This document shows positions 1-64,000 of a stretch of DNA of 64,000 nucleotides, one piece after another. The notes beneath the pieces are model-generated. The model saw nothing but the letters and a program-made list of their open reading frames with translations, ran no database searches and was not told the DNA's origin. The translations under genes and the position numbers were made by a program. Numbering within the stretch: the stretch's first letter is position 1; every line of letters starts with the position of its first letter. The stretch covers positions 143,882-207,881 of the forward strand of contig MU626270.1 in assembly GCA_025603075.1 (NCBI GenBank), given 5' to 3'. Origin of the DNA: Neoconidiobolus thromboides FSU 785 (Eukaryota > Fungi > Entomophthoromycota).

Positions 1-518
1 ATAATTAACAGAAGAAGGTTTTAAAACCAGAAAGATACCAATGCTAAATTGGATAAAACCAAAATAATTATTTATGACTATAGTTTGAGTTTTAATATTT
101 GGTCATATTATCACCAATTTATCTTTTTCTATCAGTGATTTAGTTTAGTCTTCCAGACAAATATAGTATAATATTTTATTGTTAAGGTATTAAATGAATA
201 CCAAGAAACGTGAAATTCCACTAATAAAGATAGCTTTAACATGAAACACTTTAAGTTCTATATTATAACTTTATTAGACAATGTTGTTTAATAGTTGATT
301 TCATTTAATATAATTAAATTATAATTCAGACATTTTATACAAAATAACTTAAAGGAGTTGGATTTAAAGAAAATCCAATATTTTAAGCTTATTGTTGTTG
401 GTAAATTACTAAATAAATCCGCTTAATAAATGACTATAAGCTACGCAACAAAAAATCTAACCTAAAAAAGGTAAAATCACTTAAAATTCTAAAAAATGCT
501 TTTAATAAACTTTAAATT

Positions 519-3500
519 ATGAGTTCCGTTAAAGTAAGCAGTAAGCTCAATTCTCATCCAATAGCTCAGTAATTCCATACTTAACCCTCTCATTATTAGT
601 ACAAGATCCCTTTGGCATATGGGAACGATTTGAAAAGGAAATCAGCGAATTCCTACCTTTACAATCCTTACAAATTAGGCTACCTTCTCGACCACTAAGT
701 ATCATCAGTCATTTAGAACTTACATTCACTACATTTAATTCTAACTGGAAAGAATCGAGCTTATTAAATCAACCATATAACCATTTATTCTTAGTGAGAT
801 ATGAAAGTATTGAAACGTATCGAACAGTAGTAAGACCACAAATTCGAGCTTGGTTACAAGCGATAGGGAAAGAGAGTGAGTTTTTGATAGTATTTGTGAC
901 GAATAGCCAAGATAAAGGATACGAAATAAAAGGAGGAAATGGATTCAATAATGCATTTCAACAGATAAGTGGTAGGAATTTATTACTGTCAAATTTTAAA
1001 AAAAATACACAACACTTAACGTTGCTGGAAAAAATGAAAGTGGATTTTAATGATAATAAAAAAGAACGAGTTATAGCAGTTAGCTTTAATTTTGAAGATA
1101 ATCCGAATCCAAATTTTGAATGCTGGAGGAATTTAATGGAATTAATTAAAGATATGGTCACTACAACGTTTCAATTTCGATTTGAAAGTTTAGAAGAGGA
1201 AATGAATAAACTGGATGATCAAAGAAGATTTATTGGTTGGAACATTAACCCCTTTTTTATTATCAAAGATTCAATTGCTAAACAATTAAAATTAATTCAT
1301 TTACATAAAGAAGCTTTGAAATTATATGATGAATTAGAAGCACTGCTATATCATTGTTCTAAGGGTAAGAATTTTATTATAAAATATTAAAGAAAGCTTT
1401 TATAAATTTTTTTATTACAGAGGATTTAGAATTATGGTTTGTTGGAGATAAAGAAATTGAGAGTATCAATATAGTCGAATTATTATTAGCAAATGGTAAT
1501 AATGATGAAAAGCAATTAGAACTAATAGCTAAAAATCAAATTACTTATTTTGAAATTCAAATTTACTTATTCAATCAACAATTACAATTATTAAAAAAAA
1601 TGGATTTAATGTTAGAATTTGGTATTCGCAGTTTAAAATTTTTAAATACGTTTCAACAATATATTATAAATAATAAGGTGAATATCAATCTATTTTTATT
1701 ATTTAATTAGTTTTGTTTATTAATTAATTCATATAGGAAGATAACATAAAAACCCAGATATTTTCGTGTAGTTGGAGTTATCTCAATAGTATGCAATTAT
1801 ATAATAATATGGATGAACATTTTGAACAAATTAAACGTAAAGATATATCTAAAGCTAGTTCATTAATTAATTTGAATACTATAAAAAGTAGTATTATGTA
1901 TTTAGCTAAAACTCAGTTGGAGAAATTAGGCTTATTTTTAAATTATTTACCTTTACTTCCGCCTTTTATTCATTGTTTTACTAAACCTTATTTGGAAAAT
2001 ATTATGCAAGATGAAAAAAATTTAGAATTTATTTATGATTCGGAGTTAAAGGTGAGAATATTTATTGATGTATAAAATTAAAGCTTATATATTGTTTTAG
2101 AATAGTATGATTAGTATAGATACTTTTGATTCATTATATTTAAGTCTTAATAGTCGATTAATTTCAGATTATGAAAGTGATAAAAAAAAGCGAAACATAT
2201 CATTAATTCAAACCTATATGGCTAGTTTACACTATTATCGAAAACGATATAAATATACGATCAATATGGTAGAACATTCGAGTTATGATTATATTAATGA
2301 AGGATGGATTTATACTTCATTTGAATTATTATCAAAATTAATATTGGCTTATAATGAATTGGAAAAACATTCAGAGTTAATTAGATTAACGTTGAAAGTA
2401 CTCAAGTTTTGTAAGGAATTAAATTTAGTACAGAATGAATTTTTTGTAAATAAATTGATTGATATATCAAACAAATTGAAAGAAGAAATTACTAGTAAAG
2501 CAGAGAATTACTTTAATTTAATATCAGTAGAAAAAGCAGATTCTTTTGATGATTATATTATGATTACATTAAAGATTGAAAATTTATTACCTGTGGTAAA
2601 TATAACTTAACATTTTATACTTAATTATATTTAATTTTATTGTTATTATAGGATTTACCAATTGAATTAATTGAATTAGTATTAAGTGGAAATCAAAATT
2701 GTAAATTAACCTTTGTTAATGAAAGTCAAAAGAAATTAATATTAAAATCGGGAGTGAATTTAATACCATTAAAATGTGAGGTAAAACAATAATATATAAT
2801 CCTATAATAATAATAGTAATAATAATAATAATAATAAATAGAATTTCACAATCGGAAAATATTTTGTAGATAAAATATTAATCCGTATGAATAAGTTGTG
2901 TTTTAATTATGAATTAATTGAAGAACAAATCATTTTATTATTAAATGATTACCCGCAGCATTTATTAATTGAAAGTGAATTGTATATGGATGGTAATAAT
3001 ATAACATAATAATATGATAATTAATATTAATTAAATTAGGTTTGATATTAAATGTATATACACAAAATAATAGTATATTAGAAGGAGAATTAAGTTTAGA
3101 TATTTTAGAAATAATGAATGGCATTGAAATACAAGATAATTACATGGGATTTATATTAAACCAAAACGATATTAATTGTTGTCAATCAATATCAATTTCT
3201 TGTTACAAAGATATTAATAGTCAATTAACATTATCAATACCTAATTTATTAAATAATCAGTATTTAAAATTAATTTTACCAGGTAAAATTATGTTAGCTT
3301 TAGATATTCAAATGATGGTAAATCCTGTTTTGTGTGTTTATATTATTTATGTTGATATTATTTTTTTAGATTAATTATAATGTTTATTATTTAAATAATA
3401 ATAAAAATAAGATCAAATATAATGGATTATTAACTGTTTACATGGAACCTTATCCATTTAAATTAGATTATCAATTTATTTTAGATACTATAAAGTAAGT

Positions 3501-5098
3501 TTAATAATATATAATATAATGTATGATATAATATTAATATCAATATTAATATTTATTTAATTTAGTATGAATAATATTCAATATTTACAGATCAAAATGA
3601 ATACAATTAATAAAACAACAGGATATAAAATAGAATCAATTCAATTATTTAAAAAATCGATAATTGAAAATGAATTGAATCATGATCTTTCTTTACTAAG
3701 AAAAAGAAAAATTAATGAAGATTGGTTGAATCCTGTTTTTAATGATGAAGAATATTTTGTATTATTACCTAATCACACATTAAACTATTTATTTAATTTT
3801 CAATATTTTAATAAGAATGGTAAATAACACATAAAATAGGTATCAATGGAATAGAGATTAACATGACTTATATTTATTTAGATAATGATATTTATTTTGT
3901 TAAAATTAATTATACCACTTATAAAAAAGGTAACAATAGAATATTAATATTAACAATAGAATATAAACTAATACTATTTTTAACTTAATAGAAATACAAT
4001 TAGTAATTAAAAAATTAATCAAAAGTTATTTTAAAATGTCAATTGATAGTGAAACAATATTTAAAACATTACAACAATTAATCTTAGAATCAGGTCGAAT
4101 TTTAGATTATGTAATTACTGGTCAGTTAAATTTAAAAGATATATCTATACTGGATTTGGATTTTTCTTATATTTTAAATGAAATTGATATTCCAAAAGTT
4201 AAACAAAAAATGATTGGGTTTTTAAAGGTAACAAGTTTTAGTAAAATAGATACAAACTTAAATATTATTATATATTTTTATAGAAATATTCAATATTGGA
4301 ACAAAACGAAATTGAAGAAATATTAAAAGAAAATGAATTAATACAATATAATAGTTTAATATTTCAACAAGAGATAAAACTACCTAAAGTAAGTAATAAA
4401 ACTAGAATTAATAAAAATTAAAGATTAATTAGTAAAAATCATTTTTATTATTTTAGAAATGGTTGTCTATTGAAATTCAAAAGATACCTTTAAAAATGAA
4501 ACTAGGGGAACATTATTCAATTGAATATCATTTAAAAAATTTAAATCAATCTATTAATGAATTATGGTTTAAAATTAATAATAATAATGAAGATTGGATA
4601 ATTACTGGAAAAATTAAATTTAAACTAGAATTCGATGTAAGCTTTACTACTATATAATAATAATACTAATAATGATACTAATATATTTTAATATAGGAAC
4701 AAAATCAAACTCATGTTGTTAATATTACAATTACCCCACTAAAATCAGGCTATTTAAAATTACCTCAATTACAAATATTAAAAGAAAATCTTCATGGGTT
4801 AATCAATACCTCTAATAATAATAAATTTATCCCAACAATTACTAATAACACTAATAGTAATAATAGTAAACGAATGATACCTAAACCAATATTTACTGGA
4901 ATTACTGATACTATTAATAATAATAATAATAATGAAGATTTGATTATTTTTGATAAATCTTGTTTATTACAAGTATTAGTTAATGATCGAATGGAATGTT
5001 TTCCAATTACATTAGAACATACTGAAGAGAGCGAAGTTAAATCCATGCAATCATTGAGTTCCCCATTAGGTAATTTATCCTTTTTGACTTTGGAGTAG
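519..5098 (+). CDS. TRS130: TRAPP II subunit TRAPPC10/Trs130 (multi-exon)
   Basis: ATG at 519, first intron GTAAGC..TAG, then an exon reading QDPFGIWERFE...PYNHLFLVRYESIETYRTVVRPQIRAWL, the TRAPPC10 N-terminal signature. WNINPFFIIKDSIA..ALKLYDELEA matches the conserved WNF..FF..KE.LA..YDEL block. The C-terminal exon near 4700-4790 reads ITPLKSGYLKLPQLQI. Internal exon boundaries are approximate. Confidence 0.85.
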
Positions 5099-5542
5099 AA
5101 AGGAGAAAGAGAGGGTTTATATAAATATATATAATAAAATTTATAATTTTTTATATATTAATTTTATAATTGCTTAGCTAATTGAGTTCAAATATTAGAA
5201 TATTATCTTTAATCGTTATCTTTAATTCAAACTGTTATTAATTTTCGTAATAAACAAAGTTGGAGATAACTTTAATTTGGGATTTTTTTTCAAAAATAAG
5301 TCAAATTTCTAAATATAGAAATGAAAGTTCCTTAACAACTTTTTCAAAAAAACTAATGAATTGCCACACTTAATTAAGGAACCTAAATTTTAACCAGAAT
5401 TTTTTTAGCTAAATTTAACATTTTTAGTTTTAATTGAGTTTTTTTCTATAAAAAAAAGAAGAGAGATAGAATTCCATTAACAATTTAACTAAGTAACTTA
5501 AAAATAAAACACGAAAAGATCAAATAATAAAGGAAAAAAAGG

Positions 5543-7135
5543 ATGAATTTTTATGATAGAATACAAGATATTGTAAATGACCCAGTAAATGGACGTACTT
5601 TAATTGGTGTCTTATTATCCGTAGTTGGGAATGTAATTCAATATAACTAACAACTTTAATAACTATTATTAACTAATTCATTCTTTTAATTAAATTATCT
5701 CAATAATTAACTAGATATTAATTTCTGTTGCTTTGAATATTCAAAAATATGCACATAATCGAATTCAACAAAGGATAAGAAATGGTGAGTTACAAGCTTT
5801 ATTACAAAGTAATAGTAGCAGAAATAATGGGAATTACGCTAATGTTGATAACAATGGATTAAATGAAGAATTGGAAATTAATGAATATGGGACAGAGACA
5901 AATATTAAACCTAAAAACAAAAATTATTTAAAAAGTAAATTTTGGTGGTTGGGTTATATATTAATGAATTTAGGTAAGTTTAATTGTATTACTTTATAAA
6001 TGAACATTTTATTAATATTAATATGAAATTCCTATTAGGCGAAGTGGGTAATTTTTTAGGTAATTTTAAGTCTTTAGTTTTAAATTGAAAATAATTCAAC
6101 ATATTACTATTTATTAGCTTATGGCTTTGCACCAGCAAGTACAGTGGCTCCTTTAGGTACAGTTGGATTAATTTCAAACGCTCTAATAGCACCCTTTTTC
6201 CTTGGCGAAAAATTTCGTAAAAGAGATTTTTTTGGTATATTATTAGCTATGTCGGGGGCTATTATGGTAGTTATGACTTCTAAAAACACAGAATCAAATG
6301 TAAGTGAATTGATTGATTTCTATTTAATTAAGTATAGAAATTAATAATTGTTTTTATTTAAATTTTTAGTTACCTGAAGATGGATTTTTCGATTTATTTT
6401 TTCGATCTAAAGTCATGATTTATATTGCTACTTGTATTTGTTTAATGGCTTTATTTTTAAGTATATCTGATACATATGGAAAAAAATTTGTTGTTATTGA
6501 TATCTCAACTGTAGCTTTATTTGGTAATTATTTATTTCATATTGTATAAAAGACGATAAAATTAATAATATAAAATCAATGAATTAATTAATAAAAATAA
6601 TTTAGGTGGTTTTACAGTATTAGCTACTAAAGGAGTATCTTCTTTACTTAATAGTATGAAAATGAAAGCTTTTATTTACCCTTCTTTTTATTTTATGATT
6701 ACTATATTAATAGCTACAGGTATTTTGCAAGTGAAATATTTAAATAAAGCATTACAATCTTTTGATTCCACAGTAGTTATACCAACTCAATTTGTTTTAT
6801 TCACACTCTCCGCTGTGATTGGCTCTGCTATATTATTTGATGAATTTGAAGCATACACATTGGAGCAATATATTACCTTTATCTTTGGATGTTTATTGAC
6901 ATTTGTTGGGGTTTATTTAATTGCTAGTGAAAGGGGAAATGAAAATCAAGATAAAATGGGACCTTTATTTTCGGATGGAGAATCAACACATTCTAGAGAA
7001 TCTTCAAGTTCGTCTAATTATAAAATGGGCTTCGGGATCCCAATTGGAAGCAAAGATAATAGATCAAGTTCAAGAGCTTTTTTAAATAAGAATCATGTCA
7101 CTGGATTAGCTTCCGTTGGTTTATCTTATTCTTAA
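5543..7135 (+). CDS. NIPA/DUF803-family Mg2+ transporter-like membrane protein (multi-exon)
   Basis: Spliced exons give LIGVLLSVVGN|ILISVALNIQKYAH, SKFWWLGYILMNLGE, AYGFAPASTVAPLGTVGLISNALIAPFFLGE and QVKYLNKALQSFDSTVVIPTQFVLFT, all NIPA hallmarks. Confidence 0.9.
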
Positions 7136-7255
7136 TTAAGAATAATCTAACTGATTTGATTTTGTTTATCATTGTTTTTATATTTAGTTAGAAGTTTTTT
7201 TTATATTAATAAAAAAGTAGCTATTATTTTAATTAATAAAGTTTTATTTATTTAT

Positions 7256-9021
7256 TTATTTAAAAAGTACACTTTCTAAATTAGGATTAATATTGGAAGG
7301 ATTAGAAGATGTTGGATTAATGATTTTAGTTTCAATCTTATGATTATTTAAAAATTGATTAATTATAATATCGGAACCCCTGCTTGCAGGCAATTTTAAA
7401 TCGTAAACTTTAGATTCTAATTGTTTTGTTAATTCTTGAATTTTTGGATCACTTGATAATCTAATAAAAAAATAATTAATAATATTAATAATATTAATAA
7501 TATTAAGTTTGTAATAAATAAACAAAAATTAATAATAAAATTAACTTACTTAGTTAATAAGGAAGAAGTCACTTCTCTCCACATCCATCGAATTTGTTGC
7601 TGACCACGTTTGTTTTTTTTAATATTATTATTTGATATAAAATTATTAAATAAATTCAAATTCTCCCATACTTCTTGAATACCTTCTTTTTTTAAAGATG
7701 ATATTTTCAATACCTAATTTAGTTAAAAATGAATATTCATATTAATAAAATTTTAATCAAATAAAATAATTGTAAAAGAAATAACATTACTTTTGTTTCC
7801 CATCCCATCGTATTTGGATGCATAAATTTCAAGGCACTTATTAATTCAGTTTGTGCTCTTGTAGCGCTATTAATTAAATCACCATCCGCTTTATTGACTA
7901 TAATTATATCACTCATTTCCATAATTCCTTTTTTCATGCCCTTTAATAGTAATAAAATATTAAATTTTAATTTAATCTAAGGTTTAAAAAAAATTAAGTT
8001 ACTTGTAATTCATCACCACCAGCTGGTGGTACTATTAAAGTAAATCTAGATCAAAATTAAATATTAATATCGAATTTCAATTAGTTAGTAATAATAATTA
8101 AACTTACACATCTACCATATCCGCCACTACTGTCTCACTCTGTCCAACACCTACCGTTTCAACTAAAATGATATCGTAACCAGCAGCTAAAAGAATCAAA
8201 AAACATTATTTAATTTTTAATTTTAATATAAAAAAGTTAATATTATTGGATTTACCTTCGCATAACAATATAGCTTCATTTGTGTTTCTAGCTACGCCAC
8301 CCAAGGTGCCTCTTGATGGAGTAGGTCTTACATAAGCCATATCATTACGTGATAATTCATACATACGTGTTTTATCACCTAAAATACTACCCCCTGTTTT
8401 TGTTGATGAAGGGTCAACTGCCTAATTTTAAGTATTAATTAAACTAAATAGTAATAAACCATAATAATAATAATAATAAAAGTAATAATAATAATAAACT
8501 ACAAAATAGTATCTATTTAAATTACTTATTAAATGATATAACTTACCAATACAGCTACTTTATAGTTTAATTTTGTTAAATGAGTACCAAAGGATTCGAT
8601 AAAAGTTGATTTTCCCACTCCTGGAGAACCAGATAGCCCTATTCGATAGGTGTTTTTGAAATTTTTATTAGCTAGGATTTTATTTAGTAGTAATTTGCTC
8701 TCTGCTTGATGATCTAAACGAGTGGATTCAACTATAAAAATGATTAAAAGATAATTTAAAGAAGATAAATAGGGTATTAGGATAATCAATAGATGATATT
8801 ACCTAATGTTATTGCTCGAGATAAAGAAAACCGATCACCCTTTACTAAACCTTCATAAAGATTAGAAGATAATTCATAATTATAGGAATTAGAATTGCAT
8901 AGTGTGGAAGTTGAGAATGTTAACTAAAATTTAATTAGATAATTTCAATTATTATTTATTTAAAATAATATTAAATTACTTTAAATAACTTATGATAATT
9001 ATAATTCTTTTTTAATAGCAT
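7256..9021 (-). CDS. MMAA: Methylmalonyl-CoA mutase-associated GTPase MMAA/MeaB (mitochondrial, multi-exon)
   Basis: Spliced minus-strand exons give [16 protein letters not shown]|[20 protein letters not shown] (P-loop), [43 protein letters not shown] and [20 protein letters not shown]. The ATG at 9021 is followed by a K/S/T-rich leader. Confidence 0.92.
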
Positions 9022-9204
9022 ATTTTAAATTACTTATGATTTCAAAAAATAAATTGAATAAAATAACAATTGTTTTATTTTTTTAAATTTAAGAATTCGA
9101 AATATTTTAACGTCATTAAAATAAATTTGAACTGCATAATTTAAAATTACACTTCTTATTTTTTATTGTTCCTTTCTTTAATAATAAAATAAGTAGTTGA
9201 TTAT

Positions 9205-10795
9205 ATGGAATTTAAGTTACAAAATAAAATTGAATCTATAACTGATGAAGAAGTAAATGAATCTCAATTGCAATCTATTATCAATGAATTTTATCCTACT
9301 ATTAATATTCTACCAACTGAACATAATCAATTTGAAGGAATCAAAGAATATTGTAATTTAATTGAAAGTAACAGTTGGGAATTAATTCATTATATTGAAA
9401 AAGAAATCCATAATTTAACAGAAGATATTGAACAAGAGATACAAATTATTGATAATAATTTACCTAAATTAACATTAGATTTAAATTTAATTAAATATAA
9501 AATAGAAAGTTTAAAAGCAAAGATTTTAGAATGTGAAATGGAAATGAAGATAGATAATGCTATTAACAAAATCACAGAGAATAGTTATTATACAGAATTA
9601 ATTCAATTGACCACAGAACAAAAAGATATTGAAAACAAAATTGAAGAGTTAAATTTAGATGCCTTTTGGAATAATTTAGAAAAAGAAATTATATTAGCTT
9701 TAGAACAAAAAAATTATATAGTTGCATCCAAGAAATATAAACAAGCTGAATTGAATTTAGAAAATCAATTGAAAATCAATAATCAAGAAAAACAAGATAG
9801 TAGAAAAAAAGTGTTGAATTTATGTTTACAAAGAATTGAAAGTGTATACAGACAAGTATTAACAGAAGGAATTAAAAATCGAGATAAATTAGTGACTAAA
9901 AATTTATTAACGGGATATTCAGTATTAGGAAATGAAGATAAAGTATATAACAAAATTATTAAAGAATTTTGTTTTAGTATAGTAGTTAATTTTAAATCAG
10001 AATATAATAAAGGTATTGAAACATCAGATATGAAAATCAATTTATTAAAAAAATATTTAAATGACATATTAGAAAAAATTAATGAAGAAATTGAATGGTG
10101 TTTATTAGTATTTGAAAAAGAGGTATATAAACTAATTACTAAATTAATAGTGAATTTTTTAAATCATTTAAAAAGTTATTTTTTTCAAAATGAAGAAAAT
10201 GAAATAATGTTATCATATTTTAATTTAATTAATGAATTTTTAATTAAAATTGAAAGAGTAATCTATTTTCATTGTGTTAAATATTCAAATGAAAATAAAA
10301 AAGAAATGGAAAATATGGAAGATGAAGAAGATAATTTATTAACAATTAGTCAATTTAAATGCTCCACTTTATTTGAATATTGGTTATTAAACTTAGTACC
10401 TATTTTAAGTATGTTTTTAAAATATCAACAAGAATATTATAATCAAAATAATAAATATATCTTATTTAGTATAGAATTTGGTAGAGAATTAATTAAAAAA
10501 GACAAGAAATTTACATTTGGTTATAATTTATTAGGACTATTAAATTATATTCAAAATATAATTAAAAATACATTAAATCAAATTAATAATAATAGTAATA
10601 ATCAGTTACAACAATCAACAATAGTCAACTGGAATAGAATTCAAGAATTAATTAAAATGAATGAAAAATTTCTTAACATTCAAAAGGAATTTACCCAGTT
10701 AATTGAAGAAATGAATTTAGAGTATAATTATTTAACAATAATTAATGATTTGGATATTAACAATATGAAATTAGAAGATTATGAAATGATATTAG

Positions 10796-10834
<39 letters not shown>

Positions 10835-11733
10835 GTAATAATAATAATAATAATAATAATCCAATTAAAGTAGCCTTAGCTACTATTAAAAATTGTCAAC
10901 AGAGTGAAATAATGAATAATAAAGAATTCAAACAAATAATTGAAATGATCAAATTGAATAAATTTAATGAAATTAAAGTAAATCAAGATATTTATAACCA
11001 AATCAATAATGAAATTCAATTAATATCTAAACAATTATTTGAATTAGTCAGTTGTCCTATTTTGTTAAAAATTGATAATATGAGTGAAAAGAATAATAAT
11101 GAAAAGAATGGTAATGAAAGCAATTTATTTTCTTTAGCACCTAATAGAAACATATTGGAAATTGGAGAATATTTGTTAACGTTGCCTCAAAGACTAGAAG
11201 TTTATCTAGATGATTTGGGCTTTTTAGTTACACAGAAGTATTTTAATAATAATAACAATAATAATCAAAATAAACAAAAAGTATTAAATCAATGGATTAA
11301 CGAATTGAGTCAATTAACAATGAGTTATTATTATCAACGAATAACAGTTAATTATATTAAATTAGAACAATTAAAAATTGATTGTTCCTATTTGTTAAAT
11401 GTAATTATGGCCTTATCAATTAATCCAATATTAGATTTAAAATTATTATTAATTGCTTTAAATTTGAACTATAATCAATTAATTTTATTAATAAAAAACA
11501 TTCAATTCAATGAGAATATTTATACAAATGAATCTTATCTTAAGGTGTTAAATTTATTATCTGATCAATTTAAAGAATTTAATTTAATAGATATCTTAAA
11601 TAATAATGATAAAGATAAGGATAAAGATAAGGATAAAAATAAGGATACTAATATTATAACTACTAATTATACCTCTAATCAAATTCATGATATAGTAATT
11701 AATATATTAAAGAGTATCAATCAATTAAAATAA
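9205..11733 (+). CDS. COG7: Conserved oligomeric Golgi complex subunit 7 (COG7), long form, single exon
   Basis: 842-aa ORF with an N-terminal coiled coil. The C-terminal block FSLAPNRNILEIGEYLLTLPQRLE and QLKIDCSYLLNVIMAL resembles the COG7 FSxxPxEYITxIGxYLxxLP motif. Confidence 0.7.
10798..10860 (+). repeat. (AAT)12-AGT-(AAT)8 coding microsatellite (poly-Asn) in COG7
   Basis: Read directly from the sequence; translates as N12-S-N8 in the ORF. Confidence 0.95.
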
Positions 11734-11779
11734 ATGAATAATAATAATATAACACTTATTATTACTTAATATAATTTTA

Positions 11780-13614
11780 TTATTCAAGTATAATATACTT
11801 TTTTAAGTCTTGTGGTATAGCCGATAATAAACCTTTTGATTCTAACCATTTATAACCTAATAATAATAAATAAATAAATTATTGTTAGTATTTTCTTATT
11901 TCTTATTAATATATTAAGAATCAAATTTTACTAAATAATCTAGATTGATATCGATATGCTCCATCACATAATAATGTTACTATCCTTTTACCTAGTTAAA
12001 TTTTAAAATTTACTTTGTTTATTATTATTATTATTGTTATTTACCAGGTCCTTCTCTTTTAGCTACTTCAACTGCTGCAGCTGCATTTAATGCTGATGAT
12101 GCACCAACATATATACCATCATTATGAAGTAATTTATAGACCTTAAAATAATAATAATAAATCAAATTTTCCTATCAAATTAGTAATTAATTTTACCATT
12201 TCAATTGAAGCTTCATCGGGTACAGTAAAAGCCTCATGAACTAAATTTAAATCCTCTTTTAAATTATTTGTAATTCTTCCTTGGCCAATACCTTATAAAA
12301 AATATTATTGATATTAATATGTTCATATCAATTGCTATTTATTATTGTTGATTATTGTTCAAAATTTACCCTCTGTAATTGAAGAACCTTGTCTTTCAAA
12401 TAATTTACCACCAGATGTAAAATAGGAAGTTAATACAGAGCCTGGTGGATCCGCTAAATAACAATGAATATTTTTATCTTGCTTTTTTAAATAAGAGGAA
12501 ATTCCAGCAAAGGAACCAGCAGTTCCAGTAGCACATGTAAAAGCATCAATTTTTCCTATTTTAATATTAATAAAAATGAAATTAATATCAACCAATTTTG
12601 TCCTTTATATTATTATTATTATTATTATTAGATCTATCTTTTCTAAAATTACTAATTTTTAGTATTATTAATACTCACCTTCAGTTTGTTTCCAAATTTC
12701 TGGTCCTGTTGTTTCAATATGTGCTCTTCGATTAGCTGTATTATCAAATTGATTAGTCCATACTGCATTTTCTAATTTTTCAGCATGTCTTTTAGCTTGA
12801 TGATTATAATTTTCTGGATTTTCAAAAGCAACTGCTGGTACTGGATAAACTTCAGCGCCTAAAAAATAAAATTGAGGATTTGTTTTTGAAATCATCATTT
12901 GATTATTCTTTACCTAACATTTTTAATAAATCGATTTTTTCTTGACTCTATAGAATAATATACAGATTATAATCAATTATTTAAATAATGTCAAAGATTG
13001 AAATAATCTCACCTGTGTATTAGGCATATAAATTACACATTTGTAACCTTTAGCTCGACATACATGTGCAAGACCAATACCAGTATTACCTATTTAAGCC
13101 AAAATCAATCAAAATCAATCAAAACCTTCACCATCATATCCCTATTTCAAATCTCCCTCAACAATCTCTACTATTCATCCAAAATTTTCAAAAATAAGAA
13201 CTTACCAGCAGTTCCTTCTACTACAGTACCACCAGGTTTTAATAATCCTTTTTCTTCAGCATCTAAAACTACATATAATGCAGCTCGATCTTTTACCGAG
13301 CCACCAGGATTCATAAATTCTGCTTTAGCTAATATCTCACATCCAGTTTCTTTACTTAAGGAATTAATTCTTATCTAAATAAACAATAGTTAAAAGGCTA
13401 AGATGAATTTAGAATTCGAATACCAATGGTGTGTTTCCAATCGCTCCAATAAAACCATTGACAGGCTGGAAATGAAAAGAAATGAGTGAGATTTAATTAT
13501 TAAATTCAATGAATTCATATTTACTTTATTTGGAGTCAATAATTCAAACGGAGAAGTGGAATACTTTTTTTTGAATATATTAACCTTGGGTTTAATTGTT
13601 TTTAGTACTTTCAT
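11780..13614 (-). CDS. cysK: Cysteine synthase (O-acetylserine sulfhydrylase, PLP-dependent) with a likely mitochondrial leader (multi-exon)
   Basis: Spliced exons give IGNTPL|[32 protein letters not shown] (PLP lysine), [36 protein letters not shown] and [10 protein letters not shown], ending [22 protein letters not shown]-stop. The basic N-terminus is [21 protein letters not shown]. Confidence 0.92.
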
Positions 13615-13926
13615 TTGGATTGCTTATAAAAAATAATTAAATTTTTTGCCACGTAAGTTATTGAGTTTTTATACTGGTTTTTTTCGAATGGTGTCACTTT
13701 TTAGCAATATGTTGTCATTGGTGCCATTTCTCGCATTTAATGCTAGGATTTATTACTAATAAGTATAATAAGAGAATATAATAAAATTAAACAAGTATAG
13801 AAGAGTAATATGATAAAAAAAAACCAAAATGAACAGTATTTTTTTAGCTATTCGATAAAATAAAATAAAATAGATAATAACAAATGTCCTTTATCACTCA
13901 CATATTCAAAGAATCTTTTTATTTTT

Positions 13927-14480
13927 TTAATCCTCTTTAATTTCAGCCCACAATTGGTCAATCTCTTTGATTTTTTCTTGAATAAATTTAATCACTAATT
14001 TCCTTTGACTTCTTACTTCAGGTAAATGAGTACACTCAATATCATCCAGTTTAATTAAATTGGTTAATAGCAGTTCACTTAATTTAACGTGGTCTAATTT
14101 AATCTCTTCTTTTAACTTTGCAGTTTTTTCACCAGCTTTATATAAATCTAATTTGGTGATAAATTTAGGGTAGATCAACTCAATTTTACCTTCACTATCA
14201 GCTTTTATAGAGTTAAGCTTCTTTATGTGACGTTCTTCTTCTGTTAATTCGGGCTGCGATAGGGGAATTAGATTTACTATTTTTTTAAAAAATAGATTGT
14301 AATGAGTTACCTCCACTTTTTTAGTTTTCACTTTCTTATCATTGATATTTAATAAATAGTAACCTAAACCTACAACTATTATGGAGGCTATTACATAATT
14401 TATTGGTATCTTTATAGTAGTTTGTTAGTATTGTTAATTTTTGTTTTTATTTGATTCTTTACTTCATTTAGTTGTATCAT
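13927..14480 (-). CDS. N-terminally membrane-anchored BAG-domain Hsp70 co-chaperone (Snl1-like architecture)
   Basis: C-terminal KLSELLLTNLIKLDDIE...RSQRKLVIKFIQ is a BAG domain. Upstream in frame lies the hydrophobic YVIASIIVVGLGYYLL. A proposed 18-nt first exon (ATG 14480) joins through a 53-nt GT..AAG intron. Confidence 0.75.
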
Positions 14481-14795
14481 TTTGTAAAACTAACCAAGAA
14501 ATTTTAAGTCGAATTACCAAATTAAATTTGATTGAATTTTTCATGAAATTTAATTTCACTTAAAAATGTTAAATCATACTCGGTTTGTTTCATATCAACT
14601 GTCACATTTTTTCCACAATTTTGGTTAATAAATTTGACAACTAATATGAAACGAATTGAGTGATGATAAAGTACAATAAATCTTAATAAAGTAATATAAT
14701 AAAGTAGTAGTATAGCAAAATAGTAAGAAACATTTTTAAACTTCAAAAAAATCTAATTCTTTTAATCTCCAAAAAAAGTACTCAAAAAAAATAAC

Positions 14796-15290
14796 TTATT
14801 TCTTCTTAAACAATGGCCCACCAATATCTTTCCCTCTTAATTTAACGCCTAACACACGTTCAAGTTTACCGAGCAATTGTTGATTAGGTTGAGCACGACC
14901 CATTTCATAATCATTAATAATATTAGCTTTTTCGTTGACTTTTGTAGCAAGGTCTTTTTGCGTTAACCCTTTTTCTTGTCGAAATTTTTGAATTGTTTTA
15001 CCAACATCTAAGCTTAACAAAGCTGGAGCAACCGCATCTGTTTCAGCATCAATTTTAGCTTTACGTTGAAATTCAGCATCGGCGGATTTATTAGAACCTC
15101 CAGTGACTAAGGAAAATTTAATTTAGTTTTTCAGCATCAATAGCTTTTTTATAAAATATTAATACTTACATTTCTTTTCAGTAGATACACCACCAGCACG
15201 GAAGGCCTGATTAACAGCTGATGCTCCTTTAGCTACAGTAGCACGTTCTGGACGTTTACGAATTACAGTGACTTTATCCCAATCTTCCAT
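14796..15290 (-). CDS. MBF1: Multiprotein bridging factor 1 (2 exons)
   Basis: [13 protein letters not shown] start, plus an HTH region [57 protein letters not shown]. Confidence 0.95.
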
Positions 15291-15912
15291 GTTTTATTAA
15301 TTTTATCAAATTTTACTTTATTAAAAACTTCAAATCCAGTTTTTCTTCATCCTTTATATAGTTAGTCACCTCTCGAATTTGCTTATTTGCTTAGATCGAA
15401 ATTGTTATTGTTTTAAATTAGTAGTCTTGATTTGTTGATTTTTGGATAAATTGCAAAGCTTCGATGACATTGAAGCTGCGAGTTCAACGTTATTCTTGAA
15501 TTGCTGGTAAGCCTTTATTGGTAGGCTTAAACTTAATTTTATTCTAGTAAAATCTAGAAGAATTTATTAATTTAATAAATTTAAATGATCATGATTAAGC
15601 AATTTAAATATTGTATTAGATTTTAAAATATAAAACCAATAGATTAATTATAGCTACTTTTAAATGTTAGACCATAATATCAGTATGAAATTTTAAATAC
15701 CTATTTTAATATACTTAGTATCTCCAAGATATATGATTAATGAATAAATACAATTCTTTTTATTTAAATTTAAATAAACTAGAAAAATATTGAAAAAACT
15801 AAAACTGGCAAAAAACTATATAACAAAGTACTATTTATTTGTTACTAAGACTTTTCATAAGGGATGTTCAAGAAGAGAGTAGAGTATATCATATTAGGCC
15901 TAAACTTTCAAT

Positions 15913-18900
15913 TTAAGGTTTGGATCTCAATAAAGTAACTAAATGTTTTAAACCAGCGACCCAAGGTCCAACTTGATCAACATGAGTAGATACTAATTGA
16001 GAATGTAAGGAGATAGCATTGGCATAATCTTTTCTATCAAGGGCTATAAAGGATATCAGCATTATATATTTAATGATATGATAATATTAAAACTTACCTT
16101 TAGCAAACTCGGTTAAAGGAGATAAAATTGAAGGAGCTAAAGTATCTTGATTCATACTATCAAACAATTGATTCAATCGTTTTTCAACATCAGCAAACAT
16201 TTTCATTTGGAGTGGCGGCTATAAATTAATAAATTAATTTATACTAAATATCTTTATTAAATAGACTTACCAAAGCTAAACTTTTAAATGTAACAATATG
16301 TTTATTTAACATTTCATATAATTCCTTATATTTTGGTGGCATTTTACTTCTATCTAATGATACTACAAATTATTAATATTAAACTTAATATAATTAATAA
16401 TTAAATCACCGTTTTGTTTAGCTTGAGGTGGTGACAATACAGCTGATGATTGTTGTTGTTGTTGTTGTTGGAAAGGTTGTTGACGTGATTGTTGTTGTTG
16501 ATGGAAAGGTTGTTGTGGGTTACGTCCTGGTGCATGTCCTGGTGCATGTCCTGGTACCTGTCCTGGTTGTCCAGAAGGCACTCTTTGAGCAGGTTGAGAT
16601 GGTGGTGCAGAATGAGTTGGTTTAACTGGATTTGTTTGATATAAGGGTTTTTGTTGTGGTGGTGGTGGCATGTGGGATATAGGTTGCTGTTGTTGATTAT
16701 GTTGTTGGGGTGGTAAATGAGATGGAGGTTGCTGTGATTGATGATGTTGTGGTGGTAGGGGTGGTTGGAATCCAATGTTTTGATTTACATTAGGATTAAC
16801 GTTTTGTTCTTTATGCTGATAGAATGGTGTAGGTGCCTTTCCGCCTTTTGGTGGTGGTGGTAAGTTTTTGTTAACTCCTCCATAGGCTGGTGGTGCTGAA
16901 GTATTTTGATGGTTCGGAACAGGCATACTATTCATTGGTGACGGTGAATTAGCAAATGGATTAGTTAAAGCTGAAGCTTTGTTAGCATTGCTCTTATGTT
17001 TATTAGCAAATACTTCTGTTGGTGGATCATTCCATCCTGGTCCACCACGCTGTACTGAAGGTGGAGTAACACTTTCTTGAATTTCATTGATACTATTATT
17101 ATCATAGTTTGGATATGCGTTATTATTGAGAGTATTAGTATTAGTTGGTGGATAATTTGGATATGGGTTATATAAACTAGATATATCTGAGTTATTTGCA
17201 GTAGTATTTGTATTGTACAATGAATTGGCAGAAGTTTGACCTAAACCAGTTGGGTTATACAATTGATTAGTTGAGGTTTGATCTAATGGAGTTATATTGT
17301 ACAGCTGGTTGGTTGAACTTTGATCTAAACCAGCATTGCTATATAATTGATAGCCACCACCGTAATAAGGTTCTTGTGCAGTAGGTGGATATTGACTAGC
17401 AGTATTGCTATAGCTTGTTGCTTTTGGTTGAGTGTATTGTTGTTGAGCGACATTACTATTATTAGTACCAGTGCTGCCACCAATTTCAATATAATTAAAT
17501 GGGAAAGAGGATGGATCAAATGAACTTATATCAACGCCAGAGTAGTATAAACGATACTTAAGTGCTGAATACTCATCTAAGGAATCTTCATTTGTCTCTT
17601 TTCTATAGCTTAATGGAATCATATTGAGATACTTGGCAGCAATATCCAATAAACCTTGAGAAACTAAAAATTGAGCATACTCATAATAAAGTGAATAAAG
17701 AGTATTCAGTTTCTTATTCTTTTCAATCTCTTGCTCATTTTCGGCACTTGCAAAGTTGACTGCTTTAATATATAAAGATACTTTTTCAACTAATTCTTGT
17801 AAAATGTTACTATCATAAAACATCTGGTTTGAAGGTGATGGTTGTTCACCATTCAATTGACTATTTGGATAAACATTATTTTGCTTAGAAAGATAATCAG
17901 AAACCCAAATAGTAACTACTTTTTCAATATTTCCTGATAATAAGAAACATAAAAGAGCGTTCTTTTTATGTTCACTCTTATCGGGGCTATTAGCCAATCT
18001 AATACCAAGTTTCTCGGTTAATAAACCAAACTCTTCTCCTTGGGCATAAGTACAGAGCATGGTCAATATCTTTTCCCACTCTTCTAAATCAGCATTATGT
18101 ACAACATCCTCAAGGCTACCATTGACTACACCTTCTAATAATCTTACATAGGAAGCTTCATTACGGCGTAATTTAAATATCTCATTTTTTGTTTTTTCAA
18201 GTAACTCATTACCACTAACCATGGCAATCAACAAAGCATCAGCATATTGCTGATTATTGAGACATGCTTTGACAGCCGATTTATAATCTCCTACAATAAT
18301 TAGTTTAGATAATAGTGATTGTAAATCTGAATTTGAGCCAATAATTGAAAATGGGTCTGAAATTATTTCATTCTTTTTGTCTTCGGTTTGTCCGACAATA
18401 GGTTGTTCTTGAGTTTGGTGAGTTTTATTAAAGAAATCATCTTCATGGTCACCATTATCACCAAATAGATGATTATTACTTTCTTGATTAGCTTGTTGAG
18501 TTGCTTCGGTATTTTCTAGTTCATCTGGCTGTGCTGTTTCTTCAGTAGTCTCTTTTATTTCTTCTTTTGGCTCATCTGCACCTTCGCTTCCCTTATCCAA
18601 GTTAAAGTTGGCTAATTCTTCATTTAGTTTTTCAATAGAAAGATCTTTATTACTAATTAACATATCAACTAATTGTTTGCGTGAATCTTGTTCAAATAAA
18701 AGCTTAATGACATCCCAACTAAGTTTGTCATCAGGTGATTGTTCTATTCTCTTGTTAATAAATTCATCAATGTTTTCTTGTTCTAAAACTTGTTTCAATT
18801 CTTCTGCTCTTTCTTTAATGACCGGTTCAGACACAATATTAGTAACGCTGATGATAGAGCCTTTTGTATTATTAAATCTAGTTAATTGACCACCAAATCC

Positions 18901-20373
18901 AAAAGAGGCACCAACTGGGCGACGGAACCATTTTGGTGGTTGTTTTAATTTTAAGGTTGAGGTAGTAGTATTGGCACTGACATTAGAATTAAAAAAATCT
19001 TCGCTATTTTCTACTTCTGTTTTTACTTTCTCTTCATCAGATGATAGTATAGAATGAATCGTAACCTTAAATAAAATTAGTTAATAAAATCAGTTAATAG
19101 ATTAATACTTACCTTTCCATCAAAAGATGAAGAAGACAGTATATTTGGATTACGTGGAGACCATTGAATATCAAAAGCCCAGTTGTTACTTTGAGGAAGC
19201 TAAAAAAATAGATTAGATAGTAAACTTACTAGTAGTTATTTATCTTACTTCTCCTAATATCTCACCATTCTTTGGGTTCCAGCAAATATTACGGTTATCT
19301 TTACCACAACTTAATAAAAGATCGGAATCCATTGGACACCATGCTAAAGATAAAACACCTTTGTTATGGCCTGAAAACACTTTCTCTGGTGCATTAGCAT
19401 TTCTAAGATCCCATAGCATAATAACAGGATTATTATCATCTTCAGAAGCAGTAACTAATTGAGTTGCCTAAAATAGAATAATGAGTAAAAGCTAAAATAA
19501 TCAACGAAATAATTTACGGAATCTGGATTCCAAGCAACAGAAGTAACGCCACCATGAGAAAAGTTTGAGTTTCCAGATTGTTGATAACCCAAAGACATAA
19601 CTTCTCTACGATTCTTTAAATCCCAAATAACTGTATAACCAGAGTTGGAGCTTGTTGCTAAAATATGGGGTACTTTTTTGTTCCAAGATAAATCAGTTAC
19701 ATCTCCAAGTTTAGAACTTTTTGGCCCAGGATTATATGGTTTAGTTAAGTCCCCTAAATTCCAAATAAAAACCTAAAGTTATTTGATTATAAACTATTAA
19801 CTTAATGAATGAAACATTATGAATTACTTCTCCATTACCACCACCAGAAGCTAATAAATTAGCTTGGAATGGATTGAACTCTAAGCCTTTGACAGCTCCA
19901 CTGTGTTTATTTTGTCTAGAGATTAAACTTGCTTCTGAGCTATAAAATAAAATAAAACAAATTAGTATAAAATTTATGACATCAGTTTTTTGATTTACCC
20001 TTCACCAGCAAGAATTTTTTCTGGGTTCCAAAAATCTATTTCTCCATTTTCCATACCACCAGCAATAATACCAAGGTTATAATCTGATTGTGGTAAAGAC
20101 CAAGTTAAGCGATTGAATCTATATTACAATGTTAAAATTAGTAATTTAAAATATCTCTATTTTTGAATACCTAGCGTTACTAGTAACCACAGCAGCGGGC
20201 TCATTTAAGTCAGTTTGTTTAGTAGCCCAGTCCAGCTTAAAAATTTCCAGTTCAGTAGTATTAGAAAAATTTTCATCTAAAGCACCAGCTACAGTACCGG
20301 TAACAATAGCTTGGCAACTTTGTATTGGACTCCATGCAATCGTTGAAGTTCTTGATATCTCTTTTAATTTCAT
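15913..20373 (-). CDS. SEC31: COPII outer coat protein Sec31 (multi-exon)
   Basis: [16 protein letters not shown]...[14 protein letters not shown]40 exons ([43 protein letters not shown]), [19 protein letters not shown], a Pro/Gln-rich region with GWNDPP, and a C-terminus [12 protein letters not shown]...[15 protein letters not shown]. Confidence 0.95.
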
Positions 20374-21527
20374 TTTACTTTTTTTATGAAGTTTAAATAG
20401 AATCTTGAAATTTGGTTGTTTATTATCCTTTGTTAGTTGGAACCCTATAAATTTTATTACGTGGAATCTGACTCTTTCATTTTTCATTGGTTCATCTATA
20501 TTGAAGTTTGAAGTTTCTTGGTTTTATTGGCTTTTTTTTTAACTTTATTTTCTAAGTTTATTTTGATTTCATTACTAAAATTCATTCAAAGGTACAGTTA
20601 AATTATTTCCAAAAACAAGTTTATTTTAAAATAAGTTAAATGAATAAAACTATATATAAAAAGCTGTATTGCTTCTGAAGTCTTAAATTTCATAATTTCA
20701 TTTAGTTCATAATAATATTAATGTTTTTAAATCTGATTACAATTCAAATATTCGGTTCATTATAATAATGAATTTTATTAAGCTAAATATCCAAAGTATT
20801 CTACATTCTTATTGAACAAAAACTTTATGCTTAAAATACATCTAAATGTTTAAGTATCTTATAACGTAAATAGAGGAGAAGTAGGTGCTTCGAAACAAAA
20901 AAGCATTTTATTATGTAAGTGGGGCTATATTTGAAATATCATAACTTCAATGTTATCAATCACTTTTTATGTTTATATTTGTATTAAATAAATTTATTCT
21001 GCAGATAAGTTTTTATAAATAATTGTAATGATACTAATGGTATTGATTGTTTCGAACATTATAGACTGATATTCAATTTATTAGAGTAAATAGCAATGTA
21101 ATAATGTACCATAAAAAATAGTGATATAAAATTAAACTTATAGATAACGACTCTTTTAGTTAAATATACTTTCGAAAATAGCAATTAATTTGATATATAG
21201 CTGCTGCAACTCTATTTGTGACCTGATTAAACTACTCATTAAAAATATTTTTTTAATAAAATTAGGCTAAAGCTAAGATTAGGTGTCAAATAAACAAATT
21301 ACAAGCTCTAGAAATTAGCGCAAGCTAGATCTCAATAGAGTTGTAGCAACTATGCTTGGTAGCATTTACCTCTAGTTAAAAATTTTAAATCATGATCCTT
21401 TTGGATTTTACCAGATCAATATAAAATTACTAATAAAATTTAGATTTGTAATCAAATCATTAAGTCACTAAGCAACCAATATATAAACAAAAACTGAACA
21501 ATAATGCTTTTATAGGTTTAAACTGAA

Positions 21528-22475
21528 ATGGAGTCATTTAACATATTAGTTCAATATAAAGGAAACTCTACATCAATACAAGTTATTTCTGATTCAACAG
21601 TAGCATACATTAAAGAGCAAATAGCTTTAGAACTTCAGCTTGAAGAGAAATATTTAAAGTTGGTATATAAAAGGGTATTAAAAGATGAAGAGAGGGTAGA
21701 TCAGACCTCATTAAAAGACGGATCAAAAGTAACATTGATAGCCACACCAATTAAAGATATATCCAATTTACAACGTGTAGAAAAGGAGTTATATTTGCGG
21801 CCAAAGGCAACGGTAGCTCCAGCAACCCCTAGAAAGCAAGTTAATTTTGAAGAGCAAAAGTTATCCAAATATACATTTCATAAACTAGAAACCTTATCAG
21901 AGTTCCCAAACCGAGAAAAGGCGTATGAGTTTTTGCTAAAATTAAAACAAGACTTAGGAGTTGTTGAAATAATGAAAAAATATCAGTGGCAAGTTGGTAG
22001 CTTGATAGAGTTATCACCTCTTAAAAAGGAGATTTTGGGCTACAATAAAAACAAAGGACAAGTTATTGCTTTGAGATTAAGGACGGATGATCTTACTGGG
22101 TTTGTCAATTATAATCAAGTTAAAAAGGTATTAATGCACGAGTTAGCTCATATGATTCACTCAGAACATGATGCTAAGTTTCATGAGCTAAATAGAACCT
22201 TAAACAAAGAAGTAATTCAATTGGACTGGACAAAAGGAAAAGGCTCTAGAACATCGAATGCAAAAACTTATAATCCTAATAACACTTACTATTCTTCGCA
22301 TACTGCAAACAAAGACGGTCATCGATTGGGTGGTAAAAAACTTGACGTTAATGAGTTTAATACTTCTTTAGAGTTTAGGAGGAATCTTATTTCTAATGCT
22401 ATAGATTTACGATTAACAAAGGAAGAAGAGGAACTAGTTGAAGCATGTGGTGGGAACTCTGAGTATTCTCAATAA
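21528..22475 (+). CDS. Ubiquitin-like + WLM metalloprotease (Wss1/Wss2-like DNA-protein crosslink protease)
   Basis: N-terminal UBL (LKLVYKRVLKDE...LKDGSKVTLI). The WLM core is ILGYNKNKGQVIALRLRTDDLTGF...VLMHELAHMIHSEHDAKFHELN, with an HExxH zinc motif. Confidence 0.9.
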   Translation: MESFNILVQYKGNSTSIQVISDSTVAYIKEQIALELQLEEKYLKLVYKRVLKDEERVDQTSLKDGSKVTLIATPIKDISNLQRVEKELYLRPKATVAPATPRKQVNFEEQKLSKYTFHKLETLSEFPNREKAYEFLLKLKQDLGVVEIMKKYQWQVGSLIELSPLKKEILGYNKNKGQVIALRLRTDDLTGFVNYNQVKKVLMHELAHMIHSEHDAKFHELNRTLNKEVIQLDWTKGKGSRTSNAKTYNPNNTYYSSHTANKDGHRLGGKKLDVNEFNTSLEFRRNLISNAIDLRLTKEEEELVEACGGNSEYSQ

Positions 22476-22544
22476 AGTTTATTGCAACTTAAACATAAAA
22501 GGGTTATCAAATATAATTTTATTAAAGTTTAAAATAATTCAATT

Positions 22545-24027
22545 TTAATTACGATAAGGGTTTGGATATACTCCTGGGCTAGGTGGGACTTGTGATGGGT
22601 ATCCAGATGATTGTGGAGGATATCCAGAAACATGGGAAGGTGTAGGTGGATAAGAAGTATGGCCATATTGAGCAGAAGCAGTAGAATTATTGCTAATAGG
22701 TGGATAACTAGATTGGTGATGTTGTTGAGGTAAACTATTCTGTGGTGGATAGGGAGCACTGGCTTGTGGGTTAGATTGAGGAGTAGACTGATGAGAAGAT
22801 GGATAATAAGACCCCTGGCCATAACCTTGCTTTGGTGGAAGTTGACCGCTACTGGGATATGGAGATTGATTTTGTCCAATAGATACTTGGTTTAGTGGAA
22901 TACTTTGTTGTACAGGTGGATAGGAATTTTGTTGATGTTGAGCTGGCTGATGTTGAGCTGATTGCTGTTGATTTAGAGGATATTGACTCTGTTGATTAGT
23001 AGAAGCGGGTGTAGAATTTTGTATGTTACTAGATATTTGAGGGCTATCAGAATAAGTTGATTGTTGCGGGATGGGAGGATAAGAGGTTTGGGGTTTTGAC
23101 AAAGATGAAGCTTCTTGAGAATTCGTGTTAGGACCTCCTGAAGTATTATTTGAAGCATTTCCCAACTTTAAAGCATTAGTTCCCTCTAAAAGTTGATCTA
23201 AATAAAATTAAGATTAATATTTTTAAGGCTCTAAAATTGTTACCCATATCAGAATTAGAAAGTGTGTTATCATGTTTTGTATTATCTTTAATAAAATAGT
23301 TAGAGACATAATTTATGATGTTATGATTTTATTTACTTTCAGATTTTACATCCTTCTTCAAAGAGTGAAATAATTGATCAAGCTTGTTATTGATATCTCT
23401 TATTTCCTGTCTAACTTCTAAAAAATCTAAAGTATTTATTTTATTATTATTTGAATAAAAGTTAGAAAGTTGAGCCGGTAATTCTGGGAATGGATTTTTT
23501 TCATGATCTAAATAAAGTTTAATGATTGTATCTATGTTATACATACTCATTACCATATACTAATATTTTAATAGTATTTGATATAGCCATTGCATGGTTG
23601 ATATCAATATCATCAGTTATTGACACTAGATCATTGTCTATCAAAATATTAATAAATCATTAACACTATACATAATTTATTCACAATTATGGAATAAATT
23701 TGAATCAAATTAATCATTACCTTCGTCGATATACTTCAACACGATATTATTAAGATTGGCAGGGAGTCTACTTCTAAACAGACGATGAACCAAAAAAAGA
23801 AGTCTAAAGCTTGTTAATACAACTTATTTTAAATCTATTATTGCTACTCATCAAAAGTGGGGACATTATGAATAGTGACTCTGCGAACTTCACCTCCACA
23901 TTTACCTATAGAAAATTTATTTTTAACAAAACATAATTGTAAATTATATATCAATACATTTAATTGAAATAGCACTATTTTGAACAGGCAACATTTGTCT
24001 AATACTTTGATATTTGTTTGCTTCCAT
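22545..24027 (-). CDS. TFG: TFG (Trk-fused gene) orthologue: PB1 domain + coiled coil + Pro/Gln/Tyr/Ser-rich tail (multi-exon)
   Basis: Splicing introns 23957-23906, 23847-23804 and 23720-23638 gives SIKCKCGGEVRRVTIHNVPTFDELLFLVHRLFRSRLPANLNNIVLKYIDEDNDLVSITDDIDINHAMAISNTIKILV. Then come the coiled coil FLEVRQEIRDINNKLDQLFHSL and a disordered P/Q tail ending PPSPGVYPNPYRN. An alternative in-frame ATG lies at 24135. Confidence 0.85.
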
Positions 24028-24498
24028 TTCGTTTAAACTTATTTTATTTGTTTCTTTTGTTTGATTCATGTTAAAAGTCATAATTGAACTTATCTTAATT
24101 TTAGCACTAAATACCTTTTCCTTTTTATTGGTCATGACGATTTATCAGTGTTTTTTAGCTTTTGTTCTAGATAAATTTTTTTCTCATTTTTAGCCTCAAC
24201 TATTTTAATATTATAGTCAAATATTATTTTAATAACACAAGTCTAATAAAATATTGAGGATTTTTTCTCTTATATTTTCAAACTGTTAATAAATAAATTT
24301 TAATACCAGCTACTAGGATAGTCTATTTTATTAACATTCTATTAATAATCACTCTATAGAAAAACAGTTATAAATAAGCACAATACAGATTATTGCGCAG
24401 TACCTATTTTGCATTAATTCTACCTTAAATGGTAAATTTTGTTAAATATCAAACTTTTAAGGATTTTACTTCTTAAATGTCAAAATAAGATTGATAAC

Positions 24499-26653
24499 AT
24501 GGAAAATAAAAAGCCAAATTTAGCGGATGTATTTGATGAAGCAATGTTGGAAGTAGAAGAAGCATTATCGTTAAGTTATTTTAACTCAAAAAAGTTTCAA
24601 CCTAAAATAGAAGTAGAGCGTTTCAAAGTAGTAGATGAGAATCACTCTCCTGAGCAAAAATTAAATAATTTACTGTCTTCGTTAAAGGATATCAATTCAG
24701 CTAGTGATAAATTGGAGCATTCAAAGATGTTATTATTTCCAAGATCGGAAGCAAGTTTAAAAAAGATAGATAACGGACATACTAAGAGTAAAAAAATATC
24801 AGGAATCCCATTTATGAACAGAATTTTAAATGATCTACACCTTCAAAAAAATAATTTGAAATTAGACTTATTAAGAGAGCATAGAAAATTATGGAATGAA
24901 ATCAAACCTGATGATAAAGATCATCTTAAGTTTAATGAATCCATTTTAACTTACCCATTAACCTCTAAACTGAGTGGACAGGAAGTTAATTATTCTTTAT
25001 TTGATGCATTTAAGCAGGAGGATAATGGAAAAAGAGGTAGTTTATCAGAATACGCGTTGAGGGTAAGCTTAAGAGTAATTACAGTTTTAGTATGATATTT
25101 ACGTGATATTCAATAGTTTTTCCCAAAAAGATATAAAGTTAAAAGCTTGGCTGATTTTAATGTACCAGTAATTACTAACAGGTAATAATTTACAGTTTAA
25201 CATTTTAAAGCCACTTTATTTATTTTTATCAATGGCAGTGATAATGCTAACATAAAGCCTATGAATAACAAACAACAGGGAAGGACGAGTAGCACACCAA
25301 AGGTAATTTTAATAACAACTAAAAAGTTTATTATTAATTATTAAGATTTCTAAGAAATATGATTCTGATGAAGCAGAATCAGGAAGGAATGGTGCTACAG
25401 AGTTTAAAACCGCAAAACAGTTACTAGTAAGTTGATTTTACTTATTTAATGATCAGTGTATTTATTATTGCTAAGCAAATGAATTCCAAAAAGAAATCAA
25501 CTTCAGATTTGAACTCTCGTTCAAATAATAGAAATCATGGCTACAACAACAACAAACCATTTGTAAATCCAGCAAAAAAGAGAGATACCGATGAAGAGGA
25601 CGAATTTGAAGAGATTAGAAAAGAATATAGGTAAGCTTTACTTGAACTGTTATAAGAGTATATTTAACTATTTATAGTTCATACAATTTAGATTCGAGTA
25701 AAAAGAAAAAGAAGACAATTAACTTAGATGACAAAGATGAAGAAGTTGATCCACGATTAAAAAATGTAGAGCCACAAATGGTTGAAAGGATTATGAATGA
25801 AATTATGAGCCATAACTTAAAGTTGGACTGGGACGATATTGCAGGATTGGATCATGCCAAAAATTTAATTAAAGAGATTGTTGTATGGCCAATGCTAAGA
25901 CCAGATATATTTAAAGGACTTTTGGGTCCACCCAAAGGCCTTTTACTATTCGGACCACCAGGCACAGGTAAAACGTTGATAGGTAAATGTATTGCTAGTC
26001 AAAGTAACGCAACCTTTTTTTCTATCTCTTCGTCATCGTTAACATCAAAATGGATTGGCGATGGAGAAAAGATGGTACGGGCACTATTTGCTGTAGCAAG
26101 ATGCCATCAACCCTCAGTTATATTTGTAGATGAAATTGATTCTTTATTGACACAAAGAACGGATGGTGAAGTAGAAGCAACAAGGCGTATCAAAACAGAA
26201 TTTTTGGTTCAACTAGATGGTTGTGCCACTTCAGAAGATGATAGGGTATTGGTTATTGGAGCTACTAATCGACCACAAGAAATTGATGAAGCAGCACGAC
26301 GAAGGTTTCGAAAACGAGTGTATATTCCATTGCCAGAACAAAACGGTAGAAGGAAAATTATAGAAAATTTATTGAAAAAGAATTTAGCCCATGGTCTTAC
26401 GGATGAGGAAATTGATCATGTAGCAAAACTTACACAGGGTTATTCTGGATCGGATATGGATGGCTTATGTCGTGAAGCTGCTCTTGGACCTATTCGTAGT
26501 ATTGCTTGTATTGCTACTGCCAAGCTGGATGAAGTTCGACCAATGGAACTAAATGATTTTTTATTGGCTTTAAAGCAAGTAAGAGCTTCTGTAGATCCTA
26601 AAGAATTAGATTTTTATATTGAGTGGAATGAAAAATTTGGCTCACTAAATTAA
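24499..26653 (+). CDS. FIGNL1: Fidgetin-like 1 AAA+ ATPase (multi-exon)
   Basis: [85 protein letters not shown] and [13 protein letters not shown]. Upstream exons carry EFKTAKQL and KPFVNP. Confidence 0.9.
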
Positions 26654-26769
26654 TAAGCTAAAATTGTGTCTCATTTTTTATCCAATTAAAGCTCATAATA
26701 AAAAAACAAGAATTTAATAAATATACTTTTATTTGCTCATTAATATCGTTTATCGTTTATCGCATCCTA

Positions 26770-27936
26770 TTATTCAACAATATAACTAGTTACCATTTCA
26801 TTGCTATTATAGGCTTGCCTATCCGGTATAATTGATCTTTTAATATTAAAAAAAGCGATTAAGCCTTCCCAAGACTGATAATCCAATTCCATAATAATTT
26901 GCTTCTTTTTTAAACCATTTTGATAGTCATCTTTAGTAGGAGCAGATGCAGCAGATAGCATTAAAATATTTGTATCTTGGTTTAGTTCAAGTTTAGCTTT
27001 GCCTTCTTTAATCAAAAAGGATATATAAAATAAATTTTCTACAGATTGTCCAAAACTCATTGGATTAAGCGCAAACTCAAATAAAGATATTTCCCCATAT
27101 TGCTGTAATAGTATATAAATATCTTTTGCTTCATTCACAGTGGAGCTACCATTCTTGGCTAAATCTTTATGATCCACCTAATTAAAGAATTTAATACGAT
27201 ATATGACATAATTAACATATAATACTTGTTCTGATTGAACTGCTGCTCTTTTGTTTAATCCCAACTCTTTTCTTCTACCCACTTTCCTCGTTACTCTTCT
27301 TGCTAAACCTAGCATTCCTAAACTAAACAATTAAAAATCTACTTTAGCCAATTCAAAAATTTTAATTACACATTGACACTTGGTGCTTTATCCCAATGAT
27401 ATTTAACTAAATTAGATAAGTGATAACTGGTTGGTATAGTCTCAATATCCATTTGTTTAACCAATGCGTCATTTTTCTCATATTTAAAATCTTTTAGTTT
27501 AGCAACAAATAGTTCTGGATCTATACAGTTATCTTCTAATTTTATTCTCTTAGCTGCCTGTTGTCCAAGTTCGGAAGTCATCCTTAATAGTTTGCTATCC
27601 ATACTGGCTTCAAATGGGTTTCTTACTGAAAAATGAATTCACGACTTATTTATTTATTTATTTATTATATATCTTCTTACCATGTTTAAATAACTTGTTC
27701 GCCAATTTTAAACTGTAAGATAACAATCCATGATGTCCTTTCTCTGGTTCCGTTTTAGCAGCTAAAAAGTATCAATTTTGTAGTTAATGTTTTATTTATA
27801 GTTTACCTTCAATTTTTTCTGTTAAATCTCTGTATTCTTGATTTCTTGATTGGTATGCCTCTATACCATCACCGTTTGTCTCATTTATAACTCGTTCTCC
27901 TTCATTTCTATCCCTTTCTACCATTTCTTGCATCAT
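26770..27936 (-). CDS. NSE4: Smc5/6 kleisin Nse4 (multi-exon)
   Basis: ISLFEFALNPMSFGQSVENLFYISFLIKEGK (Nse4_C). The N-terminal exons read RNQEYRDLTEKIE and VRNPFEASMDSKLLRMTSELG. Confidence 0.9.
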
Positions 27937-28711
27937 TTGAATTTACTTTTTTGTCAAACGTAGATTAATTTTAATTTTATAGATCAAATAAATCAATTGT
28001 TTTTTTATAAACAAACATTAAGCTCAAAATTAGAATAACTTGTGTAACTAAAAGTTTATTGCTTTAAATTTGTAATTATTTTTTTCTAGTGTGAATTTAA
28101 ATGGCCAAAGATTATTAGATGCTTTTAGATACAATTTAAAAATTTTAATTACAGATTAAAAATAAAGACCATATAATTGCAAGCTGTTCTGATAAATTAA
28201 GGTATAAAGTATGGGAGTGTTTTTTATCAATTGCCCTTTTTTGCTACTTTTTTTAAATTTAAAATTAGCTAGCCAATTCAGTTGTAAGTTTGGATGTGTT
28301 GGCTAATGATGAATTTTATAAACAGCTATTTTATTATTATGCCAATTTGTCACTTAATACTTAATTTTTAATTATAAAAGTTAGCCAAGACATAAGTTTA
28401 ATAAATGTACTAGTTAGTTTCGAAATTTCAAAAAGTAGCAAAAATGGATATAATTGGTAAAAAATATTTTCATATTATTTTATTGTGCTAAGTTCAAGAA
28501 AAGCATATTCAAATATTTGATGGCATCTCTTAAATATATAGATGTAATAATAAGGGAATTATTATAGTTAATGTATTAAGCTATATCAAAAAGTCTGCTT
28601 CCACAGACTTAAATACTACCTTTGCTAACCTCAAACCCAGGGCGTTACTGTGATAAATACATTCAGCTTTGCTTTGACTTATAGAAAGATAGTTAATAAG
28701 GTTTAAAATAT

Positions 28712-28810
28712 GGAGGTATTTTTTTTAGCTTCATCACTTTTTCTATCTTTTAAGTGCTATTTGAGTGGAAAATTTGTTAGTAAAACTCTCAAACACAAAA
28801 ATACAGCCCC
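28712..28810 (-). mobile_element. MITE-like element copy A (decayed left terminus), flanked by ATAT on both sides
   Basis: Shares the core ..TTAAGTGCTATTTGAGTGGAAAATTTGTTAGTAAAA..AATACAGCCCC with the reverse complement of the 30190-30288 copy. Confidence 0.75.
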
Positions 28811-28814
28811 ATAT

Positions 28815-28912
28815 GGTGATATTTTTTTGATTTCATAATTTTTTCCATTTTTTAAGCGCTATTTAAGCGAAAAAATTGCTAGTAAAATTATTAAGCAAAA
28901 AATATATCCTCA
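28815..28912 (-). mobile_element. MITE-like element copy B, directly tandem to copy A through a shared ATAT
   Basis: GGTGATATTTTTTTGATTTCAT...TTAAGCGCTATTTAAGCGAAAAAATTGCTAGTAAAATT...ATATCCTC aligns with the family along its whole length. Confidence 0.7.
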
Positions 28913-29129
28913 AATATTAACAAAACAAACAAAATAAACACAAAGTTGATTTATAATAATTAGGGTGCATAATAAAAGCATAAAAGTTTATTAGACATAA
29001 GATAATAATGTCAAAAGATCATAGATCGAAATTTGGAGTAGTTCTGACTAATATAATATATTAGATATAATATAGAAAGGCCAACATAGAACATTAGGCA
29101 ACAATGTCTAAATCTAGCTAATAATAGGC

Positions 29130-30120
29130 TTATTCTACTCTTACCCAGTTTAGTATGGAGATCTGCTCCATTTCTTTACAAGCTTTACCATTCAAATTTT
29201 CAATAGGAGCAACAAATAATAAAGGAATAATAAGTTTAAATTCGATAGCACTATTTAGAATCGCTAATTTAAATCTCTTAATATTTAAGGCTTCAAGGTT
29301 TGGGAAAAGGAATAAGAAGCAATAAACTTTTTCAAGTGTAAGTTTAGAGCAATTAATAATAATATGCTTGGTAAATCTACACTTAATTGGATTGTAGTTT
29401 TTTTATAAAGTTCATTCTTATCTAACTGACGTTTACCAAACATTTTTCGAATAGTAAAATTTAAATAATTAAAGTGAATAGTCTGAATAGTTGAATATTT
29501 GACGATAGAGGAATTGCTCTTAATGTGTCTTTTAGTAGGTTAATCAATTGGACTTTTTTTAAACTCAATAATTCTAGAATACCATGGTTAAATATATTAT
29601 TCAAGCAAAAGCGTCCTAAAGCACCAATGTTATTATTTTCAAGAAACTCTACACTCTCATCATTGTTAAAATAAGGGCTTTTGGAGGTTATTAACTGTAT
29701 GTTCTTTAATCATGTCAAATCACAAAAGCATGAAAGATCAAAATTAAAACTTACACTGATTTTTAATTCTAACTGAGCCAAAACTTATACCAGGGTTGAT
29801 TTCATTATAAACGCCAATATATCCATCAGATCTTAGGCGCAACATTTTTAATTTGTTGAACTCTGTTTGTAATATTTCCAATCCTCAAATGTCTAAATAA
29901 GCACTGTTGTATATTTTTAAGGACCTTAAAACGCTTGGAGTAAAATACTTGATAACATATTCAATGTTATTGATAGACCGATAAAACCTAGCTACTCCGA
30001 TTTGACTTAAATGATACCTAAATAGTTCTAATAATTTCTTAGTGCTATAAAAATCTATTATTTTCTTCTTATGAAAATTATATATCATCCTTACTATTTA
30101 CATTCAAATGCTTCATTAGC
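29130..30120 (-). pseudogene. Decayed LRR-like (possibly F-box/LRR family) gene remnant
   Basis: Several collinear open segments broken by stops or frame changes: YFTPSVLRSLKIYNSAYLDI*GLEILQTEFNKLKMLRLR (in-frame TGA at 29885-29887), ..GILELLSLKKVQL.. and ..FLFPNLEALNIKRF.. (LxxLxL-type motifs). Confidence 0.45.
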
Positions 30121-30189
30121 AATGTGTTATTTTCAATATATTTCTCTTGAAACCCTTAATATTCTTTGAATTTATCATAGACTGAATAT

Positions 30190-30288
30190 GGGGATGTATT
30201 TTTGTATTTAAGAATTTTACTAACAATTTTTCCGCTCAAATAGCGCTTAAAAGATGGAAAAAGTAATCAAGCTGAAAAAAACATCCCC
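30190..30288 (+). mobile_element. MITE-like element copy C (intact): 99 bp, TIR GGGGATGT...ACATCCCC, flanked by ATAT
   Basis: The terminal inverted repeat GGGGATGTATTTTT / AAAAAAACATCCCC matches at 13/14; ATAT lies at 30186-30189 and 30289-30292. Confidence 0.85.
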
Positions 30289-30533
30289 ATATGTTAGATT
30301 GTGTTCTATGACTTTGCTTACAAATGTAAATAACCTTTTACTTAAAAAACAGAAATTAAATAAGTACAGTGAATATATTAATTTAAAAATGGTTTCAAAA
30401 AGGAGATTGAGTAGTAGCTCAAGTTTTAATGTCGCTTCTAAATAAAATATTGATGAATTTAGTTACTTTTTATAATTGTTGAATTTCTTATCTAGCTTAG
30501 TAAATTGAATATATCAATTTTAATCTTGATACA

Positions 30534-30630
30534 TTAGAATGTTTTTTTTGATTTCATCACTTTTACATTTTTAAGCGCTATTTGAGTGGAAAGATTGTTA
30601 GTAAAATTCTTAAACAAAAAATACATCCCC
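30534..30630 (-). mobile_element. MITE-like element copy D (one intact terminus)
   Basis: ..TTAAGCGCTATTTGAGTGGAAAGATTGTTAGTAAAATTCTTAAACAAAAAATACATCCCC followed by ATAT. The other end has decayed to TAGAATGTTTTTT. Confidence 0.8.
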
Positions 30631-30822
30631 ATATAGTAGCTGTAACTTTAATATAAAACTGTTTAAATTTAGTTACAATAATATTAATATGATGTCACAC
30701 ATTGAATAGTATTTATTTAGTTAATAAATTATCCTTATATTATTATCAATAGCAATTTAAAAACGGATTTTTGAAAGACAAGATTGATCCTATTTTGTAT
30801 TATTAATATAATATTATTATAT

Positions 30823-30920
30823 GGGGATGTATTTTTGTATTTAAGAATTTTTCTAACAATCTTTCCACTCAAATAACGGTTAAAAAATGGAAAGAGTTAT
30901 GAAATCAAAAAAACATCCCC
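30823..30920 (+). mobile_element. MITE-like element copy E (intact): 98 bp, flanked by ATAT
   Basis: GGGGATGTATTTTTGTATTTAAGAATTTT...GAAATCAAAAAAACATCCCC with ATAT at 30819-30822 and 30921-30924. Confidence 0.85.
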
Positions 30921-31160
30921 ATATTTTAAATTAAGCTTATTTGATTAACCTTAGTATTATCAGTTCAATAATTCATAATAGTTTTAAAAATGTACCTGTA
31001 AAGCATACATTTGATTGTAGCTTACACCTAATAACTTTTGTAAAAATCATGATAATAATAAAATGCTGAGTATTCAGATTACTGTTGTTATAAAATAAAC
31101 TTTAGTAGTATAATTAATTAGTTTAGTTTAGTTTTCCTAAAACACTTCCTCAATGTTGAT

Positions 31161-31256
31161 TGAGAATGTTTTTTTAATTTTATCACTTTTCCATTTTTAA
31201 GCATTATCTATTTGAGCCGAAAAACTGTTAGTAAAATTCTTAAAAAAAAATCTCCA
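31161..31256 (-). mobile_element. MITE-like element copy F (both termini decayed)
   Basis: GAGAATGTTTTTTTAATTTTATCACTTTTCCATTTTTAAGC..CTATTTGAGCCGAAAAACTGTTAGTAAAATTCTTAAA matches the family core. Confidence 0.7.
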
Positions 31257-32027
31257 AATACAATATTTATTCATTTATTAAAACATGAGTGTGTTAGACT
31301 AAAAATTACTCTTTCTAAAATTTTAAGATGCCTAAAAAGTGGATAAAATAATGGAAAATATCCCTTTCTATGTCATGCTTATGGTATAAACCTTCATTAT
31401 ATTTTAGAAAGATCTATAGATTAGCACCATTATGAGTTGTTTGAATAAAAGCTAGATAGCAAATTATTATACATTTTGATTTAATTAAAATTCCAAAGTT
31501 TTAAATACTATTACTAACGATAGCAATAAAGAATTAATTTTTAAATGATACTTATTAATTAGAAAGAATAGTAGTATCAACTTTATTTCCAAAGCAATCA
31601 AGAGGGAAAAGAGAACAAAATTTAAAACATAATATTTGACTATAATAGAATTGTATAATCTTTATTATAAAATTAAAATTGACCATTTTTAACAAGAAAA
31701 TTTTCAACGCTTTAATTAACCATTTTTGTATAAATTAATTTTGATATGAAATAACCGGAAGTTAGATATTGCAATAAAGTCAATATTCGTAAATAGAGCT
31801 AAATATAAATGATAATATAATGATGTCTAATAACGTAATAAACTAAAGGGTATTACTAAATAATGAAATAAGGACTGTTTGAAATTAACGGTAAGTTATA
31901 CTCCACAATCCAAAATAAGTTGAAACAATAATCAATAGTTGACACTGGAAGATATTATTGAGTTAAAGCTATGATAAAAGGGCACAACGCTGTTTTATTG
32001 ATGTAATGGAGAATTGCAAACATTAAG

Positions 32028-32035
32028 TATAAAAG
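32028..32035 (+). promoter_or_regulatory. TATA box candidate (TATAAAAG) about 80 bp upstream of the small secreted protein
   Basis: Canonical TATAAAAG at a suitable distance from the ATG at 32112. The AT-rich background makes chance occurrence plausible. Confidence 0.4.
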
Positions 32036-32111
32036 AGAAATATAATGAACATTCTAAAGTATCAAACAAATATTACTACTTATTAATCACAATCTATTAA
32101 ACCAATTAATA

Positions 32112-32366
32112 ATGAATATTAAATTACTTACTCTCTTTATTGGTACTATCTTTGCTGCACCAGCTATTATGCAAGATGGTGATGCTTTGGGTGTTACTAA
32201 AGCTCTTGATACTGTAACTAAAGGGCTTGGAAAACATAAGGATACAACTCCAGCACCTCCTGTAGTTAATCCTCCTGCAGCTAATCCTCCTGTAGTTACT
32301 CCTCCTGCAACTACTCCTCCTACAGTTGCTCCCCCTGCAGCTGCTCCTCCTGCCGTTAAGCCTTAA
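32112..32366 (+). CDS. Small secreted proline-rich repeat protein (84 aa)
   Basis: Signal-peptide-like MNIKLLTLFIGTIFA, GC-richer codon-like composition, and a C-terminus of 7 pentapeptide PPxxx repeats. Confidence 0.75.
   Translation: MNIKLLTLFIGTIFAAPAIMQDGDALGVTKALDTVTKGLGKHKDTTPAPPVVNPPAANPPVVTPPATTPPTVAPPAAAPPAVKP
32256..32360 (+). repeat. 7 x 15-bp coding tandem repeat (CCTCCTGYAGYTRMT-like)
   Basis: Units: cctcctgtagttaat / cctcctgcagctaat / cctcctgtagttact / cctcctgcaactact / cctcctacagttgct / ccccctgcagctgct / cctcctgccgttaag. Confidence 0.9.
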
Positions 32367-33610
32367 AGGAATAGATTCTTTGCTACTACTCACATACTAT
32401 TACCTTATAATAAACATTTGAATATATATTATTATATGTTATTGATAATAATTTAATCTTAATACTTTATTTATGAGCGATATAAAAGATATACATTAAA
32501 TATGCTTTTCAAAGTTTAATAGAAGTTAAAAGGTCATCCATCTACTTAACTAATGCTAAAACAAAATTAAGTATTAGAAAACAGGATGAGTAACGATGGC
32601 TGATGACTCATCTAGCTGAGATTCGTCAGCCATTGAGACAGCAAAAGGTTGCTCCATTTTGAATTTTGGATTGAGGGCCTATGTTATATGATTCCTCTAA
32701 TTAGGGCACTAACAGCTTTAGCTATATAATCTAAATTATTCCCACTGTTAAGAATACCAGGACCATTAGAAATAATGATAATAAAGATACCAACTGACCC
32801 CGGCGCTCATCATTGATAGTTTAATAAACAATAGTTGATAACCAATATCAATTTATTTAAAACACGATCATGTTTTTTATTTGCGTTTCTTTAAAGACTA
32901 TTTTTTTTCAAAAGTTAAGTTTCAATAAGCAAATAATTGATGAAGCAAGAGGGCTCTTATATAACAGTCAAATTTGAATTCCTGAAGATAAATCAACAGT
33001 AAAAAATAAGGGTAAATTTTTATAAACTTCATTTTATTTTAATATTAAATTGTTCAAACATTACAGTTCTTTTAGTAAAAATTATTCCTCAATTTTAAGC
33101 ATTGAAGTTTTTGAACAGTATTTATATCTACAATAATACTTTAAATGTTTTTTCTTTTTAATAATTAGTTTACTTCTTAATTATGGAAGTTGAAAAAATG
33201 TCAGCTAATTTCTTTGTAAAAATTAAAATTAAAATTATGTTGATTTATTATATCTAAAAATACAATATAGAGTTTTTATTTTATAAATTTAAATAAAGGC
33301 TCATGATGAGATTATTTATTCATTCCTTTTGTTTAATATTGTAATTCTAATGGTTATACAATTCGAAAAAAATAAAAAGCTAATTCAACCAATCAGATTT
33401 TTAGAATAGATCACGTAAGTCTTAGTTAATTCAAAGCAGGTTGTAGTCATATTGATTCTATTTGATAAGATAATAAAAATGATTGGAAATCAGCAACGTC
33501 ATGTAAACAAAATGGACCCATAATAGTAAGCTTAGGATTATTAGGAAAAGTATATAAATTGAAATAATCATGGATAAAGTTATCTTTTTACGAACATAAA
33601 GGAAAACAAA

Positions 33611-34565
33611 ATGAGTAACGGAGCCAGCCATAATATAACCCCAGAATTAGAAGCCCAAATCGATAGTCTCTATGAAAAAGTTTCTCAACTTGAGCACGAA
33701 AAAGAACACGAAGTAGAAATCCTTAAGGCTAAATATTTTGTTAAAAAAGAACCTCACTTTAAGGCTCTTGATAAAATTTTCCAAAAAATTGACAACTTTT
33801 GGGGTAATGCCATAAGAAACTCTGGTATCTTTGGTAAATGTTTTTTATTTTTACCTATTTTAGTTTTAACCTTATCCAATAGACGATGTCAATACACCTG
33901 AGGTATCTAGTGTAACTTAATTTTTTTATTTTCTTGTTTTTTTTATTCATTTTTACTTTATTTAGATTTTAGACAGTATTAAAAACATTACTGTTGATTA
34001 TAGAGAAGGAAACCTTACTAATGGAGCTTTAGTTTTTGTATGTTTTTAAATTTATACCATTAAAAATAACTAATGTGGTAAAATTAGGAATTTAATGACA
34101 ACGACTATATTAGTAATAAGAAATATACTCGTGATTTAACAATCTTAGAAGTTAAGAATGAAGAAAATGACCATGCTCACCCACAATTAGTTCCTAAAAG
34201 CGATAAGCTTGAATGGAAAGCAGGAAAAGTAAATTTCTTACACTAGCTTTAATTCTTCCATTGATTTATACTATATTAGGAAATTAAAGTCACAGAGCAA
34301 GATGAAGATTCAGAAGGTATAACCTTCATTGAATGGTTAACTGCTAAAGAAGCCCTTGGTGCTGATACATTTTTCATTGAAGAACTTTATCCAACTGCTT
34401 TAGAGTAATCTTTATATTTACTGTTAATAGAAATAAGTACTAATAGTTAGCTTCTATATTGGTAACGAAGGAGCGGAAGACTTTAGTGATGATGAAGAAG
34501 TTGAGGATGACGATGAAGAAGATGATGAAGAAGTTCAGCAAGCTTCCAAGAAAGCTAGAAATTAA
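33611..34565 (+). CDS. NAP-family histone chaperone (SET/Vps75-like, multi-exon)
   Basis: N-terminal dimerisation helix, KIDNFWGNAIRN, EFNDNDYISNK, KLEWKAGK and TFIEWL..FFIEELYPTAL, then an acidic tail and a KKAR NLS-like end. Confidence 0.85.
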
Positions 34566-34886
34566 AATCTTTGACTAACTTTAAAAGATATCTATGGTTT
34601 CCTTGTCACAAAGAATATAAATAAATCATCTTCTCACTAATTAGTTTTTATCTTCGTATAGTAATCAATTTTTATTTACAATACTTATGTTTCAAACTGG
34701 ATATTACAATAGTCCTTTTGGAAATGATGTTAATATTTTAAAATTAAAAGCTAATTTGATATAAAATTTAATTATCGTGTTAATTATTAGCTAATAAATT
34801 ATTTAATTTAACCTAAATTTATTAATAGAATTTAAAAGATTCAAAATAAACTAAAAATCGTAAACGTCATCATTTCTCTTTTATAA

Positions 34887-36467
34887 ATGAAGCTAACAAT
34901 ATCAGTAGGGGAAGAATTACATAATTTAGAAGTCCATGGTTCTATGGATATACAATCCTTTAAAGCGTTATTAGGAGCAGAATTAGATCAACCAGAAGAA
35001 AGAATATTAATACTTTATAATAATAAAGAGCTTGCTGAGCCAACCAAAAGTTTAGATGATTATGGAGTACAGGAGAACGATATTCTAGTAGCCAATATAT
35101 TATCTTTAGAAGCTAACCCACAAACCCAACTACCTCAATCTTCATTTAATAATTCAACCTCTTTTGGTACTAACCCTGAAGCATTAAGACAGAAGATTCT
35201 TACTATACCTCAGTTAAAAAGAAGATTAGAAGAGGTTATATTAATTTTGTAAATATGAATTAATTATTTAAGTTTCTAGACCTCTCCAGAGTTGGCTGAA
35301 GCTGCCGTTAATGACCCAGCAAAATTCGCTAGACTTTTTATAGAGTTTGAACGAAAGCAAAGGGAAATGGAATTTGAAAGAGAAAAAGAAATGGTAAAAA
35401 GAAATAGATAGATTCAAGTATTGAATAAACAAATAATATTATATTAGGCTCTACTAGAAGCAGATCCATTTAATATAGAAGCTCAAAAAAAGATCGAAGA
35501 AATAATCCGCAATCAAAATGTAATGGAAAATATGAAGGAGGCTATGGAACATAACCCAGAATCTTTTGGTCAAGTAAATAATAATTTTTCAAATTTCACC
35601 TTTTATTTATTATGAAAGGTTCATATGTTGTATATCGATATAGAAGTGAACGGCGTCCGTGTTAAAGCATTTGTTGATTCTGGCGCTCAATCAACTATTA
35701 GTAAATATTAATATTAAAAAATCCACTCCTTAACAATTTTTCTAGTTAGCCCTAGCTGTGCTGAAAAATGCGGGTAAGTCGGAACATAAACCCATTATGC
35801 TATTACTAATTATTATGTAGTTTGATGAGACTCTTGGACACTAGGTTTCAAGGTATAGCAAGAGGAGTTGGTACTGCAAAGATTTTAGGCAGGGTACATA
35901 ATGCTCCAATTAAGATAGGAGCAAACTTCTACCCTTGTTCATTTATGGTTCTTGAGGTATAGTATACAACAATAATGATAATAGTTTTATTAAAAGTAAT
36001 AGGGTAAAGATGTTGACTTATTGTTCGGGTTAGATATGCTTAAAAGATATCAGGTATATAATAGTAAAAATAGCTTTGGTATTAAACTGATTGAATATTA
36101 CATAGGCCTGTATTGATCTTAAGCTTAATGCGTTAGTCATTAATGACGAAAAAATACCATTTTTGCCAGAACATCAGATTCCGAAATCAAATTTCCAAGG
36201 TGATCCAAATGAGCAAAACTCTGTTTCAAGTTCAACTCCAAGTAACCAAGCTATGAGTTCTTCAAATACCTTATCACAAGGAAGTGAGTATTTTTAGGTC
36301 CAAATAATAAGTTAGATTAATGTTTTTTATTAGCAAACTCTCAGGTTTCAGAAAAAGCCATTAAAGATTTAATGGAATTGGGTGGTATCACAAGAGAATA
36401 CGCCGTTGCCTTACTTACACAAACAAACGGAGATGCTGATTTGGCTGCAAACATACTTCTTGGTTAA
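34887..36467 (+). CDS. DDI1: DNA damage-inducible aspartic protease Ddi1 (UBL-HDD-RVP-UBA, multi-exon)
   Basis: N-terminal UBL, then [23 protein letters not shown]|[39 protein letters not shown] and [13 protein letters not shown], with a C-terminal UBA. Confidence 0.95.
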
Positions 36468-36936
36468 ATTTGTTTGATTAAGATTATTTGATTAAAAGAT
36501 AATTATTTGGTATATTCTAAGTATTTACATGAACATCTCACCTATACTTAAAATAATTTGTTTTTGTATTAAGCTATTATAGTACAAATAATATACATCT
36601 TTATAAAAAGTAAATTAAAATTTGTTTTTGTATGAAATATGTCGTCAAAACTAGATAGTGGCTCTTTTTGAAATTTTGATTTTTCGATCAAACTTGTTGA
36701 AGTTTTACATATTTCACTTTGAATAATACTTTCAAGTATCAATTAATAAACTCCAAGCATCAAATGATATTGAATTAAAAATTTTAAAACGGTAAACATT
36801 AACTGTGTAAAGCAACTTTAAACCAATAAAAAGTAATCATATTCAATATTAAAATTTTAAGCCAATAGGACAATTGTAGCCACATTACAAATAATCCACT
36901 TAAAATTTTTTACACTTTTATTTTTTAAATAGTAAC

Positions 36937-38090
36937 ATGACAAACCAACTTGTATTTAGTATCGAAGGAAAAGGCTTGAAATTTGATAACGTTGAACTTA
37001 TTCAGCCCCATCTTGATGAGTTAAACAAACTTGAAAAAGTAGAAACTATCGTTCTTTCAGGTAATACGCTTGGTGTTGAAGCTGCTAAAGCCTTTGCCGA
37101 GGTTTTAAAGACTAAACAGCATATTAAGGTATTTTACAATTTTGATTTTATTATACAATTTAATCGTGTAAGGTTTTGAACCTTAGTGATATTTTTACTG
37201 GACGTTTACGCTCAGAAATCCCCCCTGCTCTAATTGCTATATGTGATGCAATTGTAGATAAAGAACATTTAATTGAACTGAACTTAAGTGATAATGCTTT
37301 CGGTCCTGCTGGTGCTGAACCTCTAGTTAACTTCTTAGTTAATAACAAAGCTTTACAAGTCCTTAAACTCAATAATAATGGCTTAGGAGTTAGCGGTGGA
37401 ACTTTTATTGCTCATGCACTTATCAAAGCTGCTGAAGAAAAAGCAGCTAAAAAATTGCCTACCACTTTAAAGACTTTCATTGCTGGGCGTAATCGTTTAG
37501 AAAATGGCTCATCTGAACTTTTAGCTAAAGCTTTCCAAGCTCATCCCACTTTAGTAGAAGTACGTTTGCCTCAGAATGGCATTCGTCCAGAAGGTGTTAC
37601 TGCCCTTGTAAATGGGTTATCAAAGATTCCCTCCCTTGAAATTTTTGATTTACAAGATAATACTTTTACAGAGACTGGATCCAAAGTGCTTGCAGCTGCT
37701 CTCGTTAACTGGCCAAAGCTCCGTGTATTAAATGTAGGTGATTGTCTTTTAAAAGCCAAAGGTGGTAAAGTACTTGCGACTGCATTAGCTGAAGCTCGTC
37801 CAGCTAAAATTGAAGAAATTATTTTAACTTATAATGAAATCGACCATGCAGGAGCTATTTTATTAGCAGATAGTTTAAAACATTTTTCAAAATTGAAGAA
37901 GCTCGAACTTAATGGAAATAACTTTGAAGAAGATTCTGAAGCTTCAGAGAAAATCAAAGAAGCATTGGAAACAATTAATGCAGCTGACGCTTTGGGATCC
38001 TTATCCGACATGGAAATATTGTCAGACGAAGAAGACGAGGATGATGAAATTGATGAATTGACTGAAAGAATTTCAAAGTTAGAAACATAA
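36937..38090 (+). CDS. RNA1: Ran GTPase-activating protein (2 exons)
   Basis: LSGNTLGVEAA, (N)LSDIFTGRLRSEIPPAL, LSDNAFGPAG, GRNRLENGS, LPQNGIRPEG, LRVLNVGDCLL and an acidic tail. Confidence 0.95.
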
Positions 38091-38607
38091 TCATCAGCAC
38101 TCCATGAGCTCCTGTGTTATTGCATCTCTTGTTATTTGTATAAAATTTTTAACTTTTATGTTCGAGTTTTTGAATTATTTTTATTGCATTAATAATTATA
38201 ACTAATAGTAACAATAGCGTGAAATTGATAGTAGTAGTATAGTAAAATTAACATAGATTTTATTTAATTAACTAACATAAAGATCGTCGAGATAGGCATC
38301 CTAATTACAGGCTATCAACATATAAAAGTATATAGTATCATAATTGACGATAATATGCAATCCGAAATCCTTAATAACTTATAAAAGAAACGTCATAATC
38401 CAAATTGCTTATAGTGATAATAAATCAAAATAAGCAAAAAATGAAACTTTTCATAATATCAATAATTCAATTCAAGAAACATGGTAATTAATTTTATATC
38501 AAAGTATTAAGCCAAGCCAATATTCTTAGACCAAAAATAGTAAAGAATGACCCACATATACTGTAAAAGTTAAGTTATATCAACTATTCGGATCTAATTA
38601 TATATAT

Positions 38608-39312
38608 CTAATTCTTTACAACACCAACTTGTGCTGGCCTTATTACTCTCCCATTCAAAGTATAACCTACTTTTTCAACAGCGAGGATGGTATCAGACTC
38701 TTTTCCTGGAACTGGTGCTTTATAGAGAGCTTGATGCATGTTAGGATCGAAAGGTTCTCCGACAGGGTTAATAGGTAACACACCATGGTTTTTTAAGGTC
38801 TTTAAGAGCTCAGTTTGAGTCATTGAGACACCAACGTGGAAGTCAGAAACAACCTTGGAACTTTCAATTTGTTCTTTACCTACAGATTTCAAAGCCATTT
38901 CCAAAATATCAACGGTGGATAACAAGTCTTTAACAAATTTTTGTAAGGCAAAGTTGGTGGCGTTTTCCATATCTTTTTTGGTACGTTGACGAAGATTCTC
39001 CATATCAGCTAAACTTCTTAAGTAATGATCCTATTACGATTAGTTTTAGTCGAAATGTTATAACTATTGTATTACCTTAATTTCAGCAATTTGTTTTTCT
39101 TTTTCTTTGATTAACTCAGCTACCTTTTCGGATGTTTCTTCTTTGGCTTCCTCTTTAGTGGCCTCTTCAGCTTTTTTTCCATTTACATTATTTTCCTCAA
39201 TTTTTAAAAATCTGGAGTATTGGATACTACGGGATTGATTGGCACGTAATGAGGCGGAAGGCATCAATCCTTTTTTAAGGATTGGACGGAATAATAAGTT
39301 CATACGATTCAT
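38608..39312 (-). CDS. MGE1: Mitochondrial GrpE nucleotide exchange factor (2 exons)
   Basis: Arg-rich presequence, ADMENLRQRTKKD, FALQKFVKDLL, and GEPFDPNMHQA...KVGYTLNGRVIRPAQVGV. Confidence 0.95.
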
Positions 39313-40093
39313 TTCTATTTTTCTAAAATAAATTTAGTTTTTTGTTAGATTTGACTTTTTATTCAATTTTGAGAATTTTATTCTTAACTAAAGTTGTCCA
39401 GAATCAAGAAGATTTATGGGAGCTTAATTTTCTTTGCAGTAATTTGCAAGGTTTCTTGATTCAGAACATTCTAGCTGTAGCTTTTAAATTACATTCTTGA
39501 AAATCAAAATCTAAAAGCTATCATCAATATTATTATGATCAGCAAGGATTAGTTAGAAATATGTTGTAACCAATTTCAAAGAATCAGTATAAAAAATGTA
39601 CTAGCTATTATATAATTTGTAATACAATAATAGTTAAAATTGCAGTAAAAATAATAAACTTCGATTTTTATTTATTTGTAGATTAAGTTTCAAAATTTAT
39701 GAATTTACTATTTTCTCTAAAATAATTATAATTATACAGAAAATTGATAACTTATAAAGTATGATAATTAAGGTAATACTGGTTTTTGAAACTTTTAGAT
39801 TTTTTTTATTAAATTCTGTTTTAACTATCTTATAAAAATGTTTATTACATATTGTGAAGGCTTGCTTAAATAATAAAACTATATTAATTATAATGTTTAA
39901 ATATTGTGAATAAAATGCAAAAATAAAAAATAAGGGACACCCTTTAAAACTTATTAAGTTAATTTTATCACTTAGCTATAAGTTATCAAGATTTTAAATA
40001 TTAAATCTTTTAAAATAACCAGATATAAAATTTTATGTCATGTTATGAATTCAATAAAAGGAAACACTTGGAGTAACAATAAGAATAAGTATA

Positions 40094-40192
40094 ATTGAGA
40101 ATGTGTATTTTTTGAGAATTTTATTAATAACCTTTCCACTCAAATAGTGCTTAAAAAATGGGAAAAGTGATGAAGCCAAAAAAACATTGCCA
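40094..40192 (+). mobile_element. MITE-like element copy G (decayed), about 125 bp upstream of the FG-Nup start codon
   Basis: ..GAGAATTTTATTAATAACCTTTCCACTCAAATAGTGCTTAAAAAATGGGAAAAGTGATGAAGCCAAAAAAACAT matches the family core. Confidence 0.75.
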
Positions 40193-40317
40193 TTATAAAG
40201 TTTTAACTAAACTATTTGGCAAAATTCATCAAGTTTTAGACGTTAATTTAATTGGATTAATCTCAAAATGATTACTTTTTTAGTGCTACGCTCAAAAATC
40301 AAATTTTTATTTCTCTA

Positions 40318-42785
40318 ATGTTCACTAACAACAACAGATTTGGATCAAGTAAATAGCTTTTTTAATAAAATCGAGTAAAATTAACAATTTTAAGCATCAG
40401 TAGGATTTTCTGGGACGCCTTCTGGTTTCAATAGTAATAGTTTATTATTATAGCATAATTGTTACTCATAAATTAGATTTAGGAAGTGCAAATCCTTTAG
40501 GTCAAGGTCAAAATCAAAATCAGAATCAAGGTTAGAACATTTTATACACTTTCAAATTAATTTATCATGATTCATAGTTTACAATCAAAATACTGATGTA
40601 AACCAACATAACACACTTTGTCTTTAATTCTTAAATATATATCTAATAACAATTTAGTTCAATATGCGAAGTGCCCTAATTTAACAGGAGATTGGTATGG
40701 AAATGGTTATGGAACTGAGATGGAAGGTCACAAAAGCACTTCTTCGAGAGAATTCAAAGTCAATGATTTATCTATCGCCTCTACAATGTACTTTTCTTCA
40801 ATTATATTTCAAGAAAGATATCTCAAGTTTTCGGAGGATGAATTGAGAATGCAAGATTATATAAATGGACGTGTATTTTCTGAACTTAAAAACAAAAATA
40901 GTAAGTTTATTTTTTATTTTTGATTATACAGTTACTAACAATATCAGTAACTTACCCTAATAATGGAACAAAACTATATGATTATTCAATAGATATTATT
41001 CCTAGTGAGGAAAAAGAGAAAGCATTAAAATATTTTTCGATCGAATTGATGCCTGAATTTAAAGGCTATTCAGTGGATGAGTTAAGAATGGTAGATTACA
41101 AAAATGGATATATCTTCCGTGGTGACCAAATAAATAATAAAGCTATCACCTCAACTGGAACTGCAACAGGGACTGGATTCAATAGAAGTCAAAGTGTAGG
41201 CCTAACCCAAACTTCAGCAGGTAGTGGATTTAATTTTGGACAAAATACTGGAACTTCAGGTTTTGGGCAAACCATTGGTACCAGCAGCACATTCGGACAA
41301 AATGCTGGAACTGGGGGTTTAGGTCAAACTTCAACTGGATTTAATTTTGGACAAAATACTGCAGCTAAAAACATTGGTCAAACATCAAGCTCTGGGTTTA
41401 ATTTTGGACAGAATACTGGAGTAGGAGGATTTGGGCAAAGTAATACAGCTGGTGGATTTGGACAGAATACTGTAACCAGTGGATTCGGGCAGAAGACAGG
41501 AACTACTGGATTCGGGCAAAATACTGCAACTAGCGGATTTGGGCAAAGTAGTGCAGCTGGTGGATTTGGGCAAAATACTGCAACCAGTGGATTTGGACAG
41601 AATACTGCAACCAATGGGTTTGGGCAGAAGACAGGGACTAGTGTACTTGGTCAAAGTGCTGGAACTGGTTTATTTGGTCAAAATACTGGAGCTAGTGCAC
41701 TTGGACAAAATACAGGTATTAATAATTCATTCGGCCAAAATACCGCAACTACTCTACTTGGAAAAGGTGCTGGAACTACAGGCTTTGGACAAAATCTAGG
41801 AACTAACACACTTGGTCAAACTTCAACCCCTGGTCTTAACTTTGGGCAAAACAATGGAGCTACCAACTTAGGCCAAACTTCAACAAGTTCTGGGTTTAAC
41901 TTCGGACAAAATACCACAGCCAGTGGATTTGGGCAAAAAACAGGCGCTAATATACTTGGACAAAATACTGGTACTAGCGTACTTGGGCAAAATACTGGGA
42001 CTGGTCTGTTTGGACAGAAGACGGGCACTAGCACACTTGGGCAAACTCCTGGAACTGGTGTGCTTGGACAAAGCACTGGAACTAGCATATTTGGACAAAA
42101 TACTGGGCTTACAAATTTTGGCCAAAAGATTGCACCAGCACAGAATGCTTTTAACTCGCAATCAACTATCTCCGGGATTGGCACTAATCTTGGGAATGCT
42201 AGTAATTTATTTAGAGGCCAACAACCTGGCTTAAATACATCGGTTCAAAATAACAATTCTAACCTCCCAGTTTACAGCCTTGCCTCTGAATTTAATCCAT
42301 TTGGAAATATAGCTGTTTTGGAGAATGCTAAGCCAGTACCCAAAAAGGAGGTCAAGCAAGATGAGAGATTAGCTCTTAATAAGGACCTCATAGCGACAAT
42401 GTTCGATAGCAAAGAATTTATAGGAGATATAGATCCAAGGCCATCCATTTCTCTCGATCATAAACCTACTGTGTTGAATAGCCAGCCTGGTCTTTTACAT
42501 AAAGAGAGCACAATAATTCCTGAAAAACCTTGGACTTCTGAGCATAATGACGATCCCAAGGATACCTCTCTTAAAGGTCCCTCAAAGGTTACTCCTGTAA
42601 TTTCTATTGATAAAGACAAATTCGTTGATTTGTTTTCACGTGATGGATTTTTAGCTAAAGACGTCCCTTTACCTGAAGCAGCATACCCTGTTTCAACGGA
42701 TAATACAAGTACAAATATAGTCAGAAAAACAGTTAGCGTCAAAGAAACTCTAAAAGAGTTGTACGTCTCAGATGACGAATCTTAA
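40318..42785 (+). CDS. FG/GLFG-repeat Nup98/Nup116-like protein with two GLEBS motifs and no autoproteolytic domain (multi-exon)
   Basis: Short 5' FG exons (MFTNNNRFGS..GFSGTPSGFN), GLEBS-1 FSSIIFQERYLKFSEDELRMQDYINGR, GLEBS-2 YFSIELMPEFKGYSVDELRMVDYKNG, dozens of (F/L)GQ(N/K/S)T repeats including two GLFG, then NPFGN and a stop at 42785. The 5' splice pattern is partly uncertain. Confidence 0.8.
41220..42125 (+). repeat. Coding minisatellite of roughly 27-36-bp units encoding FGQNT-type repeats
   Basis: Near-identical units, for example ggatttggacagaatactgtaaccagt (41454) and ggatttggacagaatactgcaaccaat (41589). Confidence 0.9.
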
Positions 42786-43192
42786 CTTGATGAACATAAA
42801 ATCAAAATAAAATATTGCTATTAAATCATTATCATTTTGACTTTAATTTTATAATTGAAGAGAGCAAATAATGAACTACATATACCTTTTGATAATAAAT
42901 AACATGAAAAAGTTGGAATAAAATAGCCTTTAATATTACATTAGCGTAAGTAAGAAATATAGTTATACTATTAGTTCAACAAAGTAATGATTTTAGTTTT
43001 ATAGTTTATTACTATTATTCACTTTTATGATAGTGTAGCTTTTACTTTTTATTTACAGCAATTAAAATTTGGAATTTGATTTGTGAACTTTAGAATCAAA
43101 TAAACCAAAAGTTCTAGAAGACAAAATTTTATCTTTTTATTCAAACAAAATTACTGTATATTTATTTACATTTGCAGTAGTTAATAAATAAG

Positions 43193-44691
43193 ATGGCCCA
43201 ATATTCTTTAAAGGAGATTGAAGTAGGTGACAAGATTATTAAAATTTAGAACTTGGCTTTAACCCATTCAGAGTCGCTTAGGAAATGATTCCATTATTAT
43301 AGACAGATTAATTGAAGCTATACCAACTAATATCTATAAGCTTGGAACTTCTGGAGGACCCGCTGCTGTAAGTTTTTTTATGATTAATTCGATTGAAGCT
43401 AATTAAGGTAGGCTCCTAAGCAACTTGCTCAAAAAAGCAAGAATTCTAAACCAGATAACAATAAATCTTCTAACGCTCAAAAGGTTTTAAGCTATTCTTC
43501 GACAAAAACAATATTAACTCAAAGTTTAGGCGGCCAAAGAAGAGAAGAAAAACAAAAACAACAAGGATAATGCTAAAAGTAAAAAAAGAAAGACAGTTGA
43601 TGTGAAAAAAGAAGAGTCAGATAATGAAGATGAGGACCTAGATAACGATGCAATCGAATTTAACGAAAATGAACAAGAAGGTAAAGGATAGTTTCCAGAC
43701 AGTATATAATATCTAAATAAATTTTTAGAGGTAACTGACAAACCAGTTGTAGATATAAAAAAAAAGGAGGAGTTGCGGGAACAATTAAAAAAGATGATCG
43801 AGTCAAAGAGACAAGAACGTAAAGCAGAGGATCCAAAAAAAGTGGCAAAGAAAAGAGAATCAAAAACTAAAGATAAGAAGAAGGAAAAAGAAGATAAAAA
43901 AAGAAAGATCAATACCACGATTGTACCTGAAAGAGTAAGTTATTTAATTGAATCAAATGGGTTGATTAAAACTATGTTTAGGTTGTAGTTAATGAGGCTG
44001 AATTATTCAAAAACGTAATTTTTCTTATCAATATTGAGGTCATTAACTTTGATTTAGAGTTCAATTAAGTCCGCTGATTCTATTGTAGAAAACGCTCCTA
44101 TTTCATTTAGTAAATTTGAATTTGAAGGAGTACAATATAAGAAAAAAGGCCCGAGTACAGCACATAACCTTCTCCAAAAAGTAATATTACTAGTATATAT
44201 CAGAGGACAAAATAATAACAATTTAGGTTGAATCAGAGAAAAGCAAGATAGAAAAGGTTATGCAAGAGGATAAAGAAAAGGTAGTCAAAAATTTTGAATT
44301 ATATCATAACTAAAATATAATTAAAGGCCAGTGCATTGATTGAAAAAAACAATTGGAAAAAGGCACTTCAATTAGCAAATGGAGAAAAAGTCAAAGACGA
44401 TCCAAAGCTCCTTAAAAAAACAATAAAGAGACAACAACAAATTAAGAATAAAAGTAGTAAAGAATGGTAATAAATTTAAGCATACTGTTAAATCTTACTT
44501 AAATCAAAATTAGGAGTGATCGTAAGACTAAAGTTAAAGATGATGAGGCAACAAAACAATCTAAACGTACTGCAAATCTTCAAAAACGTATTGATGCTAA
44601 AAAGAATAAACGCTTGGGTATCAAACCTAAAAAAGAAGCCTTTAAGCCAAAAAGCGGTGGTAACAAATTTAAAGGAAAGAACAAGAAATAA
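43193..44691 (+). CDS. RRP14: Ribosome biogenesis protein Rrp14/SURF6 (multi-exon)
   Basis: N-terminal IIDRLIEAIPTNIY (RRP14 domain), a Lys/Glu-rich middle, and the SURF6 block DDPKLLKKTIKRQQQIKNKSSKEW..RTANLQKR. Confidence 0.88.
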
Positions 44692-45119
44692 GTTTTAGGT
44701 AGAAGATAGATCCAAATACTGACATATAATCAAATATAAACCCATACTTATCATAGATAGATTTAATTAAAAGAATAAAGTTGATGACTTCTTGACATTA
44801 TTTAGTTTAAAAAAATTTTAAAATTAGACTAGCTATGATAGATTAAAATAAAAATAGATATATTTTATTAGCTGTTTAAGTAAATTAAGTTAGACCAGCT
44901 GTGATAGATCAAAGGTTTAAAAATAAAATAGATATAGTTCCTAGCGAACAGTATACGTAAGGGGAAAAAAGAAATCATTTAATTAGTAGAAAAATAGTTG
45001 AAATTTTAAGTTGCTATCCTATTTAAAACTTTAAATATTTAATGAAATATCATTCCTTACATTGAATATTTTCATTTAATAAAGTCAACTTGGATTATTA
45101 ATTAAGCACTAATTACAGT

Positions 45120-48100
45120 TTATATTTCGTTCGAGAGAGCTTCATCCTCAATCAAGTCGTCTTCTACTTGAGGTGATTCTATAAAACTATAATTAAATAA
45201 AAAACAATATCAGTAAAATTGAATATTACCTCTAAGTCTTTCTTCCAGTCGAACTAATTCTGGCGGTGCGCTAGATTTATAAATTAATGAGTTTCTGTTA
45301 GAGCGTTTCTTTTTCAAAAGTTTGATGGTTGGTGATAACGCAACGAAAGGTTCCTCAGATGGTAAAGTTGGTGAATCTTCTGGATTGTTATTTCGATCTT
45401 CTGATGTTTCTGGAGTTTCTTCAATTTCTAATGGGGCCATAAATGTAAATCCGCGCCTAGATGTATCAATACGGATTTGTGATCTTGCAACTGCAGGGGC
45501 TAAATAAGAAGTATCACTATAAGCTGATGTTGGTCGTACATCTGATGTTTCTGAAAATAATGGATTAGGCCCAGACATCATTGCTTTATCATGGTCCACA
45601 GTAGAATCCTTTTGAAGCGAAGGGTATAAGACCTTTGCCATTTCAGCATTATTATCAGCTGACATTGTTCTACGGTGATTCGATTTTTTTTTAGATGAGT
45701 TTTCGTAGCTATCATGTTCAGGGAATCTAGGCACATTGTTTATTGGAATTCCTACCACGTTAGTACTATCTTTACTCGTATCTTTTTGAAGGGCTATCGT
45801 GGAAGAGTTTTTAGATTCATAATCTAAATTGGAGGTGTTGGTGGTCATCGAGTCTGAAGGTATATCAGTTAATTCTTCATCCTCAGAAACTTCTAACGGT
45901 GCTGCACTTCCTGCAGAATCGACAAAAAATACATATTTGAATTCAGCTATTAATAAACTAAAAACACCAGCTGGTATTCCTAAGGTTGGTGCAAATACAA
46001 TCGCAATATTACGGATATTCATCTTGTTAGTTTCTGAATCTTGGATAACAGTCATCAAATGTCCTATAAGGGCTCGTAATAAAGTATAATTTTCAATAGG
46101 AAGAGAACAGATCAATCTCCCAAGCTCACTCACTCTTTCCTTTCTAGAAAGAAGATCTAAAAATTACAATTATTTAATTCTCTAAATACAAATATTAATT
46201 GTAATTACCAGTAATTTGTAAGAAATCACGGTGGAGTTCAGCAGTTAAAACGGTAGAGGGAAGTTCTCTGAGATAAAGTTTAAGTAAACCAGCAACGGCA
46301 TGGACATCATAGTAAACGCCTGAATCTAAAAGTGGATAATCTCCTTCGGTATCAAACTTCGTCTTTAATGTTCTGATCGTAGCTGAGCTTCCAGAAAGTC
46401 GATAAATACCCTCTTCTTTATGAGCTTCTTTAGCATCGAGGTATTGTATACAACGATAAACAACCGAGGGGAGTTCATAGCCTTCTGAAACTTTAGAGGC
46501 TAATACGCTTTGTGATAATGGCACTCCAAATACTGGTAATTGTGGAGCTTTTGACTTTACGTTTTCAGATGAAAACATTTTTTTATTCCAAAAGAACTGC
46601 TTAAACCCTTTCTCTTTTGAAACTGGTGAATCTCTCTCATCTTTCTTCTGTATAATTGAAGATACAATCGACCCTATAGCTTCTGTTTTAACCTTAGAGT
46701 TTGATCTGTTTTTCGATTTTGATGGAATGACTAAGTCATTAGGTTTAGATTTTTCAGTTGGACTAGCAACTGTAGGCAAAGTGGAGGTGTTCTTAAATGC
46801 GGATTGCTCTGGAGCGTCTTTTGGAATACCAACTGAATTTGACTGTGATGGATCAGTAGCTGAAGCCATAGAAGTAGCTGTGGGAGACAAATTTGTGTTA
46901 AAATAACCTTCATTAGACTCTTCAGGAGAAACTGCTTCAGAGAGACTAGAAAGTGAGGCATTATTATTTGAAGATATGTCTAATATAGGTGAAAGCTCTG
47001 ACTCGGATTGGGTACTGAAATCTCTCTTAAGATAAAAAGATATAGCTTCAACCCATTCATCTCTTTCCTGGTCACTATCAGCACATAAGACATGTCTATT
47101 CATTGTAGTAGAAGCTTTCTTAGGTTCAAGGATCATAAAGGCATGTCTAAATGCATCAGAAGTGGTTGCATCAGGCTCATATTCGGAACTTGATGTATGC
47201 TGAACAGCAACTTGAGCTTGTTGTAATGTTATTGATCCAAGTCTTTGGCCATTTTTCTTCAGAAGATATTAATTTAAAATGCTAAAGTAGTCAAAATTAG
47301 TTTACCGATTCAAAGTATTCAAGAATACTAGACTTGAGAACAAAATATCTTCTCTTCCATTTTCCAAAGTTTTTGCCTCGCTTAATCAAATACCCTTCCT
47401 TCATACCTTTAATCTAAAAGAATTATAAGTTATAAGAGAACAACTATAAGGTTATTACTTTGTTTGATTCAATATTTTCGACTCGGCCCGAGTTAATAAA
47501 ATCGCTAACAAAATTTGGCAATTGCCTGTTACTATCAATAGCACTTTGTAAGTAAGTTTGAAGTGCAAGCTAACATATATTAGATAAAAAGTGTATTTTT
47601 ATAAACTACAAATTACCTTTCTTTGGTCAATTTTTGAAGGGGAAATAGTATTCAGAGACTTCTTTTCTGGGAGCTTGATTGCATTGGATTTGGTATAGCT
47701 TGGAGATGCTTTTAACTAAATGGTGTAAATATTACAAATATACAGCATATTATATATACTACCTTAGAGTCCAAATCTAAAAAATCTGAGAAAAACTTCT
47801 CAATTGTCCATAAATGAATCAAAGGTTGATTAGATGATTTTAAGCTAGGTTTGGCTACTACATCGTTATCATCTTTTTCCATTACTTTATTCACCAAAAT
47901 CCTGAAGGAGAGTACTTCTCTCCCTTTGGAGTTTACGCTCACGGAACTACTTACAACATGGGCAACAATACCATCCAATGATTTTAGATTTTCCACTGAA
48001 GTAATTTGACTGTCAGTATTAAATATCACCTTACTCTCTTTTGGAGCACTCTCCTCGTTGATGTCCACTATTTGGGTTACCTCGAAAGTACCTGTGCTTA

Positions 48101-49305
48101 CATCATTAGAATCGCTTTCAATAGTTTTATGACTTTGGGATTCAACTTGTAAAGAACTCTTCCTTGTTAAAGACTTTTCAATTACTTTGCCACCAGAAGG
48201 TTCGGGCATAGAACGAATAGAGGCAGAGCTTACTTTTTTTGTGACTGGTTCTTGCTTTGATAGTGTTAAATTTTCTATAGGGTTATCTGGAAATTGATCG
48301 GCTGTTGGAGAAGCATTTTCACTTTCAGGCTCTAAATAGAAATCTAGTAATGTATCTTTTATTGTGTCTCTTTTTTTCCTTATATTTAACTTTTTAAAGT
48401 CTTTGTGTGCTTTAAAATCAATTTCTTCATTTTCCAGTGCCAAATTAACTACATTATTACTACTCTCTTTTATATCGAAACTTATTTGATTTTCGTTTAA
48501 ATTCCTTTCGTACAAATCCTTTTCACTTTCTTCCTCAAAAGGAGTAAGTGAAGGCTTTATCGGATCTTTTTGTTTCTTTTGTTTAAGCTCCGAAGGGACA
48601 TCTGAGGGGTTAACTAATAAAAGTCAAAACTTCAATTTTTTTAAAAGAAAAAACATTTACCTTGCCTTGAAAAAACTTTATCTCGAGTTTTTACCTTATT
48701 CTCAACATTTTGAACTTCTAAAATTAATCCAAACTAAAAATCAAAATACAAATAAAAATATAATAAAATTTTATACCTTCCCCGTCATCATTAAAATTCA
48801 ATACCGTTTTGGAACGTGAATGTTTTTGAAAATTTTCTTTGTGGAATCTTGGTTCTTTGTTAACTGATTGACTTCTTAATCTGTTGACTTTATGTTTTGT
48901 GGTAGTTGAACTATCAATTGTTTCTGTTGGTACCACGCTTGCAACAAGATTTCTCGTTAACGATGGAACCTTATTCTTTTCTTTTTCTAAATCTTTGAAC
49001 TCTCTCAATGAAGATGAAGTATTAAGATTTTTATACTCTCCTTCAAACAGCTCTTCCTCAGGGATCTCTTCACCCAATGTTGGAGCTAACGCTTCTTTTT
49101 TAGCCAATGTTTTTTGAAGTTGTTGTATGATCAATCTTTGTTTTTGAATGATCTTCCAAAGTTGTGAGTTTTGAACGGCTAAACTTTCTTTCTCTGATAA
49201 TATTTTGCGAACATAACCTGATACGCTTTCATCTAACGATCTTATATCAATAGCCATACTGTCCTCAGACGGTGAAAGTTGGGGTTCCATAGCCTTTGTG
49301 GACAT
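45120..49305 (-). CDS. BEM3: Bem3-like PX-PH-RhoGAP protein (multi-exon)
   Basis: Coiled coil QNSQLWKIIQKQR; PX (NSKGREVLSFRI..WTIEKFFSDFLDLDSK); PH (KEGYLIKRGKNFGKWKRRYFVL..HVLCADSDQERDEWVEAI); RhoGAP (VFGVPL..EEGIYRLSGSS..DVHAVAGLLKLYLRELP..NKMNIRNIAIVFAPTL). Confidence 0.85.
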
Positions 49306-50534
49306 AATATTAGTTTCTAAAGGATTAACTTTATTCTTATTAAGTTTTGTAATAAATTTTTTGCAGTGGCTTTTAGTTCTGATTAAAATTAAAGTAACCA
49401 GTTTTAAATAAATATTAATTTGGGGTATTATAAAGCAAATCGCAGGTATTTTATTAATTTGGCAATAAAATAAATTTCAAGTTTTGGAAATTAGCTTGAA
49501 TTGAGGAGCAATGACGTGAAATTTTTAGTTTTAAATCAAAATGTGGTAAATTTTAGACTGGAATATACTTAATTGGATTAAAGTTTGTAATGTTTGAAAA
49601 ATTATAACAACCTTATTAATTAAATGCTTCTAGTATTACATCGTAAAGTATCAAATAAACAAAGTAATATACAAAGAGAGTATAATGATACTTTGCTTAA
49701 TATCATTATTTATTCCAAGCAGTGATTTATTCATAAAAGATGAATTGTAGTTTACTTATATGGAACAATTAATCCATCTAAATGGGATTAAAGGTGAATT
49801 TATTATTTAAACACTATTTTTAAGCTGAGGCATCCGGCCACAGCTTTATGGTTTAAATTAATAGAACTGAATTTCACTCCAAAACTCTCCTTTTATTATG
49901 TATAAATAAAATATGTACTGTTATTATGATTTGCACATCAACGTTAACATTGCTGTCTACTTATAATCAGTTTATATAAACTCTATTCTTCATACCAATG
50001 TTATGTCAACTTAAAGTACAACTATACATAAATTGTATAGTTTAAAATGATTAATTACAATCAAAACTTTTATATAACAAATCTTATGTATTTATAATTT
50101 TTATAATCTTTATTTTTTTTAAAAAGCATGGCACAAAATATATTATATTTAAAAGTATATCATTAAAATAAATAGATAACAAATTTAATTAAATCAATTA
50201 ATTTTTTTTTAATAATTGAGCAAGGTATGATTTAACTGCTGCTTTATATTATAAGCATTTAAATAACGTATCTATAATTTGTATAAAAATTATTCGTTTA
50301 ATATTTTATTGTTCACTCATTTTAGTAATATAAATTTATTCTATATTCTATCATCCTAAAATTTTTATCATATAATCCAGAGATAAGGGAGGGAAATTTA
50401 GGGATAAGAACGTTACATCATATCGCTTATAAAATGTAATCAATTTTTGTAATTTGTTTCGAAAAAAACTAAAGAGTATAAAAGCGACAACAATACTCTT
50501 TAAACAATAAATTTTAATTCAATATTTATTAGCT

Positions 50535-52857
50535 ATGATGTCTATAAATAAAAATTTAACCTCCAAAAATAATAAACCGGTAGCTAATGACAAATTGAAG
50601 CAACAAATTGTCCAAGAAGAAATCAATTTACCTGACTTAGTGAAGTTGGACCCCTGGTTGAAGCCATATGCTGACATAATTAATTCAAGGTAACTAAGCT
50701 ATATTTTGTTGTTATAACTCTATTATTCAATTATAAAACAACATATTTTTAAAACAACATTTAAATAGAATTTCCAAAGTTGATGAATGGATTAATAATT
50801 TTAAATCTGGAGATGGAAGCATTGACAAATTCACCAAAAGTTATGAAAGATATGGTTTTCAAGTGACTAAAAATTCAGTTATATATCGTGAATGGGCCCC
50901 AAATGCCATCCAAGCTTCCTTGATAGGTGACTTTAATAATTGGGATCGTAAAGCTCACCCCATGAAAAAAGATAAATTTGGTTTATTTACTATTGAAATC
51001 CCAAACATATCTGGTGCTCCTGTAATCCCTCACAACTCTAAAGTCAAAGTAAGATGATTTCCTAAGACTATTTAACATAAATAATTAATTTTTAAGGTAT
51101 CGTTTTTAACCCCAAATGGTGAGATGATTGACAGATTACCAGCCTGGTCTCGCTATGTAACCCAAGACTTAAATGTAAGCCCAATTTATGATTCAAGGTT
51201 CTGGAACCCAGCTGAAGAATATGTTTGGAGACACGACAAGAATCCAACAGTTGAAAATCGTAAAAAAGGGGCTCAAAATGGTTCATTACGTATCTATGAA
51301 GCCCATGTTGGTATAAGTTCACCTGAAGGTAAAGTATGCACTTATAGGGAATTTGCAGACAACATTTTACCTCGCATTGCAAAGCTTGGGTATAACGCAG
51401 TTCAAATGATGGCTATTATGGAACATGCTTATTACGCAAGTTTTGGGTATCAAGTCACTTCATTCTTTGCCACCTCTTCTAGATATGGTACTCCCCTTGA
51501 TTTTAAATACGTTGTAGACAAAGCCCATTCCTTAGGATTAGTAGTGTTATTAGATATGGTTCATTCCCATGCTTCTAATAATGTTTTGGATGGGCTTAAT
51601 CAATTTGACGGTTCTGATCATCATTATTTCCATGAGGGGCCTAAAGGAAGACATGAGCTTTGGAACTCGCGTCTTTTCAATTATGGGAGTTATGAAACCC
51701 TTCGATTTTTACTTTCTAATTTGAGATTTTATATGGATGAATATCATTTGGATGGTTTCCGTTTTGATGGTGTAACTTCGATGCTTTATTCACATCACGG
51801 TATTGGCGTTGGCTTTTCTGGCCACTATGATGAGTACTTCTTAAGAGGCGTTGATGAAGAGGCTGTTACTTACCTTATGTTGGCCAACAAGATTTTACAT
51901 GAGCTATATCCAACTTGCATTACCATTGCTGAAGATGTAAGTGGTATGCCAGGTCTTTGTCGTCCAACTTCTGAAGGTGGTGTTGGCTTTGATTACAGAC
52001 TTGGAATGGCTGTTCCAGATATGTGGATCAAATACCTCAAAGAGCTTAAAGATGATCAATGGGATTTTGGTCACATTGTACATACTTTGACAAATCGTCG
52101 TCATTTGGAAAAAACAATTGCTTATTGTGAGTCTCATGATCAAGCCTTGGTCGGAGATAAAACTATTGCCTTTTGGTTAATGGATGCAGAGATGTATACC
52201 AATATGTCAGATCTTACTGCTTTAACTCCTACTATTGAGCGTGGTTTAGCGCTCCATAAAATGATTCGTTTACTTACTCATGGATTAGGCGGTGAAGGTT
52301 ATTTAAATTTTGAAGGTAATGAGTTTGGACATCCAGAATGGTTAGATTTCCCAAGAGAAGGTAATGGTTCAACTTTCCATTATGCACGTCGTCAGTTTAA
52401 CTTGGCAGATGATCAATTACTTCGTTATAAATATCTCTATGCCTTTGATTCAGCTATGAATAATACTGAAAAAGAGTATGGTTGGCTATCTTCCCCTCAA
52501 GGCTATGTATCCTTAAAGCATCAAGACGATCGTGTGATTGTATTTGAAAGAGCAAATCTATTATTTATATTTAATTTCCATGACAGTAAATCCTTTACTG
52601 ATTATCGAGTTGGAGTCCATAATCCAGGTAAATATCAAATCCTTTTGGATTCTGATTCTAAAGACTTTGGTGGGTTTGGTCGTATTCAACATGATACTTC
52701 TGTCTTCTTTACCACCCCTGAACCATGGCATGGTAGAGATCATTATCTCCAAGCTTACCTCCCTACTCGTACTGCTTTGATTTTAGCTAAAGTTGATGAA
52801 TCTGCTAAAAGCAAACTTGCTTTTGAGAAGTTCCATCCCAATCCCTTATCTGCTTAA
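50535..52857 (+). CDS. GLC3: 1,4-alpha-glucan (glycogen) branching enzyme, GH13 (multi-exon)
   Basis: [60 protein letters not shown] and [19 protein letters not shown]. Confidence 0.97.
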
Positions 52858-53566
52858 TTTTTGTCTATTGATATTATAAAAGTATTTTAATATTAAATAT
52901 CTATTTTCTTGTTTTTTAGGAGTCGATTATTTTAAATGAATATTTTTCCAGTAATATTAAAAACGATTTTATAAAATAAGGTATTAAACAATTAATTTGA
53001 AAGCAAAGTAAATAAACTAAACTAATTTAAAGTTCTAATATAAACAATGATAATATAGCCTAAATAGCAACATAGATACTAAATATTCCTAGAAAATAAT
53101 TAAATCACTCTTTTTAAAAGTAAAATATGAGAATTAATAATTTCAATTTCACTAATGTATAATTTAAAAATCGTAATGACTAATATTTTAATTCATTTAC
53201 AATAAATTATTATTCCATTAACATTATTAAAAATCATTGTGTATCATAATTATAAAATAATTTTTAACATTACAATTTATTCAAACAAGGTGTTTTTAAA
53301 ATCACAATTTGCTCATCATTTCTAAAACAGAGATAATCTATACTTATTATTTGGTAATCAAGTCACGCTTTATAGCAGCCAATCAAATGCCAAAGCTAAT
53401 TTCTATGGGATAATACAACCTTCAAATTACAAAAAACGGAGAAATTAAGATCAAAAAAATTTATTGAGCTAAAATTAGTTATTACCAAACTGGATATGTA
53501 AAAGCTAGCTTCAAGCTATAAAAATATAAAATACAATGTAACGACTATATATAAGCGCCACTTAAT

Positions 53567-54427
53567 TTAAACATAATAATGTTTCAATTCTCTATACACA
53601 CTTTTGAGATGCATGCAACGGTTGTAAAAGTTTGCTTGCATACCAAAGGGGGATTCTAAACAAGTTACAATTGAACAGGGGTCACATTGAGCAATTGCAT
53701 TTGCTTCAACTAACATTTGAAAGATCACAGTGTTACGATGACTGGGAAGCATTTCATTTCTTGAAGATATGTGATCTAAACCAGCAGTCAAAAGACAAGC
53801 TGGTACCTTTGGATAATTTCTACATAAAGCAATTTTATACTCTTGGAATAACTCATAGTTGGATAAACCTTTTAATAAGGCATACAAAGCCTCAGTATAA
53901 GTAAGTATAAATTCTTTACATTTCTTATCATGGATGTTGCTAGCTTCAAAATCATAAGTTTGAAGAAAATGGTCCAATGGATGTGGAGCATGGATCAAGT
54001 GTTGGAGGCTTGCAACTTGATGACAGATTGGTCTCTTTTCATAAACAGGGAATATGGGTATTTCAAACCCATTATTGCTTTTGATAAAGGAATTAGGTCT
54101 TAACGGATTAAACTTTTTCAATACTTTATTGTTTTCTTTATCTCTTAACTTCCTCATTTTCAATTTATGATCATGGATCTTTTTAAGCCTAAGTAACTTT
54201 TCAATATCGCAATCTCTAGGCTTTTCTTTAACTTTTTCGGTTTTCTCTTCAACTTTTGGTTTGGCTATTGGAAATAATATTTGTTTGATAATCTGGCAAA
54301 TACCAATTGCTAAAGCTGGGAAGAAGACGATGGCGCTGATCAAAGTCATCAATAGGAAGTTGCCATTATTCTCAGGCTTAGCTGAGGGCTTTATAGTCTG
54401 GGAATTTGATTTCAATTCTATTGTCAT
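53567..54427 (-). CDS. Hypothetical 286-aa protein with one N-terminal TM helix, a Lys-rich segment and a Cys/His-rich C-terminal domain
   Basis: Long intronless ORF with coding-like GC and the hydrophobic FLLMTLISAIVFFPALAIGICQII. No family recognised. Confidence 0.7.
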   Translation of the reverse strand: MTIELKSNSQTIKPSAKPENNGNFLLMTLISAIVFFPALAIGICQIIKQILFPIAKPKVEEKTEKVKEKPRDCDIEKLLRLKKIHDHKLKMRKLRDKENNKVLKKFNPLRPNSFIKSNNGFEIPIFPVYEKRPICHQVASLQHLIHAPHPLDHFLQTYDFEASNIHDKKCKEFILTYTEALYALLKGLSNYELFQEYKIALCRNYPKVPACLLTAGLDHISSRNEMLPSHRNTVIFQMLVEANAIAQCDPCSIVTCLESPFGMQANFYNRCMHLKSVYRELKHYYV

Positions 54428-55816
54428 ATTTTTTAAATAAAAAATAAAAACAAAATTAACTTTTAGTCTATTTATAAATGCAATCTCAGCTTTTTAAGCA
54501 AAAGTTTGGTAGCTAATTTCAAGTTTATTCTTCTATTATCACAATGACAATAATAACAAGCCTTCCTTTATTTTAACGCTTTTAAGATTAGACTTGATAG
54601 GAAGTTTCTAAGGAACTTAACCAATTAAATTTGTTGTAACTAAAAGTGTTGATTAACTACATTTTTTATTGGTGACCTCTCAATAAAAGTAACAAAAGTG
54701 GTTATAATATAAAAAAGGGTTGAGATATTGAAAAATCAAGGATAGTGAGAACTTAGGATATTTATTAAAAAACACTACTGTACCAACTATTGCTATTTAT
54801 AACAAATCATCCTTTAATTATAAAAATTTTGAGCATTAAATGCCCTTTCTTCCCCCTTGATTTCAGAAGTGATTTTTTTCTTCCCACCTTTTAGATCATG
54901 TTAAGTATCATTTGTTTAATTGAAATCTTTGTTTACCCTCAATGCTAAATAAATTGTTATATTCACTTTAATGTTTTACTTATACAAGGGTTAATAAAGC
55001 TAATATACCTTTTTTACCTGGTATCAATATAGCTTCTTATCAATTACTATTTAATAAGTGCTAGAACTTAAAGCATTAATGAATTAGGTAATGGATTATA
55101 TAAAATATATTTAGTAAATGCAGGTAAGTCTATTCATTTTATAAATTCTCGTATATAACTATAAACCGTATTTTTGAACTCGTTTATTACTTGATATTTA
55201 TAATGGTAAAAACCAAAATATTTATCCATCTCAAGGAGCAGTTAGTAATGAAGTGGTGTAACTGTTATCTTATATACTGGATAAGTATATTTCTATTTTT
55301 AGTAGAAAAAATGTAATAGAATATTAGAATATTATAGATTTTAACTTTTAACTATAATTATAAAGAAATTTTCAATTAAGCAGTCTTTTGTTTGAGAATT
55401 TAACTATAATTTTTCAACTTTTAAGCAACTTAAAACTGATTAAGATTTTTGAAGAAATATTTCCCAAATATGTTTTTTTCACAGTGATTTAAGCTCAAAT
55501 AAGTGGTAACAGCTAATTGTTCATTTAAAAGAAAATGACATAATTTTCTCTGAAGCTTATTAGATCAAGCTTTAAAAAAGTGGAGCAAACAAATAGTTGC
55601 CGAAAATATCAAAAAATTACATATTTAACTTCAATAGTATTTCAGGTATCTATTTAAAACAATGTAGCATAATTTTCCCGCAATATCAACTGATCAATAT
55701 ATAAAGGAGCTTCTGAATCTTATTAAGTAAAATTAAAGATAAATAACCATAATTGTATAGTTAAAAAGGATCTAAAGATTAAAAAATTAATGACGTTTTG
55801 GTTAAACCTCTTAGCC

Positions 55817-56976
55817 TTAAACTTCTTCTAGAAATGAAACACCTGTATGCTTTACATCCCTAAATTTTATAAAAGTATCAATAACAAACAAGGCAATTAA
55901 ATATAAGTAATAATTTATTAGGGATTTTAAGGAAAAAGATGCCACTTTAGCACCAACCTTACAACTGTCTCTTGTTTTTGAAGAGAAAATGATATTAGGA
56001 GGAAATTAATAATTTAATAATACAAGCCATATTTTTTAAGATGAGGGATTAAACGAAGTGTTGATTTTTTAAATGAAATAGGAGAGGTAGGCGGTATTCT
56101 ACCTTTTAATAATAGCTCGGGTTCAATATGCGATATACCTACTGCATTATCTATAAGTTGGTCAACTAATTTTTTATTAGTTGGACTTCTCCTTCTACCT
56201 CCTTCACCTACTATTTTATCGATGATTTTATTTAGTGTGTCATTGAGATCTTTAGGAACTAAAATATTTAGTATATTAATTGAAAAAATATAGAATCAAT
56301 TACTATCTTTTTTTGATGTGGTATTACAATAAGTTATTTTATACATAGGAAGTAACACAGGTATGTCTAACTTTTTTAAATACTTTTCTAATACTAAAAA
56401 AATACATTAATTATTGAATAATAACAATAAGATATATTTACATAAATCTCCTTTATCCAAAATAGTACATCGTAATTTATCATTAAATTTACTTTTAAAA
56501 TCAGATTTTCTCCATTTGCCTTTTGGACGGTATTCTGGTTTAACTGGCTTTGCTCTAACCCAATGAACAAATCTTGAATCAACTCCGCACTCATCATGAC
56601 TCTTTTTATTGTCAATATCTTTGTTAGTAGATTGAATTCTAATATTGATATCATCTACTTTCTTTTTAATTGATTTGGTTTCGTTATTTGATTTTATTGA
56701 CTTGGGCTTGTTGTTTAGTTTTGTTGAATCCCCATGTTTTATATACTTACGATAAACATAATCAATACTAAGACAACTAAATATAGGGTATGCCAAGTTC
56801 GTAGCATAGACCATACAATTAAATACAAAATTAATAATCTTATAAAAGGAGGATTGCTTAGGACGGATAAGAAAAAATATTGATATATTTTTCAACGCTT
56901 TACTATCAAACAATATCCTCTTGACCAAAATAAAAAAATTGGTTTTCAGCCCAACTGGTATGGCTTCTAATTGCAT
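55817..56976 (-). CDS. Hypothetical ~337-aa protein, 4 exons, hydrophobic segments at both ends
   Basis: Exons 56976-56442, 56393-56304, 56258-56024 and 55970-55817 are joined by GT-AG introns of 48, 45 and 53 nt with compatible phases (1014 nt in total, open to TAA). No family recognised. Confidence 0.65.
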
Positions 56977-57867
56977 TTTGGTTATATAACTATTTCAATT
57001 AAATATTGAAATGATTTTAGAATCAAGAAATAATTGTTAAAATAAAAGTCAAAAGTTTGAAAAAGAAGTGATTTTATGGGTGATTTTATACTTAAGAAAT
57101 TTTAACTCTCTCCTTATTTTAAATCATACCCTTGTCAATTAATCCAATAATTGTCTCTGTTCCTTTCTTTTTAGCTATTGAATTATAATTCAAATTTCGT
57201 TACTATATTTAACTTTAATTGGTCTAATCAACTTCCTTTCACGATCATCTGTAGTTGACAACTTGTACTTAATTTAACGTTTATCAAATAAAATAATACA
57301 GTAAACTATTTATAATAATATACACCTTAATTTTTACAACTATTTTAATAGATGATACTAGAAAACTCTGTTGTCACTTAATAACAGTACAACAGTATAT
57401 CACATCTTTTAGGATACACCCCAAAGCTTTTATTTATGCAAACTTCTATTTTCGCATCAGTTTTCCATTCTATTTGAATATTATTGGTAAAGCGGATTTT
57501 GAAGTCGTTTGAAAAGTATCTAAAAATAAATATTGATGAATTGTTAGCTCTATTCTCAATTTTAGTCTATTTAAAATCGAACAAAATGTTATATTTAAAC
57601 TTAGTCAATTTTTATAATGTCATTTATTAATTTGGGGTTCATTATATTATCATTTTATAATATTCTATATTGAAAAATATTTTATTTTATAATTAAATGT
57701 ACTTATAAAAGTTATCCTAAATTTTGGACTTTAAAATTTCACACTTATTTTTAACAATTTTTAATTACTTTGTTTGAAATAACTGATAAAGTATAGTAAT
57801 AACATGCTTTCTTATTAATATAGTTAAAAGCACATCATTAAAAGTAGCAATTGATAATCTAATGAGA

Positions 57868-57895
57868 TTTTGTTTTTGTTTTTGTTTTTGTTTTT
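57868..57895. repeat. (TTTTTG)n microsatellite
   Basis: Read directly from the sequence. Confidence 0.85.
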
Positions 57896-58839
57896 ATAAT
57901 AGATTATTTGTTTATCACATTTAATATCTCATATCTTCTGTCTATACTTCACAATTTTTTATAATAAATTTGTGTGTGCCATATATGTTACGGGTAAGTT
58001 TAAAAACTCGGTTAAATCAAGAATAAAAGTTCCTATTTCACTTTTTTTGTTCATTTACTATATAGTGCTAATTTTCAAAAAATATTAAATAAATACTATA
58101 TAAAAAACGCTTAAATAAAGTTATTTTAAATTAAGCAAAAAAGTATACTTTTGTAGTGCTTGGTAATTAATTTGCAATTTTATTAAAAATCTAAATTGGA
58201 CAAAAGTGAACCAAGCTTTAAATTAACCTATATTAATAATTATATTATAATATTTAACAATTAAATACTTTAAGTGAAAAATCGATTCAATATGCAGTCA
58301 AATATTCTGGCTTTTTTATTATTCAACTTAACTTCTATTAAGTTTCTAATTTTTAAAACATAATTATATATTTAATTATTTATTAAATAAAAGTAATAAA
58401 TAAACTAAATGTACTAAATAATATGTTTAACAGGATGTGAAAATACTATTATTTATTTATTACTAAATAAAAAGGAATTTTAAAACCAACTATTCTTATT
58501 AATATTCTATTGTTTTATTTAAATATAGGTTTTTTTATATCAATACAGTCACTTTAATTTTTTATATGTTAGTTTATTAGTTTATTTTTATGTACAATAA
58601 ATTATTATTTAATAGACATCTGACATTGTATGAAGAAATAAAGTAAGTTTATTGAACTTTTATAATGTTTCAAATAGTTAATCAATATTTGTGCAAAAAA
58701 AAGTAGTAAATAAAATCTCAACTGCTAACATTGTTAGTAAGCCATTTGAATTACTAATACGTCAACAATGATTATAAAAAATCCAATTAATCATTTAATC
58801 CAGTCAAAACTCAATTTTAACAATAAAAGTTATACTAAA

Positions 58840-60416
58840 ATGAATATCAATTTTTTTGGTGGTAATCCATTAAACAGGTACCTTATTAACAACTAACTAT
58901 TATAACATTAGCTATAAGAAGAAATAACAATATAAATTAGAAATGGACCTTCTCGCGAACGCCTTTCAATTATGAGAAAAAAGCTGATTTCAGATAACAG
59001 TAAAGTATTATTATTCAACAAAGATAAAGCTTTGTTTCAATCTGGAGCAAAAAGTTTATATATTTCAAACTATCAAAACATAAGTGGACTATTTCATGGT
59101 ATTGAATTATATAATGAAAATATTGAAAAAGAAGGACAGAGAGAAATCTATAAGAAATTGCAATATGATTATGGTTTAATTTTGATCTATCTGGGATTTC
59201 ATCAATCAGAAAATAGCGACTACTTTGCTCTTCAGTTAAATGGCACCAATAAACTTTTACCAAAAAATGAAGATTTTATAAATGGTAAACTATTTATATA
59301 TTATGATATTATTTATAATCATGAAATAAATAACAGAATTAACTAAAAGTGGAAATGAATTTTTAAGATTAAGGCCTGCCGCTTTTGGTTTAAAACCTGA
59401 AGTTGCAGCTATTGTATCTCAAGCTAGAGCAATAGTAAGATATTATTTTAATCGATTTTATTTTACTAAACAGTTTAACATTCAGCTTGACTGGCACAGT
59501 AAAAGCAAATATTGTCCAAGTTGTGGTTCTATAACAGGTGGTTATTAATTTATTTGGTTAAAATTGATCTAATTTTTATTCAGCTTACGGAGAGTCTGGT
59601 TATAAAAGAATATGTTTAGGATTATCAATAGATCAAGAGATCCCATGTACAGCTAATAATTCGATTCAAAATTTTAGCTATCCTAGAACGGGTAGTGATT
59701 TTACATCTAGTTTTATTAATAATGCTAATAAAAATAATAAGATGCTGTTGGTATTGTATGTGTCATCTCAAAAGATGGAGAAAAAATATTATTAGGTAGA
59801 AAATCAGTATTTCCAAAAAAAGTGTATTCTTGTGTAGCTGGTTTTTTTGAGCCTGGAGAATCACTTGAAGTAATTTAGTTGATTCAAGACTTTTCTCAAA
59901 TTGATTATTTAATTAGGAAGCTATACAAAGAGAAGTACTTGAAGAGACTGGGGTAGTTGTTGATAATGTTAAGTATATTTCATCACAGCCATGGGTAATT
60001 CTTACATTACGTAATTTGAAAATATTAAATAAAACATTTTTATAGCCATTTCCTAGTAATTTGATGATTGGATGTCATGCCTATGCAGTTACCGAAGAAA
60101 TAAATAAAGACGATGAGGTACTCTTAACTTGATTATTTAATAACTTTATTTATATCATCTTCAATAGGAATTAGAAGGTAAATAAAATGATTTACTCATA
60201 AACAAGTAATTGAACCACAATTTAGATGCCAAATGGTTTACAAGACAACAAGTGTTAAAGGCAATAGGTAACGAAGTCAACACTTTTTCTTTTTGGTCTG
60301 ATCCTCCAAAAGCAGATAGCGAAGTTGCAGATATTGAATTGGTTTTACCTACTAAACATTCGATCGCTTATAATATCATCGTCGCTTGGGCCAATAACTC
60401 TACTTCTCATCTTTGA
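58840..60416 (+). CDS. NPY1: NADH pyrophosphatase / NAD-cap decapping Nudix hydrolase (NPY1/NUDT12/NudC), multi-exon
   Basis: [13 protein letters not shown], zinc-ribbon exons (KYCPSCGS), [11 protein letters not shown]|[13 protein letters not shown] (Nudix box) and SQPW|[10 protein letters not shown], with C-terminal SHL. Confidence 0.93.
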
Positions 60417-60715
60417 GTTTCACTAAATTTTAGTTTAACTGGGTCATATAGGATCTATATTTAGTATTTGGCTTTTAATTAGACATAAATTTATATGAAT
60501 TAATATAATCGTATGATTTAATAAATTAATTGAAGCGTTTATTTTATGATATTATGATTATGTATTTTCTATTATTTAAATGGGTTATTATATGATGTTA
60601 ATTGTTAGTATGGTTACTTTTTATTTTTTGCCACAAAATTTGCATTTTATAATTGTAGTTTTTGATGTCATTATAAATAAAAATGTTTATAATAATAAGA
60701 ATTATTTCTTAATAA

Positions 60716-63383
60716 ATGGAAGGTAATTTATAATTCAAGTCAATTAATTTAACAATTAGTTAACTAAATTCAACTAGATCTTAGCAAGAAAGTAGAGACT
60801 AGTAAGTAAATAATATAATTCAAAATAAACTATTTAATTATAAATTCAGTAATCATCGATGTTGACGAAAAGCTTAATGAATTAATTAATCAATGTGAAG
60901 CTTCAATAAAAAAAGAAAAATATTCCGAAGCTCATTCAATTTTAAAAGAAGCATTATCAATTGATAGTCAAAACCCAAAGATTATAGCGTTAACTAAGAA
61001 ACTCATTTCTATCAAAGATCCAAGTTTAGATGAATCATTACCAAAAGAGTTACTTTTAAAAATATGTAATGAAAATGTTGAAATACACGAAAAGTTAGAA
61101 GCAGTACAGAAGTTAGAAAAATTAAGCTCTCAACCAAACTCAGTATTCGTTAATCAATTTAATGAACTTAATGGACCAGTATTAGTTTTAGAAACATTAT
61201 TAAATGTTTTAAAAAATAGTCAGAATTATAAAGAGGAATTCATTCAATATCTATTAAAAAACATAACGAACTTAACACAAAATCAATCCTGCTTAGAATC
61301 CATAATAAAAAAGTTGGCTTTGATTGGAGATTTATCATTGCCAAAATTACAAGATGAAACTGTTACTTTATTCTCAGGATTATTTAGAAATATGTTTATT
61401 GAGATTAGTAGTTTGAAGAATCAAGATGTCAAAAATATAGTTAAAGATAAGTTGTATTTATTGTATTTAAATGTTTTATTTGCTATAGGTAAAGGTTATT
61501 CAAAGAACGTTTTCAAAAATTCCATTTTACCAATAATTCAAACCTTTTCTTTGTATGATTTTCCATTTCAATTTTCAAATCATATTCTTTTTAAAAATAT
61601 GATGATTGATAATTTATATTCAAAAGATGAAGAAATTCGAGGTTTAACAATTATTATACTAATGAAGGCAAAAGAAAATAAAGAAGCTTTTGATTCTATA
61701 TCCAAGTCTCTTACTAAAAAATTTGATGATTTACAATCAAATACTTCTCAATTACAATGTTTTGTATTCCTTAAATCCGTATTTCAATGTATTGAGCCTT
61801 TAGGTTTAGAATTAATAACTCAAGAATCATGGCTATTAGAAACATTAGATTTAATCTCCTTTGAAAAAGAAGAATCTCAAATTGAAATGGTGGAAGTTTT
61901 GGGCTTAGCGTGTAATACAACAGAGGGTAGAAAATTAATAATGGAAACTTCCTTAGTTTATTTAGACCAATTATCTAAAAATAAAGGTCAAAAAATGAGT
62001 GTATTAAGAGCACAAGCCATTTTAGTTAAATCAAAATTATCAATCGAAAATAAAATAGAAATTGATCAATCAACTATCGATGACTTGGTAATGCCACTAA
62101 TTGATATTATAATTGATAAAGAATCCATACTTAGTTCAGCTGCTAAAATGACAGCTATAGAAAGTCTTACCTTTTATAGTATTCATCCTAAAGTACGAGC
62201 TATCCTTGGTAATAATTTTTTGTTTTGGGCTGGACTTACGAAGTTGGGTTTATTAGAGGATATACATCCAGCAACACTTTATGGTATTAGTGCCATTCTA
62301 TCCAATGTATTAGCTTATCGTAAAGTATTAACTAAGGAGCAAGAACAAATTAAGAAATTAAAAAAATTAGCTAAAGAATCTAATCAAACTATTGATGAAA
62401 TGCAAGATCCAAATATGACTGATGATATAGTAAAAAAGAGAAATTCATTAATTATAAGAGCTCCTAATCTATTATCTTTATTAGTTAAGCTTAGTAAAAC
62501 TAAGAAGCAGAATATATATGCCTGTTTAGCCAATATTTATCTTAGTTTAGCTACGGATAAATTAAATCATGGAGAATTATTTAAATATGGAACGGTTAAA
62601 GCTTTATTGCCAATTGCTATTTCAGAATCAATAGAAGTTGCTTTATTAGCCACTCAAGCACTTGCTAAACTTGCCATTCATACCGACCCCAAAATTGCCT
62701 TCCCAGGGGAATTAAAAGTAGAGGCTGTTCGACCATTTTTAAATGTTTGTCAAGGTGGAAGTGAAGTTTATAGTTCTGCTTCTCTTTTACAACAATTTGA
62801 ATGTTTACTTTCTCTTACTAATCTTTCTTGTGAATATCCAGAAGTTCGTCAAAGAATTGTTAGTTTAAAAGGATTATCAGCTATTGAAATGTTGATATTA
62901 TCCGATAATTCAATGGTTCAAAGAGCGGCTACTGAATTACTATGTAATATGGTAACTAACCAAGAGGTTTATGAACTTTATTCAACAGCTGGAGCAAAAA
63001 ATAAAATTCATACATTATTAGCGTTGTCAGATACAGATGATGATAGTACAATTATAGCAGCTAGTGGTGCATTAGCAATACTATCGAATTCCACTCAAGT
63101 TTGTATTAATATTTTAAAATTACCAGTTACGTTAAGGGTTATACCATTACTTATTGCTACTAATACTGGAATTGATAAACAAATTCGTGGGTTAGAGATA
63201 CTTAAAAATATATTAATTAATTTTAATAATAATAGAGAAGCATTTAAAGGGATCAATTTATTCGAAGTATTTAATAAACTTACTATTAGTGGTTTAAATG
63301 CATTGAATAGTAATAATAATCCATCTCAAGTCAAAGAAACTGCCAATGCTATCGTTAAGGTTTTAAATTCAATATCCCAATAA
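60716..63383 (+). CDS. SHE4: UCS-domain myosin chaperone (UNC-45/She4/CRO1)
   Basis: ALESLT-like AIESLTFYSIHPKVR, ATQALAKLAIHTDPKIAF, LLQQFECLLSLTNL and MVQRAATELLCNM. Two short 5' exons precede a long exon that opens at about 60850. Confidence 0.9.
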
Positions 63384-63565
63384 AATGTTTTTTTATATTC
63401 TTGTATTTAATATTTTGTTTTAGTTAAATTAAATACTAAATATTACAAGATTGATTTAGTTACTTGTCTAAAATCTAATAACTCAAATTATTTAATAATA
63501 TAAAACATTTTTTTCTCACATCACAAAAGTTTAATAATGGCTTTTAATCCTTATTTATTAAGAAA

Positions 63566-64000
63566 TCAGTTTTTTTGATGGTGAAAAAAATCATCGGCAA
63601 TTTGTCTCCATTGCTCAAAAGGCGAAAGTATAGTTGCAGGCCCTGGATAAGGTTTGTGGTAGCTAGCTCTAGTCCAAGTAAATTCTAAAGGTCTATTGCC
63701 ATATTTCTCACCATCTTGTCTTGAAAAATTTCTTGTAGAATAAGCTTCACGAATTGTTAATGAAAGTGAAGCTTCAACTGGGAATTGCTTTGGTGCATCT
63801 GGATGATTTCTTAATCCAAGTTCAGCTAAATCATCCAATAGATATTCAAAGTTATAAACAGTTCCTCCTTGAATAGAGCAAGTGGTAGCTACTTGTCCTC
63901 GAACTCCTCCCATAGCATACGTAGTGACTCCATGCATCTCTTGAAGTCCATTGACTAATAAAGAACAAGTTGAATAGCATATAGAATTAGTAACCACAGC
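63566..64000 (-). CDS. S41-family (tail-specific) peptidase, C-terminal part; gene continues beyond the window
   Basis: VVTNSICYSTCSLL...GVTTYAMGG..GG resembles the fungal S41 motif (NGxCxSTC...GVxxxxxGG). ASLSLTIREAYS also fits. Confidence 0.65.
   Translation of the reverse strand, partial: AVVTNSICYSTCSLLVNGLQEMHGVTTYAMGGVRGQVATTCSIQGGTVYNFEYLLDDLAELGLRNHPDAPKQFPVEASLSLTIREAYSTRNFSRQDGEKYGNRPLEFTWTRASYHKPYPGPATILSPFEQWRQIADDFFHHQKN

What the first reader, a model, noticed from the sequence alone, without database searches (positions are those of the whole stretch)
22545..24027. A fungal TFG orthologue hidden by introns, 2 kb from SEC31
The ORF track shows only a P/Q-rich fragment. Splicing three phase-compatible introns gives a PB1 domain (KCKCGGEVRRVTIHN..TFDELLFLVHRLFR..IVLKYIDEDNDLVSI..DINHAMAISNTIKI) that parallels human TFG as I recall it (KAQLGEDIRRIPIHN..TYDELVLMMQRVFR..TIKYKDEDGDLITI..DLSFAIQCSRILKL). 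It is followed by a TFG-type coiled coil and a low-complexity P/Q/Y/S tail ending PNPYRN, echoing PNPYARN in the human Sec23-binding tail. TFG organises ER exit sites and COPII carriers by oligomerisation and phase separation, is absent from model yeasts, and is usually described as metazoan. An orthologue here would imply an ancestral opisthokont ER-ERGIC organiser lost in Dikarya.
Basis: partly seen in the sequence, partly recalled or inferred. Interest (0 to 1): 0.78.

Follow-up and report, generated by a model that had tools for sequence, protein, structure and literature searches.

The report
TFG-like ER-export scaffold gene in a fungus
This intron-rich gene of the insect-associated fungus Neoconidiobolus thromboides encodes a protein built like animal TFG, the scaffold that organises ER exit sites, so TFG is probably not confined to animals, although its function and wider fungal distribution were not tested here.

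Summary
On the minus strand, 24027..22545, lies a seven-exon gene with six short GT..AG introns. Its translation equals the public protein KAI9298127.1, "hypothetical protein" of Neoconidiobolus thromboides FSU 785 (Entomophthoromycotina), 386 aa.

Residues 20-95 match Pfam PB1 (E 2.3e-12). Among all solved structures, human TFG's PB1 domain is by far the closest (E 1.3e-11, 47.8 bits). The next PB1, Cdc24, scores 16.8 bits. The residues shown to hold the human TFG ring together all have equivalents here.

A heptad helix follows (residues 124-158), then 216 residues rich in S, Q, P and Y. Entomophthora muscae has an orthologue that shares all six intron positions and also matches TFG best.

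Not supported:
- The "PNPYRN" end is not kept in E. muscae.
- Neither tail has a PPP motif.
- The SEC31 neighbourhood is not shared.

Ancestry in the opisthokont ancestor and loss in Dikarya were not tested; gene transfer from an insect host is an open rival.

No paper on a fungal TFG was found. The scan had noted this same stretch in an overlapping window (s1-255215), not on other DNA.

Verdict: a new member of a known kind, of moderate interest.

The parts
23958..24027 (-). Exon 1 (70 nt): annotated start ATG at 24027, N-terminal 19 residues and the first PB1 strand up to the conserved Lys23. In-frame upstream ATGs at 24135, 24081 and 24069 leave the true start open.
   Evidence: join equals P0001
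23848..23905 (-). Exon 2 (58 nt): PB1 strands 1-2 with the V30-R31-R32 motif. Same length as exon 2 in E. muscae.
   Evidence: alignment to 9e7c_A
23721..23803 (-). Exon 3 (83 nt): PB1 helix 1 and the start of the acidic OPCA motif (Y67-I68-D69-E70). Same length as in E. muscae.
23554..23637 (-). Exon 4 (84 nt): rest of the OPCA motif (D71, D73, D79), helix 2 and the last strand of PB1. Same length as in E. muscae.
   Evidence: (exon alone: PB1 E 0.082)
23337..23507 (-). Exon 5 (171 nt): 25-residue linker, then the heptad helix (a/d positions F127, V130, I134, I137, L141, L144, L148).
   Evidence: helix 124-158, pLDDT about 80; this exon retrieved P0001 at 100% identity; heptad read from the sequence
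23244..23285 (-). Exon 6, a 42-nt micro-exon (14 residues). Its TLS.S..D motif is kept in the 45-nt micro-exon of E. muscae.
22545..23197 (-). Exon 7 (653 nt including stop TAA 22547-22545): 216-residue low-complexity tail (S 19%, Q 17%, P 17%, N 9%, Y 7%), nine YP[PS] motifs, almost no charge, ending ...PNPYRN.
   Evidence: no Pfam family
23506..23970 (-). Span that encodes the PB1 domain (residues 20-99), interrupted by introns 1-3 and closed by intron 4.
   Evidence: Pfam PB1 E 2.3e-12; TFG PB1 E 1.3e-11; AF2 beta-grasp fold at pLDDT about 87; Foldseek PB1 hits

Best explanation
This is the Neoconidiobolus thromboides member of the TFG family (human gene name: trafficking from ER to Golgi regulator). 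It is most likely an orthologue of animal TFG.

Shown here:
- A seven-exon gene encodes a 386-aa protein with no domain other than PB1.
- The N-terminal PB1 domain is specifically TFG-like. It carries both the basic face (Lys23, Arg31) and the acidic OPCA face (Asp69, Asp71, Asp73, Asp79).
- A heptad helix follows, then a roughly 216-residue S/Q/P/Y-rich tail with almost no charged residues.

Inferred:
- As in human TFG, front-to-back PB1 contacts plus the coiled coil assemble ring-like homo-oligomers.
- The low-complexity tails drive condensation of these rings.
- The assembly sits at ER exit sites, where it concentrates or tethers COPII carriers.

Whether the tail binds Sec23 is open.
For: Gene model:
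- The join of seven GT..AG-bounded exons equals KAI9298127.1 exactly.
- The E. muscae orthologue (53% identity over the aligned N-terminal region, 43% over the whole alignment, 74% in PB1) has the same six intron positions and phases. Exons 2-4 have identical lengths of 58, 83 and 84 nt.

Family:
- Pfam PB1 E 2.3e-12.
- Against all PDB sequences the best hit is human TFG PB1, 9e7c_A, at E 1.3e-11 and 47.8 bits. The next best is Cdc24 at 16.8 bits, then NBR1 and Par6 at about 14.5.
- The two-species profile gives 52.3 against 16.6 bits. E. muscae alone gives 47.3 against 18.7 bits.
- The ESM Atlas puts 'Protein TFG' first by features for both proteins (0.92 and 0.91). For E. muscae, 'protein TFG-like' and 'Trafficking from ER to golgi regulator' come next. 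'Protein TFG' is also first by shape.

Mechanism:
- bioRxiv 10.1101/2024.11.05.621662 shows that K14, I21, R22, D60/D62 and D70 make the human ring interface.
- In the alignment these align to K23, V30, R31, D69/D71 and D79 here, and all are also invariant in E. muscae.
- The AF2 model has a PB1 fold at pLDDT about 87 and a helix at 124-158. Superposition on 9e7c gives rmsd 1.3 A at 38% identity.

Architecture: the layout parallels the human one described in PMC12009431 (folded 1-123, then a mostly disordered Q-rich remainder).
Against: - No reciprocal search and no PB1 phylogeny could be run. The word-index searches did not reach any animal TFG.
- Foldseek ranks many PB1 structures above 9e7c, so the fold alone does not discriminate. 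The paper describes a strand swap in that crystal.
- The linker between PB1 and the helix is about 25 residues, longer than I recall for human TFG.
- Neither fungal tail has a PPP motif, and the C-terminal ...PNPYRN is not kept in E. muscae.
- Function rests entirely on analogy.
Confidence: 0.78

Rival explanations
1. The protein is TFG-derived in sequence but works differently. It would be a PB1-coiled-coil-prion-like scaffold that forms condensates for another process, such as selective autophagy or stress granules in the manner of p62/NBR1, without binding COPII.
For: Neither tail has a PPP motif, and the C-terminal residues differ between the two fungi. The SEC31 neighbourhood is not conserved. 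Q/N/S/Y-rich tails are common in condensate proteins of many kinds.
Against: Every residue tested for the TFG ring interface is kept. No UBA, ZZ or LIR-bearing domain is found. An earlier unchecked note (s1-063488) reports a separate p62/NBR1-like PB1-UBA gene elsewhere in this genome.
Confidence: 0.12
2. The gene is truly a TFG but is not ancestral in fungi. It would have been acquired by an ancestor of the Entomophthoromycotina from an animal, probably an insect host, and then gained fungal introns.
For: The only two fungal relatives recovered belong to insect-associated Entomophthoromycotina. TFG is otherwise discussed only for animals in the papers I could read.
Against: PB1 identity to human TFG is only about 36-38%, which does not suggest a recent transfer. 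Six introns are shared by two distant genera. Base composition and intron style match the host genome (28% GC). The searches here could not have detected more distant fungal relatives, so the narrow range may be an artefact.
Confidence: 0.07
3. The protein is not a TFG relative at all. It would be another PB1 family whose likeness to TFG is convergent or due to chance, or the gene model would be a prediction artefact.
For: PB1 domains are short and share the OPCA motif. Orthology was judged from one solved TFG structure and from language-model neighbours.
Against: There is a margin of about 29-36 bits over every other solved PB1 domain in three independent queries. The whole architecture is shared. 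The frame is kept across six introns in two species.
Confidence: 0.03

Closest known systems
Human TFG (trafficking from ER to Golgi regulator; PB1 structure PDB 9E7C) and C. elegans TFG-1
   Same: N-terminal type I/II PB1 domain with Lys on strand 1 plus an OPCA acidic motif. About 36-38% identity over 71-81 aligned columns, and all tested ring-interface residues have equivalents. A coiled coil follows directly downstream, then a long disordered Q/P-rich tail. Total size is about 390-400 aa and there is no other domain.
   Different: The linker between PB1 and the coiled coil is longer, about 25 residues. The tail is richer in S, N and Y, with repeated YPP motifs. It has no PPP motif and almost no charged residues, so the net-acidic IDR1 and net-basic IDR3 segments described for human TFG are not evident. 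The host is a fungus, and function is untested.
Entomophthora muscae hypothetical protein DSO57_1019858 (P0007)
   Same: Orthologue: 74% identity in PB1, identical intron positions and phases, and the same PB1-helix-micro-exon-P/Y-rich tail layout. It also matches TFG best.
   Different: It is 311 aa with a much shorter tail (126 residues) that is P/T/S/Y-rich rather than Q-rich, and it ends differently (...PGPHYT). It has a longer N-terminal extension, and no SEC31 lies within 10 kb.
p62/SQSTM1 and NBR1 PB1 scaffolds
   Same: PB1 fold; head-to-tail PB1 polymerisation that drives condensates (Foldseek hits).
   Different: Sequence scores are about 30 bits lower than to TFG. There is no ZZ, FW or UBA domain.
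Fungal polarity PB1 proteins Cdc24 and Bem1
   Same: PB1 fold; Cdc24 is the second-best sequence hit (E 0.048).
   Different: Those are single-faced PB1 domains placed at the C-terminus of multidomain proteins (GEF-PH, or SH3-PX). Here the PB1 is N-terminal, two-faced and the only domain.

Membership tests
TFG family | PB1 domain of the TFG subtype, closer to TFG than to any other PB1 subfamily | tested here: met
   Against PDB sequences: TFG 47.8 bits against 16.8 or less for Cdc24, NBR1 and Par6, with other PB1 domains not reported at E<=10. Two-species profile: 52.3 against 16.6. E. muscae: 47.3 against 18.7. Atlas first hit is 'Protein TFG'. The dedicated CDD cd06401 and PANTHER models were not available.
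TFG family | Two-faced (type I/II) PB1: a basic Lys on strand 1 plus an acidic OPCA motif, allowing front-to-back homo-oligomers | tested here: met
   In the alignment, K23, V30, R31, D69, D71 and D79 align to human K14, I21, R22, D60, D62 and D70. One search shows those human residues form the ring interface. All are invariant in E. muscae.
TFG family | Coiled coil immediately after the PB1 domain | tested here: met
   AF2 helix 124-158 at pLDDT about 80, with a clean a/d heptad from 127 to 148 read from the sequence. The linker is about 25 residues. Residue-level likeness to the human coiled coil, including an Arg at the position I recall as R106, rests on memory of the human sequence and was not tested.
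TFG family | Long C-terminal disordered P/Q-rich region making up most of the protein, with no further domain | tested here: met
   216 residues, S+Q+P = 52%, 4 K/R and 3 D/E. Pfam finds only PB1. The Atlas model of the whole protein has mean pLDDT 0.50.
TFG family | C-terminal segment that binds Sec23 | tested here: inconclusive
   PMC11321049 says the human carboxyl terminus binds Sec23. The fungal tails have no PPP, and the last residues are not conserved between the two fungi. The PNPYRN/PNPYARN likeness rests on a recalled human sequence. No complex modelling tool was available.
TFG family | Orthology by reciprocal best hit and by phylogeny | not tested
They returned only P0001 and P0007. 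No TFG or outgroup PB1 sequences could be fetched by reference.
TFG family | Octameric ring assembly, condensate formation and ER exit site localisation | not testable with these tools
   These need biochemistry and imaging.
p62/NBR1 autophagy receptors | PB1 plus ZZ and UBA domains (and FW in NBR1) | tested here: not met
   Pfam reports only PB1. NBR1 PB1 scores E 0.24, and p62 is not reported at E<=10.

The most novel reading that the evidence does not exclude
TFG arose before animals. A PB1-ring plus condensate-tail organiser of ER exit sites would have been present in the opisthokont ancestor, survived in Entomophthoromycotina (and perhaps other early-diverging fungi), and been lost in Dikarya. 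The idea that TFG co-evolved with the animal ERGIC would then need revising, and TFG could be studied in a fungus.
Probability: 0.45. Interest if true: 0.62.

Novelty: new member of a known kind. Interest (0 to 1): 0.5.

Why it matters
In the papers I could read, TFG is treated as part of the animal COPII machinery. Its mutations cause hereditary spastic paraplegia and related neuropathies.

A true fungal orthologue would move the origin of this scaffold back to at least the fungus-animal ancestor, unless it was transferred. It would separate TFG from animal-only features such as large-cargo export. It would also show which features are old: the ring-interface residues are kept, whereas the tail sequence is free to drift.

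The two fungal proteins are labelled only 'hypothetical' or 'uncharacterized' in public records. Automatic family databases that I could not query (CDD, PANTHER, OrthoDB) may already group them with TFG, which would lower the novelty.

Tried and rejected
- Exon-by-exon Pfam scan gave only a weak PB1 hit for exon 4 (E 0.082). Exon-by-exon PDB searches found nothing, because the pieces are too short.
- A word-index search with the tail exon found nothing. The public protein, at 386 aa, falls just outside the length range allowed for a 216-aa query.
- Word-index searches with P0001 residues 1-160 and P0007 residues 38-180 found only these two proteins, so no animal TFG sequence was obtained by reference.
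- The other five hits of the exhaustive search with exon 5 (P0002-P0006) are mostly repeat proteins matched in several stretches, three of them with LRR-like repeats. I discarded them as unrelated.
- My first six-exon model lacked the micro-exon. It was replaced by the seven-exon model supported by the public protein and by E. muscae.
- The weak Pfam EzrA hit (E 0.002, below the cut-off) reflects coiled-coil composition only.
- The metagenome scan with the two-species alignment gave no confirmed relative.
- A synteny test of SEC31, WLM and FIGNL1 against the E. muscae locus gave no hit, so I treat the SEC31 adjacency as coincidence.
- Papers PMC5604033, PMC4369316 and PMC6166410 are not held. 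A text search for the recalled human C-terminal peptide found nothing.
- I joined the exons only inside scripts, to translate them and to check identity with the fetched public protein. All database work used exon references or the ids P0001 and P0007.

Full report
**What is in the sequence**

The ORF list for 21500-25000 shows one sizeable minus-strand ORF, 22545..23165 (206 aa, P/Q/S/Y-rich). Reading the minus strand and joining GT..AG-bounded pieces in a script gave one frame from ATG 24027 to TAA 22545.

My first model had six exons. A search of the 1.84-billion-protein library with exon 5 alone, given by reference, returned P0001 (386 aa, 100% identical over the exon). P0001 is KAI9298127.1, 'hypothetical protein K502DRAFT_35555' of Neoconidiobolus thromboides FSU 785. 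That settles the organism: an Entomophthoromycotina (Zoopagomycota) fungus. The window's 27.7% GC fits a very AT-rich genome.

P0001 differs from my first model only by a 14-residue insert encoded by a 42-nt micro-exon (23285-23244). With it, seven exons translate letter for letter to P0001:

| Exon | Coordinates (minus strand) |
|---|---|
| 1 | 24027-23958 |
| 2 | 23905-23848 |
| 3 | 23803-23721 |
| 4 | 23637-23554 |
| 5 | 23507-23337 |
| 6 | 23285-23244 |
| 7 | 23197-22545 |

The six introns are 52, 44, 83, 46, 51 and 46 nt, and all are GT..AG. In-frame ATGs also lie upstream at 24135, 24081 and 24069, so the start codon is not settled.

**Support for the gene model from a second species**

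The word-index search with residues 1-160 of P0001 found one relative, P0007 from Entomophthora muscae. It is 311 aa, 53% identical over the aligned N-terminal region and 74% within PB1.

I fetched its locus (L001) and solved its exon structure so that the translation reproduces P0007 exactly. There is one solution: seven exons of 133, 58, 83, 84, 153, 45 and 380 nt, with intron phases 1, 2, 1, 1, 1, 1. N. thromboides has exons of 70, 58, 83, 84, 171, 42 and 653 nt with the same phases.

Exons 2-4 are identical in length, and the micro-exon exists in both species with a shared TLS.S..D motif. Six shared intron positions in two genera argue strongly that the model is right and the two genes are orthologous.

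**What the protein is**

Pfam finds one domain in P0001, PB1 at residues 20-95 (E 2.3e-12, 47.1 bits against a cut-off of 23.6). P0007 gives the same result.

The key question is which kind of PB1 this is. The table shows the best and second-best scores against all distinct PDB chain sequences.

| Query | TFG PB1 (9e7c_A) | Next best PB1 |
|---|---|---|
| P0001 residues 1-160 | 47.8 bits, E 1.3e-11 | Cdc24, 16.8 bits, E 0.048 |
| Two-species profile | 52.3 bits | Cdc24, 16.6 bits |
| E. muscae alone | 47.3 bits | Par6, 18.7 bits |

NBR1 and Par6 scored about 14.5 bits. The p62, aPKC, MEK5, Bem1 and phox PB1 domains did not reach E 10.

The ESM Atlas language-model neighbours agree. 'Protein TFG' is first for both proteins (0.92 with 196 shared features, and 0.91 with 187). 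For E. muscae, 'protein TFG-like' (arthropods) and 'Trafficking from ER to golgi regulator' (chordates) come next. 'Protein TFG' is also the first row of the shape search.

An AlphaFold2 model of residues 1-185 has a beta-grasp PB1 fold at pLDDT about 87 and a long helix at 124-158 at about 80. Foldseek returns PB1 domains throughout. It does not rank 9e7c first (rank 41). The paper describing that crystal reports a strand swap, which may be why only 71 columns align. Even so, 9e7c has the highest identity (38%) and shares the lowest rmsd (1.3 A) in the listed hits. Fold therefore says 'PB1', and sequence says 'TFG-type PB1'.

**Mechanistic residues**

The preprint that reports 9E7C (10.1101/2024.11.05.621662) shows that human TFG's PB1 is a type I/II domain. 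K14 on strand 1 meets the OPCA motif (D60, D62) of the next protomer, and I21, R22 and D70 are also needed for octamers. K47 is not needed. The downstream coiled coil contributes to oligomerisation (R106C).

In the alignment the fungal equivalents are K23, V30, R31, D69, D71 and D79. All of them are invariant in E. muscae. So both faces needed for front-to-back self-assembly are present.

Downstream, residues 127-148 form a clean a/d heptad (F, V, I, I, L, L, L), which I read directly from the sequence. From my memory of the human sequence, this helix aligns with the human coiled coil and has an Arg (R131) at the R106 position. I could not fetch a full-length TFG, so that point is a lead and not a result.

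**Tail**

The last 216 residues are 19% S, 17% Q, 17% P, 9% N and 7% Y. They contain nine YP[PS] motifs and only seven charged residues. This parallels the human layout described in PMC12009431: folded 1-123, then about 73% disorder with a Gln-rich tract.

The human carboxyl terminus binds Sec23 (PMC11321049), at the interface shared with Sec31 and TANGO1 (PMC6096569). It is weakened by two facts: the E. muscae protein ends differently (...PGPHYT), and neither fungal tail has a PPP motif. The neighbouring SEC31 does have PPPP runs. Sec23 binding is therefore open.

**Surroundings**

- The 3' neighbour is an intronless ubiquitin-like plus WLM (Wss1-type) protease gene at 21528-22475 (+). It is convergent with this gene, with only 69 nt between the two stop codons.
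- Beyond it lies SEC31 at 16363 to about 20373 (-). Its exon fragments look like WD40 repeats by eye (not scanned), and it has an ACE1/TPR_Sec16 region and a Pro-rich tail. The stated 2 kb distance is right.
- Upstream, diverging from this gene, is an AAA ATPase gene that earlier notes call FIGNL1.
- None of SEC31, WLM or the AAA gene is found within 10 kb of the E. muscae orthologue. I read the SEC31 adjacency as coincidence.

**Comparison with what is known, and novelty**

By layout and by the tests available, the gene belongs with TFG; the membership table gives each feature. Two tests are missing: a reciprocal search and a PB1 tree.

The papers I could read treat TFG as an animal ER-exit-site component (C. 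elegans and mammals, absent in flies). Five literature searches found nothing on a fungal TFG. Public records call both fungal proteins hypothetical or uncharacterised. Automatic family databases that I could not query may already group them with TFG.

The evolutionary inference (ancestral in opisthokonts, lost in Dikarya) is untested. Only two Entomophthoromycotina were recovered, both insect-associated, and my searches could not have seen distant fungal relatives. Ancient transfer from an animal host therefore remains a rival. It is disfavoured by the low identity to animal TFG, the host-like composition and the six shared introns.

If that is true, this gene is not the NBR1 orthologue.

I sent no self-joined protein to any search tool. 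Joining was done only inside scripts, to translate and to test identity with the fetched public protein. All later work used the ids P0001 and P0007.

**Verdict**

Identity as a TFG-family protein is well supported (about 0.8). The ER-exit-site and Sec23 function and the deep-ancestry claim are plausible but untested. This is a new member of a known kind, of moderate interest.

Noticed in passing
window 21528-22475 (+): Intronless 315-aa gene with an N-terminal ubiquitin-like domain (E 6.9e-07) and a WLM metalloprotease domain (E 8.7e-43), i.e. Wss1/SPRTN-type. Its stop lies only 69 nt from the stop of the convergent TFG-like gene, so the 3' UTRs probably overlap.
   Followed up: partly
window 16363 to about 20373 (-): SEC31 gene. 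Exon fragments around 19240-19598 and 20146-20373 look like WD40 repeats by eye (not scanned). A large last ORF carries the ACE1/TPR_Sec16 region (E 2.8e-08) and a very long P/Q/N-rich tail with PPPP runs. Its tail composition resembles that of the TFG-like protein.
   Followed up: partly
window 24069, 24081, 24135 (-): Three in-frame ATGs lie upstream of the annotated start at 24027 in the same open frame. They would add 14, 18 or 36 residues. The E. muscae protein has a 21-residue longer N-terminus that is not obviously similar.
   Followed up: partly
L001 10001-11809: The E. muscae orthologue has five very short introns (35-39 nt) and one of 685 nt at the position of N. thromboides intron 3. 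One donor is GTTAGC.
   Followed up: partly
window 24439-26653 (+): Diverging from the TFG-like gene is a gene with an AAA ATPase C-terminal ORF (25778-26653, Walker A GPPGTGKT). Earlier notes call it FIGNL1. Only about 470 nt separate the two starts, so they may share a bidirectional promoter region.
   Followed up: no
P0002, P0003, P0005: The 56-aa coiled-coil exon drew weak hits (E 4.5e-07 to 3.6e-04) to proteins with LRR-like 'LTSLPELP' repeats, through its 'PELPAQL..N.L' stretch. I took this as chance likeness.
   Followed up: no

Follow-up and report, generated by a model that had tools for sequence, protein, structure and literature searches.

A tandem-GLEBS FG nucleoporin without a detectable APD in Neoconidiobolus thromboides

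The gene and its neighbourhood

The gene K502DRAFT_362722 of Neoconidiobolus thromboides FSU 785 lies at 40318-42785 on the forward strand of the window (the whole 64-kb stretch of DNA that was analysed) and is annotated with five exons encoding a protein of 734 residues, P0001. Mapping the public protein back onto the window reproduces the coordinates and the gene extent of the first-pass annotation. The protein begins with a short FG-like head, followed by a pair of neighbouring GLEBS units, each about 55-65 residues long, a repeat array of 360 residues and a disordered tail. It still carries the label ‘hypothetical’ in public records. Single exons or P0001, whose sequence is that of the annotated model, were the input for the searches with the N. 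thromboides protein. The features, all on the + strand, are as follows.

40318..42785, +: coding region of K502DRAFT_362722 (P0001 mapped back onto the window)
40318-40348, 40395-40433, 40477-40530, 40658-40900 and 40948-42785, +: annotated exons
40318..40530, +: N-terminal FG-like head, three short 5' exons (annotated model only)
40349-40394 and 40434-40476, +: introns 1 and 2 (annotated model)
40531..40657, +: intron 3, 127 nt (annotated model; splice-site enumeration)
40687..40887, +: GLEBS unit 1, residues about 52-118 (invariant columns; hhalign against unit 2)
40901..40947, +: phase-1 intron of 47 nt separating the GLEBS units (GTAAGT donor, TACTAAC branch site, AG acceptor)
40956..41120, +: GLEBS unit 2, residues about 126-180 (orthologue profile against Nup98 GLEBS chains)
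41136..42215, +: FG array, residues 186-545 (repeat and composition count)
42216..42782, +: charged, Pro-rich tail without an APD, residues 546-734 (AlphaFold2, Pfam and PDB searches)

The head, of about 41 residues, is rich in N, Q and G and contains one FG together with GFS/GFN. Intron 3 is atypically long compared with the 43-47-nt introns elsewhere in the gene, and an alternative model places a candidate 20-nt micro-exon inside it, at 40578-40597. The last exon stays open for 1.8 kb and ends with a TAA stop codon at 42783-42785. Downstream lies SURF6/RRP14, identified by PF04935 (E 4e-15), whose likely ATG is near 43194; the distance from the stop codon, about 408 bp, agrees with the gap of some 400 bp originally proposed.

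In Entomophthora muscae the twin-GLEBS architecture recurs in three intact genes or copies, and the arrangement is kept across two families of Entomophthorales. As with P0001, public records call the E. muscae protein ‘hypothetical’. The intron said to separate the two motifs is a clean phase-1 intron with canonical signals, and an intron occupies the same aligned position, in the same phase, in E. muscae P0002 (locus L011). Comparison with the E. muscae orthologues leaves 24 invariant columns in unit 1 and 22 in unit 2. The tiny 5' exons, the atypical length of intron 3 and its alternative micro-exon path could suggest an annotation artefact or a decaying gene, in which the model joins chance open frames around a truncated Nup98 remnant. 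However, the 1.8-kb open last exon, the three intact E. muscae genes or copies with their common architecture and intron position, and the many invariant columns in both units make this explanation scarcely credible.

Two diverged GLEBS units

The core of unit 1 spans residues 86-113 (window 40789-40872), ends in D-E-L-R-M-Q-D-Y and is preceded by a lead-in with invariant W, G, G and G-T. That of unit 2 spans residues 151-176 (window 41031-41108), ends in D-E-L-R-M-V-D-Y and has the lead-in P-N-x-G-T. The two units match each other with E 3e-6 (BLASTP). A profile-profile alignment by hhalign, which extends over 55 columns and takes in the G-T lead-ins, gives 97% probability and E 4.6e-11. By these alignments unit 1 is a copy of unit 2 that has diverged. 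At the DNA level, a degenerate pattern for D-E-L-R-x-x-D-Y occurs at exactly two sites in the 24.6-Mb assembly, both in K502DRAFT_362722; the reversed control and the pattern for E-E-L-R-x-x-D-Y each gave no site in the same 24.6 Mb.

The profile of unit 2, built from four orthologues with N. thromboides first, matches the Nup98 GLEBS chains 3MMY_B, 7BYF_B and 4OWR_B at E 8e-6 to 9e-6, and E. muscae unit 2 alone matches a Nup98 GLEBS chain at E 0.0018. By profile comparison, unit 2 is thus homologous to the Nup98 GLEBS that was solved with Rae1 (3MMY_B). The unit 1 profile spans 4OWR_B and 3MMY_B from end to end, but with E 0.16-0.28. Together, these matches uphold the proposal of two divergent, complete GLEBS motifs on either side of an intron, each with a GT-containing lead-in. 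Recognition by the Pfam profile PF21240 (Nup98_GLEBS), with its curated cut-off of 27 bits, is divided. E. muscae unit 2 passes, with 35-40 bits, but N. thromboides unit 2 reaches only 15.1 bits (E 0.024; 14.9 bits at 41031-41099 in the six-frame genome scan), and N. thromboides unit 1 has no Pfam match, to PF21240 or otherwise. A second genomic PF21240 site, on contig C30, is non-coding noise, and single-sequence PDB searches with the N. thromboides GLEBS region returned only the bacterial 4RAA, a spurious match. Word-index protein searches returned only the K502DRAFT_362722 protein itself when queried with the twin-GLEBS region or the tail, and only the E. muscae copies when queried with the E. 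muscae protein. The twin-GLEBS region is predicted to be disordered.

In human Nup98 and in Nup116, the glutamate pairs E201/E202 and E154/E155 form salt bridges with two arginines of Rae1/Gle2 (PMC3783196). The aligned positions are D-E in both N. thromboides units and E-E in the units of E. muscae, with the exception of unit 1 of P0013, where they are L-E. Between the two genera, corresponding units resemble each other most (50-53% identity, as against 41-43%). The duplication of the GLEBS is probably older than the split between Neoconidiobolus and Entomophthora, as is the APD-less state of the protein.

The divergence of the units raises the question of whether they are equal in function. 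Only unit 2 may work for Rae1/Gle2, with unit 1 serving another propeller, Bub3-like or a second Rae1-like protein, or acting as a low-affinity helper. Unit 1 carries Q-E/P-x-Y-x-K-F where canonical GLEBS have M-P/K-x-Y, it lacks a Pfam match and its PDB matches are far weaker than those of the unit 2 profile; the unit-specific lead-ins and cores, kept across both genera, also fit distinct roles. However, unit 1 retains the acidic pair and an L-R-M-x-D-Y core and aligns along the whole Nup98 hairpin, and in E. muscae P0013 it is without the first acidic residue. Nor did three degenerate hallmark-motif patterns yield a convincing gene for Rae1/Gle2 or Bub3 in the assembly, and so a partner by which the two specificities might be told apart: two of the patterns gave noise only and the third matched other WD40 genes. 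Inequality of the units is possible, though we consider it doubtful. A locus on contig C81 (L021) that looked Bub3/Rae1-shaped by eye was set aside, as its exons match only generic WD40 proteins in the PDB; a six-frame search found no paralogue of it.

The FG array and the tail

The FG array repeats a nine-residue unit of the type N-T-x-T-S-G-F-G-Q about 32 times, with 22 FGQ (11 GFGQ, 2 GLFG) and about 10 degenerate L/I-G-Q. Its composition is rich in G, T, N, Q and S, with 0% D+E and 2.8% K+R. Thus, the array is long, disordered and near-chargeless in the manner of cohesive Nup98-like FG nucleoporins, the reference composition of Nup98 FG domains being taken from PMC4283134. The chargeless array, the GLEBS homology and the order of the parts all favour the identity first assigned to the protein, that of an FG nucleoporin of the Nup98/Nup116 kind.

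The tail had been described as some 170 residues after the FG array, ending with no APD; the absence of an APD stands, but the length is about 190 residues (546-734). AlphaFold2 predicts hardly any secondary structure for it (mean pLDDT 47, pTM 0.12), and pLDDT is 0.43 in the ESM Atlas model of the full-length protein. Against Pfam the tail gave no credible match, only sub-threshold eIF-5a noise, and it gave none against PDB sequences. Its identity to the E. muscae tails is 26-29% in alignment, the best conserved point being N-P-F-G-N-I at 42294-42311. A P-F-G-D/N-I motif after the FG region is common to this tail and to the linker of the APD-bearing protein on contig C17 described below. A similar element, S-P-F-G-D, may follow the FG domain of human Nup98, but a narrow profile around N-P-F/Y-G-D/N-I reached no Nup98 chain.

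A different ancestry can be imagined for the protein, in which another FG nucleoporin gained its GLEBS secondarily, for example one like Nup42, which has a C-terminal Gle1-binding motif (PF27899), or one of the Nup49/57-like GFG type. Such an origin would account for repeats that read GFGQ/xFGQ and not GLFG, and Nup42-family clusters do rank first for the tail in an ESM Atlas feature search. However, their score is 0.83, and by the tool's own calibration scores below 0.9 are at chance level (both queries scored 0.83 or lower). In Nup116/Nup98 the parts come in the same order: FG, GLEBS, FG, disordered linker. The flavour of the FG repeats is also undiagnostic for origin, because GFGQ dominates the repeats of TbNup158, a Nup98 homologue (PMC4283134). 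We therefore regard descent from another FG nucleoporin as very unlikely.

APD, Nup96 and the division of Nup98 functions

PF04096 (Nucleoporin2, peptidase S59), the profile of the autoproteolytic, pore-targeting beta-sandwich domain (APD), has no match in the K502DRAFT_362722 protein, and the six-frame scan of the genome found a single site for it, at C17:124996-125382. With this APD as query, tblastn gave no match to the E. muscae loci or to any part of the 64-kb window, and the flanks of the E. muscae orthologues also yielded no APD. The open reading frame of K502DRAFT_362722 ends at 42785 with no H-F-S site and no Nup96 fusion, and SURF6/RRP14 follows. The claims that the gene encodes no APD, and that too little space is left for one before RRP14, are both supported by these searches, which revealed no APD exon in the window, and by the structure prediction, which shows no APD-like fold in the C-terminus.

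The genome's single detected APD is borne by a short GLFG protein that ends directly after the domain and reads T-G-D in place of H-F-S; from this substitution, the domain is predicted to be non-catalytic. No GLEBS was detectable on contig C17. Nup96 (PF12110) is encoded by a stand-alone gene on contig C201, which follows an unrelated gene and has a start of its own. A separate, canonical Nup98-Nup96 gene, whose existence had been expected, was thus not found, and K502DRAFT_362722 does not supplement a complete Nup98 gene. Since the APD protein of contig C17 is without a detectable GLEBS and Nup96 stands alone, K502DRAFT_362722 is the only Nup98-type GLEBS carrier detected in the genome. The stand-alone APD and Nup96 genes are in themselves signs of an unusual pore in N. 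thromboides.

Taken together, K502DRAFT_362722 probably encodes a genuine, lineage-conserved FG nucleoporin that resembles the N-terminal two thirds of Nup116/Nup98, with a tandemly duplicated GLEBS and no APD, the functions of Nup98 being split over three genes: this one with the only detectable GLEBS, the contig C17 GLFG protein with the only APD, and Nup96 encoded alone. The uncharged FG array would merge into the pore's cohesive FG phase. Each GLEBS unit may become folded when it binds, lying over the top of a beta-propeller of the Rae1/Gle2 type, which it would contact through hydrophobic residues and the conserved acidic pair (D-E, where human Nup98 has E201-E202). A single molecule could thereby tether one or two export-factor propellers. 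With no APD, the protein would be kept at the pore by FG cohesion, perhaps helped by short motifs in its tail. Counted against this explanation are the failure of both N. thromboides units to reach the Pfam gathering score, with the high PDB E-values of unit 1; the GFGQ/xFGQ flavour in place of GLFG; and the failure of the three degenerate patterns to find Rae1/Gle2 or Bub3 in the assembly.

How such a protein might be held at the pore bears on the function proposed in the first-pass annotation, where the APD-less protein is not pore-resident but is a soluble or condensate FG factor, or a Rae1 decoy, in mRNA export or mitosis. Nup116 cannot lose its GLEBS, its FG domain or its C-terminal domain in a minimal-linker yeast strain (10.1101/2021.10.26.465796). 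The essential C-terminal domain implies that a GLEBS carrier without an APD needs another, hypothetical, route of pore retention; it also lends some weight to a non-pore role, as do the lack of an APD and of any folded domain in the protein. However, members of the Nup98 family also bind the inner-ring scaffold by short linker motifs and FG repeats (10.1101/2021.10.26.465796), so the missing APD is no proof of missing anchoring. Further, any docking of Rae1 at pores would have to run through the K502DRAFT_362722 protein, because it is the sole detectable Nup98-type GLEBS carrier, and the architecture is conserved in two families. A role away from the pore is therefore unlikely.

The preferred reading, a pore protein built like the N-terminal part of Nup98, can be set against known systems. 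Like Nup116 of Saccharomyces cerevisiae and vertebrate Nup98, the protein has a short FG head, a GLEBS, a long uncharged FG domain and a disordered linker, and its GLEBS cores have the acidic pair followed by L-R-x-x-D-Y. Unlike them, it has two tandem GLEBS rather than one, only about 45 residues of FG ahead of the GLEBS, repeats of GFGQ/xFGQ with a nine-residue period in place of GLFG, and neither a C-terminal S59/APD domain nor a Nup96 fusion. The contig C17 gene, a paralogue of K502DRAFT_362722, represents the S. cerevisiae Nup100/Nup145N type, which has GLFG repeats and an APD but no GLEBS. Labour is divided in yeast between GLEBS-bearing and GLEBS-less Nup98 paralogues (PMC4283134), and N. 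thromboides makes the same split. However, every yeast paralogue has the APD fold, whereas in N. thromboides it is found only in the GLEBS-less one, with H-F-S changed to T-G-D.

Multiple GLEBS are not unique to N. thromboides, since they are present in annotated plant proteins. A NUP98A-like protein of Salvia splendens (XP_042009968.1) has 8 Pfam GLEBS stretches and an APD, and RING-type proteins of Castilleja foliolosa have 3-5 GLEBS. These share with the fungal protein a tandem of GLEBS within an FG-rich protein, but the Salvia protein keeps the APD and the Castilleja proteins have a C-terminal RING finger. The plant units are near-identical, recent repeats, in contrast to the two old and diverged fungal units, and the plant proteins arose independently of the fungal twin GLEBS. 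The motif class is also that of Bub1/BubR1 (Mad3), in which conserved glutamates let the GLEBS, a short peptide, fold across the top of a propeller of the Rae1/Bub3 type. Those proteins have TPR and kinase parts and no FG repeats; K502DRAFT_362722 lacks such domains by Pfam.

A further step would be to suppose that the Nup98 module of Entomophthorales has been dismantled, leaving an APD-less FG protein whose two old, specialised GLEBS dock different Rae1/Bub3-type propellers, with APD anchoring left to the GLEBS-less GLFG protein. We consider this stronger version improbable.

Yeast and vertebrate models place the docking site for Rae1/Gle2 on a protein that is fixed to the pore by its own APD. 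In the lineage of Neoconidiobolus and Entomophthora, the docking site is doubled and lies on a protein without the APD fastening. If this protein is pore-resident, then FG cohesion or linker motifs suffice for Rae1 docking. If each of its units has a client of its own, the protein would be a first example of a nucleoporin that links two propeller factors. And if the module has indeed been dismantled, these fungi would provide a natural experiment in which GLEBS function is independent of an APD in cis.

A twin-GLEBS FG protein without an APD

The large exon, used as query in a protein search, retrieved a single database entry, the 734-aa NCBI protein P0001 (K502DRAFT_362722). Mapping this onto the window (C13:143882-207881 of the 24.6-Mb assembly) gives five exons whose outer limits are exactly those of the first-pass annotation. 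Exon references or this public protein served as query in all searches. The gene and its neighbours are arranged as follows.

38608-39312, - strand: mitochondrial GrpE homologue, upstream neighbour on the opposite strand (PF01025, E 4e-41)
40318-40348, 40395-40433, 40477-40530, 40658-40900 and 40948-42785, + strand: exons of the twin-GLEBS gene
40531-40657, + strand: 127-nt intron 3 as annotated; the gene's other introns measure 43-47 nt
40901-40947, + strand: inter-GLEBS intron, with GTAAGT donor, TACTAAC branch site and CAG acceptor
43194-44700, + strand: SURF6/RRP14 gene, downstream neighbour (PF04935, E 4e-15)

Well-formed splice sites inside intron 3 would allow a 20-nt micro-exon (40578-40597) to be used together with another acceptor, at 40671; the 5' region of the predicted gene model is provisional.

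The protein is divided as follows.

Residues 1-45: short head, N/Q/G-rich, with one FG
Residues about 52-118: GLEBS unit 1, charged, with C-terminal D-E-L-R-M-x-D-Y
Residues about 126-180: GLEBS unit 2, charged, with C-terminal D-E-L-R-M-x-D-Y
Residues 186-545 (window 41136-42215): FG array, about 32 repeats with a strict nine-residue period
Residues 546-734: tail, charged and proline-rich

The FG array is Nup98-like in composition, having no acidic residues and only 2.8% K+R; FGQ occurs 22 times (11 as GFGQ and 2 as GLFG), and L or I replaces F in about 10 repeats. These substituted repeats (L-G-Q or I-G-Q, about 10 of the 32) are clustered in the distal half of the array.

The gene lacks an APD, as had been proposed from the sequence. 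PF04096 has no match in P0001, and a six-frame scan of the genome with this profile finds a single site, on contig C17; the C17 domain used as a tblastn query has no match in the 64-kb window, nor within 6-10 kb either side of two Entomophthora muscae twin-GLEBS genes. The stop codon lies about 408 bp from the SURF6/RRP14 gene, in agreement with the earlier estimate of about 400 bp. The C-terminal tail is predicted to be disordered (pLDDT 47, pTM 0.12), and sequence searching finds no relative for it in the PDB; for full-length P0001, the ESM Atlas model reaches a pLDDT of 0.43.

Identity of the two GLEBS units

The proposal of two complete but divergent GLEBS motifs holds in that the units are duplicates of each other and unit 2 reaches solved Nup98 GLEBS structures, but the Pfam cut-off is not attained in N. 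thromboides. BLASTP aligns the units across a 30-residue core (E 3e-6), and profile-profile comparison, using P0001 and its E. muscae orthologues P0002, P0011 and P0013, extends this to 55 columns, including the G-T lead-ins (97% probability, E 4.6e-11). The four-sequence unit 2 profile matches 3MMY_B, 7BYF_B and 4OWR_B, the Nup98 GLEBS chains within Rae1 complexes, at E about 8e-6; the alignment of the unit 1 profile with Nup98 GLEBS spans the whole hairpin but attains only E 0.16-0.28. Taken singly, the N. thromboides units are too diverged for Pfam: against PF21240, unit 2 scores 15.1 bits (cut-off 27) and unit 1 gives no score in a Pfam search of P0001, although E. muscae unit 2 passes at 35-40 bits.

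Both units keep an acidic D-E pair at the positions of Nup98 E201/E202, which form salt bridges with Rae1 (PMC3783196). The genome has exactly two sites for a degenerate DNA pattern encoding D-E-L-R-x-x-D-Y, both in the twin-GLEBS gene; the reversed control and the E-E-L-R-x-x-D-Y version give none. AlphaFold2 models the twin region alone at low confidence (pLDDT 35), with only short helices across the two E-L-R-M-x-D-Y stretches, as expected of peptides that become ordered upon binding a partner rather than of a stand-alone domain. By sequence comparison, then, these are two homologous GLEBS-derived units, of which unit 2 is demonstrably of the Nup98 type.

Conservation and comparison with other GLEBS proteins

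The twin-GLEBS gene is real and conserved in the Entomophthorales, to which N. thromboides belongs. A HMMER search with residues 40-195 against 1.84 billion representatives gave one true relative cluster, from E. muscae (P0002, E 6e-21), a member of the Entomophthoraceae in which at least three copies, 611-655 aa long, have the same layout. Two of these, DSO57_1016432 and DSO57_1016435, lie on one 387-kb contig; E. muscae twin-GLEBS loci occur on QTSX02005682.1 and QTSX02005037.1. Among the four proteins, 24 columns are invariant in unit 1 and 22 in unit 2; in one E. muscae copy, unit 1 no longer has its first acidic residue. For each N. thromboides unit, identity is 50-53% with the E. muscae unit in the corresponding position, as against 41-43% with the adjacent unit, and the inter-unit intron, recognized in the first-pass annotation, falls at the same point of the alignment and in the same phase in both species. 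The similarity of counterparts, the intron and the common layout together indicate that the duplication and the APD-less state predate the split of the two families, since which both units have been retained.

The tails align weakly (26-29%). The best-aligned spot, N-P-F/Y-G-D/N-I directly after the FG array, has a likeness in the C17 paralogue, where P-F-G-D-I comes after the FG region, and may be a common linker element or simply the last FG motif; a narrow profile on it reached no Nup98 chain.

Repetition of GLEBS is not unique to this gene, since multi-GLEBS proteins occur in plants and metagenomes. Salvia splendens NUP98A-like (XP_042009968.1) has eight Pfam GLEBS stretches and keeps its APD, Castilleja foliolosa KAL3620732.1 and KAL3620728.1 are FG-rich with three to five GLEBS and a C-terminal RING finger, and several metagenomic proteins from the same exhaustive HMMER search have two or three. 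Unlike the N. thromboides pair, the units of these proteins are near-identical repeats of recent origin and belong to other lineages. A large non-FG JGI metagenome protein (781 aa) carries three near-identical GLEBS-like units mid-protein. A full-text literature search found no mention of 'tandem', 'two' or 'multiple GLEBS'. No published description of the Salvia and Castilleja arrays was found. In yeast, GLEBS is present on Nup116 and absent from its paralogues Nup100 and Nup145N, and all keep the APD fold (PMC4283134), whereas the GLEBS carrier of N. thromboides has none. It is a Nup116/Nup98-like FG-GLEBS module with the GLEBS duplicated and the APD lost.

Nup98 parts in the genome and proposed propeller docking

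Three further genes of the assembly are relevant.

C17:123520-125443: stand-alone short GLFG nucleoporin with the genome's only PF04096 APD
C201:26562-28411: Nup96 gene (PF12110) with its own ATG
C81:29164-32196: WD40 gene, Bub3/Rae1-shaped by eye (exons about 1477-1896 and 1883-2122 of stretch L021)

In the C17 product, SLFG/GLFG repeats of about 250 aa are followed by a linker and the APD. It has no Nup96 part, and neither inspection by eye, PF21240 nor a search with the twin region of P0001 shows a GLEBS in it. Its Pfam match ends ten positions before the domain end, T-G-D replaces the expected H-F-S cleavage site, and the reading frame ends at a stop codon 12 residues further on. Nup96 starts about 1 kb downstream of an apparent UDP-glycosyltransferase-like gene. 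Since Nup96 is separate and the APD gene lacks it, the canonical Nup98-Nup96 precursor that was sought is absent from the assembly, and GLEBS, APD and Nup96 are spread over three genes.

Searches with hallmark-motif patterns did not find Rae1/Gle2 or Bub3 in the assembly. The C81 WD40 gene carries G-S-W-D-K-C-I-K-I-W-D and F-A-T-G-G-S-D-G-V-V-N-I-W-E, lacks the F-K-C-H-R hallmark and gives only generic WD40 matches in the PDB.

The GLEBS units would dock propellers of the Rae1/Gle2 type, and P0001 may be held in the pore by FG cohesion and perhaps also by tail motifs; in yeast, the GLEBS, FG and C-terminal domains of Nup116 are all essential in a minimal-linker strain, and Nup98-family proteins also contact the scaffold through linker regions R1-R3 and FG repeats (preprint 10.1101/2021.10.26.465796). 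The first-pass annotation suggested that the protein could act as an unanchored decoy, a reading that is possible but unsupported. However, the twin-GLEBS gene holds the only Nup98-type GLEBS detectable in the genome, and for this reason its protein is more likely to be the normal docking site than a decoy.
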